A stretch of 64,000 nucleotides of DNA, from NCBI GenBank assembly GCA_002104945.1, contig MCFH01000011.1:372001-436000 (forward strand). The letters are read 5' to 3'. The DNA is from Piromyces finnis finn (Eukaryota > Fungi > Neocallimastigomycota). A program made the position numbers and the translations under genes. The notes under the pieces are model-generated. The model saw only the letters and a program-made list of their open reading frames with translations. It was not told the DNA's origin and searched no databases. This document shows positions 1 to 64,000 of the stretch, piece by piece; the first letter of the stretch is position 1, and the number at the start of each line of letters is the position of its first letter.

Positions 1-990
1 AAGCAAAGGAACTCATGCATGCACCGAAGAAAGGTAATAAATAAAATACAGCATTGTATTGATAATTATTTGGTAAAATAAACTCTGGTGAAGCTATCAC
101 CACTATTCCAAGTAAACTTGTAAATGATAATAACCCATCACTTCTTGTTAACTTTTCATCTAAAATAAACCAAGCAATAATAGATGTAATAGCAGGACCT
201 GAAAATAATACAACTATATTTATAATTAATATATTAAATGTTAATTTGATACTATATTTAAACTTTCTCTTAATATCAACTTTTTTATACAAGAATAACA
301 TCCTAATTTCTTATATGATATATTATATTCTTTATATAAATTTATATCATTATAATTTTGCATTAATAGAACAAGAAAATATATATTACCTGTATTATCT
401 GCTAAAGGTAAATAAGCTATACCAGCAAAAAAAAGAATCATACCAATTGAGCTACATGTTCCTCTACATATTAACAAAAAATTATGGTCTGTATCACCCC
501 AAGGTCTAATTCTTATTATTTTACAACCTATATAGCCAGCAATTACTTGGAATATAGAACGTGTGAATACAGCTTGTAAAAATGAGTATTTTTTGTTTGA
601 GATTTTCACACATAATGTCATTAATGAAAATGCTATTGTAGATAGTATCTTTATAATTAAAATTGATAAGATTAATAAATATTATATATATATTATTATT
701 ATTATATTAAAAAAAAAAAGCTTCAGGTTGTTTCTAAGGTGACAAAAAAAAAAAATCTAATTTATTAATAAATTAAAGCGATGTATTGCATTTACCATTA
801 ATATTATACCCCAATACTCATTATTTTTTCTTTTTCTATAAATACTTAAGATATTATTATGCCTCAATAAACTAACGTCTTCATTATCGATAGTTTCAAT
901 TTCAGAATCTAAATTTTCTATATTTATGGATAATGTTTTTCCTGATAAAGAATCAATTGTTGTTACATTACTAATACCAGAATCCGTCAT
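1..990 (-). CDS. EamA/DMT (SLC35G-like) drug-metabolite transporter, 3' end runs off the window; exons 990-796, 648-390, 213-<1
   Basis: Splicing at GT-AG boundaries joins ...YWGIILM|ILSTIAFSLMTLCVK...AVFTRSIFQ...LLICRGTCSSIGMILFFAGIAYLPLADNT|VVLFSGPAITSIIAWFILDEKLTRSDGLLSFTSLLGIVVIASPEF..., which is typical EamA repeat sequence. Reading phases match across both introns. Confidence 0.88.
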
Positions 991-2801
991 TCCTTCAATT
1001 CACTTTTCTTATATATATATGTTTTTTAATTATCTATTTACTTCTAGTTCTTATATATTTTCTTTTATTTTTTCTATTATTCTATTATTATAAATAAACT
1101 TGTTTATATAAATATATTCTAAATAATTTCTCTATATTGCTTTATTTTAATAATCTTTTGTCTATAGAGTAATTTGAATTGAATTAAAAAAAGTAATAAT
1201 TTGAAGTACTTAAAATTAAATTTTGATATACTGAAATACTAATTCTTCATGATGCACTTTATATTAAATTGTGTTTGTATTTTTCAATAAGCTTTAAAAT
1301 ATCAATTGAATTTCATATTATTACTATTTTCTTATTTCCTTTAACTTTAAAAACTTTTTTTTTTTTACTTTCATATAAATACTTTTTTTTTTTCAGTTTT
1401 ATTTTTTATTATTTTTTTACATAATATATTATTAAATAACGTCTACTATTATACTATATATTATAATTATATTTTAAAGAATTGTGTTACTTCTAAATTA
1501 AAAATTTTTTAAATTTATTTTTATTTTTATATAATAAATAAAAATTTATTCTATATATGATATCATTTTTTCATTTACTACTTCCAAAAAAAAATATATA
1601 TATATATAATAAATAAAAAAACTATAAATAAACAAAAAATAGACATTAAAAATTATATTTTAATAATATAAATCAACAAAGAAAAATAATACGATGCCAA
1701 TATTAAAAAAAAACTTTTTACAATTAAAATCCTATCTACTCGGATGGATATTTGAATGTCATTCAAACAACCCCGCAATGTCACAAATTGAAAATAAAAA
1801 GTATGATTTTTTTTTTAATTTAACCATATAATTACAAACAATATATACATATATACATAATATATTTAATAATTAAAAATTAAAATCAAAAGAAATCCAA
1901 CTAGGTATATTAGTATATAATTAAATTAATATTTAAATATTAAATAAACTAAACATTATATTTAGAAAAAATCAATTATCTAGTAGCTGGTACGAATAAA
2001 AAAAAAATTGAATGCATATTTAAAAAAAAAATTTTACATTAACTTTTATTATTTGTATTTTAATATCAAATAATCTCTAGTTATTCATGTATATTTTCAT
2101 TTATAAAAGTGATTGTATAATAAATATAATTGTTTAAATAAAAATATATTATTTATTATTTACTTTACTTTATATATATTTATATATGTTTAAGCTACTT
2201 CTAAGTTATTTAATATTGATACATCCAATGAAATATTATATCAATCGTTAAAAACTAAATATTGTAATTTTATTATTTATGATAACTCTACAATTATACA
2301 ATCTAATGAAAAATTATATCACTCTTTAAAATTATCTTTTACAAACTTTGATTCTAGTGTAATATTAAAATGTTAAAATTATATAATTTTTTTAAATTAC
2401 TAATAAATAAAATTTTCATTAATTAAAAAATGAAATGATCAATTTAAATATTAGAATTTAATAGTAGCTCCAATTATCCGTAATAATAATTTGTTAACAA
2501 TAACAAAAAGGTTAAAACCAAATAAACAAATTATTATTTCAAATAGAAATGATTTAATAAAATGGAAAAAAACAAATTATATAAAAATTAAATTATTATC
2601 AAATAGTAGGGGTTTAAATGGTTTTTTATTATTAATAATATTGTATTATCTATTATAAAATTTTAATATGAAAATTCTTTAAAATGTTATATTAAGTATT
2701 ATTTATGTATATAATTATAAAATAAAATTATAATATTATTATTTTTTCTAATAGTATCGCAAAAGAAATATATCACATTTACCCTAAATAAAAAAGCTTT
2801 A

Positions 2802-3710
2802 ATGTTACTATTAAAGATTTTAAATAATCAATATGACATTACTAATAACATGACATTTAAACATCTATTCAATCAATCTATAAGCAGTTATACAAATGTA
2901 TTAGGTATAAAAAAGTTAATAAATACTCTAAATACATATTGTAAAGAAGAAAATGATCCATTAATAAAGCAATTCAGGATTCTCCAATTTAATTATCTGT
3001 TATTACCACAGAGAAAAATAAAATATATTCCATTAATAGAAAATTTAAAGTCCCATCAATCTAAAAGTTTATCAGCATTTAGTAATACTAATAATATGTT
3101 AATAGTTCAAAAAAAAGTCATAAATCATCATAATAATAATGACAATAAATACCTTGACATTAATAATAATACATCTATAATAGAAAATATATTTTATTTT
3201 AATAGAAAAGAACTTTTTTCGCCTATAAATCATAACCACAGTAATTTTTATAAAAATATATTAAATAATAATAATCGAAATCAGTTGTTATTATTAAATA
3301 AAAATACAAAAAAAGAAGAAAAAACTAAAAATAATAAAGTAAAGAATATATATATTTCAGAAATTAAAAATGAAAAGGGAAAAAATAATGATTTACACGA
3401 AATTAAAAACATCCCTAACTCTAATATATTGACATTAATAAATAAAGATATTAAACAAGGCAAAAATAATACAAAATTGTTAATTCAAAAATTTGGTATT
3501 ACCAATAATAATAAACAAGAAATAATAAAATTGAAAAAGGATAAGAAAAAAAATAAAAGAATAGAAAAGATAACAAAACAAAAAATATATAAAAGATCTA
3601 ATAGATCCATTACACTTTTGGAATTAATTGAATTTGAGGAAAGACATAGATTAATTATTAAAAATGCTCGAGTATTAGATTATAATGATTGTGTTATAAC
3701 TAAAAACTAA
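2802..3710 (+). CDS. Hypothetical Asn/Lys-rich protein, probably the last exon of a multi-exon gene (possible upstream exons ~2087-2108, 2195-2371, 2465-~2606; last exon from 2755)
   Basis: A 302-codon stop-free frame is very unlikely by chance in such AT-rich DNA. The frame stays open back to an AG at 2753-2754, and phase-compatible upstream open segments exist. No family recognised. Confidence 0.5.
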   Translation: MLLLKILNNQYDITNNMTFKHLFNQSISSYTNVLGIKKLINTLNTYCKEENDPLIKQFRILQFNYLLLPQRKIKYIPLIENLKSHQSKSLSAFSNTNNMLIVQKKVINHHNNNDNKYLDINNNTSIIENIFYFNRKELFSPINHNHSNFYKNILNNNNRNQLLLLNKNTKKEEKTKNNKVKNIYISEIKNEKGKNNDLHEIKNIPNSNILTLINKDIKQGKNNTKLLIQKFGITNNNKQEIIKLKKDKKKNKRIEKITKQKIYKRSNRSITLLELIEFEERHRLIIKNARVLDYNDCVITKN

Positions 3711-4063
3711 TTTACAATATTTTTTAATAAAATTTAGATTATATGAATACACGTGATAATATCAAATGAATTATTCATTAAACTGTTAAATTATGTTATA
3801 ACATTTTAATTTTTTTTTTCTTTTTTAAAAAAAAATTTATATAGAAATTTTATAGTGCTTAGTTTTTTTTTTTTTCTAATTAATTTGAAAATTTTTTTAA
3901 AAAAAAAAGGAAAATAATCAACGAATCAAATTCAATATAGCTTTTTATTTCGATCAAGAAAAAAAATTTAATATAACTAAATGAAAGATTTTTATAATTA
4001 ATAAATAATTTGGAAGACTTTTTTTTTTCTATTAGCTAATATATAAAAAATAATAATATAAAA

Positions 4064-6083
4064 ATGGAATCTTGTAAAAGTGAAAGTAAACCTTATATTT
4101 TTGTTGGTTCCACTAACAAGAGTTTATCTGAAGTAATATTAAAAAAATTACAAATATCATATATAATAATAATTATTAAAGATATATATAAAATCAAAAT
4201 GTAGAAATTAAAATAATTTTCAATATACAAATAATGACTATTATTTCATCATTTACTGTATATTAAAGATAATTAATATAAATACAAAAGACTATATTTT
4301 ATTTCAAAAGCTTTTGTGATTATTGAAGATAAAGAATTCAGATTTTATATTAATAACAAATACAGTATTCAAAAAAAAAAAAAATAATTATAAAAATTAA
4401 AAATTATTAAAATTTATCACTATTTCAAATAGTAGTTTATGAATTTATAAAATACTTTAAGTATTATATAATGGATATGGATATAAAATATAGAAATATT
4501 CGATATATCTCTTATATAAAATAAAAAGTTAATTATTTTAAAATTTCACAGTATAGCGTTTCAATATACGCATAAAATATATATTCTCAAAAAAATTATT
4601 AATTTTAAAATTGAAAAATTTTTCCTATTCTTTTTTTTTTAAAAAAAAAAAAAAAAAATTGTTGTTAATGTTTTTCTCACCTTTTTTTTTTTTCATTATT
4701 AATATTTTTAATAACTATAAATATTTATTATTGTAGTTAATTACTCAAAAAATCGGCATTCCACCAAGCAAAGTTGAAATTAAAAAAAATGCAATTGAAG
4801 AAATCTCTATTGAACTTAAGGTTTCTGTAAGAGACAAGAATGTATATATCATTCAATCTTTTTCCGACTCCATTAATAATGACATCATGGAATTATTAAT
4901 TATGATTAAAGCTTGTAAGAGTGCTTCAGCTGCTAATGTTACTGCAGTGTATGTATTAAAAATATATTAAAATATTAACAATATATTGATATTTATTGAA
5001 AAGAAACTATAGAAAATAAAAAAAAAAAATACTTAAAATATAACAGCTAATAATACTAATTTATATAAATAATTTTGAATATTTAATATATAATATTATT
5101 TAAAATAGTATTCCATATTTCCCATATGGTAAATATTCTAAAATGAAGAAAAGTAGAACTGCTATTACTGCTAAATGTAAGTATATTAGAATATTATATA
5201 TATATAAATTTATTATGATTTTCTAAACTATAATTAATATTATTAAATATTCTATAATCCATGATAAATCTGATCTAAATCTATAATTGATAAAAAAAAG
5301 TGATTGCTAATATTCTTATTTGCTCTGGTGTTGATCATGTTATCACTATGGATCTTCATTCTTCTGTTATGCAAGGTTTCTTCAATGTTCCAGTTGATAA
5401 TCTTTTTTCTGAACCAACCATTGCCCAATATATTAAAAAAAATATTCCAGAATACACTAATGGTATTGTTGTTTCAAAGAATGCTGGTGGTGCTAAACGT
5501 GTTACCTCTCTTGCTGATCAATTAAATTTACCATTTGCTATGATCGAAAAAAAGACCAACACTAAGGCCACTATTATTGGTGATGTTAGAGGAAAAACTT
5601 GTTTCATTATGGTAATTTTTTAATTTAATAAGTATAATTAAACTAGACTTTATAATAATTATTAAAAAAGGAGTAATAATTTTAATTATATACAAAATTA
5701 TATTTAAAAAATATAATATTCATATGTCCTATATGCTGTATAATAAAATAAAATTTAAAATGTTTAATATTCTATTATAGGATGATATTATTGATGATCC
5801 AGAAGCTTTCATAACTACTGCTGAAGTTCTTCGTGAAAATGAAGCTCAAAAAATTTATATTGTTGCAACTCATGGAATTTTATCTAATGATGCTTTAGAA
5901 AAAATTGAAAAGTGTGATTGTGTTGATGCCATTTTTACTACTAATTCTTATGATATCCCAGAAGAAAAATTAAAACAAAGTAAAAAATTAAGTATTATAG
6001 ATCTTAGTGCTGTATTAGCTGAAGCTATTGATCGTAGTTTCACTGGTAAATCAGTTTCATATTTATTCAACCATGCTCTTTAA
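4064..6083 (+). CDS. PRS1: Ribose-phosphate pyrophosphokinase, fungal Prs1-like divergent subunit; exons 4064-4132, 4737-4948, 5109-5176, 5301-5611, 5781-6083
   Basis: Spliced product contains VYIIQS, IMELLIMIKACKSASAANVTAVIPYFPY, DHVITMDLH, QGFFNVPVDNL, VVSKNAGGAKRVTSLAD, DDIIDD, IYIVATHGILS and IDLSAVLAEAI. The motifs PYGKYSKMKK, SKNxGG and DDxIDxP resemble yeast Prs1. Confidence 0.92.
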
Positions 6084-6535
6084 GTGTGAAATATTTTATA
6101 TTTACCTTTTTTTATCCTTAATAATAAATAAAAATTAATAACATTTCAATACACCATCTTTTTAATTTATTATCAATAACATTTAAATAAAGTTTGATTC
6201 ATATCAAAAAAATAAAAAATAATTAAAAAATATAGATAGATTTTTATAACATTTTCTTTTATTATAAATAATAACAATAACAATAATAATAATAATTAAA
6301 TAAATAAATAAATAATTATTAAAAATATGAATATATGAATGTATAATTAAAGGTCATTTTTAACTTTTTTTTTTAATAATCTTAATTGAAAAAATTAATA
6401 TATCTTCTTTTTAAATTAAATGATGTAATAAAATTAACCAATGATATTGATTAAAAACAAATATACTACAATATATATTAATATATGTTTATAATACACT
6501 TAAAAAAAATATATATAGGAAAAAAAAGTATAAAA

Positions 6536-7958
6536 ATGAGTAAAAGTAAGCAAAAGTGGAAAAAAATATCCACAAAAAAAAGAAAATTAAAATTATTTAA
6601 GTAAATATAAAATGAAAGATTTGTGTATAAAATTAAAACGTCAACAAAAGTTAAATTATAATGTTAATTATCTGCTAACCAAAAATTAAATAGAAATAGA
6701 AAACTTGAAACAAAACATTTTTATCATCATTTTTTATCTCAAAAACAAAGAACCTCAAAATAAATTGAGTACTAATCAGAAAGTCCAACACTCTCATTTA
6801 GCACTTCAAGGGGCATTATTACAAACATTGAGATTACTTCTCCATGGTTACAAGAATGTAGAGGAAATATTAAAAACACTGGTACCTTTTTTTAAAGATA
6901 TTAGTTTACTAGGAGAACCATTTGGAATCAATGAAGTAGTTAAAGATTTTTATGAAAATCTAGAAAACATAGTACAAGATTATACACGTATTTACGAAAA
7001 CCAGAGAAATTTGAATGAATCAACACGAAATATTTATATGTTTTGTGACAGCAGTAATTTAAAAAGTTTGTTACTGAATAGACAATTTCTTCGAAAAATC
7101 CGAAAAAGCATAACTCAATTACAAAAAATCCTGAAATACAATCAAGAATATCAGGAGAATCTAGAAGTAAAAATGGAAAATGAAATAATCCAGCTTCGTA
7201 GTATCAAGGATTTAATATATAATCAATGTATATCCTTTTTAAATGATAATATAAATAAAATACGTCAAAGTAAAAAGCTGCTTTGTAAAATTAAGAAATA
7301 TCTAAAAGAAATGTTACGAAACGAGGAATTACTTTTCATAAACCAAGAGCATATTAATAGATTACTTATTAATAGAATTACAATAATTGAAAATAATGAT
7401 TGTGAAGTTGATAGGAGACTAAATGAGCTTGAAATTGAAAATGAAAAATCTAACCAATTAAAACAAGAACTCAAGGTTTTTTTAAAAAGTAAAAAAGAGT
7501 TTATAAAGGTTAGTGGTTTACAATTTAAAATAGAGGGAAATGGAAGAAATAATTCAGAAATTATTAAAATGTTGAATGAAGATGAAAATTTTAAAAAGGA
7601 TACTAATAATTATGATGAAACTATTGATGATTCATTTGTTAGAATTATGTATAAAGGTAGTCATAGAGTATTATACACTATTAAAAATCCAATAAATATG
7701 AAAGTCTACATAGCAAGAATTAAATGTGGAAAAATTAAATGTGAAAAAGAGAGTAGTTTTTCTAAATTTAAATTTATTTATGATTATGATAAACTAAGCG
7801 ATGAAGATATTTCAATAAAATTAGTTAAAAATGAAATAGAATTAGAAACAAATATCAAAAATGAATATTTAAATGTATTTATTTTTCAAACAAAAGAAGA
7901 TATTATTTTTGGAAAACCTTTTAAAATGATGAGTAGTAGAAGATTTTGTGATTTATAA
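6536..7958 (+). CDS. Orphan ~425 aa protein, coiled-coil centre and beta-rich C-terminus; exons 6536-6545 and 6694-7958
   Basis: Open frame of 417+ codons. The ORF-track TTG start is replaced by ATG 6536 with a phase-1 intron (donor GTAAGC 6546, branch-like GCTAAC ~6674, acceptor TAG 6691-6693). Confidence 0.7.
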
Positions 7959-9369
7959 AAAATATAAAAAATGTTGAAAGTAGAAAATTTTATTTTAACT
8001 CGATTTACAATCCAGAATATATGTTTAGTAAATATATATATGATATGGAACTTTATACAAAAAATAAATTAGAAACATAATTTTTAAAATTTGTTTTTTG
8101 AATAAAGTTGCCATATTAAATTATATGTATATATATTAAATATATTTGTAAAATCAAGTAATTGCACCCGCCATGAGATATATATAAATTATAAAAAATT
8201 TAAATATAATGTTTTTTATAATTATATTTACTCTAGGAAGACTCTAAGCATTTGATATATTTGTTACTTTTTTATTTAAAAAAAAAAACATTTTATTACA
8301 ACAATCTTTCATATCATTATACTAACATTATATAGTTTTATTAAAAAATGGATAATAAATAAATATTATTAATGAAATAAATATATTGTATTTTATTTAA
8401 AATTAAAATAAAGTTATTTAATTTACTAAAATTAAATATGGGTTTAACTAATATATGTATGTGTTTATATATTTTGCTTTTTTGTATTTATTTAATTATT
8501 TAAAAAAGCAGTAAAAGGAGTAAAATGAGCTATATGCTTTCTTATCTACACTTTTTTTATTTATTTATTTTAATCCTATTTTAATATTTATTTGATTTTA
8601 ATAGTGTCTTTTTTTTTCTTGATTTTTTAATAATTTTTAAAGTAATATACTTTTTTATATAATTTAAAATGAATTTAAAATTTAGGTGTTGTAATAATTT
8701 TTCAATTATTATTTCATAACATCTAAATAACAATACTTGTTTATTATTTTTTATACTACCATTTTTAAGTTGCTTTTTTTTTTTTTTTTTTAAAAAAAAA
8801 ATATATATATATATAATATTAGATTGAACTGATGCTTGTAGAACTACATTTCCTCCATTACCTTGATCGATGTAAAACTTAGCATAAAACATTTTCCAAA
8901 AAAAAAAATTAATACTATTAGATGAATAGCCTATATTGAAAAACAAAAAATAAATGTATTATTAATTGATATAATTTAAGATACCAACATAAAGTAGTCA
9001 GTATTTTCCAAAGAATTATTATTAGAATTGTTCTAATAGCAGTTAAAAAAAAAGAATAATTTTATTTAAATTAATAAAATTTATATATATTCCTATTTAT
9101 TTATATGTAAGAAAAAATACCTTGCTATTAATACTTTTATCGTGTAATATAGGTTGTTTTTATTACTTAAAAATACCTATTACTTTAATATAATCCTAAC
9201 CCAATTTTTTAGATAAGATTTAATATATCTACGTCCATTCTAAAAAAAAAATGTATTAATTAAACTTTAAATTTTCAATTGTATATATAAAATTTAAAAA
9301 TTATTTTTATAAAATAAATTTATAAAAATCTAAGAAAAGTTTAAAATTATTCAATTACAATTTTAAGAT

Positions 9370-10029
9370 ATGTTCAACGAGAATTTAATTAATGAAAATA
9401 ATTCATTATTAAGCAAATTGTTAAATAGAGGTTTTAATATTACAGAACTATTAATAAAAAAACAAAAAGCTTTTTGAATGCTTAAGTGAAAACTTATTTT
9501 TAAATTTTAATAATCAAGATCCTAAAGATATATTAAATGAAAATTTTGAATCAATTTTCAATCAATATGAATGCTATGCTAATTTGAATTATGATCGTTT
9601 GTTACTTCATGAAAACCATGAAAATGAAGATAAATTATCAGAAATCTTAATACTTCTTATTAATGATATATCAATATATGAAGAATTGTTTTCAAATATA
9701 TCAAATTTCTCTTTACAAGAAATAAATAAAATCTTTCTTATCAATATTCAGAAATATTTAGAAGAAATAATACAAATTCAGACGTCTCTTATCAATGAAC
9801 AGAAATATTTAGAAAAAATAATACAAGATACGGATTCTTCCTTTGAATATTTAGAGAAAGTTCATAAACAGAGTTTAATTAATCTCAAAAATCGACTTAT
9901 TGAATTGTTTAATTCCTTGAATATCATATTTCGAGTCAATTTTTTTTAAAAAAATTAATTCAAGATAAGATACTACAACTTCTTAATTACTTAATAATAC
10001 ATCGGTATAAAGAAGTAGTTATAAAATGA
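9370..10029 (+). pseudogene. Frameshifted helical orphan ORF (pseudogene or homopolymer sequencing errors)
   Basis: Three open segments (MFNENLINE..., KLFECLSENL...NYDRLLLHEN...FRVNFF, ...KKLIQDKILQLLNYLIIHRYKEVVIK*) change frame at the A-runs near 9460 and the T/A-runs near 9945. Confidence 0.45.
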
Positions 10030-12302
10030 GGAATCAATTCTTTATGAAGTGTAATTTATAATTAAGATATATTTAAGAGATATATTATGTATCTTTTGAA
10101 TATATTCGTAGCCTTATTTAAATTATATTTTTTTCTTAAATTTATGATTAAAATAAGAATTACAAATTATGAAATACATGTAATGTTTACTGAGTATATT
10201 TAGTTAAAACAAATTTATTTATATACAATACTAAAGTGAACTAAAAAAGAAACTATTATAATTTAAAAATTATATAATGCGCAAAATGTTTTATTATAAA
10301 GTTATTGTGTTTTAAAAATTGTATTTTTTCATTATTAATTTTTTGATAATTATTAATAGTTTTATTTAATACATTTTTATAAAAAGAAAGATAAATGTGC
10401 AAAAATAGATTGATTGTGAAGAAATAATTATTGGGATAAAACTTTAATATTATAATAATGGATACTAAATAATATATACAATGAATAATTAGAATGGCAT
10501 ATAAAAAATGATTAAAATATTATAATTAGAGTGTTCAATTATTAAAAAGTTATTTTTTATTTTAATTTTTGAACCTTTTCTATTTTAAAGAAAATGAAAT
10601 CTTTATTAAGAATACTTATAAAGTAATTCTTTTGCTATTCAAAAATAATTATTTTTAGAGTGTTAAATATTTACTTTATCATAAATGTACATGGTATTAA
10701 AGAAGCGACAACTAATCTTTTCTCACTTTTTTTTTATTATAGAAAATACGTTGTAGGATTTAAGAATTTCCTAAATTTTCTTTTTTATATAATTAATCGG
10801 ATCTCTTATGAATTCTTCTAATACTAATTATCAATAGATTCCATTAAATTCCATTTAATCCACTTATAATAATGCTTATTTAAATGATTAACACCTTTTT
10901 AAAACTTGCTTTAAATATATGTATATTTTTAAATTAATTTTCAAAATAAAAACAAATAATTAATTAATTATTTATTTCCGATATTCTTTATTAAAAAATT
11001 ATTTTAAAACTTTCAATAAGGAAATTAAATGTTTTTATATAAAAATTTCTTATATATATATTTTCATAATATAAATCGTATTAACATTCCTTTTATTTAA
11101 TGATAAATAAAAGGTATTAAAATGAAACATTATAAAAGAAAAGCAAGCGTTCATTAAAGCTATTTTCATGTATTTTAAAATAATTATTTATTTAAAAATT
11201 AATCCACAAAATTGATTACTAATTAAAATTTTAATTAATAATATCAGAACAATTTTAATATATATTTTTTTAAAGGTTTACTATGATCTATTACAATATT
11301 ACAATACGTATAATGTATACATTACAAGATCATATTGGAAATCCCGTCCAATGAAATCCGAGGTAATGTTTATCATCCTTCAATTAAAATTTTAATAAAA
11401 AGATGTAGATTTTTATTAGAATAATCCTTTCACACTAAATAATATAAATAATATATTATTAATATATAGCAGAATATAATGAAAATCTTCAATTTAAATA
11501 AAAATCAATAATAAAATGAATTGACTTAAAGGTGATAGAATATTTAATATAATTATAAATATATATTACAACATATTAATAACATATTAAATATATTTAG
11601 AATTTTAAAATAAACCGAATATTGTTATCATAGCTTTATTCCTACTCTAAAGATTAGGTTATGAAATATATAAATTTTAATATATATCGATTATACATTA
11701 ATATATAGTGCTATCGGTTGAAAAAATACAAAAAAATTTATAAACCAATATACTGAAATATATAGTCAATATATAGTTTTTTTTTTGAATATTAATAAAG
11801 TAAATGAATATATAATAATAGTTTAAATAAATCTCTATATGTAATTATTAAAAAAAAAAAATTTTTTTTATATATAAATAATAGATTTCATTGTAAAAAA
11901 AAAAAAGTGTATTAATTCTAATAGTTTTATATTTTTAAAAGCAATTTATGAAAAACGTTTTTTGCTAAAAGTAAATATACCAAGTGTCAATTTTGCTATA
12001 GCAAATTAAATAATAATAATAATAAAAAAAAAAACAACTTTTTTTATGAAATAAAATTAAAAGTAGTTTAAATATTAATAATAGAAAAGAAATCAAATTT
12101 TATCAGAGTACAGAATAAACGGAATATACCTTTTTTTTTTAAACAAGTTAATTTGAAATTGAAGAATTTTAAATATATCAATAAATATTGACTAAATAAA
12201 ATTTTGTTAATAGAAACATACAAATCTTACTATCAATAAATAATAATATAAAATAATATCATAACGTTATACCAAAAAAAAAAAAAATAAAACATATTAA
12301 AA

Positions 12303-13119
12303 ATGAATTCTTTATTAAATATTGCTAAACCAACTTTACTTAACACTGTTAAAACCCAAGCTACTAGAATAATAGGTTCATCTACTCTTAATGTTTCAGC
12401 AAATCTTTTAAAAAGATCATACCACGAAAACGTAAATATTAATTTTTTGATTAATAAATATTAATATAAATATTTTTATAATTATTCATAATTTTTTAAA
12501 GATTGATAAAAGAATAATATAGTTAAATAGTGTATTAGTGTATTTATAGAATATCTATATTAAAGCATTAGAAATTTAATAAATTTAAATTATTATTACA
12601 AATTAAATGATAGATAATAGAAATGTTATATTAATCAAAAATAATATTTATAATGAAAAATTAAAATAGGTCATTAAACATTATGAAAATCCACAAAATG
12701 TTGGTTCTTTACCAAAAGATGATCCAAATGTTGGTACTGGTCTTGTAGGTGCTCCAGCTTGTGGTGATGTTATGAAACTTCAAATTCTTGTTGATGAAGA
12801 AACTGGTCAAATTAAAGATGTTAAATTTAAGACCTATGGTTGTGGTTCTGCTATTGCTTCTTCTTCATTTGCTTCTCAAAAAATTAAGGGTCTTAAGGTT
12901 TGGGAAGCTAAGGAAATTAAAAACCAAGATATTGCAAGAGAACTTAGTTTACCACCAGTTAAGCTTCATTGTTCAATGCTTGCTGAAGATGCCATTAAAA
13001 TGGCTGTTAAGGACTGGGAAACTAAGAGAGCTAACAAGAAGAAGAATAAGAAGGGAAAGAAGTCAAAGAAGTCTAAGAAGGTAGCAAAGAAAGCTGAAGA
13101 TAACACTGCCTCAAATTAA
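12303..13119 (+). CDS. ISU1: Fe-S cluster scaffold IscU/Isu1 with N-terminal organellar (hydrogenosomal) presequence; exons 12303-12431, 12670-13119
   Basis: YHEN|VIKHYENPQNVGSL, GTGLVGAPACGDVMKLQI, KFKTYGCGSAIASSS and LPPVKLHCSMLAEDAIK; all three Cys ligands and the LPPVK chaperone motif are present. The leader is basic/hydroxylated, lacks acidic residues and ends KRSY|H. Confidence 0.96.
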
Positions 13120-14029
13120 GTATAAAATAATACTATTTGGATACTGGAGTTTATTACAGTATAAATACATTTTAAAAAGTTAAAAAAATAACTATTAAAA
13201 AGTGAATAATTAAATACTTTTTTTTTTTTAGTTTAAGGATAAATTTTATTATCTATCAAATTATCATAAAACTAAACAAAAACAAAACAAAACAAAAACA
13301 AAGTGAAAAGCAAAAACAAAAGCAAAAACAAAAACAAAAACAAAAAAAATATATATATATACATATATACATAATAAACAAACAAATAACTTTTTTTTTT
13401 ATATTTAAGAATTTATTTAATAATAATTAATTTAGTTAATATATTTAAGGGAGAGGAAGTGAAAAATACAGTAGTCTAAAGAAAGAAATTATAAAATATA
13501 TTGCAAATATATTATAAATAAAATGAGAAAAATAAAGAGTGACATAAATTAATGAAATAAGTAATTGATATTTTTACATTATTATGATTATCTTTTTTTT
13601 TAAAAAAAGAAAGAAAATAATGTATAAGTATATTTAAAAAAAAAGTGATATACATATTTTAAACTTAATAATTATAACAATAGAATAATTTATTTTTTTT
13701 TTAAAAAAAAAAATTTCATTAATAAAAATCACTGTAATTTTCCATTTTCTTCATTTGTAATTTAAAGATATTATAGTTTTTTCTTTTTTATTTTTATTAA
13801 TACATTAATGTTTTTATAAGCAATTTAATATTTAATTTATATAATAAACGAAACGAAATCATTCATATAAAGATATCTAAAAAAAGAAAAAAAGAAAATT
13901 TACAAAAATATATTTTGCTATTATTTAGTATCTCATAAAAATAATAAAAAAGTAATAAAAAAAAAATTTTTTTTTTTTTTTAAATAAGTGTTACTATTTG
14001 AAATTACATTTTGAAATAATTATTAAAAG

Positions 14030-15350
14030 CGACCCAACTATTAGGTATCCAACAAAGCTTGGTCTAGGATTGTTCAGAAGCATGTTAACAAAGGAATACG
14101 ATGGGTTGCAGGAGTTCATAAAACTGTATCATTTATATCTCTCTCTATTTCAAAAGATTCGAATATTCCTCCATTGTCAGTCAAATGCGCATTAGCTCAA
14201 GTTAGATGTTTTAACAAGTGGTGGGAAAACTCAAATTGTATTATTTCATACCTTGTCAATTACATTCCTAAATTTAGAAAATATACATGGCGCAAATCAA
14301 GTAGGATTCTTAATAAAAAAATTAAAGAAGCATGGTGATGGTAAATCAATTAAAAACTTTTATTGGAAAGATCTCAAAGAAAATTCAATCAAAGCCCAAT
14401 ATTAAGATGATAATAAAATTATTGAAACTAAAGATTTTATCAAATTATGTTATGAGTATCCAGAGTTTGCCTATGATTTCTATTGGCTATTGAAGGCAAG
14501 AAGCAGATACAAATTGGATGTTAGAATTGCAAAAGCTGCTAAATTCATTGATCCAGTTTGTCTTAACCACTTTCTATGTTGCAAGAGTGATGATCAAAGT
14601 GTTAAATATTGATTATTAGATTGTCCAACTTTTAGAGATATCCGTATTAAACATTACAATTACATAGTCCAACTATTATTTTTTTTCATTCAACGTAACT
14701 CCAACAGTCTTATCAATAATAATGAAAATGTTAATATTAGCAGATAGCAATAGTGAAGATAATAATTAATAATTCTAATTTAAATAGTTATTTATTTAAT
14801 AATAGTAAAACATTTCTAATAATCCGGAGAATATTAATGTGTATGGTTATTCTAGTGTATGTAATAAAATATTTAAATTCCTTCTTGGGGGAAGAAGTTT
14901 TAACAATATCAATTCCCAATTCAAAGGAATGGACATAACTTTACAAGTGTCAGATTCAATCGGGCACTTACGAAGGAACACTATTTTTGACGGTAACAAC
15001 GGAACTTCTTCTAACCAAAATCATGTCTTTTGTTATTAGCCAGCAATGGTCAATGTTCAAAAGGTTTGAAGCAACAACCAAGAGCATCAATACTGAAGAA
15101 ACAGTAAGGTAGGCCAGCCCTGGCCAGCGTAACCAATGGAGATCATAATTTTATCCCATGAAAAAATTTTGATTTTTGACTCGGTATCTCATTGGAAGTC
15201 AAATACAATTATTATACTTTAGTATTATAGTGGTTTCCTTTAATTAAAATGACTCGAATACATTATACCTAATTTTTATTCATTTGTGTTTATTTAAACA
15301 TATTTTTTTTTTTTTTATTTTTATTTTTAATTTTGTTTTTAATTTTATTT
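14030..15350 (+). mobile_element. 5'-truncated, decayed non-LTR retrotransposon (LINE family 1, copy A): ORF2 C-terminus with Cys-rich zinc-finger region, 3' UTR and T-rich tail
   Basis: Translates with stops to GIRWVAGVHK...FYWLLKARS...CLNHFLCCKSDDQSVKY*LLDCPTFR. It aligns with 30980-32200 and, in reverse, with 35270-35600. Confidence 0.85.
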
Positions 15351-15789
15351 TTTATAATATGTATAAATTAATAATAAAGTTTAAAAATTCTTGATGCCGT
15401 TAAAAATATATATATATATATATGTATAGAAACTACAACAGATTACTTACTTTATTGGTATAAAGAAAGAGTAAATATTGAGTACTAATTCAATTTTAAG
15501 TTAGTCACATCATAGTCTCAATAATATTAGTCTATTGGTCATTTTATCCCATCCATTGAGGTATTTCTTTTTAAATAAAAATTCTTCCTAAATTGAAATA
15601 TAATTTTAAATTGAACATTTATTTTATTTTTATGTAATAATAAGTATTACATGTAATATTTTAAAAATCCATTTATATATTTTCTGGCTAAAATATTACC
15701 AGAGATCGGATTTCATTTGTCAAAAAAGTCTGGCTAAATCCTCCAAGAATCTAGAATAAATAAAAAAATTCTTACATTATTTTCCTTTT

Positions 15790-16088
15790 TTTTTTTTTTT
15801 TTTTTTATGAATGTATGTGAAATCACCAAATTGTAGAATTATAGTTATTAACCTCCAATTTAAAATAATACCTTTTTGACCATCTTTATTAGGAAGATAG
15901 TATACAACATAATATCTTTTTTTTTTTTTTTTTTTTTTTATAGTGATATATTCTTTTTAAATTTATATTTAATTTATTTTTTTAATTTTTATCTATTATA
16001 ATGCATTATATATAATAAAAACTTTTTTTTTTGCCAAAAGTTGCTTCTAAACAAAGTGTGTCACCTCCATTACATTCAAAAAGAGTTA

Positions 16089-16124
<36 letters not shown>

Positions 16125-16254
16125 TTGGTTTCCATTTATTATAGTTTAAATCATCATTATAATTTGTAACCAAATACTTATATTTTTTACTAGAAATCCA
16201 AAGAAGGAATAAACTAGTAATAAATATGAATAATGTACGATAAAAAAAAGTCAT
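15790..16254 (-). pseudogene. Decayed inverted paralogue of the small Cys-containing protein at 22271-22638
   Basis: LFECNGGDTLCLEATFGKK versus LFECSGGDTLCLEASSGKR. The DNA TATACTATCTTCCTAATAAAG.TGGTCAAAAAGG and CACATACATTCATAAAAAA is shared. The ORF starts with a hydrophobic segment and is disrupted by (TA)n and T-runs. Confidence 0.7.
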
Positions 16255-17420
16255 TGTTAGGATTTTTTAAGTGCATTTTATGAATTTCAATTCAATGAAA
16301 TTATCAATATAGAAATTTGTTGCTTATTTTCTTTTTTTTTTTTTTAATTGTAATAATTCATTCTCTAAAGAAAATATATTTTATTTTTATATTTTTATTC
16401 TAAATACGCCTTATGATTTTTCTATAACAAATTCTACTTATTTTTTATTTAACATATTTTATATAAAATAAAAAAAAAATAAATTAAAATAATTTATTTA
16501 CTTTTGAAAGCTTTTCTTAATAAATTGTTTTATATCTAAAATTCTGTAAAATATGTCTTTGTTGTTGAGATGATGAAAATGATATTTGTTTTTTACCTAT
16601 AATTTTATTATATATATATAATTATATAATTATATATATAATACTTATAATAGATAAAATTTAAAAAGAACATAAATGAATATGATATAGTAATTATAAT
16701 TAATCTAAGATAGCATTTTTATTTTAATTACAATATCGTGTAACAAAAAAGTAAAAATTCGTAATATTTAAGGTTAAATGATCCTCACCAATAGGAGGTT
16801 TTGTTTAAGATTAAAAGTTTTACAATTTATTTAGTAATAGTTAATGAGGCGTTGTAATAAATCACATGATAATAAAATACTATTGGCTATTTTTATGTAG
16901 AAGAAATTAAACTTAAAATAATATAAATTTTTATTAATAGCATTATTAATTATGGTTTAATATTTTTCTTTTTCTTTCTTTTTTTTTTTTTTAATATATA
17001 TTAAAATATCTATTCTGTTGTTTTATAACTTTTGCTAAAACAAGAAGCCTTTATAATAATAAATGTTATCACATTTATTTTGAGGCTTATTTAAATAACC
17101 AGTTATGACTAGAATTATAAGCCAAACACTTATATTTTTTACATTACATGTTCTTACATTTGTCATACATTTAAATTGCATCCTGTATATATAATTATTA
17201 TTATATTAAAACTAATGATACTATGTAGATTTAATATTAGGAAAAACTACTAATATAACAATATATTTTTATGTTGATAATTTTTATTACTTATATAATA
17301 AGATGATATAATAATCCAATTTTGTATTAGTAATAAAAAATAATAAATATATATATTAATTAATATTATTACCATCACTGTTTTTTCAAAGAAATAAAAA
17401 GAATAAATGAACATAAAATA

Positions 17421-17434
17421 CGGATTATAATCCG
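17421..17434. promoter_or_regulatory. Perfect palindrome CGGATTATAATCCG (CGG-N8-CCG), candidate regulatory site upstream of flavodoxin
   Basis: Rare GC-containing palindrome about 640 bp upstream of the flavodoxin ATG. It is mirrored at 21365-21378, and a variant (CGGATTATAAACCG) lies at 19451-19464. Confidence 0.3.
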
Positions 17435-18072
17435 CTAATGAAAATTAATTAAGATATTATTAAGATTTTTTTCTGAGTAATTATATATAATAATAGGTAA
17501 TTGTGTATAATTGTTATATACATAGAAAAAAGAAACCATTATTTTCATTCTTTAAAAAAGTTAAGCTATTTGTATAAGGAACATAAATGGAATATGTAAA
17601 TAAACTAAAGTAAACACCACACTAATTATTTAGAAACTTGTTTATTTATTCTTGTAATAGGTTTTCACTTTATTGTAATAAAAAAATAATAATAATAATA
17701 ATAATAGTAACAACAATAATAATAATGACAACAACAATAATAATAAAATATAATAATATTAAAAATAAAATGATCTTTACAAGTTTATCTTTTTATTAGT
17801 ATTATTTGCTTTTTTCTAATTTTGTTATTTTGGTGGAGTTTTAATAATAAAAAAAAATTTTTTTTAAAGTTTTTTTTTATATATTTAATGCATTTATAAA
17901 AATCATATTTTAATGATTCATTTAATTATATTTAAATATAATATATAATTATGTTAATAAATAAATATGAGAAAAAAGTATAAAAAGAGAAAAATTTCTT
18001 TTTAAAACTAAAAATAAATAGTTAAAAAAAAAAAAAAAAAGAATTTAATAACATTTATTTAAAGTAGTAATA

Positions 18073-18701
18073 ATGAGTTTAAAAAGTAGGAAAATAAATA
18101 AATTTATTTATTTATATATTTAACGTTTTTCACATATTAATTATTTATTATTAATTATTTATTATTAATTATATATTTTATATTGCATTTAGAATCAAAG
18201 TCTTTAATTGTTTTTTATAGTAAACCAGGAGAAAATTTTTGTATCGGAAATGTTGAAGATGGTAACACGAAAAGATTAGCTTGTATGATCCAAAAAGAAC
18301 TTCAATGTGATATGATAGAATTACTTCCAGTAGAATCATATCCAGAAGGTTTAGATGATTTTGTTGAATATGCTCTTAATCAAAAAGAAAAAAATGAAAG
18401 GCCAAAATATAAAAATAAAATTGATAGTATAGAAGATTATGATACTATTTTTTTCGCTCATCCAGTCTATCACAGCGATATCCCAATGATTATGCATACT
18501 TTTATAGATAACTTTTCTTCAGAATTCGAAGGTAAAATTGTCTATCCAGTTTGTACACATGAAGGTTCAGGTGGTAATATAACCTCAAATATTCTTAAGA
18601 GGAGATTAAAAAAATCTATAGTAAAGAAAGGATTTTCTGTCTATGGTCAAGATGTCGATTTATCTAAAAAGAAATTGCAGGACTGGCTAAAAAGTCTTTA
18701 A
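18073..18701 (+). CDS. Bacterial-type flavodoxin (Flavodoxin_4-like), copy 1; exons 18073-18085, 18193-18701
   Basis: LIVFYSKPGENFCIGNVEDGNTKRLA, IELLPVESYP, ERPKY, IEDYDTIFFAHPVY, PMIMHTFID and GKIVYPVCTHEGSG match the gut-Firmicutes/Bacteroidetes type (YFSRAGEN...GNT...ARP...YDEIYLGYP.YWG.MP...F...GK.I.PFCTHEGSG). A phase-1 intron (GTAGG 18086...AG 18192) gives the start MSLKKSKSLIVF. Confidence 0.9.
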
Positions 18702-19875
18702 ATATTTGTAGAAAATTATATTTAAAGAATGTTGTTATTTTTAGACTATTCACATTAATATTAATCAAAATCCAAAATTTCTATAATATACTATTTTACA
18801 GCAGAAATAGAAAATACCAAACAAATAATAATACTAGCTACTAATAATAGCGTTTGAATTATTTCCAAATTAATATAATTATATTGATTATTAAATATAT
18901 AAATAAATAATAAAATAAATATCATATTTATAATATTGTGTGTAATATTTTGTATTTTTTTAGTTATTAGTAATAATGTAAATAAATTATATTAACAATG
19001 GGAAAACGGAGGAAAGTCCACATATAGAGAATTAGATGGTTATTTAAAGTATATTTCATCATTTAGTATAAAGAAAAAGGTTGGAAATAGTGCTTGCTTA
19101 TTGAAATAAATTGTAAAATATATAATTATATTTTATATATTTATGAATTTATCTATTATAATGAAATTTTAAAAGATATACATGATAATATTATATATAT
19201 ATATATACAACATTTTTAAAATCTTTGTCATAAATATATATTATGTATTATTTAATAGCTATAATTAAATAAAAAGTTTTTTCAAATTATATTAACTAAT
19301 AATAAATTAGTAATTTTTATTAAAAATAAAATGATATCATTTCATTTTATATTATTACAATTAATTTATTATAATTAAAAATAGTATCGAATTATCTTAA
19401 TACAACAAATTATATATAATGGTTAAAAATGAATTTGAAATTCCACAAAACGGATTATAAACCGCTATGAAAATATTTGATTTGATATTATTATAGTTTA
19501 TACATATACATATTAATTATTTTTTTTTACAATTATTAGAATAAGATAGAAATGAGTTTAACCAATTATCAAAAAAAGAAAAAAAAAAAAAAAAACTTTC
19601 AACTTTTGGTAATTACTTGGGTCAGAAAAACAAAGTTAAAACAAATTTAATATAATAATTTAATAAGTTATATTTTTTTATAATTTCAGTCCATTATTAC
19701 AATATACTAAAATGAAGTATTACTTAAATGAGATAATCTCTAAAAAATGATATCCTTTCTTCATTTTTATTAAAATATTAATAAAATAAATCTAACTATA
19801 ATAATTAAATATGTTGTCATTTTCTTTATAATTATCCACACAATATTATCATTTAATATTTAAAAAAAGTTCATT

Positions 19876-21428
19876 ATATGATATTTATTTTATTATTTAT
19901 TTATATATTTAATAATCAATATAATTATATTAATTTAGAAATAATTCAAACGCTATTATTAGTAGCTAGTATTATTATTTGTTTGGTATTTTCTATTTCT
20001 GCTGTAAAATAGTATATTATAGAAATTTTGGATTTTGATTAATATTAATGTGAATAGTCTAAAAATAACAACATTCTTTAAATATAATTTTCTACAAATA
20101 TTTAAAGACTTTTTAGCCAGTCCTGCAATTTCTTTTTAGATAAATCGACATCTTGACCATAGACAGAAAATCCTTTCTTTACTATAGATTTTTTTAATCT
20201 CCTCTTAAGAATATTTGAGGTTATATTACCACCTGAACCTTCATGTGTACAAACTGGATAGACAATTTTACCTTCGAATTCTGAAGAAAAGTTATCTATA
20301 AAAGTATGCATAATCATTGGGATATCGCTGTGATAGACTGGATGAGCGAAAAAAATAGTATCATAATCTTCTATACTATCAATTTTATTTTTATATTTTG
20401 GCCTTTCATTTTTTTCTTTTTGATTAAGAGCATATTCAACAAAATCATCTAAACCTTCTGGATATGATTCTACTGGAAGTAATTCTATCATATCACATTG
20501 AAGTTCTTTTTGGATCATACAAGCTAATCTTTTCGTGTTACCATCTTCAACATTTCCGATACAAAAATTTTCTCCTGGTTTACTATAAAAAACAATTAAA
20601 GACTTTGATTCTAAATGCAATATAAAATATATAATTAATAATAAATAATTAATAATAAATAATTAATATGTGAAAAACGTTAAATATATAAATAAATAAA
20701 TTTATTTATTTTCCTACTTTTTAAACTCATTATTACTACTTTAAATAAATGTTATTAAATTCTTTTTTTTTTTTTTTTAACTATTTATTTTTAGTTTTAA
20801 AAAGAAATTTTTCTCTTTTTATACTTTTTTCTCATATTTATTTATTAACATAATTATATATTATATTTAAATATAATTAAATGAATCATTAAAATATGAT
20901 TTTTATAAATGCATTAAATATATAAAAAAAAACTTTAAAAAAAATTTTTTTTTATTATTAAAACTCCACCAAAATAACAAAATTAGAAAAAAGCAAATAA
21001 TACTAATAAAAAGATAAACTTGTAAAGATCATTTTATTTTTAATATTATTATATTTTATTATTATTGTTGTTGTCATTATTATTATTGTTGTTACTATTA
21101 TTATTATTATTATTTTTTTATTACAATAAAGTGAAAACCTATTACAAGAATAAATAAACAAGTTTCTAAATAATTAGTGTGGTGTTTACTTTAGTTTATT
21201 TACATATTCCATTTATGTTCCTTATACAAATAGCTTAACTTTTTTAAAGAATGAAAATAATGGTTTCTTTTTTCTATGTATATAACAATTATACACAATT
21301 ACCTATTATTATATATAATTACTCAGAAAAAAATCTTAATAATATCTTAATTAATTTTCATTAGCGGATTATAATCCGTATTTTATGTTCATTTATTCTT
21401 TTTATTTCTTTGAAAAAACAGTGATGGT
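19876..21428 (-). repeat. Right arm of ~1.55 kb near-perfect inverted repeat
   Basis: Reverse complement of 17371-18927, separated from it by a 948 bp spacer (18928-19875). Confidence 0.97.
20102..20730 (-). CDS. Bacterial-type flavodoxin, copy 2 (identical protein); exons 20730-20718, 20610-20102
   Basis: Same translation as 18073-18701, with the same intron. Confidence 0.9.
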
Positions 21429-22270
21429 TATTTTTATGCAGAAAAAATCTAACTTTAAATAATATATGTTTTAATAATAACTTTATTAATTATATTCCAA
21501 TATTTCCATTCTCTCTAAATACTAAAACGTCTATTCTGTCGTATTTAACTATTGAAAACAAGAAACTTTTTTAATAGTAATTATTCTCTAGAATGTATTT
21601 TTATACATTATAGAAATAATTAATATTATAATAAAAACTATATAAACTTAATATTAGGGAAAATTACTAATATAATAGTATGTTCAAGTCACATATTATT
21701 TTTATATCATAATATATATTAATATATTTATTATTTTTATTAATACTACAAAATTGGTTATTGATTATTGATTATACTTTTATATTAACATTTTGATGTT
21801 AAAAGAAAAAGCTTCTTATATTAATATTTATATTAAAATTTGTGGAGTGTCAAAAGTGTCTAATTAATCAGAACAAAAATGGCTCATTTCTTACTTATAA
21901 TATAGTTATTTTTTACTATTATTTATGTTCATATTTTACATATTTTATATTTATTAGAATAATTCAAATAATGGTTCCCTTAATTAACATTAATATATTA
22001 ATTTCTTTTTACATGTAGAAAAATGTAACATAATTGTAATGTAAATATAAAAGATATACTATATAAATATAATTAAAAAAAAAAAAAAACATAAATAATA
22101 TAAATAAATTATTAGATTAATATATATTGTTTAATTAAATAAATGAATTTATAAATTAAATTTTCACCAAAAGCTCCCATTGGTAGAACTTTTTTTCTTT
22201 TCTGTTACATTGTAATTAAAAAAAAAGATATAAAAAAAAAGTTAAATATTATTATTTCATTCTAATGTAG

Positions 22271-22638
22271 ACTTTATTTCAATATACCTTCCAGTTCTTT
22301 TTGAATGTAGTGGAGGTGACACACTTTGTTTAGAAGCTAGTTCTGGTAAGAGAAAAGGCACATATCATTCTGAAAAAGGAGTATATAGTGTATACTATCT
22401 TCCTAATAAAGTTGGTCAAAAAGGTGTTACCGTTGAATTAGGAGTTAATAACTATAATGGCGCAGTTTGTTCTAATGGTAACTTCACATACATTCATAAA
22501 AAAAAAGAAAATAATGTAAGAATTTTCTCATTTTCTTTAATTGATTCACGTAAAGTTAAATATGATTGTATTGGTCTCAATTCAAATACAACTCCAAATA
22601 CCTCTAATATATTTTATGTCTACTCAATTCGAGAATAA
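22271..22638 (+). CDS. Last exon of an unannotated small Cys-containing, beta-rich protein, probably secreted; first exon not resolved (~22140-22215)
   Basis: Not in the ORF track because it has no in-frame start. After acceptor TAG 22268-22270 it reads 121 codons: FISIYLPVLFECSGGDTLCLEASSGKRKGTYHSEKGVYSVYYLPNKVGQKGVTVELGVNNYNGAVCSNGNFTYIHKKKENNVRIFSFSLIDSRKVKYDCIGLNSNTTPNTSNIFYVYSIRE*. Composition is coding-like and an inverted paralogue lies at ~15.8-16.25 kb. Confidence 0.7.
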
Positions 22639-22779
22639 AAAACTATTTATCTTATTATATATAGCTTCAATTTTATATTTTGTTTCATATAAAATAATAA
22701 AAAACAAATAAAGCAAATAAAATAATATATTAAAATAAATAAATAAGTAGATAAGTAGGTAGACAATAAGAATAATTAA

Positions 22780-22990
22780 ATAACTAGTTAGAAAATAAAT
22801 AGAAAAATAAAATAAAAAATTAGAATAGTTAGAAAATAATCAAATAAAAGTAAAAGAAATAAATAAAATAAAAAAATAGAATAGTTAGAAAATAATCAAA
22901 TAAATAGAAAATAAATAAATAAAATAAAAAAATAGAATAGTTAGAAAATAATCAAATAAAAATAAAAAAAATAAAAAAAAAAAAATAAAG
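22780..22990. repeat. Degenerate A-rich minisatellite, ~55-60 bp unit
   Basis: AGAATAGTTAGAAAATAATCAAATAAA occurs three times plus a partial copy, separated by (A)nT runs. Confidence 0.8.
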
Positions 22991-23139
22991 TAAAAGTAAA
23001 TATTATTATATTTTCTTGTTAGTTTTTGTGTTTTATTAAAGGTATATATTAAAGTGTAAAATATAAAAGGATCCCTTTTTTATATAAAATCAATTAATTG
23101 ATTTTGATATATAATTTGTTCTATTTCCACTTTGTTATT

Positions 23140-24100
23140 TTAAGAGTTACTTATGAATTAACTTTCTAGCTGATAAAAATATAGAATTCCCCTAGTTTTA
23201 CAACAATAATGAAACAATGATACATTAAAGCAAAGCATCATTATAATCAATTGGAATAATAGTAGCCTAAATAATGGAAGTAAAGTCCTCAGATATACTA
23301 ACAACAAATTCCTTAATTCAAATCGCCTAATGTATATCGGTCTCAACAAACCTCACTTAAATTTAGGAATTACCTGGATTATTCGTATTCGATGCGGTTA
23401 TGAATACACTACCCGAATTGCTATTGCCAGTAATAGAGTTACCCCTGACTGTCCTCGTGTCTGTCCATGTTGTGGATATGACGAACAATCTTTTTACCAT
23501 TGGATATTAGAATGTTCTGCATTCTCTGAATACAGAACTTCTTCACTTAGCTTTCTTGATGATCTTTTTACCCTTTTTTCAATAAATATAAGAATCAATT
23601 CATCACATACTTACTCCCTGAAATGGAAGTAAGAAAAACAATTTATAACAATATTTTTACGTTCCTTCTTGGTGGAACTTTAGCTTATGATGAGCTACAA
23701 ATCGATAAGGCGGAACAAAGACATTTGAATAAATAGCTTTACAGTTCATCGGGGTCTCATGCTCCATATATAGAGGGTCTCGCGGATTTTCTTACTATAA
23801 CAATCCCTATCATTAGTAGCTATATGAAGCTACTTTTTGATAGGTTTAGTAAGACACCTAACGTAATCAAGAGCGCCGACGTCGTACCGATATAGCAAAG
23901 GAACATTCTCAGTGTTCCGTACACAGGGTTCAATGTCAGTATTTCTTCGAATGAAAACATTATGAACTCATGGGAGAGTTTAGTGGACACCACACTATCA
24001 TACCTGATGTTACTTCTTTTTTTTTATTTCATTTAATTTATTAGGTAGGGACCAATCCCACACAGTACAAATTGCAGAGTTCATTGAACTTTTATGCAAC
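23140..24100 (+). mobile_element. Decayed 3' fragment of a second LINE family (family 2)
   Basis: WIIRIRCGYEYTTRIAIASNRVTPDCPRVCPCCGYDEQSFYHWILECSAFSEYR is homologous to the family-1 ORF2 C-terminal zinc finger. It is followed by a GC-richer 3' UTR and TATTT-rich sequence. Confidence 0.8.
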
Positions 24101-27100
24101 TTAAATAATTATTTTATATTATTTTATATTTATATTTTTATTTATATATATTTTATTATTTTTATTTATTATTTACTATATCAATATGTATTATCACAAA
24201 TTAAATAAATAAATAAATAAAAGATGTGTATTCTCTTCCTAGTCTAAAAAAAAAAAAATCATTATAATCATTATAGTATATTTACTCAAAGTCTATCCAT
24301 ATATATTCCCTATAGAATTGTAATATTCACTAGAAAAAGGAAAAGAAAAGACCAAACTATTTTCAAAAATTATATAAACAAACTATTAATGAATAAGTAT
24401 TTCTTATATACTTTATAAAACGTACGATTAATACAATATAGTATTAATAGATCTGTCATACAATAATAAAATTCTTTTAAAAGCATAATTTTTATCTTTT
24501 ATAATTGAAAAATATTATAAAATGAAAATTCATAATAAAATATTATTCTATTATTATTTATTTTCAAATATTATAAGAGTTAAGATATAAAATAATTTTT
24601 AGAATTATTTATATAATTAGATTATTTTCTCTTTAAAGGGTGGAGTCTTCATACAAACAAACAAAACAAAACAAAAAAACTAGGTATAAATTTAATCTCA
24701 TAATAAAATTGCAAATCTTTTTTTTTTTTTTGAAACAAAATTAAATTTTTTGAGAAACAAATATTTTTAATAAATTAAGATCTACTACTTTAATATATTA
24801 AATTTTTAAATGACTATGTTATTATTTTTTATTATTTAATATTTTTTCAATATAATTTTAACTTTGTTTATAAATATAATTATTCTAAAAAGAGTGAATC
24901 ATCATTTACTTCTTTAAATCTTATATATATTTTATGTCATTATAAACTAATAATATTTTTTAATATAATTATTGAAAAGTGGGTTTATACAAATTTATTT
25001 ATAAATGGTATATTTCATTTTTTTATTTAATGAAATGGGTATCTTAGTCAATGTTTTCTTTTAATAATAAAAATAATTAATTTAATTATTATTTGAACAC
25101 AACTCAATATTGAGATTATACCAAATAAATTTTGTAGTTACACTGATTTTAGTAATAAAATTTTTATGTAGGAAAATAAATTGTTAGAGAGGCATTTACT
25201 AAAGTGGATTCCCCAAAAAAAACTTTTTTGTAGCACCAATAATTTTTAAAATAATTCAAAAATGGTAATTATTAATAAAAACAAAAATAAAACTTTTAGT
25301 CGTTTGGTGAATATGCTTTTATAATTTATTGTAGTATTTTATTTATTTACAATAAATATAGAGACTGATGGCTAAATATAAAATTACTAAAAAAATAATA
25401 TTAAATAATTTATAATAATAATAATAATAATAATAAAGTAGTTTTTGTTTTATTGAATATAAAAAAAGAAGGGAGAAAATCAATTTTCTCCAAAAGCTAT
25501 TGGTGATGTTATAAGACTTAAGGATAACCCATAAATCATGTGATATGATATACAATATTATACATTTTTATTTTATGAATGTAATTAAATTTAAAATGTT
25601 TCAAAATATATAATAAATATTTTGTTGTATTTATACTTTTTTTTTTGTCTTAATATGGCTTAATAATATATATAATATTACTTTTATTTCACTTTTAAGC
25701 ATAATAATCTTTAATTATGAAACTCAATTTTTTTATTATTTTTAAAAACACAAAACTATACTAATATAATTAATATTTCTATGAAATATAATAATTTATT
25801 AATTATAATTACGAATAATATTAAATCTAATATAAATTTTTTTTATTTTTGTTTTATAATAAATTCTTTATAATATGTTATTTAATTATTTAATGTTTTC
25901 ATATGAAAACTAAAATAATAGAAAACTTATTTTTTAATCTAACATTTTAATACATATTACTATTATATATAATATAATATTAAACCAACATATTTATATA
26001 ATATTAATTAAAGTTTATCATTTTAATTAAAATTTAAATTAAATATTTTAGTATTGAAGTTTGAATAATATAAAATTACCAAAGAATATAAATATTCTCA
26101 ATACTCATAAAGGATTAATTAAATAATAAATTACAGAATAAAGGATAAAAAATTTAATAAAAAAAAAGACAACTCATTATTCTTTTAATAAGAAAACTAA
26201 TATTACTTAAGAAAATTAATAATAATAATACAATATATTTCTATAATTAAAAACGATAATAAGTTGATAAAACAAAACATAAAAATTATATTTTATTATA
26301 AAATATTATTAATTATTTTTTAAATTTTCTATTTTTCAATTTTATTGAACGATTGATTATTGGAAGGAAAAAATTAATGAGTACAGAAATGGTCCAATAA
26401 AAAGTAATTATAATATTTTATTATAAAATTAAGATGGAAAATAAAAAAAATTTAAAATTAATTAAAATTAAATTAAAGAAACATAGAAATTTATTTGATT
26501 TTTTAACCTAGTTGAAACACATTCTAATAAATAAACTTTTTAAATTTATATTATGAATGAAAGAATTATAGTAGGGCTAAAAGATATGAAACTATATTAT
26601 ATGATGGATCAATTATGTATAATTAAATGAGAAATGCAATTTTAAATGAATGATATACTTTCTTAATAGTTACTTTTATTTTTTAATTTGCTTAATAGAA
26701 CAAATAAATAAAATTAATAAAATTTTTCATTAAAATATTTATAAAAGTTAATTTATTCATTAGGAATAAAATATTTTTTATATCTATTTTTCTATAGTGT
26801 AAAAATAAACTTTTTGAAATAAACTTTTATTGCTGAAATAGTTTATTTTATTTTAATTTATGAGAATTGCCGTTTTTTCTATCTATTGAAAAAGAAGTTA
26901 ATATTATATTTTAATCATGTCATTTTTTTTTAGTTGTAACGACATAACTTGGCGGTTTTATAAATGTTTAAATTTAAAGAAAATACTTTAGAAATATCAT
27001 TATTTAAAAATACTCTTTCCTAGAAATAGGTAAAACAAATATATAATTGAAATAATAAAATAGATTATGAATATATATAACAATTTATATAAATTTATCA

Positions 27101-27344
27101 ATTTATATTTTAAATATATAGAAATAAAATATTTCATTATTTTATTTAATAATAAAGTTTAACATGGAAAATTTTATTTTATTCAACCAATAATATAAAA
27201 ACTATCCAATTTCAGATAATTAATTTAGAAACTTTTTTAATTTATATTATAACATTAATATTTGTGTAATAACATTTCTGTAATATTAAAAACTCTCCAA
27301 TTCTAAATTAATTTAATAATTTTTTTGTTGCAGTAATTGAATAA

Positions 27345-27383
<39 letters not shown>

Positions 27384-27384
27384 A
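27345..27384. repeat. (AAAT)n microsatellite
   Basis: About ten tandem AATA/AAAT units. Confidence 0.9.
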
Positions 27385-28512
27385 AAAGTTATTATTATAA
27401 TATGTTATATAATATTCTTTGGCCTATTTTATTTAAATACTAAGATATTTATCAAAGTGTTTGTAATTATATTTTTAATATGGAAATTCAATATTAAAGT
27501 ATTAAGTTTTATTAATATATTAATATTAAACCTTTATAATCAAAGTATTTCTTGTTTCATTACTATAAATTTTACTTTTTTTTTTTTTTAAATTATTAAT
27601 GAATTAACTTTTATTTATAAGTTTCAAAAGTATTTTTTTAAATAGGAGAATCTTATTCTATATTTAATTAGTAAACTTTATTTTAAATAAAATTTCTATT
27701 ACTTTTTTTCTATAATTTTGTTGAAACATTTAATTTTTTTATTCATTTAAAAATTTCAATATACCATAGACAAAAAAGGAAATTACATAATATAAAACTT
27801 TAATTAATATAAAATTGGATTATAATCTGTCATATCAAATTAATTCATATTCTATGAAATATATTTCATTTATATTATAATATTAACTCAAAATTTTATT
27901 AGTACAAATTATTATTTCTAATATATTAATACTAAATAGTGTGATATATTATTATAAAATAGTAATAATAAAATCATATAACATTATATTAAATTTATAT
28001 TCAAAACATCTTTCATATAAAATTACACTAATTATTTTTGTTATATTAATATATTAATAATAAATTTATTCAATTATTTATGTTTAATACTAGTAAACTT
28101 TAATATTTAGTGTTTTAATAATTTATATTAGTTAATTAGTATTATTCCAAAAATTTTTTATTTCAAAATATTATATTTAATAAAATTATATTAAAATAAT
28201 AAAAAAAGTATCATAAAAAGTTAAATTAAAATTATTAATAATATAATTGTAAAACGGTAGTAATATAAAATGAAAGCTATTTTACCAAAGAAATAAAAAA
28301 ATTTTTTTTTAAAGTAATAATAATAATAATAAAAAAAAAAAAAATATATATATATAAGTTATTAAATAAAAGTTCAAGAAGAAAATAGAAATTTGTTTAA
28401 TATTATAATATTAAATATTTTTGAATTAATTTAATTTTTATTTAAAACTTTTAATAAAAAAGAAACTTTGTAATATATATATATAAAACAATAAAATAAT
28501 ATTAAAATTAAA

Positions 28513-29915
28513 ATGAAATACATTCATACTCTTGGACTTTTATTAGCTTCCACTTTAATTGTAAGTAACGTTGAAGCTGCTTATCCAAAATGTTCTGATT
28601 GTATTGTTTTCGCCACTGGTAAGGATGGTTCTCTTTGGGGTTGGGAAAATGAATCTTTTTGTAGAATTTCAAAGAAATGTTATTCCACTACTACTAAGAA
28701 AGTAAAAACTTCAACAAAAAAAACTACTAAAAAAACTACTACTAAAAAGCTTACTACTAAAAAGCTTACTACTAAAAAGACAAAGGTTACTGCTAATGTA
28801 GCAACCGAAGTTGCTCCAACCACTACTATTCCAGCTACTATTCCACCAGCTCCAATTAAAACTAGCGGTCCACATCAAACTAATGCTCGTGGTCAAATGA
28901 TTTGTAATGCTTGTACTGTTACTGCTACAGGTGGTGACAATTCTTTATGGGGATATGAAGATGATAAGGTAAAGTTTCATTATTAAATAAATTATAAATT
29001 TTATATCAAAAAAATAAAAAAAAAGTTAGTGAAAAAAAATTATGAAAATTACTTGTTTTTTGAAAAGATTGCAAACTTTTTTATTGTTATAATATTATTA
29101 AGAAGACTTTTAATTAGGAATTAGTATATAAATTATATCGAATTATCAAATTATACTTAGTTAATAAATTTTTTATTCTTAATAATAAAAGTCATGTGTT
29201 ATTGATGAAGTTAGATGTAATGTCAAGTCTGCTACTGAAACAGCTCCACCACCAAATGATGTAGCTCTTGCAAATCACCAAAAAGATGGATCAGGTAACT
29301 TAATTTGCAATGGATGTAATGTTACTGAAACTGGTGGTGACCAATCTCTTTGGGGTTATGAAGATAATGCAGTATGTATTTTAATGAAATAAAGGAAATA
29401 ATTAATAAGAAATTAAAAATATTTTTAGTATATAATATTTTAAAATAAAATTAATAACTAATGAATTATAACATTATTACAATATAATTATTTTATAGTC
29501 TTGTATCATTGATAGAGTAAAATGTAAATTAGAAGCACCAAAAAAAAATAAGGATGATGGTATACCAATTTGTGATACATGTGTAGCTCTTGAAACTCAT
29601 TCTGATACTACTCTTTGGAACTATGAAAATGGTAAAGCATGTAGAGTTATTGGTTCTCGCTGTAATATCAATTCAACTCCTTACTCATGGTGTAAGGGTT
29701 GTGTCGTTACTGAATATGGTGGTGATGGTGCTGCATTTGGTTGGGAAAATGAACAATCTTGCCTTGTTAATGAACAATCATGTGGTTATGTTGATAAATT
29801 TGGTAAGCCATTTGGAGAAGCAGTTGATGAATCTGGTGATGCTTATTCCCAAAAAATTGGAATGGGAATTGCTATTACATCCTTAATTGGTCTTATTATT
29901 GCAATTGCTTTTTAA
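28513..29915 (+). CDS. Secreted protein with five fungal dockerin (CBM10/NCDD) modules, Lys/Thr-rich linker and C-terminal GPI-like signal; exons 28513-28968, 29192-29371, 29499-29915
   Basis: Signal peptide MKYIHTLGLLLASTLIVSNVEA, then five repeats of C-x2-C-x-V-x3-[GS]-x-D-x2-[LF]-[WG]-x-[WY]-E-x4-C-x6-7-C. It ends ESGDAYSQKIGMGIAITSLIGLIIAIAF*. Both introns are phase 0 at the same position within a dockerin module. Confidence 0.9.
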
Positions 29916-30494
29916 ATAGAGTAATTTATTAAAAAATAAGTTAAATATTTGGAAATTGATTTTTATATTTTTATTAAAAAATTTAAAAATATATTTATAA
30001 ATGATAGATTAATTTTAATCAAGTTTAAAATAAAAAGCTTTTTTTTTTCTTATAATTATATTTTATTAATATATATAAGAAATAATTTTAAAATTAATAT
30101 TATTTTAAGATAATATATATATAAAGTAAAATATATAGTTTATTTTAATGTATGAAAATAAAAATAAGAAAAAAAAAATTATTATGTAGATATTATATAA
30201 AAAGTAATATATATAGATGATAATATTGAATATTGAGTATTCAAATTATTATCTACTAAAATGAAAATTAATAAACAGTTAAAAAACAAAGTCTAAAACA
30301 AAACATTTAAAAAGGTTTATATGTTAACAATAGCAGATATTTTTTACCTGAAAATCTGGCAGAGGTTGAACTTCTTCTAGCTAAAATTTTTGGCTAAATC
30401 TACCAAAAATCTAGGATAAATATTAATATATTAAGAAAGGAGGTTGTCCATTTTCTCCAATTATTTTTAATTTCTTTTTTTTTTTTTTAAATGA

Positions 30495-32200
30495 TATTTT
30501 TAAAGAGTGTGAAGATCTCAGTGTCAGTTTAAGAGACATTCGATGCTGTGGTTGGATTTTTTGCAGATGATATAGTTATTTGTGTTCATATCAAGAAGAT
30601 GCTTAAAAAAGTTGCTAAAAAGAGTTAACGAATAGACTTTATATAATGCAATAGAATTTGGTATCCAGAAATGTTCAACGATGGTGATTCGTCCTGAATC
30701 AGTAGAAAATCAGAACATGAAAGATCCAACGTTTTATTTAGCAGGAAAACCATTCCAGCTCTTGATTGCTACATCTATATCAGTGTTCCATTTGATAAGA
30801 ATTTGTCCCTTAAACCAGTTATCAAAGCTCTTAGTAATAAGGTTTTGAAAGGATTTTTCTTAGTCAGCAAATTCTTAAGAAATCCTAATATTCCTATTCC
30901 TTTCAAAGAGCTTGTGCTTAACTCACAAATGATCAGCAGAGTTTCATACTTTGCATAATTACTTGGATCCAACAAAGCTAGGTCTAGGATTGCTTAGAAG
31001 CATGTTAGCAGAGGAATATGATGGGTTGCTGGAGTTCATAAAGCTGTATCGTTTATATCTTTATACTCTATTTCAAAAGATTTGAATATTCCTCCATTGT
31101 TAGCCAAATGCGCATTAGCTCAGGTTAGATGTTTTAACAAGTGAAAAAACTCAAATTGTATTATATCATACCTTGTCAATTACATTCCTAAATTTAGAAA
31201 ATATACACGGTACAAATCAAGTAAGGACTCTTAATAAAAAAATCAAAGAAGCATGGTGATGTTAAATCAATTAAAAACATTTATTGGAAAGATCTCAAAG
31301 GAAATTCAATCAAAGCCCAATATTAAGATGATAATAAAATTATTGAAACTAAAGATTTTATCAAATTATGTTATGAGTATCCAGAGTTTGCCTATGATTT
31401 CTATTGGCTATTGAAGGCAAGAAGCAGATACAAATTGGATGTTAGAATTGCAAAAGCTGCTAAATTCATTGATCCAGTTTGTCTTAACCACTTTCTATGT
31501 TGCAAGAGTGATGATCAAAGTGTTAAATATTGATTATTAGATTGTCCAACTTTTAGAGATATCCGTATTAAACATTACAATTACATAGTCCAACTATTAT
31601 TTTTTTTCATTCAACGTAACTCCAACAGTCTTATCAATAATAATGAAAATGTTAATATTAGCAGATAGCAATAGTGAAGATAATAATTAATAATTCTAAT
31701 TTAAATAGTTATTTATTTAATAATAGTAAAACATTTCTAATAATCCGGAGAATATTAATGTGTATGGTTATTCTAGTGTATGTAATAAAATATTTAAATT
31801 CCTTCTTGGGGGAAGAAGTTTTAACAATATCAATTCCCAATTCAAAGGAATGGACATAACTTTACAAGTGACAGATTCAATATGGCACTTACGAAGAAAC
31901 ACTATTTTTGACGGTATCAAAGGAACTTCTAACCAAAAACCTGCCTTTTGTTATTAGCCAGTAATGGTCAATGCTTAAAAGGTTTGAAGCAACAATCAAG
32001 AGCGTCAATGTTGAAGAAATAGTAAGGCAGGCCAGCCCTGGCCAGCGTAACCAATGGAGATCATAATTTTATCCCATGACAAAATTTTGATCTTTGACTC
32101 GGTATCTCATTGGAAGTCAAATACAATTATTATACTTTAGTATCATAGTGGCTTTTTTACATTAATTAAAATGACTCGAATATATTATACCTAATTTTTA
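30495..32200 (+). mobile_element. 5'-truncated decayed LINE family 1, copy B (from RT FADD motif to 3' UTR)
   Basis: Begins at the RT block ...RCCG.FADDIVIC...KKMLKK, then continues collinear with copy A and, in reverse, copy C. Confidence 0.88.
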
Positions 32201-32219
32201 TTCATTGATAATATATATA

Positions 32220-32500
32220 ATTATTCTAGTGTATACAAAAAAATATTTAAATTCCTTCTCAGGGAAGGGATTTTAACAACAATAACATAAAAGAATGGAT
32301 AGAACTATTTAAGCATTAAATTAAACTAGTCACATACAAAAGATATTCATTTTTAAAAATAATACAGAACTTCTAACCATAATAAAATTTCATGTTATTG
32401 GTGAATAATAATGTACAAAAGGTGTAAATCAACAACCGAGAACATCAATGATGAAAAAACAATAAGATAGCACAATTATTGAAGATCAAAAATGGTCAGG
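32220..32500 (+). mobile_element. Older, more diverged LINE family 1 3'-end fragment in tandem with copy B
   Basis: ATTCTAGTGTAT...ATATTTAAATTCCTTCT...GGATTTTAACAA...AAGAATGGA...GAACTTCTAACC...CAAAAGGT...CAACAACC.AGAACATCAATG is collinear with 31770-32020. Confidence 0.65.
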
Positions 32501-32519
32501 ATTTATTTTCTTTTCAAAA

Positions 32520-32720
32520 ATAGCTAAAATGATGGGTTAAAAATCGCAAGAATCCTGTATCAGATATTACAAGTTACAGTTTAAACCGTGGCTGCGAAAG
32601 TGTCTTCTGTTTCAATCCTATCAATTAAATAGCATAGGTTATAAAGGAACCCATTTCTATTAAAGAAATCAGAGATACTATTATCTTAATGAAGGATAAT
32701 AAAGCACCTATATTATTTTC
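32520..32720 (+). mobile_element. Short LINE ORF2 remnant (region just upstream of RT domain)
   Basis: Reads PISIKEIRDTIILMKDNKA, the segment that precedes the GPDG motif in LINE ORF2. Confidence 0.45.
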
Positions 32721-35269
32721 GTTGATCTCAAAAAAAAAAAAAAAAAAAAAAAAAAAAGCATACAATTCGGATCTTATCTTTAACACTCTTACGAAATTAT
32801 TCTAATAAAATATTTTTGGTAAATATTTTGATTTATTCCAAAAGTCAGTTTCGCTCTTCATATTGTGGTAATAATGATATTTGGATTTGGATTCTAGGAT
32901 ATTATCTTAGTATATTAATTCCTTTCTTCAGCTTCCTTATTGATTTTTATACATCTCTTTCTTATAATAAATAAAATAATTTGTTTGTTTATCAATTAAT
33001 AACTCCTTGAAAGGTAGATAATAAAAATTATTTATGATTTTAATAAGTTCTTTAATAGTGAAATTTTGTTTCAAATTGATATGATAAAAACGAGGATATT
33101 TGAATGAATATATTAATAATTCATCGATGTTTCATATTATATATATAGAAAGGCTTGTGACTTATTTTTCTAAAACTCTTCCTATAATTAGTAACTCTCT
33201 GAAATTGTTGTTGTATATAAAATTTTTCATTTAAAATGATTTTATATACAATAAGAAAAATAGTATTACTTTTTCCATTTTAAATCCAAGAAATATAGCG
33301 TGGACGTTAGTTAGATAACAAAAAATAAAAAAAAAAGAAATATATCTAGTCATTTTAGATCTTATTAAAGCATATAATTCAGTGTTTATTGGTATTATTT
33401 TATATAAATTAGACTGTTTAGACATTAGAGGAAAAAGTATACAATTTATCAAAAAAAAAAAAAAATTAGAAAACTTATTCTAATTATTGATTGTTACACT
33501 TTCTCAGTATATTATATATATTATTCAATATGAAATTGACTAGTTATTATTTAATACTAAAATTTAAAAGGACTTTCTTTAACTAATAATTTTTATAGCT
33601 ATCAAATAGAGTATAATACCACCATGCTTATCTGGTATTAATAAAGGCAGATCTAAGATTGCTCAAAAGTATGTTGGTATGGAAATATGATGAACCGCAT
33701 ATATTAACAAATCAATTTATATCAATTTTTAAATATTTGAATATTTCATTATTATTATCTACATGAAGTATATTAACATTTAGATATTTTAACAAATGAA
33801 TTAACTCAAATTGTTTTATTTCTTTCTATGTTGATTTCACTTTTAAATTTAGTATTTATGATATTAGTCCAGTAGATATCTTCATAAATAATTAAAAAAT
33901 ATAGAGATAATAAAACTTATATAAAAAATCTTTATTAAAAAGATCAAAATAAAAAAAATCAATAAAAATGAAATAGTATGATGATAATAAATTTGAAGAA
34001 ACTAACACACACACCTTAGAGTTTCTACTGGCTATTGAAAGTAAGAATCTAATACATATTAAATACTAAGTTGAATACTTTTTATCTTAATTTTATTTAA
34101 TATTCATAAAATGCATTAAATATATAATTATATCCTTAATAATAAAAAAAAACTTAAAAATATAAAGTTTAATATAGTTATTGTTTAATATTCATAAAAT
34201 TCCTTTTATCATATAAAGTAATATTATTACTTTAAGTATTTTCCTGACCTTGATTATCAAACTTAAAATGAATTATAACTGCTTCATTTTTATTATGATG
34301 TAGAAAATCAATTGATTCATTAAATATATCGCTTAAAATTTTAAACCAAATTTTTAGTAATATCAATGAAGTCATGACTGATACTTATTTCTTTATAAAA
34401 TTCATGAAGCAGATGGAAGCAGCTTTTTGCTTAATAACAATATTAATTAAATCCAAAAAGATTCAAAATAAACAAGTAAAAATAATGTGGCCTGTGGCAT
34501 TTTTATATAATAATGTAAAAGAAAATATAAGTAATAATATCAATGTTAATAAGAATATCTTTGAATTAAAAATTGTATTTATTGATATCACTAAACTAAA
34601 ATTAATCAAAATATTATTAAAGATAAAAACAGAAATAAATATAACAATAACATAGGAAAATGAAAATTTTGTAAAAAATAATAAGAGAAAGTATAGCCTT
34701 AATAAGAGTACTTTTTTTTTTAGAGAATAGATACATAAATAATTAGATGATATTAAAACTGTGTTAAATATTTTTATGAAAGATAATATATAAGTATTAA
34801 AGGAATTCATAAAGAGTATAATTTTCGATAAAATAATATTTTATTTTATAAAATGAAAATTATTATAATTACTTGAAGTCAAACAAAAAAAATAGTTATT
34901 TATAAAGCTAAATTCCATCTTATTCTAATTTTTTATATAGCTAAAATTAAAGCAGTTGAATAGACACTTTTTGTTATAACTTAAAATTTATTAACCATTG
35001 AATATTGTTGGCCAATAAAATGATGCATAATTATATTTAAAAGTGTAATATTAAAAATTAGATATTCTTTATAAGTACCTTGTTCACTGTTCACTTTAAA
35101 TCTTCTACTATAATTATATCTGTGATGTTGATCATAATTTTATCACATCTCTTACTTCATTGATTTTTTTTTTTTAATGGCATCAAATATTTTTAAACTT
35201 TGTTATTAATTTAATTAAAATTATAATACATGTAATAAAAAAAATTAAAAATAAAAAATAAAAATAAAT

Positions 35270-38200
35270 AGGCTTAAATAAACACAAATGAATAAAAATT
35301 GGGTATAATGTATTTGAGTCATTTTAATTAAAGTAAGAAAGCCACTATTATACTAAAATATAATAATTGTATTTGACTTCCAATGGAATACCGAGCCAAA
35401 GATCAAAATTATGATCTTCATTGGTTGTTCTGGCCCTCCTGGCCTGTCTTACTGTTTCTTCAGCATTGGCGCTCTTGGATATTGATCATTAACCATTGAT
35501 GGCCAATAGCAAAAGGCATGATTTTTGTTAGAAATTCCGCGGTTACCGTCAAGAATGGTGTTCCTTCGTAAGTGCCAGATTGAAGTTAAGTACTAGCTTT
35601 TTGAAAGGAATAGGAATATTAGGATTTCTTAAGAATTTGCTGACTAAGAAAAATCCTTTCAAAAACCTTACTACTAAGAACTTTGATAACTGGTTTAAGG
35701 GACAAATTATTATCAAATGGATATAGGTGTAGTAATCAAGAGTTGGAATGGTTTTCCTACTAAATAAAACTTTGGATCTTTCATGTTCTGATTTTCTACT
35801 GATTCAGGACGAATCACCATCGTTGAACATTTCTGGATACCAAATCCCATTTCATTATACAAAATCCATTCATTAACTCTTTTTTAGCATCTTTTTTAAG
35901 CATCCTTTTGATGAAGCACAAATAACTATATCATCTGCAAAAAGTCCAACCACAGCATCGAGTGCCTCCTAAACTGATTCCGAAATCTTCGCACTCTTTA
36001 AATATATCATTAATAAAGATATTAAAGAGAATAGGAGAAAATAGGCAACCTTGACGGATTCCTTTCTTCACATCAAAAAGATTTCGAGAATTGTCCATCT
36101 AATTTGTCATTAGCCTTAGATGTTAGATATAAATTTTTTATGAATTGTAAACTCTTACCTCCAATTCCTTAAACAATCTAAATTATGGAGAATATTACCA
36201 ATTGGGACAGAATCGTACGCTTTCCTGAGATCTAAAAAGGCAAAATATGTCTCTTTATTATCTAATTGACGTCTACGATATATTTCTTGGATTGAAATGA
36301 CTGATACTTTCTTCCTTTTTTCGAAAACCAGATTGTTCCAGTCTAATGAAATTATTCTTAAGACCATATTCTGAGATTCTAGTGATGTCAATTTTTGAAA
36401 TCAACTTAATACCATTATTGATAAGTGATTTCAAAAATTGGAATACCATCCGGACCTAATGCTTTATAGTTTGGAGTAGAGAGGAGAGCTGATTTGACTT
36501 CATCAATACTAATATCTTGATTGATATCCCATTCATCAAGCATAGGGAGTGAAAAATGTTTATTCGTTGGTTCTTCATACCAATGCTCCAAATTAAGACT
36601 TACACCACTTGGATCTGATGTAAGATTTTCGAAATGATCATGCTACACCTCTAGTTGTTCTTCCGTAGCAACAATTAAATCTCCATTCTTATTTTTTATT
36701 GGTCGAGCAATAAAGAAAGTATCTTTTCCAATTTTTGCAGTTTTCTTGATCCATTTCCAGGCCTTCTTAGGATTATGACTCTTCATATACTCACATCCTG
36801 TTTTAATCCAATGAAGATATTCTTGTTTCCTAAATTCATTACATCTTTTGAGGATGTAATCAATGAGCTTATGGTAGATTTTAATTCATTTAATAAACTC
36901 GTCTATGTCATAAATTCTTTCTTTTTTAAATCTCTTATACAACTTCATTTTGATTTTTTGGAGATTAAAAATTTGTTGTGAAATATGAAATGAAGATTTT
37001 ATATTTACTGAAGTAATACTAAGCTCGTCTGCAATTGAAAAAGCGGTTGAAGTAAACTCTTTGGAAAGTTCATCTGTAGAAACATTAGAATCATTAAGTT
37101 TTGCTGAAAGTATTTGGAATTTATTATAACTGAGAATAGATTCATTTTCCTCGATACATTTTAATATATTCCTTTTCAGAATTTTCTTAGAAACATTAAA
37201 GGCATTAGAAAAACCTTCCATAGGAATAATTTTACCATTAATAAGGAGTGGCTTATGATCTGATACAGGATAAAAATTATTTATAAATGATCCTGAGTGA
37301 AAAAGATCTTTCATCTTCGAATTGATAAGAGCATGGTCAATGTTGGAAGATTGATCATCTCGAGTCCAAGAGATAGTAGATCCTCTAAGCGGAAGAATTT
37401 CTCAGTCTCCTAATCCATTTACTTTAGACATATTAAAATTACCAACAAGAATCGATGGATGGGATGAATGAGTTTGTAACTACAAGCGAACTTCTAACTT
37501 TGCATGATCAATATAGATGTTGTGATGACTATAAGGCATATAGACATTTCCAATCGAACATTTGAATCTATTCCAAAGACTAAAAGTATAAATAGAAATA
37601 ATATACTTTCCAGAGAAGTATTCAAGTGAGGCTTGACACGAATTGTGAAAACCTAAATATAAGCCTCTCATTCCAGGAACTGATTCATCAACTTTCTTGA
37701 AAAAGTGTCTATAGTTTCGTAAGGTAACACGACAAGGATACTCTGTATTCGATTCAGAACCATTACCAGCTTCTTGGAAACATAAAAATAATGGTTTGAA
37801 AATAGTTGTGAAATGGCTAATACTATCTCTCTTTTCGTGATTCCACCCATTGGTGTTCCAACTAAGACAAAACGAAAAATTATCAGGTTTGTTGGATGAG
37901 GAAGAATCGTTGCTATTATTATTATTAAAGACATCATTATTAATGGATGATACGTCAGAGAAATTAGATGAACTATTATTGGATGGCTGTGAAACTGAAA
38001 AACTATTGAATTGTTATCAGAGTTGATAGAATTATTAGAATTAATTGTTGAATGTTGAGATTGAAATTGTGTTTGTTGTAGATCTGGAGTATTTTTATGT
38101 TGGAAATCTTGTTGATGAGATTGTTGAGCTGATTGTTGAGCCGATTGTTGATGTTTATTAGAAACTAAAATTTTACGTTTGAATGTGGAAAAAGTGTATT

Positions 38201-38850
38201 TGTGATTCCTTCTACTACGAGCTTAAAAGAAAATTGAGGTAACTGAAAGTTTCTTCTTTAACATGTGTAAGATTTTAATACAATCTTTCGTTGAACCATG
38301 AATCTTTACTAAAAAAAAGTGATCATTGAAAGTCCGAAAATATTTCACACTAATAACTGAATTAAATTTATCTTCCAGAATAACCTCGAGTTTTTCCCAT
38401 AGCATACTAACTGACCATGATCGAATAACACGAATAAAGAAGGTGCTAATATCATCTAAGAGGATACTATAAGACCGAGTACCACGTCTGATATAATTCT
38501 TATATTTAATATAAAGGACTGACATGATAATTAATTAATTCTAACTAAAAAATATTGAATATAAAATAAATACTAATAAAAATTATAAATATAACGTATA
38601 TGGGAAAAATCTGTCTCTCTCTTCTTAAAAGTACTGGATAATACAAAAATTGTTATGATGTTTTGATTAAAGCTTCTTTTTGAATTCTAGTTATAAATTT
38701 TCTATAAAAATTCTAGTTTTGGTTTGTTGTTAGTAAATTCGATTCGCTTTTTGACACTAAAATTATTTGACTTTACTTTTCATTAAATATTTAAATTGGT
38801 AAAAAATTTTGAATCAAGAATGTCGACACCAGAAAGCTTGTGAATAGAAT
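35270..38850 (-). mobile_element. Near full-length but decayed LINE family 1, copy C: 5' UTR, ORF1 (38525-), APE endonuclease, RT, internal deletion of ~0.95 kb before the 3' UTR
   Basis: Minus-strand motifs: APE (CLSWNTNGW, CFQEAG, LVGNFN, NIDHAL, VSDHKP) and RT (KALGPDGIP, AFLDLRKAYDSV, GIRQGCLFSPILFNIFINDI, FADDIVI). Many stops and frameshifts. At ~35590 the RT thumb joins directly to the 3' UTR, skipping the segment seen at ~30915-31870 in copy B. Confidence 0.93.
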
Positions 38851-39519
38851 TTTTACATGATGTAGAGTGAATTAATCTCTTACAAGAAACAATACAACAA
38901 TAGCTACATGAATATAAAAATACAATGCAAATGCTAGAGTTGACTGCATTGGATTCTTACAAGAGAAGAGTAGTACTACATGAATACATGAATAAAAGAA
39001 AAAATACAACAACAAAATGTATTGCTTTTCTAATTAAATACTATACAAATTTACCTAAATACCAAACATTCAACTTATCCATCAAATACTTAAATTCGAT
39101 GGATAAATGTTTTTTAATCGCTCAGTACCATGAGCTTAGTCCTTATAATTTTCCTTGAAAGACTAACCAAGCATCCATTGCGAAATACTTGGATTTTTTC
39201 TACTCTCTCAGTATTATGGACATGAGTAGAGACCCTTGAGAAACTTCATTTATTAAATAAATGAAGGCACATTCCCACAGGAATACGTCATTGATATCAA
39301 ATGTATAACTCTATAAATTAATTATTTATTTTAAAATTACATACATCATTGATATCAATTATATAACTCTATAATTTTAAAATTACATAACATATTTTAT
39401 TTATATTTAATATATTTCTCATCTATCATCTATATTATATTTTTAAAATTCATTTTATAAAAAAAAACACTTTATTTACTATACAAAAAAAAATATTTTT
39501 ACTTGTTATAAATATATCT

Positions 39520-41000
39520 TTATTTTATTTATTATATAGGGTTTCATGGAAATAATATTTGTACATCAACTGATGGATCATATAATTTAATTAATTGATC
39601 ATTATTACCAGTTAATTGATTCAATGTATCATATTTATCTATTAACATCTACATCACTTGAAAAATATTTATTATAACATCCAATTGCAAAATTAATATA
39701 TATTTCTATAAAATATGTGTTAACAGCACTACATGATTTAATTCTAGAAGTACCAGAATCTGGTCAGTTATTATCGTATATTTCACGTAATTTTGGTATA
39801 ATATCAACTATAGTCTCATATGTCGGATTAGGTTCCTTAACATCAAAACAATTTTTTATTTTAAATAATTATTACCTAGTTTAGCAATCTCTCCCTTATT
39901 ATTTGTTGCTGCTAAAATTAATAATGCATATTCTTCATTTCCAAAATTATTAAGATCACAGGTTACTTGATATAAACCAAGTAATAAAAAATTTAATATA
40001 TTAATAATCATTTTATACATATTATATTTAATAAAAGTTTTAAAAGATATAACTTTATTCCAATAATATATATTAACGACAATAAAAATAACTATTAAAT
40101 ACTTTATGTGGGGTATTCATTAGTATTTTAAATATTTTGTGAATATAATAAGGTCATTTATATTTATTATAACTATTATCAATAAATACAATTTGATTAT
40201 CTATATATTTAATATCATGTCAATATTCATCATAATATATTAATATATTAATTAAAAATTTACTATATTTATTATGAATTAAGGATGCTAAATAACATAA
40301 TTTTATCATAAAACATTCAGTATAATTATCAAATTCTAATTTTAAACTTAAAATATAATTAGGATCTTTTAATATTCTATCAATTGTTTTATATTTTTTT
40401 AAAAATAAATTAACAAAATTATAATTTATATCTCCAGGATTTAATACATTTGAATCTACATAATTTAACTTTCCTTTATATTGAGGATCAATTATATTTA
40501 TTAATTTACTTTTTGTGTTATATTCTTACTTGTAACCTCTATAATAACTTTCATCCTTATCATTAACACCATCTGTATTATTATCATTATTATCATTATC
40601 ATCTTTTGTATTATTATCTTCTTTCTTAATTATTTTAATTTTAGAGACAATTTCACAAAAATCAATATTATATCTTTTTGATAATTGATGATTATAACAT
40701 AAACTAAAAAAATTAAAACTTTCTAAATTAAAATCACTAAAACATATATTAAGAAAATTTTCTACAGTTTTATCTTGACATTTAAAATATAATTTATTTT
40801 TTATACATATTTTATCTGAATAATATTTTAATACTTCCAGAGAATGATTCATTGGAACTCTATAGCCACTAATACTTTTAATTTTTAAATTATATTGTTT
40901 AATTATATCTAAACAATAATTCAATATATTAATATCTTTACCATATTTTTCAATAATTTCTGTTATAAAAATCTTTAGCATTTTCTTCGCGGGATTTTAC
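39520..41000 (-). pseudogene. Decayed or frameshifted gene of unknown family
   Basis: A 151-codon ORF (40981-40526) ends at a donor-like GTAAGA. It is followed by coding-like segments in shifting frames (NIIDPQYKGKLNYVDSNVLNPGDINYNF; ILKDPNYILSLKLEFDNYTECFMIKLCYL; FDVKEPNPTYETIVDIIPKLRENI; DKYDTLNQLTGNNDQLIKLYDPSVDVQILFP). Confidence 0.45.
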
Positions 41001-41634
41001 CATAATGAAATTGATATTTATTTATTAACAATATATATTAAGTAAAAAAATCAACTTATTTTATACCCGTCTTGTATTTAAATTTAATTAATGATTATCA
41101 AAAGTATTATTTATCAACTTTTCATAAAAGTTGTGAAAAAAAGTCCTTTTGCAATTCTAAAAAAATAATAAAGGTTAAAAAATTTGCAGCCGTTTTTTTT
41201 TAAAAGAAAATTCTTTTTTAATATATTAAACTAAATAAAAATAACTTTAAATAGATTATTATATTATTATCAGAATTAGTTCAAGAATAAGAATAGGTCG
41301 AAGTCATTATAATTAAAATTTTAAATATAAAATTTTATTTATTTATTTTAATTATTAACAATTTCTACTAAGTAAAGCTTCATTGAAATTATTAATTCTT
41401 ATATAATAATGTGGTTTGGTATAAAACTATGTTAACATGATTGTGGTCAGGTGTATTAAGGTTAAGAACATTTATTATAATACATTTGATAATTATAAAT
41501 TTATATAATTTATATATTAATATATATATATATTTACGAATACTTTAAGAGCTATATTTTTATTTAATTAAAATTAAAATTATATATTTATGTTTTATAG
41601 AAATATCATTGCATCATTGCTTACATACAAATAA

Positions 41635-41705
41635 AGAGCCAACATTTCTCTAAGAACCACCATTGAAGCTAACTCTGATTGATGGGAAGTTAATAAAAAA
41701 TATAT
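41635..41705 (+). mobile_element. Short 3'-tail copy of the candidate SINE
   Basis: GAGCCAACATTTCTCTAAGAACCACCATTGAAGCTAACTCTGATTGATGGGAAGTTAA plus an A-rich tail matches the reverse complement of 42508-42577. Confidence 0.8.
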
Positions 41706-41974
41706 ATATAAATTTCATATTTTATTTCTGTTTTTTTACTTATATAATCACTTTTCTTTTTATCTTCTGATTTATCAAAAGTACCAGCAAGAAGCAACTC
41801 AGATTTAGCAATAGCATCAGTATTTTTCATTTTGTTTTCCAATTTATCAAAAACATCAGTGTTTTTCATTTCATCTTCTAATTCTTTGAAAATATCAGAA
41901 TCTAAAATATTTTTCGAATGTACGAAAGCTATTATTGATAAAAATATTAAAATAAATTATTTTTTTAACATCAT
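41690..41974 (-). pseudogene. Small secreted-protein ORF with an in-frame stop at codon 6
   Basis: MMLKK*FILIFLSIIAFVHSKNILDSDIFKELEDEMKNTDVFDKLENKMKNTDAIAKSELLLAGTFDKSEDKKK...: signal-peptide-like start and an internal 13-aa repeat. The 3' end abuts the SINE-tail insertion. Confidence 0.55.
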
Positions 41975-42199
41975 TCTAATATTTCAATAGGAAAAGTAAT
42001 TCTTTATCTATATATTTTGTTGTTTAAAATTAATAATACTAAGTACTATAGTATATTATTCGTTTTTAATTTTTAACTGCTTCGTTTAGTTAACCTTTTA
42101 AAAATTTTTTTTTAATATATAAATTTCAAGAATTCATTTTATAACTTAAAAAATACAAAATAGCATTAAATACAATTAATAAAATCAGTAATATTATCA

Positions 42200-42294
<95 letters not shown>

Positions 42295-42298
42295 TCTA

Positions 42299-42345
<47 letters not shown>

Positions 42346-42350
42346 TCTAA
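42200..42350. repeat. Long (ATT)n microsatellite interrupted twice by CTCTAA
   Basis: About 30 ATT units, then TTACTCTAA, about 15 more units, then TTACTCTAA again. Confidence 0.92.
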
Positions 42351-42499
42351 TTATTAATTATAATTATTATTTAATCCATTTTATAAAGCGGAAAAATAAT
42401 GAAAAATAATTTTCTATTTTTATTATCCAAAACTTTATTATTTATTTCTACATTATAACTAATTTCATACATTTTGTAATCGTTGTTTGTATATTTTTT

Positions 42500-43049
42500 T
42501 TTTTTTTTAACTTCCGAGTGCATTTCTCCCATCGATCAGAGTTAGCTCCAAGGTGGTTCTTAGAGAAACGTTGGCTCATTCCTATTGCTAGGTGGTTGTG
42601 ACCCTCCTGGTCTGTCATACTGTTTCTTCAGCTTCGACGCTCACTTAATCCATGTACACTAGATGCATGTCGTTGTACGATATTTCACAACTACAATGCT
42701 AAGCCTCTTATAGTCAATTTGATCACGTGTCAACCGCCCCCTAATGTTTACACTTAAATTGATTAAGGAATATTATGTGTTTTTGGCATAGCCTAAGTCA
42801 CCACTTATTAAGTTCTAATTTGGAATGTACCATGTACACTAGACCCTCTCAGGCCGGCTAGACGAGTGTTATTATCATAGTAGTAAATTAGAAAGTTCAT
42901 TTATACTTACCTGAATATCATAACCCAACCCATGGCAAACCCAGTGGGAAAATCCACAGGCACTGACATCTGCGGGGTCGAACCAGAAGCCTTATGTATG
43001 CTAAGGAAACGCCTTAACAACCAGGATAAAAACTGGAACGACATCAGTG
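42500..43049 (-). mobile_element. Candidate tRNA-derived SINE (~550 bp): tRNA-like Pol III head, unique body, LINE-related 3' tail, poly(A)
   Basis: Minus strand: A-box-like TATCCTGGTTGTTAAGGCG, anticodon-like loop TTAGCAT (as in tRNA-Ala AGC), B box GGTTCGACCCC (42984-42974), and an acceptor-like stem CACTGATGTC/GATGTCAGTG. The tail GAGCGTCGAAGCTGAAGAAACAGTATGACAGACCAGGAGGGTC resembles the LINE-1 3' UTR. It ends in an A15 run. Confidence 0.7.
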
Positions 43050-43051
43050 TT

Positions 43052-43761
43052 TGTTAAGGAACCAACAAATAATGTTATTCTTGTCATAATTAATGATTAT
43101 GACCTAATCCATTCATTATTGTTCCTAAATGTATGAAAACTTTACAATATTCTTATTTGTAAATTAATGTATACACTTAAATTATATTTAAAATTATTAA
43201 TAATTATTTTTTATTGAACTTAAATTTTATTTTATTAAACTTAAAAATTAATTTAGTAATAATAATATATTGAAAATTATAGTTTATTGAACTTTTAGTT
43301 TAATTTATCAAGTTAATGAATTTTTATTAATTAAAATTATGAATAATATTTCTGTAAAATAGTAAAATTTTTTAGTTAAATATATTTAAAGTAAACTTTT
43401 AATGTATGTTAATCAATTTAATAATATGTATAAATATTTATTATAATAGTAATGTAATTTTATTATTCATTTAAAAGTAATTTAAATACTAAAATTATGT
43501 AAATAATTAAAGACTAATTCTTTTAATTAACACTACTTAATTTTTTACAAAAAGTATAAAAAGGTGTATATTATAAGAATTAGAGAATATACAGATATTT
43601 TTATTTTTATTTTTATTTTATTTTATAATTTTATATTAATATCTTAATAAAACAATTTTATTAATAAAACAATTTTTCTTATTTCATTTTAATATTATTT
43701 TTGAGTATTAATAAATTTATTAATATTTTATAAATAAAAGTAAATTCCTCGAACCGTAACA
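43052..43761 (+). repeat. 5' LTR (710 bp)
   Basis: TGTTAAGG...CCGTAACA; no mismatch to 50267-50976 was found by eye. Confidence 0.97.
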
Positions 43762-43768
43762 TAAAAAT

Positions 43769-43786
43769 TGGTGGAGATATCGGGGA
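43769..43786 (+). other. Primer-binding site complementary to a tRNA-Ala 3' end
   Basis: TGGTGGAGATATCGGGGA lies 7 nt after the 5' LTR. Eukaryotic tRNA-Ala 3' ends give TGGTGGAGATGCCGGGGA (16/18 match). Confidence 0.8.
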
Positions 43787-44633
43787 ATAATATTAATAAA
43801 AATTATTAATACATAGGATAAAGTAATATTAAAATATTACTAAAATATTATATAAATTTCTTAAAAATTTATTACCCTTCAAAGTTATAGGTAATATTTA
43901 TATTACTGTTGAAGCTTTAAGGTATAATATTTTAGTAGAACTGAATTAGTACGCTTTAGAAGCAGTACTTATTTAGGAATTAGTGGTTAAGTTTTTAGGT
44001 CTAGTTTATCTTTCACAGTAGGATACTGGAAAGCGCTGAACCTTTCTATTTTGCTAGAGAAATAGAAGTGCCTCGCATAATTGCTACATGACACTGGTAA
44101 TACGGTAAGCTGGGCAATTGTGAACTACTTAAGCACCCTAAATAAGTATTGGAAAATTGCTGTGAAATGCTGTTCTACTATACTTATTATTGTAATTCAA
44201 ATTTTTAATAAATTAAATATTATTTTAGTATTTATAATTTTTTAAAAAAAAAAAAATATTTTTTTTTAATTGAACGATTTTTAAAAATTATTCTTTTTAA
44301 AATATAAATAAATAATTCGAAAGTGACCCTTAGCGTGGCAAGTTAAACTGCTGTACGTAATACTTTGGTGTTCAATTATATCTGATAATTGGGGAAGATA
44401 ATCAATTATTTTCTTTCCGCTAATTAAGTTAGTGATAATAAAGAAATTAATTACGTTACTTCCTTTTATTAAATTATATTTAATATTAACCATCGGGTAT
44501 ATTTGTGGCTTATCATCAAAGAGCTACGAGGGATTTTCACTTAGAATTACACAACCTATAATACTTGATGGTTTAACATTATATAGGTTGGCCTATATTT
44601 TTATAAAAAGAAATAAGTTTTTAAATAATAATT

Positions 44634-44688
<55 letters not shown>

Positions 44689-45318
44689 GATATATATATC
44701 TATTCTTTTTGTTGATTCTCTTCGAGTAATTTAATATTGCTAATTGAAATATTCTTTTCTTACTGTTTTAAGTTAAACAAGTTATATCAGCATAGACAAG
44801 CCTTATTAACTAATCAACAGAGGTATACTAGGGGTGGTAGAAAGATCCTGAAGCACGTGACGGAACTTAGATCGTGTGAATAAGGTGACGGCAACATTTA
44901 CCATTGGACGAAAGACTCTTAGTTAATAGTCTATTATATATAATTTGGTCGGTAACTTGAATCAGTAATAACAATATTAAATTAAAATTCTTGCTAGTAA
45001 ATTGAAAACAAATAATAATTAACTATAAGAAAAACAGAAAACAAAAGTAATAATTTCGTCTTTTCTGACTGAACTAAGATAGTAAGGAGTGATACTAAAA
45101 ATTTAAATAAATAATTGGTAGTACGTGCTGTGCTAGATTATTTGTATCTCATTCTGTCAAGTGGTCGATAAAGGAATTTCGAGCTTGGTTACAACTAATA
45201 AGTGGTCGATAAAGGAATTTCGAACTTATAATTTTTTTTTAGACTATCAAAGGTATTTTTGAGTCTATACTGTGTCATCTTGTACTGCAATAAATTCGGT
45301 CAAGGAAAATACAAGAAA

Positions 45319-46200
45319 ATGAGCAATTCTACTACAAGGATAGATTTCAAGGAGTTGAAGAAGGAACTCAAGGATATAGAAAAACTTTCCAAAGATAATT
45401 TGGACATAAGATCCTGGGCTTCTGAAATAAGTTTATGGATTGAACTTCAAGATATCACTAGTGCCAAGAAAATTTACATGGCATGTGTGCTTACTTCTAA
45501 GGGTGAACCAAGAAAGGTAATCCAAGAGTTGGAAGATAAAGACAGTGATAGTGAAGATGAATATGAAAGTGAAAATGAAGAAGAGAATCAGAAAAATGAA
45601 TCTAATGAAGAAGATTATCCCTCACTTGGGAAAATTATCAATGCCCTTGAAACATTTTATGGGTTAAAAGAAGATCAAAGTATGTTATTACGGGAACTAA
45701 GAAGACTACGTATAAGAAGAAATGAATCAGTTAAAGATTTCAATAGAAGATATAGATCTTTATATTTAAAGTTGGATAAGAAAAAGAAGAAGCAGATTAG
45801 TGTGTTAGATTATGCAGATTCTTTACAAAATAATAAAGAAGCATGGAGAAAAGTATCTTTAAAAGATGATATCACTCTAGAAAAGGCCTTTAAGATAGCT
45901 GAGAAGGTAGATAGGTTATCTACTAGAATAGATAATGATGGTAATCTACCAACGACTACTGCAATAACCAAAAGTTATAATAATTTTCAACCATACAAGA
46001 GAAAAGTTTCTTTTACTGAAGCCAAAAAGCCTAATAAAGATGATGAAATGAATAACCTAGTCAAGAAAATGAAAAATTTAACTATTAAAGCTTGTTTCTT
46101 CTGTAGTGAACCTGGTCATTATCAACAAAATTGCCCAAAACTTCAAGCCATTATTGAAGGAAACAAGAAGCGTTATTATGATAATCATTTAAATCATTAA
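45319..46200 (+). CDS. gag: Gag (capsid plus CCHC zinc knuckle)
   Basis: First ATG at 45319 (the ORF-track TTG at 45259 is unlikely). LRELRRLRIRRNESVKDFNRRY is a retrotransposon-gag-like block, and CFFCSEPGHYQQNC is a CX2CX4HX4C knuckle. Confidence 0.93.
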   Translation: MSNSTTRIDFKELKKELKDIEKLSKDNLDIRSWASEISLWIELQDITSAKKIYMACVLTSKGEPRKVIQELEDKDSDSEDEYESENEEENQKNESNEEDYPSLGKIINALETFYGLKEDQSMLLRELRRLRIRRNESVKDFNRRYRSLYLKLDKKKKKQISVLDYADSLQNNKEAWRKVSLKDDITLEKAFKIAEKVDRLSTRIDNDGNLPTTTAITKSYNNFQPYKRKVSFTEAKKPNKDDEMNNLVKKMKNLTIKACFFCSEPGHYQQNCPKLQAIIEGNKKRYYDNHLNH

Positions 46201-46240
46201 GTGGGAGAAGAAGCACTCCCATCGTCAATAAAATAGCTTC
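46188..46240 (+). other. -1 programmed ribosomal frameshift signal (slippery heptamer plus H-type pseudoknot)
   Basis: T TTA AAT at 46188-46194 in gag frame, a 7 nt spacer, stem 1 TGGGAG/CTCCCA and stem 2 GAAGC/GCTTC. The pol frame is -1 relative to gag and open from the heptamer. Confidence 0.8.
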
Positions 46241-46256
46241 AGCTCAGTATCAGTCA

Positions 46257-49200
46257 ATGCCAAGTGAAGAAACAACAAGCCAGAGTGATTGGTCGAAAGA
46301 AGAATATGATGAAGAAATCGAAAGTGACTTTGAAGATACTGATATTAATGAACAGTTCTTTGTATGTGCTAATAAAAGGAAGTTGGATAAAATAAGCAAA
46401 GAACAAGATGGTAATAAAGAAAAACGACTTCACAAAAACTTGAAAAATGATCCTAGACCTATTCTTACACCTGCTCTTAGGAAACGTAAAGCACAAGAAT
46501 TAGAAAATATACCAATAGATGTTTCTCCTAAGCAACTGCATCCTTCTATTATTGCTCAACCGAATATCAGAGAACAAAAACTAAAAGAAAGAAAACTTCG
46601 GGATAAAGAGCGTGCTAGTAGTAGTGAACAAAAGGAAGAAGAAAAGAATGAATTGGCAAGTTCTAATGAAGATCCTATTATTATCGACTATGATGAAGAA
46701 GAAATGTTGTCTGCAATTACAGATAAGAAAGGTGCTAAGGTGGTAGAGAAAGATAACACAAGTGAATCAACCAAATCTACTTCTAATTCAACTCTAAATA
46801 AATTAATGAAAGAGCAAAAGAAAGAAAAACCTGCAGAATCGAAGGTTAAGAAAACTGCTAGAAATATTCAAATGATAGCAGATACGGAAGAATATAATGT
46901 AGTTAAAGATCTTAACGAAACAAAATGCAATATTACTTTTGGTCAATTACTTAACTCGGCTCCAAAGTTACGAACGCAAGTGTCACAAGGTCTTAAACTG
47001 GAAAAGAACAACACAAAAATTGTGGGAGCTCTGGAGAATTTTAATGCTACTTCGGTATTAGTAAATAATGTAGATCATTTGTATGTAAGCAAAAGTAAAG
47101 AAGTATCAGAAGAAGATATCGCTATGGTAGATGCAACGGTTGATGGGGTACCAGGTAAATTATTAGTTGATTCCTGTAGCAACTTAAGTATTATAACAAA
47201 AAAATATTTAGATAAACTTCCCCATCAATATGAATCTATTGGATTGAGTTGTGGAAGAATACGTTTAGCTACTAAAAATGATGACTATTCGGAAGGTATA
47301 ATTATTAGAGTACCGGTCCAGATAAATGATCTTACAATCACTGCTGATTTTAGAGTGGTGGATAAAGAAGACCCCTTTTATGATATGTTAATTAATTTGA
47401 AAACCCAAATGGATAACAACTTATTTATCCACCCACTTCGCTATAGTCTTTGCAGATTTAATTCAAATGGATTTATTGAAGATATTGCTCCAATTAATAA
47501 CAAATATGATGATGAAGAAAAGATTATGTGTATGATACGTAGAGTCGGTGATGAAGATTTTAAAAGTGATTTGAAAAATATTGAAGGTTTACCACCTTCA
47601 GAATATATTCACAATAAAAATTTTACTGAGACTCTTAATGAAAAGTATCGAGAACAAATTGTTCGGATATTGGAAGAGAATATTGAAATTATTGCTACTT
47701 CTTCTGAAGAACTAACACCTTCGAATTTAACTCCCCATAAGATTAATTTAAAGCCAGGAGCAAAGCCAATTAAACAAAGATCATATAGGTTAGCCAAGTT
47801 CAAATCTGATATACTTAAGGAAGAATTGTCTAAATTGATTAATAAAAAGCTAATTGAGCCATCGTACTCGGAATGGTCTTCTCCGGTGGTTTTGGTCCCG
47901 AAGCATAATGGGAAATGGAGAATGTGCGTGGACTATCGAAGAGTTAATGATTTGTCTGAAAAGGATGCCTATTCAATTCCTTTTATAGATGAGATATTTG
48001 ATAGTTTACATGGTGCAACTATATTCACTACTATGGACTTATATTCCGGCTATCATCAAATCCTTATGGATGAAGAAAGCGTTGAATTGACAAGTTTTAC
48101 AACTAAGTTTGGAAATTACCAATTCAAGGTTATGCCTTTTGGTCTCACTGGAGCACCCGCTACATTTCAGAGGGAGATGAATCGGATTCTGTTTCCGTTA
48201 ATTGGAAAGTGTGTTTATAACTTCATTGATGATATTCTGATCTATTCAAAGAGTATTGAAGAACATATTGAACATATAAATCAAGTTTTAGCAATTTTCC
48301 GGGAAAACAAACTAAAAATCAATATTGAAAAATGTCATTTTATGCAAACTGAAGTTGACGTGTTAGGCCATCGTTTAACTACAGAAGGTCTTAAACCATT
48401 AGATAACAAAATCCAAGCTATAAAAAATTGGAAACCTCCTTCGAATATCCATGAATTAAGATCATTCCTAGGTTCAATTGGATATTATAGAGATTTTATT
48501 CCTAATTATGCTAAACTTACTGCTCCCTTGTGTAAGCTGCTTAGAAAAGGTGTTCCTTTCAAATGGTGTAATGAACAACAAGAGAGTTTTATTATATTGA
48601 AAGAAAAGTTAATTAATGCGCCTATTCTGAAATTCCCTGATTTTGAGAAAGAATTTATAATCCGAACAGATGCATCGTATGAAGGAATCGGAGGAGTATT
48701 ATTACAAAAGGAAGGTACCGATATTGAACATCCAATTCATTATATTAGCCGAAGTCTGACGAAAGCAGAAAAAAATTATGGAATTACTGACTTGGAAGGG
48801 ACTGCCTTATTTTACTGCATTACTAAATTAAAGCCTTATATAATGGGAAGTCCATTCAAGACTATCGTCTATACTGATCATAAACCATTAATTGGATTAT
48901 TTAAAAATAAGGAGCCAAACAATGCAAGACAAACAAGATGGTGTTTAACAGCTAGTATGCTAGGAGTTGATATTCGTTATGAACAAGGTAAAAAGAATGT
49001 TGTAGCAGATGCACTGTCTCGAATGAGAAATGACAAAGATAAGGAAGTGTTAGCTACTAAAATTAATAAAGGTATAGAAGAAACCATGCTATCTAAGGTA
49101 ATTAAAGAATTTGTTGAAGAAAAGTTCACCAAAATAGATGGGGTGGATTACTTTATTGATGGAAGGAATTATCGAAAACTGATCACGGAAACCAATGAAA

Positions 49201-50243
49201 AGCTGAAATTGATTTTGGAAGCTCATAACATTGGACATGAAGGATATTATAAAACTTATCAACGTCTGAGAAAAAGCTATTATTGGAACGACATGGTTAA
49301 TGATATTCGAAGAGTTGTAGTCAAATGTGAAAAATGCCAACTTAATCGCCCTCAACCATATCCAGAACCTACGGAAAATCTTCCAACTGAGGTTGAAGCT
49401 CCTTTCACTCATCTGGGTTTAGATATCATTGGTCCATTAGTAAAAACTCGTAACAATAACCAATATATTATAGTTGCAGTGGATCATTTCACAAAATGGG
49501 TCGAAGCAGAACCCACCGAAAATATCACTTCAAAGGATGTCATAAAATTTTTAATCAATGTTTTCTCTCGGCATGGAGTACCACAAGTCATTACAACCGA
49601 TAACGGTGTCCAATTTACCTCAGATATGACCAAAGTTTTCCTGGACTTATATGATGTCTATGTCAAGTTTGTCTCAACTTATCATCCTGAAAGTAATGGT
49701 TTGACTGAAAATAGAAACAAAGAAATTGGAAAGCTTCTAAGACTGCTTGGAAAAGAAAACAAGGATTGGGATGAAATTTTGCCTTCTGCTCTTTGGGCGC
49801 TCAGAACTACTAAAAATACTGTCACAAACCATTCTAGTTTTGAATTGGTTTATGGAAGAGAAGATCAGCAACCCTTTGATATTGCCGCCAGACCTACTAA
49901 GGGTATTAATCAGTCTTCGGATGAAATCTTACTTGAGAAGTTTATTAATCATTACAGGTGGACGTTGGAAGCTTGTGAAAATATTAAAAATGCGAATAAA
50001 TACTGGGCTACTAGAAGGGAAGAAAAACAAAGTATGACTAAGGGCAAAAATATCCATATCGGTGATCTAGTATTAGTTAGAAATTTTAATCGAACGAAGT
50101 TAGAGCCTTATTTCGTTGGACCACTCAAAGTTGTCAAGAAACAATTCAATACTGTTACTTTAGCTGATATATCCACTGGAATTCAGATGAACCGAAATGT
50201 TCATCTTAAGAATATTGTAAAGTTTAACTCTGCTTTTGCGTAA
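46257..50243 (+). CDS. pol: Pol polyprotein (aspartic protease, RT, RNase H, integrase); frame open from 46188
   Basis: PR: LLVDSCSNLSII. RT: WSSPVVLVPK, RMCVDYRRVN, MPFGLTGAPATFQR, FIDDILIYS. RH: TDAS, DHKPL, NVVADALSR. IN: HHCC finger, LGLDIIG, TDNGVQF, NGLTENRNK, FVGPL. No chromodomain. Confidence 0.97.
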   Translation: MPSEETTSQSDWSKEEYDEEIESDFEDTDINEQFFVCANKRKLDKISKEQDGNKEKRLHKNLKNDPRPILTPALRKRKAQELENIPIDVSPKQLHPSIIAQPNIREQKLKERKLRDKERASSSEQKEEEKNELASSNEDPIIIDYDEEEMLSAITDKKGAKVVEKDNTSESTKSTSNSTLNKLMKEQKKEKPAESKVKKTARNIQMIADTEEYNVVKDLNETKCNITFGQLLNSAPKLRTQVSQGLKLEKNNTKIVGALENFNATSVLVNNVDHLYVSKSKEVSEEDIAMVDATVDGVPGKLLVDSCSNLSIITKKYLDKLPHQYESIGLSCGRIRLATKNDDYSEGIIIRVPVQINDLTITADFRVVDKEDPFYDMLINLKTQMDNNLFIHPLRYSLCRFNSNGFIEDIAPINNKYDDEEKIMCMIRRVGDEDFKSDLKNIEGLPPSEYIHNKNFTETLNEKYREQIVRILEENIEIIATSSEELTPSNLTPHKINLKPGAKPIKQRSYRLAKFKSDILKEELSKLINKKLIEPSYSEWSSPVVLVPKHNGKWRMCVDYRRVNDLSEKDAYSIPFIDEIFDSLHGATIFTTMDLYSGYHQILMDEESVELTSFTTKFGNYQFKVMPFGLTGAPATFQREMNRILFPLIGKCVYNFIDDILIYSKSIEEHIEHINQVLAIFRENKLKINIEKCHFMQTEVDVLGHRLTTEGLKPLDNKIQAIKNWKPPSNIHELRSFLGSIGYYRDFIPNYAKLTAPLCKLLRKGVPFKWCNEQQESFIILKEKLINAPILKFPDFEKEFIIRTDASYEGIGGVLLQKEGTDIEHPIHYISRSLTKAEKNYGITDLEGTALFYCITKLKPYIMGSPFKTIVYTDHKPLIGLFKNKEPNNARQTRWCLTASMLGVDIRYEQGKKNVVADALSRMRNDKDKEVLATKINKGIEETMLSKVIKEFVEEKFTKIDGVDYFIDGRNYRKLITETNEKLKLILEAHNIGHEGYYKTYQRLRKSYYWNDMVNDIRRVVVKCEKCQLNRPQPYPEPTENLPTEVEAPFTHLGLDIIGPLVKTRNNNQYIIVAVDHFTKWVEAEPTENITSKDVIKFLINVFSRHGVPQVITTDNGVQFTSDMTKVFLDLYDVYVKFVSTYHPESNGLTENRNKEIGKLLRLLGKENKDWDEILPSALWALRTTKNTVTNHSSFELVYGREDQQPFDIAARPTKGINQSSDEILLEKFINHYRWTLEACENIKNANKYWATRREEKQSMTKGKNIHIGDLVLVRNFNRTKLEPYFVGPLKVVKKQFNTVTLADISTGIQMNRNVHLKNIVKFNSAFA

Positions 50244-50266
50244 GCAAGAGTCTTCGTGGGGGCACT

Positions 50267-50976
50267 TGTTAAGGAACCAACAAATAATGTTATTCTTGTC
50301 ATAATTAATGATTATGACCTAATCCATTCATTATTGTTCCTAAATGTATGAAAACTTTACAATATTCTTATTTGTAAATTAATGTATACACTTAAATTAT
50401 ATTTAAAATTATTAATAATTATTTTTTATTGAACTTAAATTTTATTTTATTAAACTTAAAAATTAATTTAGTAATAATAATATATTGAAAATTATAGTTT
50501 ATTGAACTTTTAGTTTAATTTATCAAGTTAATGAATTTTTATTAATTAAAATTATGAATAATATTTCTGTAAAATAGTAAAATTTTTTAGTTAAATATAT
50601 TTAAAGTAAACTTTTAATGTATGTTAATCAATTTAATAATATGTATAAATATTTATTATAATAGTAATGTAATTTTATTATTCATTTAAAAGTAATTTAA
50701 ATACTAAAATTATGTAAATAATTAAAGACTAATTCTTTTAATTAACACTACTTAATTTTTTACAAAAAGTATAAAAAGGTGTATATTATAAGAATTAGAG
50801 AATATACAGATATTTTTATTTTTATTTTTATTTTATTTTATAATTTTATATTAATATCTTAATAAAACAATTTTATTAATAAAACAATTTTTCTTATTTC
50901 ATTTTAATATTATTTTTGAGTATTAATAAATTTATTAATATTTTATAAATAAAAGTAAATTCCTCGAACCGTAACA
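50267..50976 (+). repeat. 3' LTR (710 bp), preceded by a short G-rich PPT-like tract (GTGGGGG)
   Basis: Same length and termini as the 5' LTR. Confidence 0.97.
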
Positions 50977-52784
50977 TGTTTCAAATATAAATTCGTGTTA
51001 CATTTTAATGATGAATATTATCAGTAATTTATATATCGAAATTTACTTTGATATTAAATCTCATTTTTATAACAAAAGTATTATGATATTAAATGTTTTT
51101 TTATTATGTTTATTATTTATAATAATAACACCAAAAAATATTTTTTAATAATATTTGATAATAATATATAAAATAATGAAAAGCATTTGTTTTGGTTTTG
51201 CTTTTTAAATAAAAAATGTTTTTATTTTTTTAGCATTTAAGGTTAATTCAATTAATTTGCTTTAGTACATTTATTCACCTAAAGTGCAAATCATTAATTT
51301 AATTAAAATAAAATTATCGTTTTTATTAAACTTTATTTTTATAATATTTCAATGAATAGAGTTGGTTTTAATGATTCAATTTGAATAATAGTACAAGAAT
51401 TTATTAATTTGTTTAATATTTATGTTTATATTCATATATTAAGCATTCCAAAAATGAAAATTTACGGTAAAAAGCATTTAGTGAAAAAAAATTTTTATTA
51501 CATATATAGGGGTATTCCCATAAAATTACTATTACTACTTATAATAGAGTCAAAATAGAAAAAATAAAAGTAAATAATATCTTAATAATACTATAATACA
51601 TGATTAATATTCATCGTTAGTGTTAAACTACTAATAAAACATTTATTACTATTTTAATTAGTTTATTCTCATTAAAAAAGTTAGCTTTTTATATATATTA
51701 TAGAAGATGGATTAAATACAATAAATTTTGTGAATTTTAATATATTATAATATTTAATGTTAATATATATGTACTACAAGACCAACTTTAATAGTTATAA
51801 AAAATTAAAAAAAAATATTTTTTTGAATAATTAAAAACCTTAATTAATATAAAAAATAAATTTGTTTAAAATTTGTTGACAGTTACCAAAAATAATGAAT
51901 AAACTTATCAAATATTTTTATTTAATTTTAAATAAAAATAATTTATTCACAACAATATAATTTAATAAATGGAAAAATAATTGAATATATAATATTACAA
52001 TACTATAATATTTATTTTATTTTTATCCTAGTATTATATATTAAATATTATATATTTTTATTAATAACTATATTAAATTTGTATATTTTTTTTTTTAAAA
52101 TACAATAATTTTTATATATATAAGGAAAAAAGAACTTTTTTTTTATCACTAAAAATATACAATATATTTTTTTTATAATATCTTTTAAAAAATATTATAT
52201 AACTAAAAAAAAGTATTAAAAAAAATGCTCAATATTGATTATTGAGTAAAATTCAAAACATACTAAAAATGATATTAATATAATTGTATTATTATAAAAT
52301 ATATTTATAAAAGAAAATAAAATGAATTAGATAAAAAATAAAATTTAAATCAAAAGTCATATTGAAGTTAACCAAAATTAAACATTTCAATAAAAACTCT
52401 ATTATAATTTTTAATAAGAATATCTAATAAAAACAATATTATAAATTTAGTATTGTTATATACTTTAAGAAATTTTAATTTTCTAAATTAATAGAAAAAT
52501 TAAATAATTTATCTAGTATTAGTATAGATTATAGTAAGATTTATATATATTTTATTTATTAGAAATTAAGGAAATTTTATTTAATTACTAAAAGTCATTA
52601 AAGTAATTAAAATATATATAATATAATAAATAGAAATTCTATAATTCTTATTGTAAATATTTATATTTATTTTAAAATAAAACTTTTTTTTTTAAAAAAA
52701 AATATATTTGTAATATACACATAATAAACAAAAAAAAAAAAAAAAAAGAAAAATACATTTTATATAATAATAATAATAATAAAA

Positions 52785-55533
52785 ATGAATCTACGGTATA
52801 TGAAATTTATTTATACTAGCCTAATATTGGTATATCTTTCAACAAAAGCATTTTCACAAACTACAAATGATGTAACGATCTTTAATATTCTAGTGGATAT
52901 ACCCGATATAATAAATAAAGATCTCTATGAAAATGCCTACAAAGAAATGGAAAAAAAAGAATATAATAAGGATAATTTGAATTTTAAAATTAAATTTAAA
53001 ATATCAGAGGAACCAAAAGATAAAACTACTAAGGATGGTTATGAAAAATATATTAAATCTATATTAGATAATCTTGAAGATTCTTCAATCGATTTTTTAA
53101 TATTAAGTGATAGTTTTTTATATAGTGACATAGCTAATATAGAAAGTACTACTTTAAAGGATATGTTTTCGAAAAGACAATTCCAAAGACATTATTTAGA
53201 CTTTAAAGAATTTTTAAATTTTAATGAAACTAGATTAGCCAATTACGAACAAGAAATAAAAGAAGATTGCTATTTTAACAATTACAGTAATATTTTTGCC
53301 TTACCATACGAAATTGATTTTGATGTATTATATTATAGAAAATATAATAATAGTGTGACATCTAATATTGATACAAATAATATAAATTGGGAGAGTTTAT
53401 TAGAACAAATTTATATAAAAAATGGAGAAAAAAAATCGATAAAGATGCCACTTAAAGAAGAAGAAGAATTATTTGATTTTTTTACCCAATATATTAATAC
53501 AATTAAAAATTTTAAAGAAAAGAAAAGTTTTGAAGATTTATATAATGAAGCTGACACTTCCATAATTGATAAATTTAGGGATTTTGTAACAAGATCCGAA
53601 TGTTTAAATTTGGAATATAAAGAAGCGTATGAATCTTTTTTAAATGGTGAAAGTGTATTTTTTAAAGGAAAAGCTTCTCATTTTGGTAGTTTGAGAGGAA
53701 AAGATAAAGCAATTACACCTATGTTATTACCACAAAATAAAGGTATTCTTCATACAAAATATATTGTAATTAATAAAAACAGTAGTAAAGATAAAAATGA
53801 ACTTTTTACAGCTGCCCAAACTCTTACAGATGATGAAAATCAAATGGAGAGGTATAATTTATATCAAATATTACCACCTAATTTTGGTCAGTTAGAAAAT
53901 AATGATTATTCAGATATTGTGAATATTTATTCAAAAATGGAAAAAATTAAAGTCAAGGAAATATATAAGGATGAAAAAAGTGCACCATTTATGGAAGTTA
54001 AATATTTTTTACCAAAAATATTAAAAGATTTTTTAAATAGTAAGGGTGATATTAAAGAAATCCAAAATGTTTTTGAAAATATCAAAAAGATATTAAAGGA
54101 AAAAAGAGGAATTCATAAACTTCCATACTATGTCATTTACCTTCCGGCAATTATATCTACTGTAGCAGCAGTCGTCATCATTTATTTAATTTTAAAGTAT
54201 AAAGAACATCCATATTTAAAAATTTATTCCCCAAATTTCTGTGTTATTATAATAGTAGGAATGACAATTGGTATTCTTAGTTTATGTGCAACATTTAATA
54301 ATGATAATAATAAATATTGTAAGGTTAGTTATGTTGTCGATACTTTATCAACTGATTTAACTCTATTTCCAATGGTAGCCGTAACCTATCGTATTTATAA
54401 GATATTAACAAATACCAGTAAAGAAAATGTTGGAATAAATTTGAATCGTCGTATCATTATATGTTTCGTTGTTGGTTTATCATTAATGATTATATATTCC
54501 TCTTGTACAGGTTTCTTTATTTTAGATTTCTATTTAAGTTCTGATGGTAATATAACAAACTTCCGTCAACCTTCCTGTAATTATAGTTCTGATTTATATA
54601 TATTAGAAAGTGTAGAACGTAGAATTAATGAAGTTATTGTAAGTATACATAAAAATTATATAAGTGTTATATAAAATAAATGGTCGTCTCTTTCTGTATA
54701 ACTAACACAAATTAATATTTTTATCATAGTACTTATTTTTAGTCTATATGGTTTTCAGAACTGCAAAGATATCAAAGAGATTTGGAGAATTTAAATATGT
54801 TTATATTATGTTATTTATTGGTATTTTAGAATATGCCAGGTATTATTTAGTTAAAATCATTCCACAACAATCTTATTATTACTCTTATCTTGCCATTATT
54901 TCCTGTAGTGTTTTAATGAATGGATTGCTTATTTACTTTTTAATTGGATCACGTTTATACTATGCCATTCAACACTCTGACGAAATTAGAAAAAAAGAAA
55001 CAACTCAAGGATTTGAAACCAATAGTTATTTTAATACCTTAAATAATGGACTAGATGACACTACAAATAATGACGGTATGCATAGTCATTTTATTGACAT
55101 TAGTAAAAACAGTGAATCACGTATGAATTCCTTTTCCTTCAACAAAAGTTATTCTAACAAACATTATAATCTTTCCTCAAACACGACTATATCAGAATTT
55201 GATTGTTGTTATGACAGTAATAATAATATATTTAATCAAGGATTTAATAGTTATAATGATTTTGGTAAAAATCAACTTTCATCCAATACCACCCCACGTA
55301 ATGATTACTATAATTCTACCAGTGCTCTTCTCAATCAAGATACCTATAGTAGTCAAAAAACTGTTGGATCTCAGGATTCTCAACAAAATTGTAACGTTAT
55401 CAATTTATTAAAAAATGGATCCACCTCGAACCTATCTAATGCACCAAATGTTTCATTTGACATAACAAATAAAAGTAGTAATCAACTTATTAATAGTAGT
55501 AGTAACAATATAAAAAGTAAGAATCAAAAGTAA
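52785..55533 (+). CDS. Class C-like GPCR with N-terminal bacterial-type solute-binding (SBP) ectodomain and long Asn/Ser-rich tail; exons 52785-54638, 54730-55533
   Basis: Signal peptide; FALPYEIDFDVLYYRK resembles SBP family 1; seven hydrophobic segments start at YYVIYLPAIIST; PYLKIYSPNFCVIIIVG resembles the class C TM1-TM2 junction. Phase-0 GT-AG intron. Confidence 0.85.
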
Positions 55534-56263
55534 TCGTGAATTTTTAATTAATTCAAGATTACCATTTAATTAATAATGTCATCAATAAAACCCAAATCAA
55601 CACCTATAAATAAATAACCATTAAATATTAACATTTTTAAACTTTTTTTAATTTTAACCCCATTGATTAAACATTAAACCCTCATATATAATAATTTACC
55701 CATTTAAAAAAAAAAAACCTTTTTTTTTTTTTTCTTTTAATATTATAGTTTTTTTTACTAAAAAAAAAATAAAAAATAAAAAAAAAATAATAAAATATAT
55801 AAAAAAAATAAAAAAAAAAGAAAAATAAAATATAATCCTTTTATTTTTTTTTAAAAAGGTATCTTTTAAATTGATATCTTTATACCACCTAATTTATTAT
55901 TTCTTATTGTAATACTATTGCATGCATAAAAAAACTTTTTAAAAAAATTTTTTTCATTATTGAGAATAAAATATGAATAATGCTAACACTCCTAATAATA
56001 TTAATGATTTTCAATAATTATTAAAGTTTTTACTATTTTTTTTTTTAAAAAATTAATTTTATGATAACTTTATTTATTACTATTATTTATTAAAATGATA
56101 TAAACAATGGTAAAACAATACTATTTACTAGTGACTTAAAAAATGATTAATAATTATAACAAATATAAAAAATAAAAAAAATAATAATAATAATAATAAA
56201 ATCATAAAATACATATTTTTATTTTTTTACTATTTAAATAAAAAAAAAATTCCATATTAAATA

Positions 56264-56295
<32 letters not shown>

Positions 56296-58888
56296 GTATT
56301 AATAATTATATATATATTCCAAAACTAATTTTAATTGTTTTATTGGAATGATTACTTATTATTATTATTGGTACTTTCATTAAATATTATATTAATTATT
56401 TGTTTTATATACATCTTCAATTATACTATTTTTTTTATTGTAATCATCCAAAATAAGGAATAGTTTAAGATTGCTGATATTTTATTTGTTCTGAAATTAA
56501 TTAATTAAATATTCATATTTGAGTAATTAAGAAAGGGGGAATTTTTTAAAAAAAAAAAAAAAATTTAAAAAATCATTTAATTAAATAGTATATTATTATA
56601 AAAATATAATGTCACATCATTTTTTCAAAATTAATATAAAATACAAAATACGAAACAGAAACAGATTAACTTTGAATCTTTTTTCCTATTTTGTACTTTT
56701 TTTTTTTAAAAAAAAAAAAATACAATAATTATAGAGTTTTAACTTTTAAAAATTTTATTACTCACAGTATTATATTAAAAATAATATTTAATAATGTTGA
56801 AATTTTAAATTTTTTTTTTTTTTGAACATTAAATTAATTTCAAATCAAAATGAAAATCAAAACTTTAATAAATTTAAATTTATATTAAATTTTTTGAACA
56901 CAAAGCTAATATTTCAAACAAATAAAAAAATTTTTAATTAAAATTTAGTTAATTATTTTGTGTAACCGTAAACAAAAATGTCTTTTTTAAAAATGATACA
57001 TTTTTTTTAAAGTACAGAGAAATGAATACAACAATAAATTACTGAAACAGCCATAAAAATTAAAAAGAAAAAAAAAAAGAGAAGAGAACATGTTTTTTTT
57101 TTTATTATTTAAAACATAATATTCATTCATTATTTAAAAAAAAAAAGAAAAAAGAATTCATTTATAAAATATATAAAGTATTTATAGAATAGATATATAC
57201 TATAAATTTAATAGTACATTAAAAAAGCACTTTGCATCACATTATTGTTTCATCTGTTATGATTCTATTTACATAATAATTAAATATAATTCTTTACTTT
57301 CAAAATGTATATATTCAATATTATTTTATGTATATCCTAAATTTATGTATACATAATATTTAAATATAATATACAAGTTTATTAATAAACTTTAAAACTT
57401 TATACTAGAAATTACTTAGCAAAAGTAACTAATATTAGGTATATAACCATTACACAATGGTTTTCCCTTAAATAAATTAGTTTTTAAAAATAACAGGATT
57501 AAAGTAAATGTATATTATATAATATTTTTTTTACATAAAGTTTTCTAAACAAAAAGGATTTATTCATATTTAATGCATACATTACATCATCCTATTCTAT
57601 AAAATTGATAGAAATGTGTATTTTTAAAAAACACTATATATTAACGATACTATAAAATATATTTATATTTTACTTAACTACAATATTTTTTCTTTTATTA
57701 TTGGCACTTTTTTTACCATAATTTTACTATAATTTTACTGGTTATAATTCATTAGTTTAACAGGATTTTATAGGTTATTTTCATGGTTGACCTTATCAAA
57801 ATTTTTATAGTAATTAAAGTTTATTCTCGATACAATGTTATATATATTATATATTAAACTATTATAATTAATATAATATGTTTTGAATGATGTTGACAAT
57901 TTCCATATTTGGTTATTATCATTAACATTATTTGTTATTATAGATTATATTTTTTTTAATATATGGTTAAGCTTAATTTACTATTATTTATAATAAATAT
58001 AAATATTTTATATTATTTATATATATAAAAAAATAATTAATTTATATTTACCTATTATATAAAAAAAACAACAATTTATTTAATTATTAATATTTTTCAT
58101 TCATTTACTTTTCATCCAATGACTTGTCTTAAAATTGAATAATCACAATTTTTTTTTCTTTTTTGCTTCAAACTATATATATTATTTTATTTAATAAATT
58201 TGTATTTTTTTTTTTTTTTTTAAAAAAATACATATAAAAGAAATTCTTATGGTTACACTAATTTCATTTTGCTAAGGAGAATATAAAAAGGACACTTTTC
58301 CTGTTTTTTATTATTTTTTTAAACCAAAAAAAATAATAATAATAATTTAAGATAAATTAAAAAAGATTACTTATAACAATTATAAGTAATAACTTAACAA
58401 TTGTTATAAAAATTACTAAATATAATATTAATAATAATATATTTTTTAAAGAAATTACTAAATATAATATTAATAATAATATATTTATTATGACAATTTA
58501 TAAATTAAATTACAGAATTAATATAAATAAACATTGTTAAGAATAAAACAAATAAAATAAAATTAATAATAATAAAAATTATTAAACATAAAATAATTAC
58601 AATTAATGACAAAAATTTTGTTAAACAAAATATATAATTAATAATAAAAATTGTTCAACAAAATTAGTACAATTAATGCCAAAAAAAATTATTTAACAAA
58701 AATATATATATTAAAATAAAAAATAAAATAACAGTTTAAAAACATTTTAAATAAACACATTATATATAAAAAACTTTTCAACAAATCTTTTGTAAAAATT
58801 AAATTAATATTATTTAATTGTATATATAAAAGTAATTTAATAATAATTTTTTAATTAGTTGATTTAAAAATAATAAATAAAAAACAAA

Positions 58889-61167
58889 ATGAAATATTTT
58901 TCAAAAATTGTTTTACAAAGTGCATTACTGGTTTTATCTGCTAGAGCTCTGCCAGTAACTCCACAAAAAAATAAAGTAATAAAGATTTTAACAGATAAAC
59001 CAGATAGTATTATTGCTACAAAATGGAATGACTATTGTTCATCAATAAAAAATTTTTTCACTACTACCGAAGCTGAAAATCTTCTTCTTCATGAATATGA
59101 TATTGATTTTACTTTCAATTACGATGAACTTTATGATAAAAAGAGTACTAATAGTTATGAAACATACTTAAATTCTATTATTAAAGAATTGAAAGAAAAT
59201 AATTATGATATGATGATATTAGATGATAAATTCCTATTCTCTGAAAATGCATATATACAAAGTCAATATATTGATAGTACTTTTGGTAAAAATATTCATA
59301 ATGAATACCTAGATTTAACATCTGATATTAATAAGGATTCTCTTTCCTTCCATGATTCAAAAATCCTTAGTGATGGTTACTACGACAATCATTTATATGC
59401 TATTCCATTTGAAAAAGATTTTGATGTCATTTTTTATCGTAATGATAATGCTAGTTTTGGAAATGTTAATATGATTAATGTCTCTTGGGATGATTTAGTT
59501 AATATCAATACTGAGGCTTCTGTCAATAAGTTAAGTGTTCCTCTTGGTAATAGTGATGAATTACTTCACCTCTTTATCGAATACGCTAATGAAAAAATTG
59601 ATTTATCCGGAAACAACAAAGAATCCAACTATGAAAAATTATACAACCAAAATTCTAAAGATATATTTAACTCATTTAGCTCTTTCGTTACTAAATTTGG
59701 AACCAATATAACTTCAGAAATCACTTTTATAGATGCCTATGAAACCTTTATTAACGGAAAAAGTAGTGTATTTAAGGGTAAAGCTTCACATTATCACGCC
59801 ATATTGAATACACCAAATGGTAAAAATGTTATGATGCAATTACCCCCAAAGAATACCAGTATTATCAATAATAAGTATATTGTTATTAACAAGAATAGTT
59901 TATTAGATAAGAAGGTTCTCATTGAAGCTGCAAAAAGACTTACTTCCAAGGAAATGCAATTATACAAGGCCGAACAATTTGGAAAAATACCAACTTTTGA
60001 TATGACTCAAAGAGATAGTGATCCATCCATTAAAACTTACTCTGAAAAAAATCCAGAACTTCTTAATATTATAAGTAAAATCATTCCACTTCACCTTAAA
60101 GATATTTTCAAGAGTGAATTTAGTGCACCATTTATGGAAGTTAGAATTCTTCTTCCACAAGACATTAGAAAGTATTTAAAAGAAAAAAATAATAATGACC
60201 TCTCCAATGTTATTGAAAATATTAAAATGTTATTAATGGATAAATCAAATGTTATACATTTCCCCACCTATCTTTTATACGCTCCAATAATTATATTTAC
60301 TCTATTGGCTATTATTGTAGTCATTTTAATTTTCAAATATAGAAATTATTCATGTTTGAAGATTTTCTCACCGGGTTTCTGTATTCTCAGTATTATTGGT
60401 ATTATCATGAGTATTATTCATCCAATGATTTCTATGGAAAATACTAATCCAAATGTATGTAAATACCTTTACATCTACGAAACTATTTTCACCGATTTAA
60501 CCCTTTTCCCAATGGTGGCAGTTACCTATCGTCTTTACACTATCTATAGTAGTAAAGCTAAGGATAATAAAATTAAGCATTTAAATACTCGAATTAACAT
60601 CTTTTTCATTATTGCTATGTTAATTATGGTTTTCTATTCTGCAGCCGTTTCACTTTTCATTTTGAATTTCTACTTCCACTCCTATGGTACAATTGATACT
60701 TATCGTCAACAAGTTTGTACATACAGTGATAATGGTATTTTTGAATCTATTGAACGTAGAGTCAATGAATTAATTGTAAGTATTTAAGGTAATATCCTTT
60801 TAATATATATATGTATATATAGTCATATTAAATCCCCCCCTTTTTTTTTATTTTAATTATTATCTATATATAAAATTAGTATATTGTTATGATTGTTTTA
60901 ATTGTCAGGACTGGAAAAGTTTGTAAAAAGTATGGTGCATTCAAATACATATATATTATGTTTTGTATTGGTATCATGGAATACGCCTTCAATTTCATTT
61001 TAAATTATTTACCAACTAATGGTTATTTCGGATTCTATTTAATTAGTATTATTATAAAAACTGTATTAAATGGACTTTTAATCTATTATTTAGTTGGTTC
61101 AAGATTAATATATGTTATCAAACACAGGAATAATGCTGACAATTTAAATTATGAAGAATTATTATAG
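58889..61167 (+). CDS. Second SBP-GPCR paralogue with very short cytoplasmic tail; exons 58889-60775, 60880-61167
   Basis: Collinear with the first (YAIPFEKDFDVIFYRN, FKGKASHY, SAPFMEVR, TDLTLFPMVAVTYR, ESIERRVNELI|Y), with the intron at the same position. Confidence 0.85.
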
Positions 61168-62651
61168 ATTTTAAATTCAAAAAATTAGAATTTCTTTTCA
61201 AAATTGACATTTTGGGTTTTTTATTATAATAATATAAATATATATATATATATATTCTTAATGATTTGTAATAGTTTATAAAAAAAAATATTATCTCTAA
61301 AATTAAGTCTTAACCATGATTAAATAAACCTTTCTCTTTTTTATTTATTTTATTTAAAATATAATTTTATTTTTTATTTTCAAGAAAGGATTAAAAAAAA
61401 AAAAAAGGAAAATGGAATATTTAGTAAATTAAACATATAAAAGAAATTTTTCTCTCTTTTTTTTTTTTTTTTTTTATTGTATTAATATTTATAGAAAGAA
61501 TAAGTTTATAATTAATTTAAAATAAAAATAAATAATAATAATAATGTTTATTGTATAAAAGTCATTTAATTTATTACTATTTAATAAATAAAAAAAATAA
61601 AAAAAAAAATAAAAAAATTTTTATATATTGAATAATACTACTTGATAATAACTTTTTTTATTATTATTACTATTATTTCCATTAATTTTATTATGGTAGG
61701 TGAAGAATAGATCCCACACATAGTATAAATTTACAAAATTTATCAAAATTATAAAATCATTGAGAGACTTTTTTAAAAATCAAATAATTTATTATAAAAT
61801 ATTTATTAGGGTATGGAATGAAAAGAGAGAATTTATCGACTCGAATCTCTCTCGGAAATTCCCAATAAACCTACCTTGATATGGTATAGTTAAAAACAAA
61901 AAATTTAAATATTAATATTTATAGTCAATTCTTTTTATACGACCAATAATAATACAATGCCCATTAATTATTCTTTTGGAGTAGTATCATTATTTTGTAA
62001 GATTTTAACTCTTTTTTTTTTTTACCCCTTATTTTTATTTAATATACTTTATTATCTTTAACCGATATTATTCTTTTAGAATGGACAATATTCTATTTTA
62101 CTGCAATTCATAAACGAATTATTAAATTCATATATTTTTTTTTAACACCTTCATAATAATAAACGTTAAAATTAATTTTATTCTTTTATTTTTTTTTTTT
62201 TTTTGGATTTTAATCTTGATTTTTTTTTTTTTATATAAACAATTAAGAAAAAAAAAAAAAAAAAGAAAAAGAAAGTTAACAATAAAAATAATAATAATAA
62301 TAATAATTATATTATTATTTATTTTAATTATTTTTCTAAAATATAACATTATATATATATATATATATATACAATTATGTAAATTTATTTTTAATTCATA
62401 TAAACATATTATTGGTATATAAGTTAAAAGTAATAAAATACAAAAAAAAAAAATTGTAATAATAATAAAAAAGAATTTTATCATTTAACTTTTTTTTTCC
62501 TTTTTTTTTTTAAATAATAATTAACAACAATAGTTTTTTTTTAAAAAAAAAAAAAAAAAAAAAAATTATATATATTTGGGAATTAGTATCATTGAATTCT
62601 GTAAAATTATATACTTAAATTATCATATATTTTTCTAAAAAAATTTTATAT

Positions 62652-63827
62652 TCATTGAATAGAATTATAATTAAATTTTGTATTTTCGATATATTGACCG
62701 ATGAAAGATTTATTTTTTTGAAAATGTGAGTTATCTTGTGAATTTGAGCATTTAAAAACATTAGTGAAAGATGGCATATTTATAGAATGGCAAGAAGAAG
62801 TAGTTGATTTAATATCATTCTCTATAAATGGAATAGCATTGGATTGAGGAGGTGATGAAGTAGTTTCATTAATTGAAACAAATGAACTAATGGATGATAG
62901 TTTTACTTCTTTGTTTTTATCTGCATAAATTCGAAGTAATATTTGATCCATATACATAACATAATAATTAATGTATGAAAAGGAATAACGATATTCAAGC
63001 ATAATGGTATAAATACTTTCAAACTGAGAACCAAATATATAAAAGACAATGGTTACTGGGATGATAATTAAGGATAAAATAACAGAAATAATGATACGAT
63101 ATTCTGAAGTTTGTTTTAATTTTTCAAAGAAATTATTTTTCATTAATACCTTATTATCCTTATATTTTTTAAAAAGGTTTTTCCTTAGATAATAAATTAG
63201 CATGACATCGTATATAACGCTTACTATTTGAATGACCAATGAATTGGCAATTGTATACGCCATTAACGATTTGATTCTTTCAAAATCTTCTTTATCATCC
63301 TTAAATCTTGGTCTAAAAAATATGGGTACCAAAAAACAACATGCTTTTGTTAAGTTGAAAAAGATACATGTAATGTATAATTGTAGTATCCGTTCATGAC
63401 AAAGTATAGCTTTTGTTCTTAATAAAAAATACCAATCACCAATAATTTCAGAAGTAAAACAAAGCATGGGAGATAACACAAAAAACAAATACCACATTCT
63501 TTCAGTATATGCATCTATATTATCCTTATTTTCTACGAGCATTAAATTGATAATATTACTTAATGAGTAATTACTGGAATGGAAAAACCAAAACCCAATT
63601 AATATATAAATAATTGGTTTATTCCATTTATTTCTATTAATCAATAGCACTAATAATAACCAAGGAAAAAATGGATTGTTAATGTATGAAACTAATGTAT
63701 TTTCTTTATGAATATGTGTATCTGCAAATGTCGAATAACTGGTGAAAAAAGTAAAATTAGATAAATACATTTCGTCATGTCGACTGAATTGAATAAGTTT
63801 TTCTGAAAAATCGAATGGAATATTCAT
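62652..63827 (-). CDS. Intronless multi-pass (about 7 TM) membrane protein, GPCR-like, no large ectodomain
   Basis: 391-codon ORF with about seven hydrophobic segments (NPFFPWLLLVLLI, WNKPIIYILIGFWFF, SEIIGDWYFLLRTKA, YYVMYMDQILLR) and a Ser-rich C-tail. Confidence 0.75.
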   Translation of the reverse strand: MNIPFDFSEKLIQFSRHDEMYLSNFTFFTSYSTFADTHIHKENTLVSYINNPFFPWLLLVLLINRNKWNKPIIYILIGFWFFHSSNYSLSNIINLMLVENKDNIDAYTERMWYLFFVLSPMLCFTSEIIGDWYFLLRTKAILCHERILQLYITCIFFNLTKACCFLVPIFFRPRFKDDKEDFERIKSLMAYTIANSLVIQIVSVIYDVMLIYYLRKNLFKKYKDNKVLMKNNFFEKLKQTSEYRIIISVILSLIIIPVTIVFYIFGSQFESIYTIMLEYRYSFSYINYYVMYMDQILLRIYADKNKEVKLSSISSFVSINETTSSPPQSNAIPFIENDIKSTTSSCHSINMPSFTNVFKCSNSQDNSHFQKNKSFIGQYIENTKFNYNSIQ

Positions 63828-64000
63828 TTTGTAATTTTTTAATTTTAATTATTTTTTTTAAAAAAAAAACCTTTTCTTTTTTTACTATTTTTTTTGTTGT
63901 TGTTGCTGTTATTGTTGTTGTTAGGAATTAATGGCCTATATATAGCAATGTTTAATACATATATCTGTACAGTGTTGTATTATTATTATTATTTTAATAT

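Follow-up and report, generated by a model that had tools for sequence, protein, structure and literature searches.

Positions 28513-29915 (+) of the 64,000-nucleotide stretch of DNA analyzed here (the window; C13:372001-436000 of the Piromyces finnis assembly, which comprises 56.46 Mb in 232 contigs) hold an intact three-exon gene. It almost certainly specifies a protein with a signal peptide, five modules, no enzyme and a GPI-type tail. A surface-anchored poly-dockerin that binds or cross-links scaffoldins is our overall explanation of this protein, put forward tentatively and at a level that falls short of probable.

The reading frame starts with the ATG at 28513 and ends with the TAA at 29913-29915. 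Exon 1 (28513-28968 (+); aa 1-152) encodes the signal peptide (28513-28578; residues 1-22, judged by eye), module 1 (28582-28680; residues 24-56, with a Pfam CBM_10 match at residues 23-51), a Thr/Lys/Pro-rich linker (28681-28893; 71 residues, among them 23 Thr, 15 Lys and 6 Pro) and, up to the end of the exon, the first half of module 2 (28894-28968). Intron 1 (28969-29191 (+); 223 nt, GTAAAG..AG, phase 0, GC 0.13) interrupts module 2 after the W-G-Y-E-D-D-K strand. Exon 2 (29192-29371 (+); aa 153-212) contributes the second half of module 2, a linker and the first half of module 3, where intron 2 (29372-29498 (+); 127 nt, GTATGT..AG, phase 0, GC 0.09) follows at the identical within-module position. 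The first part of exon 3 (29499-29831 (+); aa 213-323) comprises the end of module 3, module 4 (29562-29663; residues 234-267), module 5 (29682-29783; residues 274-307) and a short stalk. The remainder is the GPI-type C-terminal signal (29832-29915 (+)), made up of S324-G325-D326-A327 (29832-29843), the spacer YSQKIG (29844-29861), the tail (29862-29912) and TAA. GC content is about 0.30 in the exons, against the 0.13 and 0.09 of the introns and 0.10-0.16 in the intergenic DNA of the window. Translated separately, the three exons are identical to the public record BCR36DRAFT_322619 (350 aa, 'CBM10 domain-containing protein') over residues 1-152, 153-212 and 213-350, respectively; this record was used for all whole-protein analyses.

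BCR36DRAFT_322619 carries five four-cysteine CBM10/fungal-dockerin modules (residues 24-56, 128-161, 188-221, 234-267 and 274-307). Its 20 cysteines fall into five sets of four with the spacing C-x2-C-x19-C-x5/6-C, and they are invariant or nearly so in the family alignment. Pfam CBM_10 (PF02013) is the sole family match, scoring 56.4 bits for the whole protein against a cut-off of 23, with 30 bits for exon 1 alone and 23.8 bits for exon 3 alone; the same search returned no catalytic domain and no cohesin. The start reads M-K, an h-region and V-E-A followed by A at residue 23, a layout kept in the family alignment. In addition, the protein has four N-glycosylation sequons, and the linkers besides the 71-residue one are short. 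At the C-terminus, the small residues S324/G325-D-A and the 6-residue spacer YSQKIG lead into a hydrophobic run of 17 residues that ends at the stop codon. The flanks at 27000-28500 and 29916-30250 have a GC content of 0.10-0.16 and contain no ORFs, which leaves no space where a catalytic exon could lie. The observation in the original prediction, drawn from the DNA letters, is thus confirmed against the gene model. Its coordinates are exact from ATG through TAA, its five dockerin modules with linkers correspond to the 5 x 4 cysteines and the CBM_10 score, and its signal peptide fits the by-eye reading of residues 1-22. Likewise, its ESGDA site followed by a hydrophobic tail without cytoplasmic residues is found as E-S-G-D-A, YSQKIG, 17 hydrophobic residues and stop, and the absence of a catalytic domain, and of space for one, is borne out by the lone Pfam family and the ORF-free, AT-rich flanks.

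Exon 2 forms a symmetric phase 0-0 cassette of half a module, a linker and half a module, with similar contexts at both junctions. Because these junctions are alike, skipping or duplication of the exon would shift the module number by one while preserving the frame and whole modules. Gain or loss of this cassette may be the source of four- and five-module relatives, and alternative splicing of exon 2 is conceivable.

Elsewhere in the window, a 100-aa ORF about 5 kb upstream of the gene (23330-23632 (+)) has a Cys/His knuckle-like motif of the kind commonly seen at the C-terminus of ORF2 proteins from non-LTR retrotransposons; the ORF is probably a retroelement remnant. Two further ORFs of about 630 aa (52785-54671 (+) and 58889-60784 (+)) combine a domain resembling bacterial solute-binding proteins (SBP_bac_8, below cut-off) with a class C 7TM domain, for which the 7tm_3 scores are 36.7 bits (above the cut-off of 33.5) and 26.8 bits (below it). 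They look like the unusual class C GPCR-like receptors of gut fungi.

A protein search with BCR36DRAFT_587119, the paralog on contig C193 (317 aa), as query gathered about 28 relatives of 300-377 aa from genomes of Piromyces, Neocallimastix and Anaeromyces and from metagenome and transcriptome contigs. All those found come from anaerobic gut fungi or rumen-type metagenomes, and CBM_10 is their sole Pfam family. In the family alignment, the signal peptide is followed by module 1, a linker rich in Thr, Ser and Lys, the middle modules (one or two), modules 4-5, a short stalk and the tail. The tandem modules 4 and 5 are the best conserved part and almost invariant, with a mean pairwise identity of 0.76-0.77; it is 0.64-0.71 for modules 1-3 and 0.25-0.37 for linkers, stalk and tail (tail 0.29). 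Small residues (S-S-A, S-G-A or S-A-A) precede the hydrophobic end. In a maximum-likelihood tree, the window protein belongs to a clade with 100/100 support and BCR36DRAFT_587119 to another one, while members from Neocallimastix lanati occur in two clades.

P. finnis itself has two paralogs built to the same plan, one with four modules and the other with two. BCR36DRAFT_587119 is intronless and has four modules, with a start and a tail of the same kind. The other gene (C222:1028831-1029857), found by a module-profile search of the P. finnis genome, encodes a signal peptide and two modules separated by a Ser/Asn-rich linker; D-S-G-A-S and a hydrophobic end come after a stalk of about 30 residues. 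Its exon 1, used as a word-search query, gave mostly low-complexity candidates, which were discarded. Both paralogs resemble the window gene in the order of the parts and the kind of tail, but differ from it in module number (four and two) and linker composition (Ser/Asn-rich). The architecture that the original prediction proposed to count across gut fungi is thus present in about 28 relatives and two P. finnis paralogs. The single intron of the C222 gene lies after W-G-W-E-x-x-x and before S/T-C, in phase 0. This within-module position is common to both introns of the window gene, the C222 gene and the Anaeromyces ortholog; the sequence of a metagenome ortholog of the C222 gene reads into an intron at the same place.

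The end of the reading frame could be examined on transcripts of the Anaeromyces robustus ortholog. Four contigs from public runs contain an uninterrupted frame of 315 aa, which in the genome is broken by an intron of about 477 nt; therefore, these contigs represent spliced mRNA. They measure about 1.2-1.7 kb, the longest one being 1662 nt with a GC content of 0.09 and 0.06 in its UTRs, and they have no coding part besides this ORF. Orthologs in the window protein's own clade have the same stop position. We considered a hidden exon after the tail and rejected it: no usable donor precedes the stop, and the orthologs and spliced mRNA contigs end at the same place, which argues against a concealed catalytic or cytoplasmic exon. 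A catalytic exon in the transcripts, named beforehand as an observation that would overturn the dockerin-only reading, does not appear in the spliced contigs of this ortholog of the window gene.

Upstream of the window gene lies a perfect 20-nt AT palindrome, TTTAATATTATAATATTAAA (28396-28415), which starts 117 nt before the ATG. It has three copies in the 56.5-Mb genome, and a reversed-pattern control gave one match. One of the other copies (C193:73942-73961) is located 152 nt upstream of the start codon of BCR36DRAFT_587119; the third (C1:2137129-2137148) has no gene nearby. One ortholog contig contains the palindrome with one mismatch, within a conserved upstream block of about 130 nt. In Neocallimastix and Anaeromyces, it occurs only as versions with three mismatches, at about the background rate. 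Given this placement, the palindrome is a candidate cis-regulatory element shared by the two larger anchor-type genes.

That the window protein is held at the surface by its C-terminal signal is very probable. As an inference, anchoring is well supported because the whole design is kept in about 28 relatives and two paralogs, and the membrane step because a hydrophobic C-terminal signal is present in nearly all members and three paralogs. A GPI-type anchor is likely, with somewhat less assurance than surface attachment as such. The tail is hydrophobic in all full-length members, and the layout is of the GPI type in nearly all of about 26 full-length relatives, even though the tail sequence itself is poorly conserved. 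The predicted disorder around the attachment site in an AlphaFold2 model likewise speaks for GPI. A rule-based fungal GPI pattern, applied here in a strict form, matches the window protein and its clade and fails for the clade whose members end in R-G-F. The genes for a GPI transamidase are present in P. finnis above the Pfam cut-offs, namely Peptidase_C13 (C161; Gpi8-like or legumain by its Pfam match), Gaa1 (C163) and Gpi16 (C79).

Alternatively, the C-terminus may not be exchanged for GPI but remain as a single membrane-spanning helix of a type I protein with zero or three cytoplasmic residues. An AlphaFold2 model renders residues 329-349 as one helix, and many relatives end in R-G-F, R-A-L or R-R-F past the hydrophobic run, which fits the positive-inside rule; the R-G-F-type relatives are also those that fail the strict end-of-protein pattern. 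The R-G-F clade could be read equally well as having a membrane helix with a three-residue tail. Nonetheless, the hydrophobic cores across the family, about 14-20 residues, are short for a plasma-membrane helix, conservation of small residues (S, G, A, D) at a distance of 6-10 residues upstream resembles that of GPI sites, and there is essentially no cytoplasmic part. Moreover, known GPI signals tolerate charge near the end. A retained helix is therefore considered unlikely. Even less likely is a soluble protein, shed or never anchored, that acts as a non-catalytic adaptor within the cellulosome by cross-linking scaffoldins or competing with enzymes. Five modules on flexible linkers would suit cross-linking, and non-catalytic dockerin proteins are reportedly a known class of cellulosome-associated proteins, but the conserved hydrophobic C-terminal signal in nearly all members and three paralogs speaks against a free protein.

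The modules of the window gene belong to a subtype with the signature C-x-x-C ... T-G-G-D-x-S-L-W-G-W-E ... C ... C, which differs from the canonical fungal dockerin subtype Y-P-C-C ... W-G-V-E-N. Structural evidence nevertheless relates them to dockerins. For the AlphaFold2 model, which used the family alignment as input, pLDDT averages 74; it reaches 85-95 in the five modules and drops below 50 at residues 60-113, and the long linker and residues 320-335 are disordered. In a Foldseek search against the PDB, only the two best hits stand out from the noise, namely the P. equi dockerins 2J4M (probability 0.89), which is the double dockerin of Cel45A, and 1E8P (rmsd 1.7 A over 36 residues). Similarly, VIA-align places 2J4M on residues 231-308, i.e., on modules 4 and 5 as a pair (Z 4.3, rmsd 4.8 A, 73 residues aligned), and no other chain reaches Z >= 2. 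The structural match of the modeled modules 4-5 to 2J4M, the only one for any part of the model in this comparison, is modest. ESM Atlas offered no usable neighbor other than dockerin-bearing enzymes. At the sequence level, the whole protein as a query against the PDB gave only a low-complexity linker match, and module profiles were used instead. A profile of 13 modules detects 2J4M with an E value of 9e-4 and coverage of the entire module. Matches of the module profile to a Photorhabdus lectin were dismissed as spurious, being sums of 12-residue matches to propeller blades. A single module has one match among the PDB sequences, the bacterial cellulose-binding CBM10 1E8R (E 0.3, half a module), which runs through the common W-G-W-E-D-x-x-S-C core.

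The distribution of the subtype over the genome bears on its ligand from two sides. A module-profile search of the P. finnis genome yielded about ten loci with strong matches to the C-x-x-C subtype, including the three anchor-type genes and a GH45 cluster on C57. The C57 enzyme, GH45 by Pfam, has two C-x-x-C modules at its N-terminus, and a GH5 on C178 (1313-1316 kb) has two together with a CBM1. Two GH5 genes on C135 (722-731 kb) encode four to eight C-x-x-C modules and then C-terminal canonical Y-P-C-C double dockerins. The placement on enzymes where dockerins normally sit, the co-occurrence with CBM1 and the 2J4M matches favor a dockerin role. On the other hand, a role in carbohydrate binding is favored by the presence of canonical dockerins on the same GH5 enzymes and by the Trp-x-Trp/Tyr pair that most of the modules have kept. 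Since the C135 GH5 enzymes bear both CBM10 subtypes, these may have different jobs and partners. Scaffoldin is the most likely ligand of the window protein, estimated at just under an even chance; cellulose or the plant wall seems rather doubtful as its target, and some other ligand slightly more so.

The second of these options would make the modules carbohydrate-binding CBM10s, and the protein a surface-anchored multivalent adhesin that attaches zoospores or rhizoids to cellulose or the plant wall independently of scaffoldins. The only PDB sequence match of a single module, the cellulose-binding 1E8R, points in this direction but is weak and covers half a module. In the CBM10 of Cellvibrio Xyn10A, the binding face is a planar strip of Tyr8, Trp22 and Trp24. 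Equivalents of the two Trp residues are present in modules 1, 2, 3 and 5, in which the Trp-x-Trp/Tyr pair is kept across the family, yet an equivalent of Tyr8, the third aromatic of that face, was not located in the modules. Module 4, one of the two most conserved, retains only the first aromatic and has lost the second. The C135 GH5 enzymes, which have the C-x-x-C subtype besides canonical dockerins, fit a separate carbohydrate-binding task, whereas such a task would be redundant in the C178 GH5 with its CBM1. The literature is divided as well. Fungal dockerins raised the amount of a fungal expansin-like protein bound to cellulose nanofibrils from 54 to 216 ng/cm2, a gain of about four-fold (2026, PMC12954947), but earlier studies of dockerin-bearing fungal xylanases and a mannanase found no cellulose affinity (cited in PMC12954947). 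The cellulose adhesin, offered as an alternative in the original prediction, consequently gains some support from the CBM10 aromatic pair in four of the five modules and loses some through module 4. Taken by itself it is rather doubtful, and still nearly as likely as the scaffoldin tether. The interpretation in the original prediction is thus borne out in part: the architecture is right and surface anchoring well supported, while the reversed-polarity scaffoldin tether is one of two ligand hypotheses of comparable likelihood.

For the tether, published work on the gut-fungal surface provides the setting. Dockerin signal is intense on zoospores and rhizoids, scaffoldins occur with and without transmembrane anchors of their own, and the mode of cellulosome attachment could not be addressed in that study (Lillington et al. 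2021, PMC8262932). As some scaffoldins are self-anchored, not every case of anchoring requires the window protein, but it could serve those that lack an anchor. The P. finnis surface images rely on an anti-dockerin antibody directed at a 15-mer from the canonical subtype (PMC8262932, Table S1), a peptide that has little in common with the modules of the window protein; the images are therefore probably uninformative on this protein. A full-text literature search linking GPI with fungal dockerins or CBM10 returned unrelated reviews only and no open paper on such a protein. Likewise, we found no published binding test of the C-x-x-C subtype against scaffoldin in the open literature.

In the mechanism that we propose for the scaffoldin tether, the protein would enter the ER, after which the GPI transamidase (Gpi8-like, Gaa1 and Gpi16) would exchange the tail for GPI at S324 or G325, and the product would be exposed at the plasma membrane or wall. 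About 17 residues would then separate the anchor from the highly conserved double module 4-5, with module 1 at the far end of a stalk that is probably O-glycosylated. Acting as dockerins, the modules would bind repeated cohesin-like sites of scaffoldins. Through such contacts, the multivalent anchored protein could retain or cross-link cellulosomes at the surface of zoospores or rhizoids, above all where the scaffoldin has no membrane anchor. Some points weigh against it. Since module 5 is only about 17 residues away from the anchor site, modules 4-5 would be buried in a walled cell; in the C222 gene, the stalk that precedes this site has about 30 residues. Moreover, published binding and antibody studies dealt with the canonical dockerin, which is of another subtype than these modules. 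More doubtful still is the broader proposal that GPI-anchored poly-dockerins with five, four and two modules constitute the missing link between cellulosome and cell across Neocallimastigomycota, possibly co-regulated through the palindrome.

As a tether, the protein would show that gut fungi have solved anchoring with a polarity opposite to that of bacteria, and it would offer a natural part for yeast surface display of fungal-type cellulosomes; as an adhesin, it would inform how zoospores attach to plant fiber. In either case, counts of 'dockerins' in gut-fungal genomes take in CBM10 modules of a distinct C-x-x-C subtype, and the family supplies a short, conserved and easily expressed candidate for a cell-surface hold on cellulosomes or cellulose.

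Among known systems, the double dockerin of P. equi Cel45A (2J4M/2J4N, 1E8P) is closest in its modules: it belongs to the same Pfam family, shares the small disulfide-rich beta fold and aligns with modules 4-5. The modules of the window gene, by contrast, number five, are spread over linkers, are free of an enzyme and sit on a carrier with a GPI-type tail. The CBM10 of Cellvibrio xylanase A (1E8R/1QLD) is a member of the same Pfam family too and has the W-G-W-E-D-x-x-S-C core in common, but the N-terminal half of the module differs (C-x-x-C in the fungal protein) and the similarity is marginal (E 0.3). In overall layout, fungal GPI-anchored adhesins and wall proteins such as the Als, Flo and Sed1 types of yeast are similar, with binding modules and a glycosylated region rich in Ser and Thr besides a signal peptide and a C-terminal GPI signal; they show no homology, the binding modules of the window protein are CBM10/dockerins, and its Thr-rich stalk lies between modules 1 and 2 and not beside the anchor. 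In its proposed role, inferred here, the window protein would resemble SdbA, OlpB and Orf2p of Acetivibrio thermocellum as a non-catalytic, cell-held fastener of cellulosomes. However, it contains neither an SLH domain, a sortase motif nor a cohesin and has no sequence relationship to these proteins, and the polarity is opposite: the bacterial proteins present cohesins, while the window protein presents dockerins.

Follow-up and report, generated by a model that had tools for sequence, protein, structure and literature searches.

What brought an LTR retrotransposon to within a few nucleotides of the tRNA-like head of a SINE? The two lie side by side in a 64,000-nucleotide stretch of the AT-rich genome of Piromyces finnis (hereafter the window, whose own numbering is used throughout), and the original prediction took this single insertion as a sign that the element seeks out Pol III start sites. 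Having followed the family through the genome, we conclude that the copy at 43052-50976 is a young and apparently intact element of the Ty3/gypsy class, and that integration of its family is very probably directed to the region where Pol III transcription starts.

The element spans 7,925 bp and is bounded by two 710-bp LTRs in direct repeat on the plus strand (43052-43761 and 50267-50976), which have TG...CA ends and are 100% identical. Among copies of the family, the spacing from LTR to LTR varies between 7,188 and 7,217 bp. A target-site duplication, TGTT, immediately precedes the 5' LTR (43048-43051) and adjoins the 3' LTR (50977-50980). Seven nucleotides past the 5' LTR begins the primer binding site, TGGTGGAGATATCGGGGA (43769-43786, plus strand), all 18 nucleotides of which pair with the 3' end plus CCA of the genome's own tRNA-Ala(UGC) (L004, L095); priming on tRNA-Ala had been anticipated. 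A leader of about 1.5 kb, with a long internal poly(A) tract at 44637-44683, separates this site from gag (45319-46200), a plus-strand frame that is open from 45259, has its first ATG at 45319 and encodes a CCHC zinc knuckle. The pol reading frame (46185-50243, plus strand, first ATG at 46257) lies in the -1 frame, shares its first 16 nt with the end of gag and encodes reverse transcriptase, RNase H and an integrase made up of a zinc-binding domain, a catalytic core and an SH3-like C-terminal domain, in that order. Pfam recognises RVT_1 (residues 547-707), RT_RNaseH (795-898), Integrase_H2C2 (980-1032) and rve (1048-1144); it calls no protease in pol, where a DSC motif is seen by eye. A G-rich polypurine-tract region ending in GTGGGGGCAC (50248-50265) stands just before the 3' LTR, and the GTGGGGGCAC tract precedes every one of the 28 3' LTRs recognised genome-wide. 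LTRs with a target duplication, the RT-RNase H-integrase order, and a primer site combined with a polypurine tract place the element in the Metaviridae (Ty3/gypsy class); the closest relative of its pol among solved structures is Ty3 Gag-Pol (7q5b, E 4e-102).

The neighbouring SINE, which we call SINE1, is tRNA-derived, about 550 bp long and on the minus strand, where it starts at 43042 and its A-tail stops near 42494 (42494-43042). It therefore faces the plus-strand LTR element head-to-head, as originally described. Its head carries a perfect B box, GGTTCGACCCC, that can be read directly at 42974-42984, and an A-box-like motif, TATCCTGGTTG, at 43018-43028 (both minus strand); the latter matches only six of the nine specified positions of the A-box consensus, TRGCNNAGTGG. 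Alignment of the head with tRNA-Ala makes 43028 the equivalent of tRNA position 8, where the A box starts, and the predicted distance of 20 nt from there to the target duplication is arithmetically right. The claim that the duplication overlaps the 5' end of the tRNA-like head fared less well. The sequence common to 30 aligned SINE1 copies begins with GTCGTTCC, and the target duplication of each copy ends just before it; this boundary sets the 5' end of the window SINE at 43042 and leaves TGTT 6-9 nt upstream. Extra acceptor-stem pairing at the window SINE was rejected as a feature of the head for the same reason: the bases involved are flanking DNA, the SINE starting only at 43042. ARAGORN and Rfam give the window SINE head no tRNA call. 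Among 12 tRNAs compared, its best match is tRNA-Ala, the resemblance noted from the start, with a score of 40 against 22.8 +/- 3.4 for shuffled sequences (maximum 38). SINE1 is a numerous family: a search with the whole element returned 879 first-look candidates, 39 further copies are near full length and 99-100% identical, and the intact 33-nt head occurs 205 times in the genome. Measured from the LTR edge, the B box of the window SINE begins at nucleotide 69, within the 65-70 found for class I tRNA genes. We suggest that the window copy used the SINE head because the head has the geometry of a tRNA-like internal A/B-box promoter.

The window by itself offers a single junction, and the case for directed integration comes from the genome. 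The focal family has 112 LTR starts genome-wide, against none for a reversed-pattern control; 100 of these were examined, identical flanks being merged. The 5'-side flank adjoins the head of a Pol III-type gene at 27 of 62 distinct flanks, comprising 14 tRNA genes, four SINE heads and nine tRNA-like units. The tRNA genes (Trp twice, Ser-GCU, Ser-UGA, Ala twice, Cys three times, Gly-GCC, Gly-UCC, Arg twice and Leu) cover nine anticodon types, and all 14 lie on the strand opposite to that of the LTR element. Once the ends given by ARAGORN are corrected for an error of +/-1, tRNA position +1 falls on the 15th to 17th nucleotide from the LTR edge, leaving 14-16 nt between the two. SINE1 heads have been entered four times independently (in the window and at C197, C167 and C14), with different duplications and offsets, and at these 6-11 nt separate the LTR edge from the SINE 5' end. 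The nine tRNA-like units, defined by box motifs and T-runs alone, have a motif resembling the B box at the corresponding distance, and several of them finish in a T-run. From LTR edge to the start of the B box, as located by the search pattern used here and for the window SINE, the distance is 64-71 nt, or 76-78 nt in the long-arm Ser and Leu tRNAs. No tRNA occurs in any of the 3'-side flanks, and the resulting count of 27 to 0 means that orientation is fixed, divergent from the Pol III gene.

At random, at most 0.005 of the 62 flanks would be expected to adjoin such a gene in so narrow a window, only a few nucleotides across, even assuming 3,000 targets. Control sequence of about 170 kb, made up of 30 SINE loci and the window, is free of tRNAs according to ARAGORN. 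Chance adjacency is thereby excluded, and the enrichment upstream of Pol III promoters whose absence would have told against the original prediction is present. That prediction also saw SINEs as the landing pads: four independent SINE heads were indeed hit, but they are four among 205, and tRNA genes are the main targets. Likewise, the insertion was expected at the Pol III start, and it is found upstream of the SINE 5' end by the interval given above. As for the proposed three-way LINE-SINE-LTR system, the SINE does carry a Pol III promoter, and the evidence goes no further than that. A search of 13 flanking loci with Rfam (E<=1) returned no tRNA, 5S, U6 or other Pol III RNA, and no insertion beside 5S or U6 was seen in that set; a genome search with RF00005 scored 63 of about 2,900 candidates, too few to chart the distances from LTRs to tRNA genes in full.

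Duplication of 4 nt is characteristic of the family, being perfect at 20 of the 22 full-length pairs and at 31 of the 38 solo LTRs. The duplicated sequences vary (TGTT, AAAT, GTGT, AGAG, GATT, AGCA, CAAT and others), which rules out a sequence motif as the target; B-box distances stay constant while duplications change, and position follows promoter geometry. Choice of target through homology to the primer tRNA was ruled out as well, nine anticodon types being hit.

Could such a pattern have been carved by selection? On this account integration would be random or regionally biased, and copies near tRNA genes would be those that purifying selection spared. The analysis used genomic copies only; all insertions are thus survivors, and selection could have sharpened the pattern, its orientation bias especially. 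Moreover, tRNA genes and focal LTRs share some contigs (C176 is an example), and a regional build-up in gene-poor, tRNA-rich DNA is plausible. But a 3-nt window at 14 different tRNA genes is beyond what selection can produce, and so is a constant spacing from the B box. The family is also recent, the LTR pairs being identical in 11 of 13 full-length copies, and these identical-LTR copies, on which selection has had the least time to act, are already at Pol III sites. The window, furthermore, is rich in AT-rich intergenic DNA, yet the family is rarely found alone in DNA of this sort. We therefore consider selective survival a very improbable explanation.

Even less credence, in our view, is due to the notion that one ancestral unit of tRNA gene and LTR was multiplied by segmental duplication or assembly redundancy. 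Some loci are clearly duplicates, with both flanks identical (C36/C20/C151, C45/C181, C136/C188 and C51/C152), and several of them are on small contigs. However, 27 junctions remain after merging, and they involve nine anticodon types, the SINE and other units, with differing duplications and distal flanks; the four SINE-head insertions differ in both offset and duplication. Equally hard to credit is the reverse order of events, in which a SINE or a tRNA gene arrived beside an LTR that was already in place. A recognisable target duplication belonging to the window SINE was looked for without success, and the order of events cannot be read directly at that locus. It can be read at C197, where the LTR has broken into TCACTCTAAGT, the duplication that belongs to the SINE, and so must have come after it. 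In addition, tRNA genes are not subject to retroposition, nothing but the LTR element lies between the two copies of the perfect TGTT duplication, and among 30 sampled SINE loci an LTR stands directly upstream only at two heads, in both cases one of the focal family. Directed integration by the LTR element is thus the reading that we retain.

Where the family inserts and in which orientation, how many kinds of target it takes, how little the target sequence matters and how recent the copies are can all be read from the genome. The cDNA is joined with a 4-bp stagger, the LTR edge coming to rest 14-16 nt upstream of the mature tRNA 5' end; for the SINE this amounts to 6-11 nt ahead of its 5' end. 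That end is presumed to be the Pol III start, and the expression "upstream of the start" depends on that assumption. The 5' LTR is always the one beside the Pol III gene, with element and gene transcribed divergently. How might the address be found? One could envision that a protein belonging to the Pol III pre-initiation complex sets the position of the integrase complex. The most likely candidate would be TFIIIB, which TFIIIC would place at a set spacing from the B box, as for Ty3. Any such contact would have to differ from that made by Ty3, whose vestigial chromodomain (integrase residues 446-511) binds Brf1 and target DNA (PMC8632968), since the Piromyces integrase ends with its C-terminal domain. 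The pol ORF (46257-50243) stops 38 residues past a GPY/F-like "YFVGPL"; the integrase C-terminus follows residues 1268-1444 of Ty3 Gag-Pol collinearly and terminates five residues beyond, Ty3 itself running on to 1547. Pfam detects no chromodomain in pol, even at E<=10, in agreement with what had been read from the sequence at first sight. Five relatives from metagenomes (78-86% identity) have an integrase that ends at about the same point, and three of them (L191, L193, L194) also have the primer binding site; their contigs end inside the LTRs, lacking flanks, and so cannot bear on targeting.

Lacking the domain that positions Ty3 on Brf1 (PMC8632968), the Piromyces integrase makes the TFIIIB tether an argument by analogy only. 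Targeting might thus be real but its tether a different one, with integrase or Gag binding a Pol III subunit or TFIIIC, or with melted or bent initiation DNA being recognised. We regard this as unlikely on balance, but as deserving serious weight. The integrase is without the chromodomain that staples the Ty3 intasome to Brf1 (PMC8632968); the Dictyostelium element DGLT-A attains a similar position without a chromodomain, its partner being unnamed in PMC5006619; and the fixed orientation shows that the contact is asymmetric, which any asymmetric part of the complex could account for. Against a Pol III subunit stands the behaviour of the Ty1 integrase, whose AC40-type tethering gives a broad window extending up to about 1 kb rather than a single site (PMC5911963). 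A TFIIIB tether is the one that we provisionally favour.

Whatever its tether, Pol III-directed integration by this family is real, and the family is a new one of a known kind: its insertions fall in a narrow upstream window at many different Pol III genes. Elements that target Pol III genes include Ty3, Tj1, Tca8, Tyl3/Ylt1/Tyl6 and DGLT-A. With Ty3 of Saccharomyces cerevisiae the Piromyces element shares its domain order and an integrase that is collinear through the C-terminal domain, and the insertion sites of both lie a short way upstream of Pol III genes. Ty3 duplicates 5 bp of its target, unlike the Piromyces family, which duplicates 4 bp and has a fixed orientation. For Ty3 the distance to the start site is 1-4 bp (PMC8632968, PMC5911963), whereas the Piromyces LTR edge is 6-11 nt upstream of a start that is itself inferred, from the SINE 5' end. 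Ty3 also depends on its vestigial chromodomain, a mark of the Ty3 lineage in the strict sense, and the Piromyces integrase ends before that domain.

Ty3, Tj1 and DGLT-A behave similarly in being directed to Pol III genes (PMC5911963, PMC5006619, PMC4600332), and DGLT-A resembles the Piromyces element in lacking a Brf1-binding chromodomain. DGLT-A, also of the Ty3/gypsy class, inserts some 13-16 bp before the coding region of the tRNA (14-16 nt in Piromyces), and its integrase likewise goes on only a little beyond a GPY/F motif, by 32 aa against 38 aa, with no chromodomain (PMC5006619). Both families have left many solo LTRs at tRNA genes. DGLT-A, however, goes in in either orientation (PMC5911963), in contrast to the 27 to 0 found here; it has a single gag-pol ORF instead of two frames overlapping by 16 nt, and its host is an amoebozoan, not a fungus. 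Tj1 of Schizosaccharomyces japonicus clusters with tRNA genes, as do some Piromyces copies (PMC4600332), and in 2015 it was described as the sole wild-type LTR element known to have a fixed orientation (PMC4600332); that orientation is opposite to the one described here. Tj1 is 5 kb long with 244-bp LTRs and a 5-bp duplication, against 7.9 kb, 710 bp and 4 bp, and it also targets 5S genes (PMC4600332), none of which was seen beside the Piromyces family by Rfam at 13 flanking loci. Finally, the chromoviruses of fungi and plants (MAGGY, Tf1) resemble the Piromyces element in their gypsy-class pol and GPY/F integrase module. They carry a C-terminal chromodomain in the integrase, none being detectable in the Piromyces element, and the targets of the latter are Pol III genes and not heterochromatin or Pol II promoters.

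Pol III-directed integration is a textbook case of a retroelement choosing a harmless address. A review of 2018 documents it in ascomycete yeasts and dictyostelid amoebae (PMC5911963), and our full-text literature search found no account of it in anaerobic fungi or chytrids. "Safe-site" targeting in the style of Ty3 now extends beyond the ascomycete yeasts listed in that review (PMC5911963). In an anaerobic gut fungus, a young, high-copy family that keeps to a single site and to one orientation bears on whether the trait is ancient in fungi or has been reinvented, and provides a natural comparison for the Ty3 structure, the same address being reached without the Brf1-binding chromodomain. There is also a practical side, in that insertions may serve to mark SINE heads once bound by Pol III factors.

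The focal family may not be alone at this address. At 39 of 54 distinct 3' flanks another LTR begins with its TG terminus, which either follows the duplication at once or shares 1 nt with it, and these abutting termini of other LTR families point to repeated insertion at one site. Stacks of LTRs would explain the roughly 35 of 62 flanks that have no directly adjacent Pol III gene, as judged from L062, the one locus checked, where the order is SINE head, ATAT, other LTR, ATAT, focal LTR, ATAT. Four loci whose flanks span 1.5 kb have no Pol III gene within reach. It is tempting to go further and to speculate that Pol III targeting evolved independently in this early-diverging fungal lineage through an asymmetric docking on the Pol III initiation complex that dispenses with the chromodomain and fixes the divergent orientation, that a guild of unrelated LTR elements shares a single site to the nucleotide, and that their stacks make tRNA genes and active SINE heads the main sinks for retroelements; we put this forward tentatively, as somewhat short of an even chance. 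For purposes of annotation, the tRNA-proximal DNA of the Piromyces finnis genome appears to consist largely of stacked LTRs.

The stretch 43052-50976 holds a complete LTR retrotransposon of the gypsy class, 7,925 bp long and lying in very AT-rich DNA (the G+C content of the window is 12-35% per kb). Its two 710-bp LTRs (43052-43761 and 50267-50976) are direct repeats, 100% identical, with TG...CA ends, and are bracketed by the predicted 4-bp target-site duplication (TSD), TGTT, at 43048-43051 and 50977-50980. The primer binding site, TGGTGGAGATATCGGGGA (43769-43786), bears out priming by tRNA-Ala. It is followed by an unusually long leader of about 1.5 kb, which extends to gag and includes an uninterrupted run of 47 A residues (44637-44683). 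A zinc knuckle is present in the gag ORF (45319-46200). The pol ORF of 1,328 aa (46257-50243), in a reading frame that is open from 46185 and has a -1 overlap with the end of gag, encodes RT, RNase H, an integrase zinc-binding domain and an integrase core; the best solved relative of the protein is Ty3 Gag-Pol (7q5b, E 4e-102). Spacing from LTR to LTR varies between 7,188 and 7,217 bp across copies of the family.

The original prediction inferred a gypsy element targeting Pol III genes from this single insertion. The survey of the family shows that the core of this idea was correct. At least 40 near-identical LTR copies were found in the genome, and the 29-nt start of the LTR matches at 112 places (reversed control, 0). 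Both flanks were obtained and classified for 100 of the 112 copies: 28 have an upstream polypurine tract and are 3' LTRs, one more is a diverged 3' LTR, and the remaining 71 represent 62 different 5'-side flanks. The refuting outcome set beforehand was a lack of enrichment upstream of Pol III promoters; 27 of these 62 flanks abut the head of a Pol III-type gene. Fourteen flanks are tRNA genes called by ARAGORN (Trp twice, Ser-GCU, Ser-UGA, Ala-UGC twice, Cys three times, Gly-GCC, Gly-UCC, Arg-UCU twice and Leu-UAG), every one on the strand opposite to the adjoining element. Thirteen further flanks consist of Pol III-type heads of other kinds: four heads of the tRNA-derived SINE1, each with a different TSD, seven tRNA-like units of two families named tL-A and tL-B, and two singletons whose B box lies at the corresponding distance. 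Random placement would account for 0.005 of the 62 flanks even if 3,000 targets are assumed, and ARAGORN found no tRNA in about 170 kb of control sequence (30 SINE loci and the window). Since the 3'-side flanks yielded no tRNA gene, the orientation is divergent by 27 to 0. We conclude that this gypsy element targets Pol III genes and is primed by tRNA-Ala.

The tRNA-like units (L009, L020, L063, L085 and L114 for tL-A; L078, L083, L086 and L113 for tL-B; also L030, L119 and L116) are repeated sequences of about 75-80 nt that combine A- and B-box-like motifs and in most cases end in a T-run. In tL-A and tL-B the A-box-like motif is TAGTGGTTAG or TAATGGTTAG, and the upstream sequence is conserved among copies. 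None was called a tRNA by ARAGORN, nor by Rfam at the loci on which it was run. Because they serve as targets exactly as tRNA genes do, Pol III factors probably bind these units.

The junctions fall within a narrow window. After removal of the occasional extra end base given by ARAGORN, tRNA position +1 is the 15th nucleotide from the LTR edge in five cases, the 16th in six and the 17th in three. The distance from the LTR edge to the first base of the B box, by the pattern used here, is 64-71 nt, rising to 76-78 nt in the Ser and Leu genes with a long variable arm. At the four SINE1 insertions (the window and contigs C197, C167 and C14), the LTR edge lies 9, 8, 6 and 11 nt from the SINE 5' end. 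With the +7 offset of the SINE1-tRNA-Ala alignment, these correspond to tRNA positions -14 to -19, a span that encloses the -15 to -17 of real tRNA genes. Joining occurs with a 4-bp stagger at a site fixed by distance from the internal promoter, whatever the target sequence, and the targets are any genes with tRNA-type A and B boxes, approached in a single orientation.

In the window, the left flank of the element is a minus-strand repeat, some 550 nt long and with an A-tail at its end, so that element and SINE1 are indeed arranged head to head. The SINE head has a perfect B box, GGTTCGACCCC (42974-42984, minus strand). A whole-SINE search of the genome gave 879 first-look candidates; 39 other near-full-length copies are 99-100% identical, and 205 copies of the intact 33-nt head are present. 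Alignment of 30 copies with their flanks and own target duplications places the SINE1 5' end, GTCGTTCC, at 43042. The TSD is therefore located 6-9 nt upstream of this 5' end and, contrary to what had been proposed, does not overlap the SINE; the predicted distance of 20 nt from the TSD to 43028 is right. The extra "acceptor-stem" pairing in this copy was rejected, being flanking DNA outside the SINE 5' end. Neither ARAGORN nor Rfam calls a tRNA in the SINE1 head. Its suggested likeness to tRNA-Ala finds support in a local score of 40, the best among the 12 tRNAs recovered (shuffled control, 22.8 +/- 3.4, maximum 38). The offset makes SINE1 position 15 (43028, the noted A-box start) tRNA position 8, and SINE1 position 1 tRNA position -7. 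With 4 of 205 heads occupied, SINEs are occasional targets rather than the main landing pads originally envisaged, and nothing supports a functional three-way LINE-SINE-LTR system.

The window SINE1 shows no recognizable target duplication of its own (42494-43051 and 50981-51010 inspected), although most of the 30 copies examined do and its sequence is 99-100% identical to the other copies. Directly 3' of the right TSD, TCAAATATAAATTCGTGTTACA (50981-51002) resembles the final 20 nt or so of the family LTR (...AAATTCCTCGAACCGTAACA) and may be what is left of an earlier, related insertion at this SINE head; the 3' flanks of two other loci (L124 and L087) contain comparable strings.

In most copies away from Pol III genes, exactly 4 nt separate the LTR from the TG terminus of an LTR of a different family; 39 of 54 distinct 3' flanks abut such a terminus, seven of them with a 1-nt overlap between TG and TSD. 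A newcomer could insert between the Pol III gene and an earlier element, duplicating the same 4 nt anew; the 4-nt spacing is as expected from repeated insertion at a single site. Such repetition is seen directly at a single locus, L062, where the order is SINE1 head, CTT, ATAT, an LTR of about 620 bp from another family, ATAT, a family solo LTR and ATAT. At four loci no Pol III gene lies within 1.5 kb. At least ten other LTR-like families adjoin family LTRs after exactly 4 nt (3' flanks of L001-L030 and L061-L189; for example L003, L008, L012, L016, L061 and L067), with termini TGATAAATAATG..., TGATACGCTACTCAC..., TGATAACGGATTGG..., TGATACAAGATGC..., TGTTAAGGAATGAAC..., TGTAATAATTCC... and others, several of them in either relative orientation. 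These junctions point to a guild of elements with a common Pol III-proximal site.

Duplicate loci on small contigs were merged before junctions were counted. Small contigs share LTR junctions with large ones (C36 and C20 with C151, C45 with C181, C136 with C188 and C51 with C152, all matching in the proximal flanks on both sides), probably as haplotigs or through redundant assembly of repeat-rich regions. The merged junctions vary in tRNA type, distal flank and TSD (TGTT, AAAT, GTGT, ATTT, AGAG, GATT, ATTC, AGCA, CAAT, AATA, TTTG, TCAA and others), the 4-nt duplication being perfect in 20 of 22 full-length pairs and 31 of 38 solo LTRs. At C197 the LTR insertion splits the 11-nt target duplication of SINE1, TCACTCTAAGT, so the retrotransposon arrived there after the SINE. 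The LTR pair is identical in 11 of 13 full-length copies, so the family was recently active.

As predicted, the integrase ends without a chromodomain, 38 residues past "YFVGPL"; Pfam detects none in the element Pol even at E<=10. It is collinear with residues 1268-1444 of Ty3 Gag-Pol and ends five residues later, whereas Ty3 continues to 1547. Five relatives from metagenome contigs (L190-L194), 78-86% identical in amino acid sequence over RT, RNase H and integrase, have a pol that terminates at about the same point, so the short C-terminus is a trait of the family and a truncation was rejected. Three of the five (L191, L193 and L194) share the tRNA-Ala primer site, and the family seems to be spread among related organisms. 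Ty3 has a vestigial chromodomain (integrase residues 446-511) that fastens the intasome to Brf1 and contacts target DNA (PMC8632968). Drawing on this structure and on established Pol III biology, one could envision that TFIIIC bound to the B box sets TFIIIB at a fixed upstream distance and that the intasome docks on TFIIIB, which we lean towards as the tether. As a Ty3-type chromodomain is missing, the contact would be made by other parts of the element's proteins, candidates being the C-terminal domain loop, the linker, Gag or the N-terminal part of Pol. Alternatively, the element could contact a different partner in the Pol III complex, a reading that we consider rather unlikely.

These properties define a new family within the known class of Pol III-targeting retrotransposons, for which the table of a 2018 review gives ascomycete and dictyostelid examples only (PMC5911963); full-text searches on tRNA-gene targeting in anaerobic fungi, Piromyces or chytrids returned nothing relevant. 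Closest in behavior is Dictyostelium DGLT-A, which has no chromodomain, extends 32 aa past GPY/F and has its insertions 13-16 bp upstream of tRNA coding sequence (PMC5006619). However, DGLT-A inserts in either orientation (PMC5911963), whereas that of the Piromyces family is fixed and divergent. Fixed orientation was described in 2015 as unique to Tj1 among wild-type LTR elements; Tj1 and the tRNA gene face the same way, and its duplication is 5 bp long (PMC4600332), in contrast to the divergent orientation and 4-bp TSD found here. Ty3, for its part, depends on its chromodomain and has its insertions 1-4 bp from the start site. Two features are worth pursuing: the divergent orientation, which is fixed, and the targeting in the absence of any chromodomain. 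Finally, high-scoring tRNA genes and family LTR copies are concentrated together on four contigs (C176, C184, C190 and C4), with at least nine tRNA genes listed and eight LTR starts on C176, a clustering reminiscent of the tRNA and retrotransposon clusters of S. japonicus centromeres.
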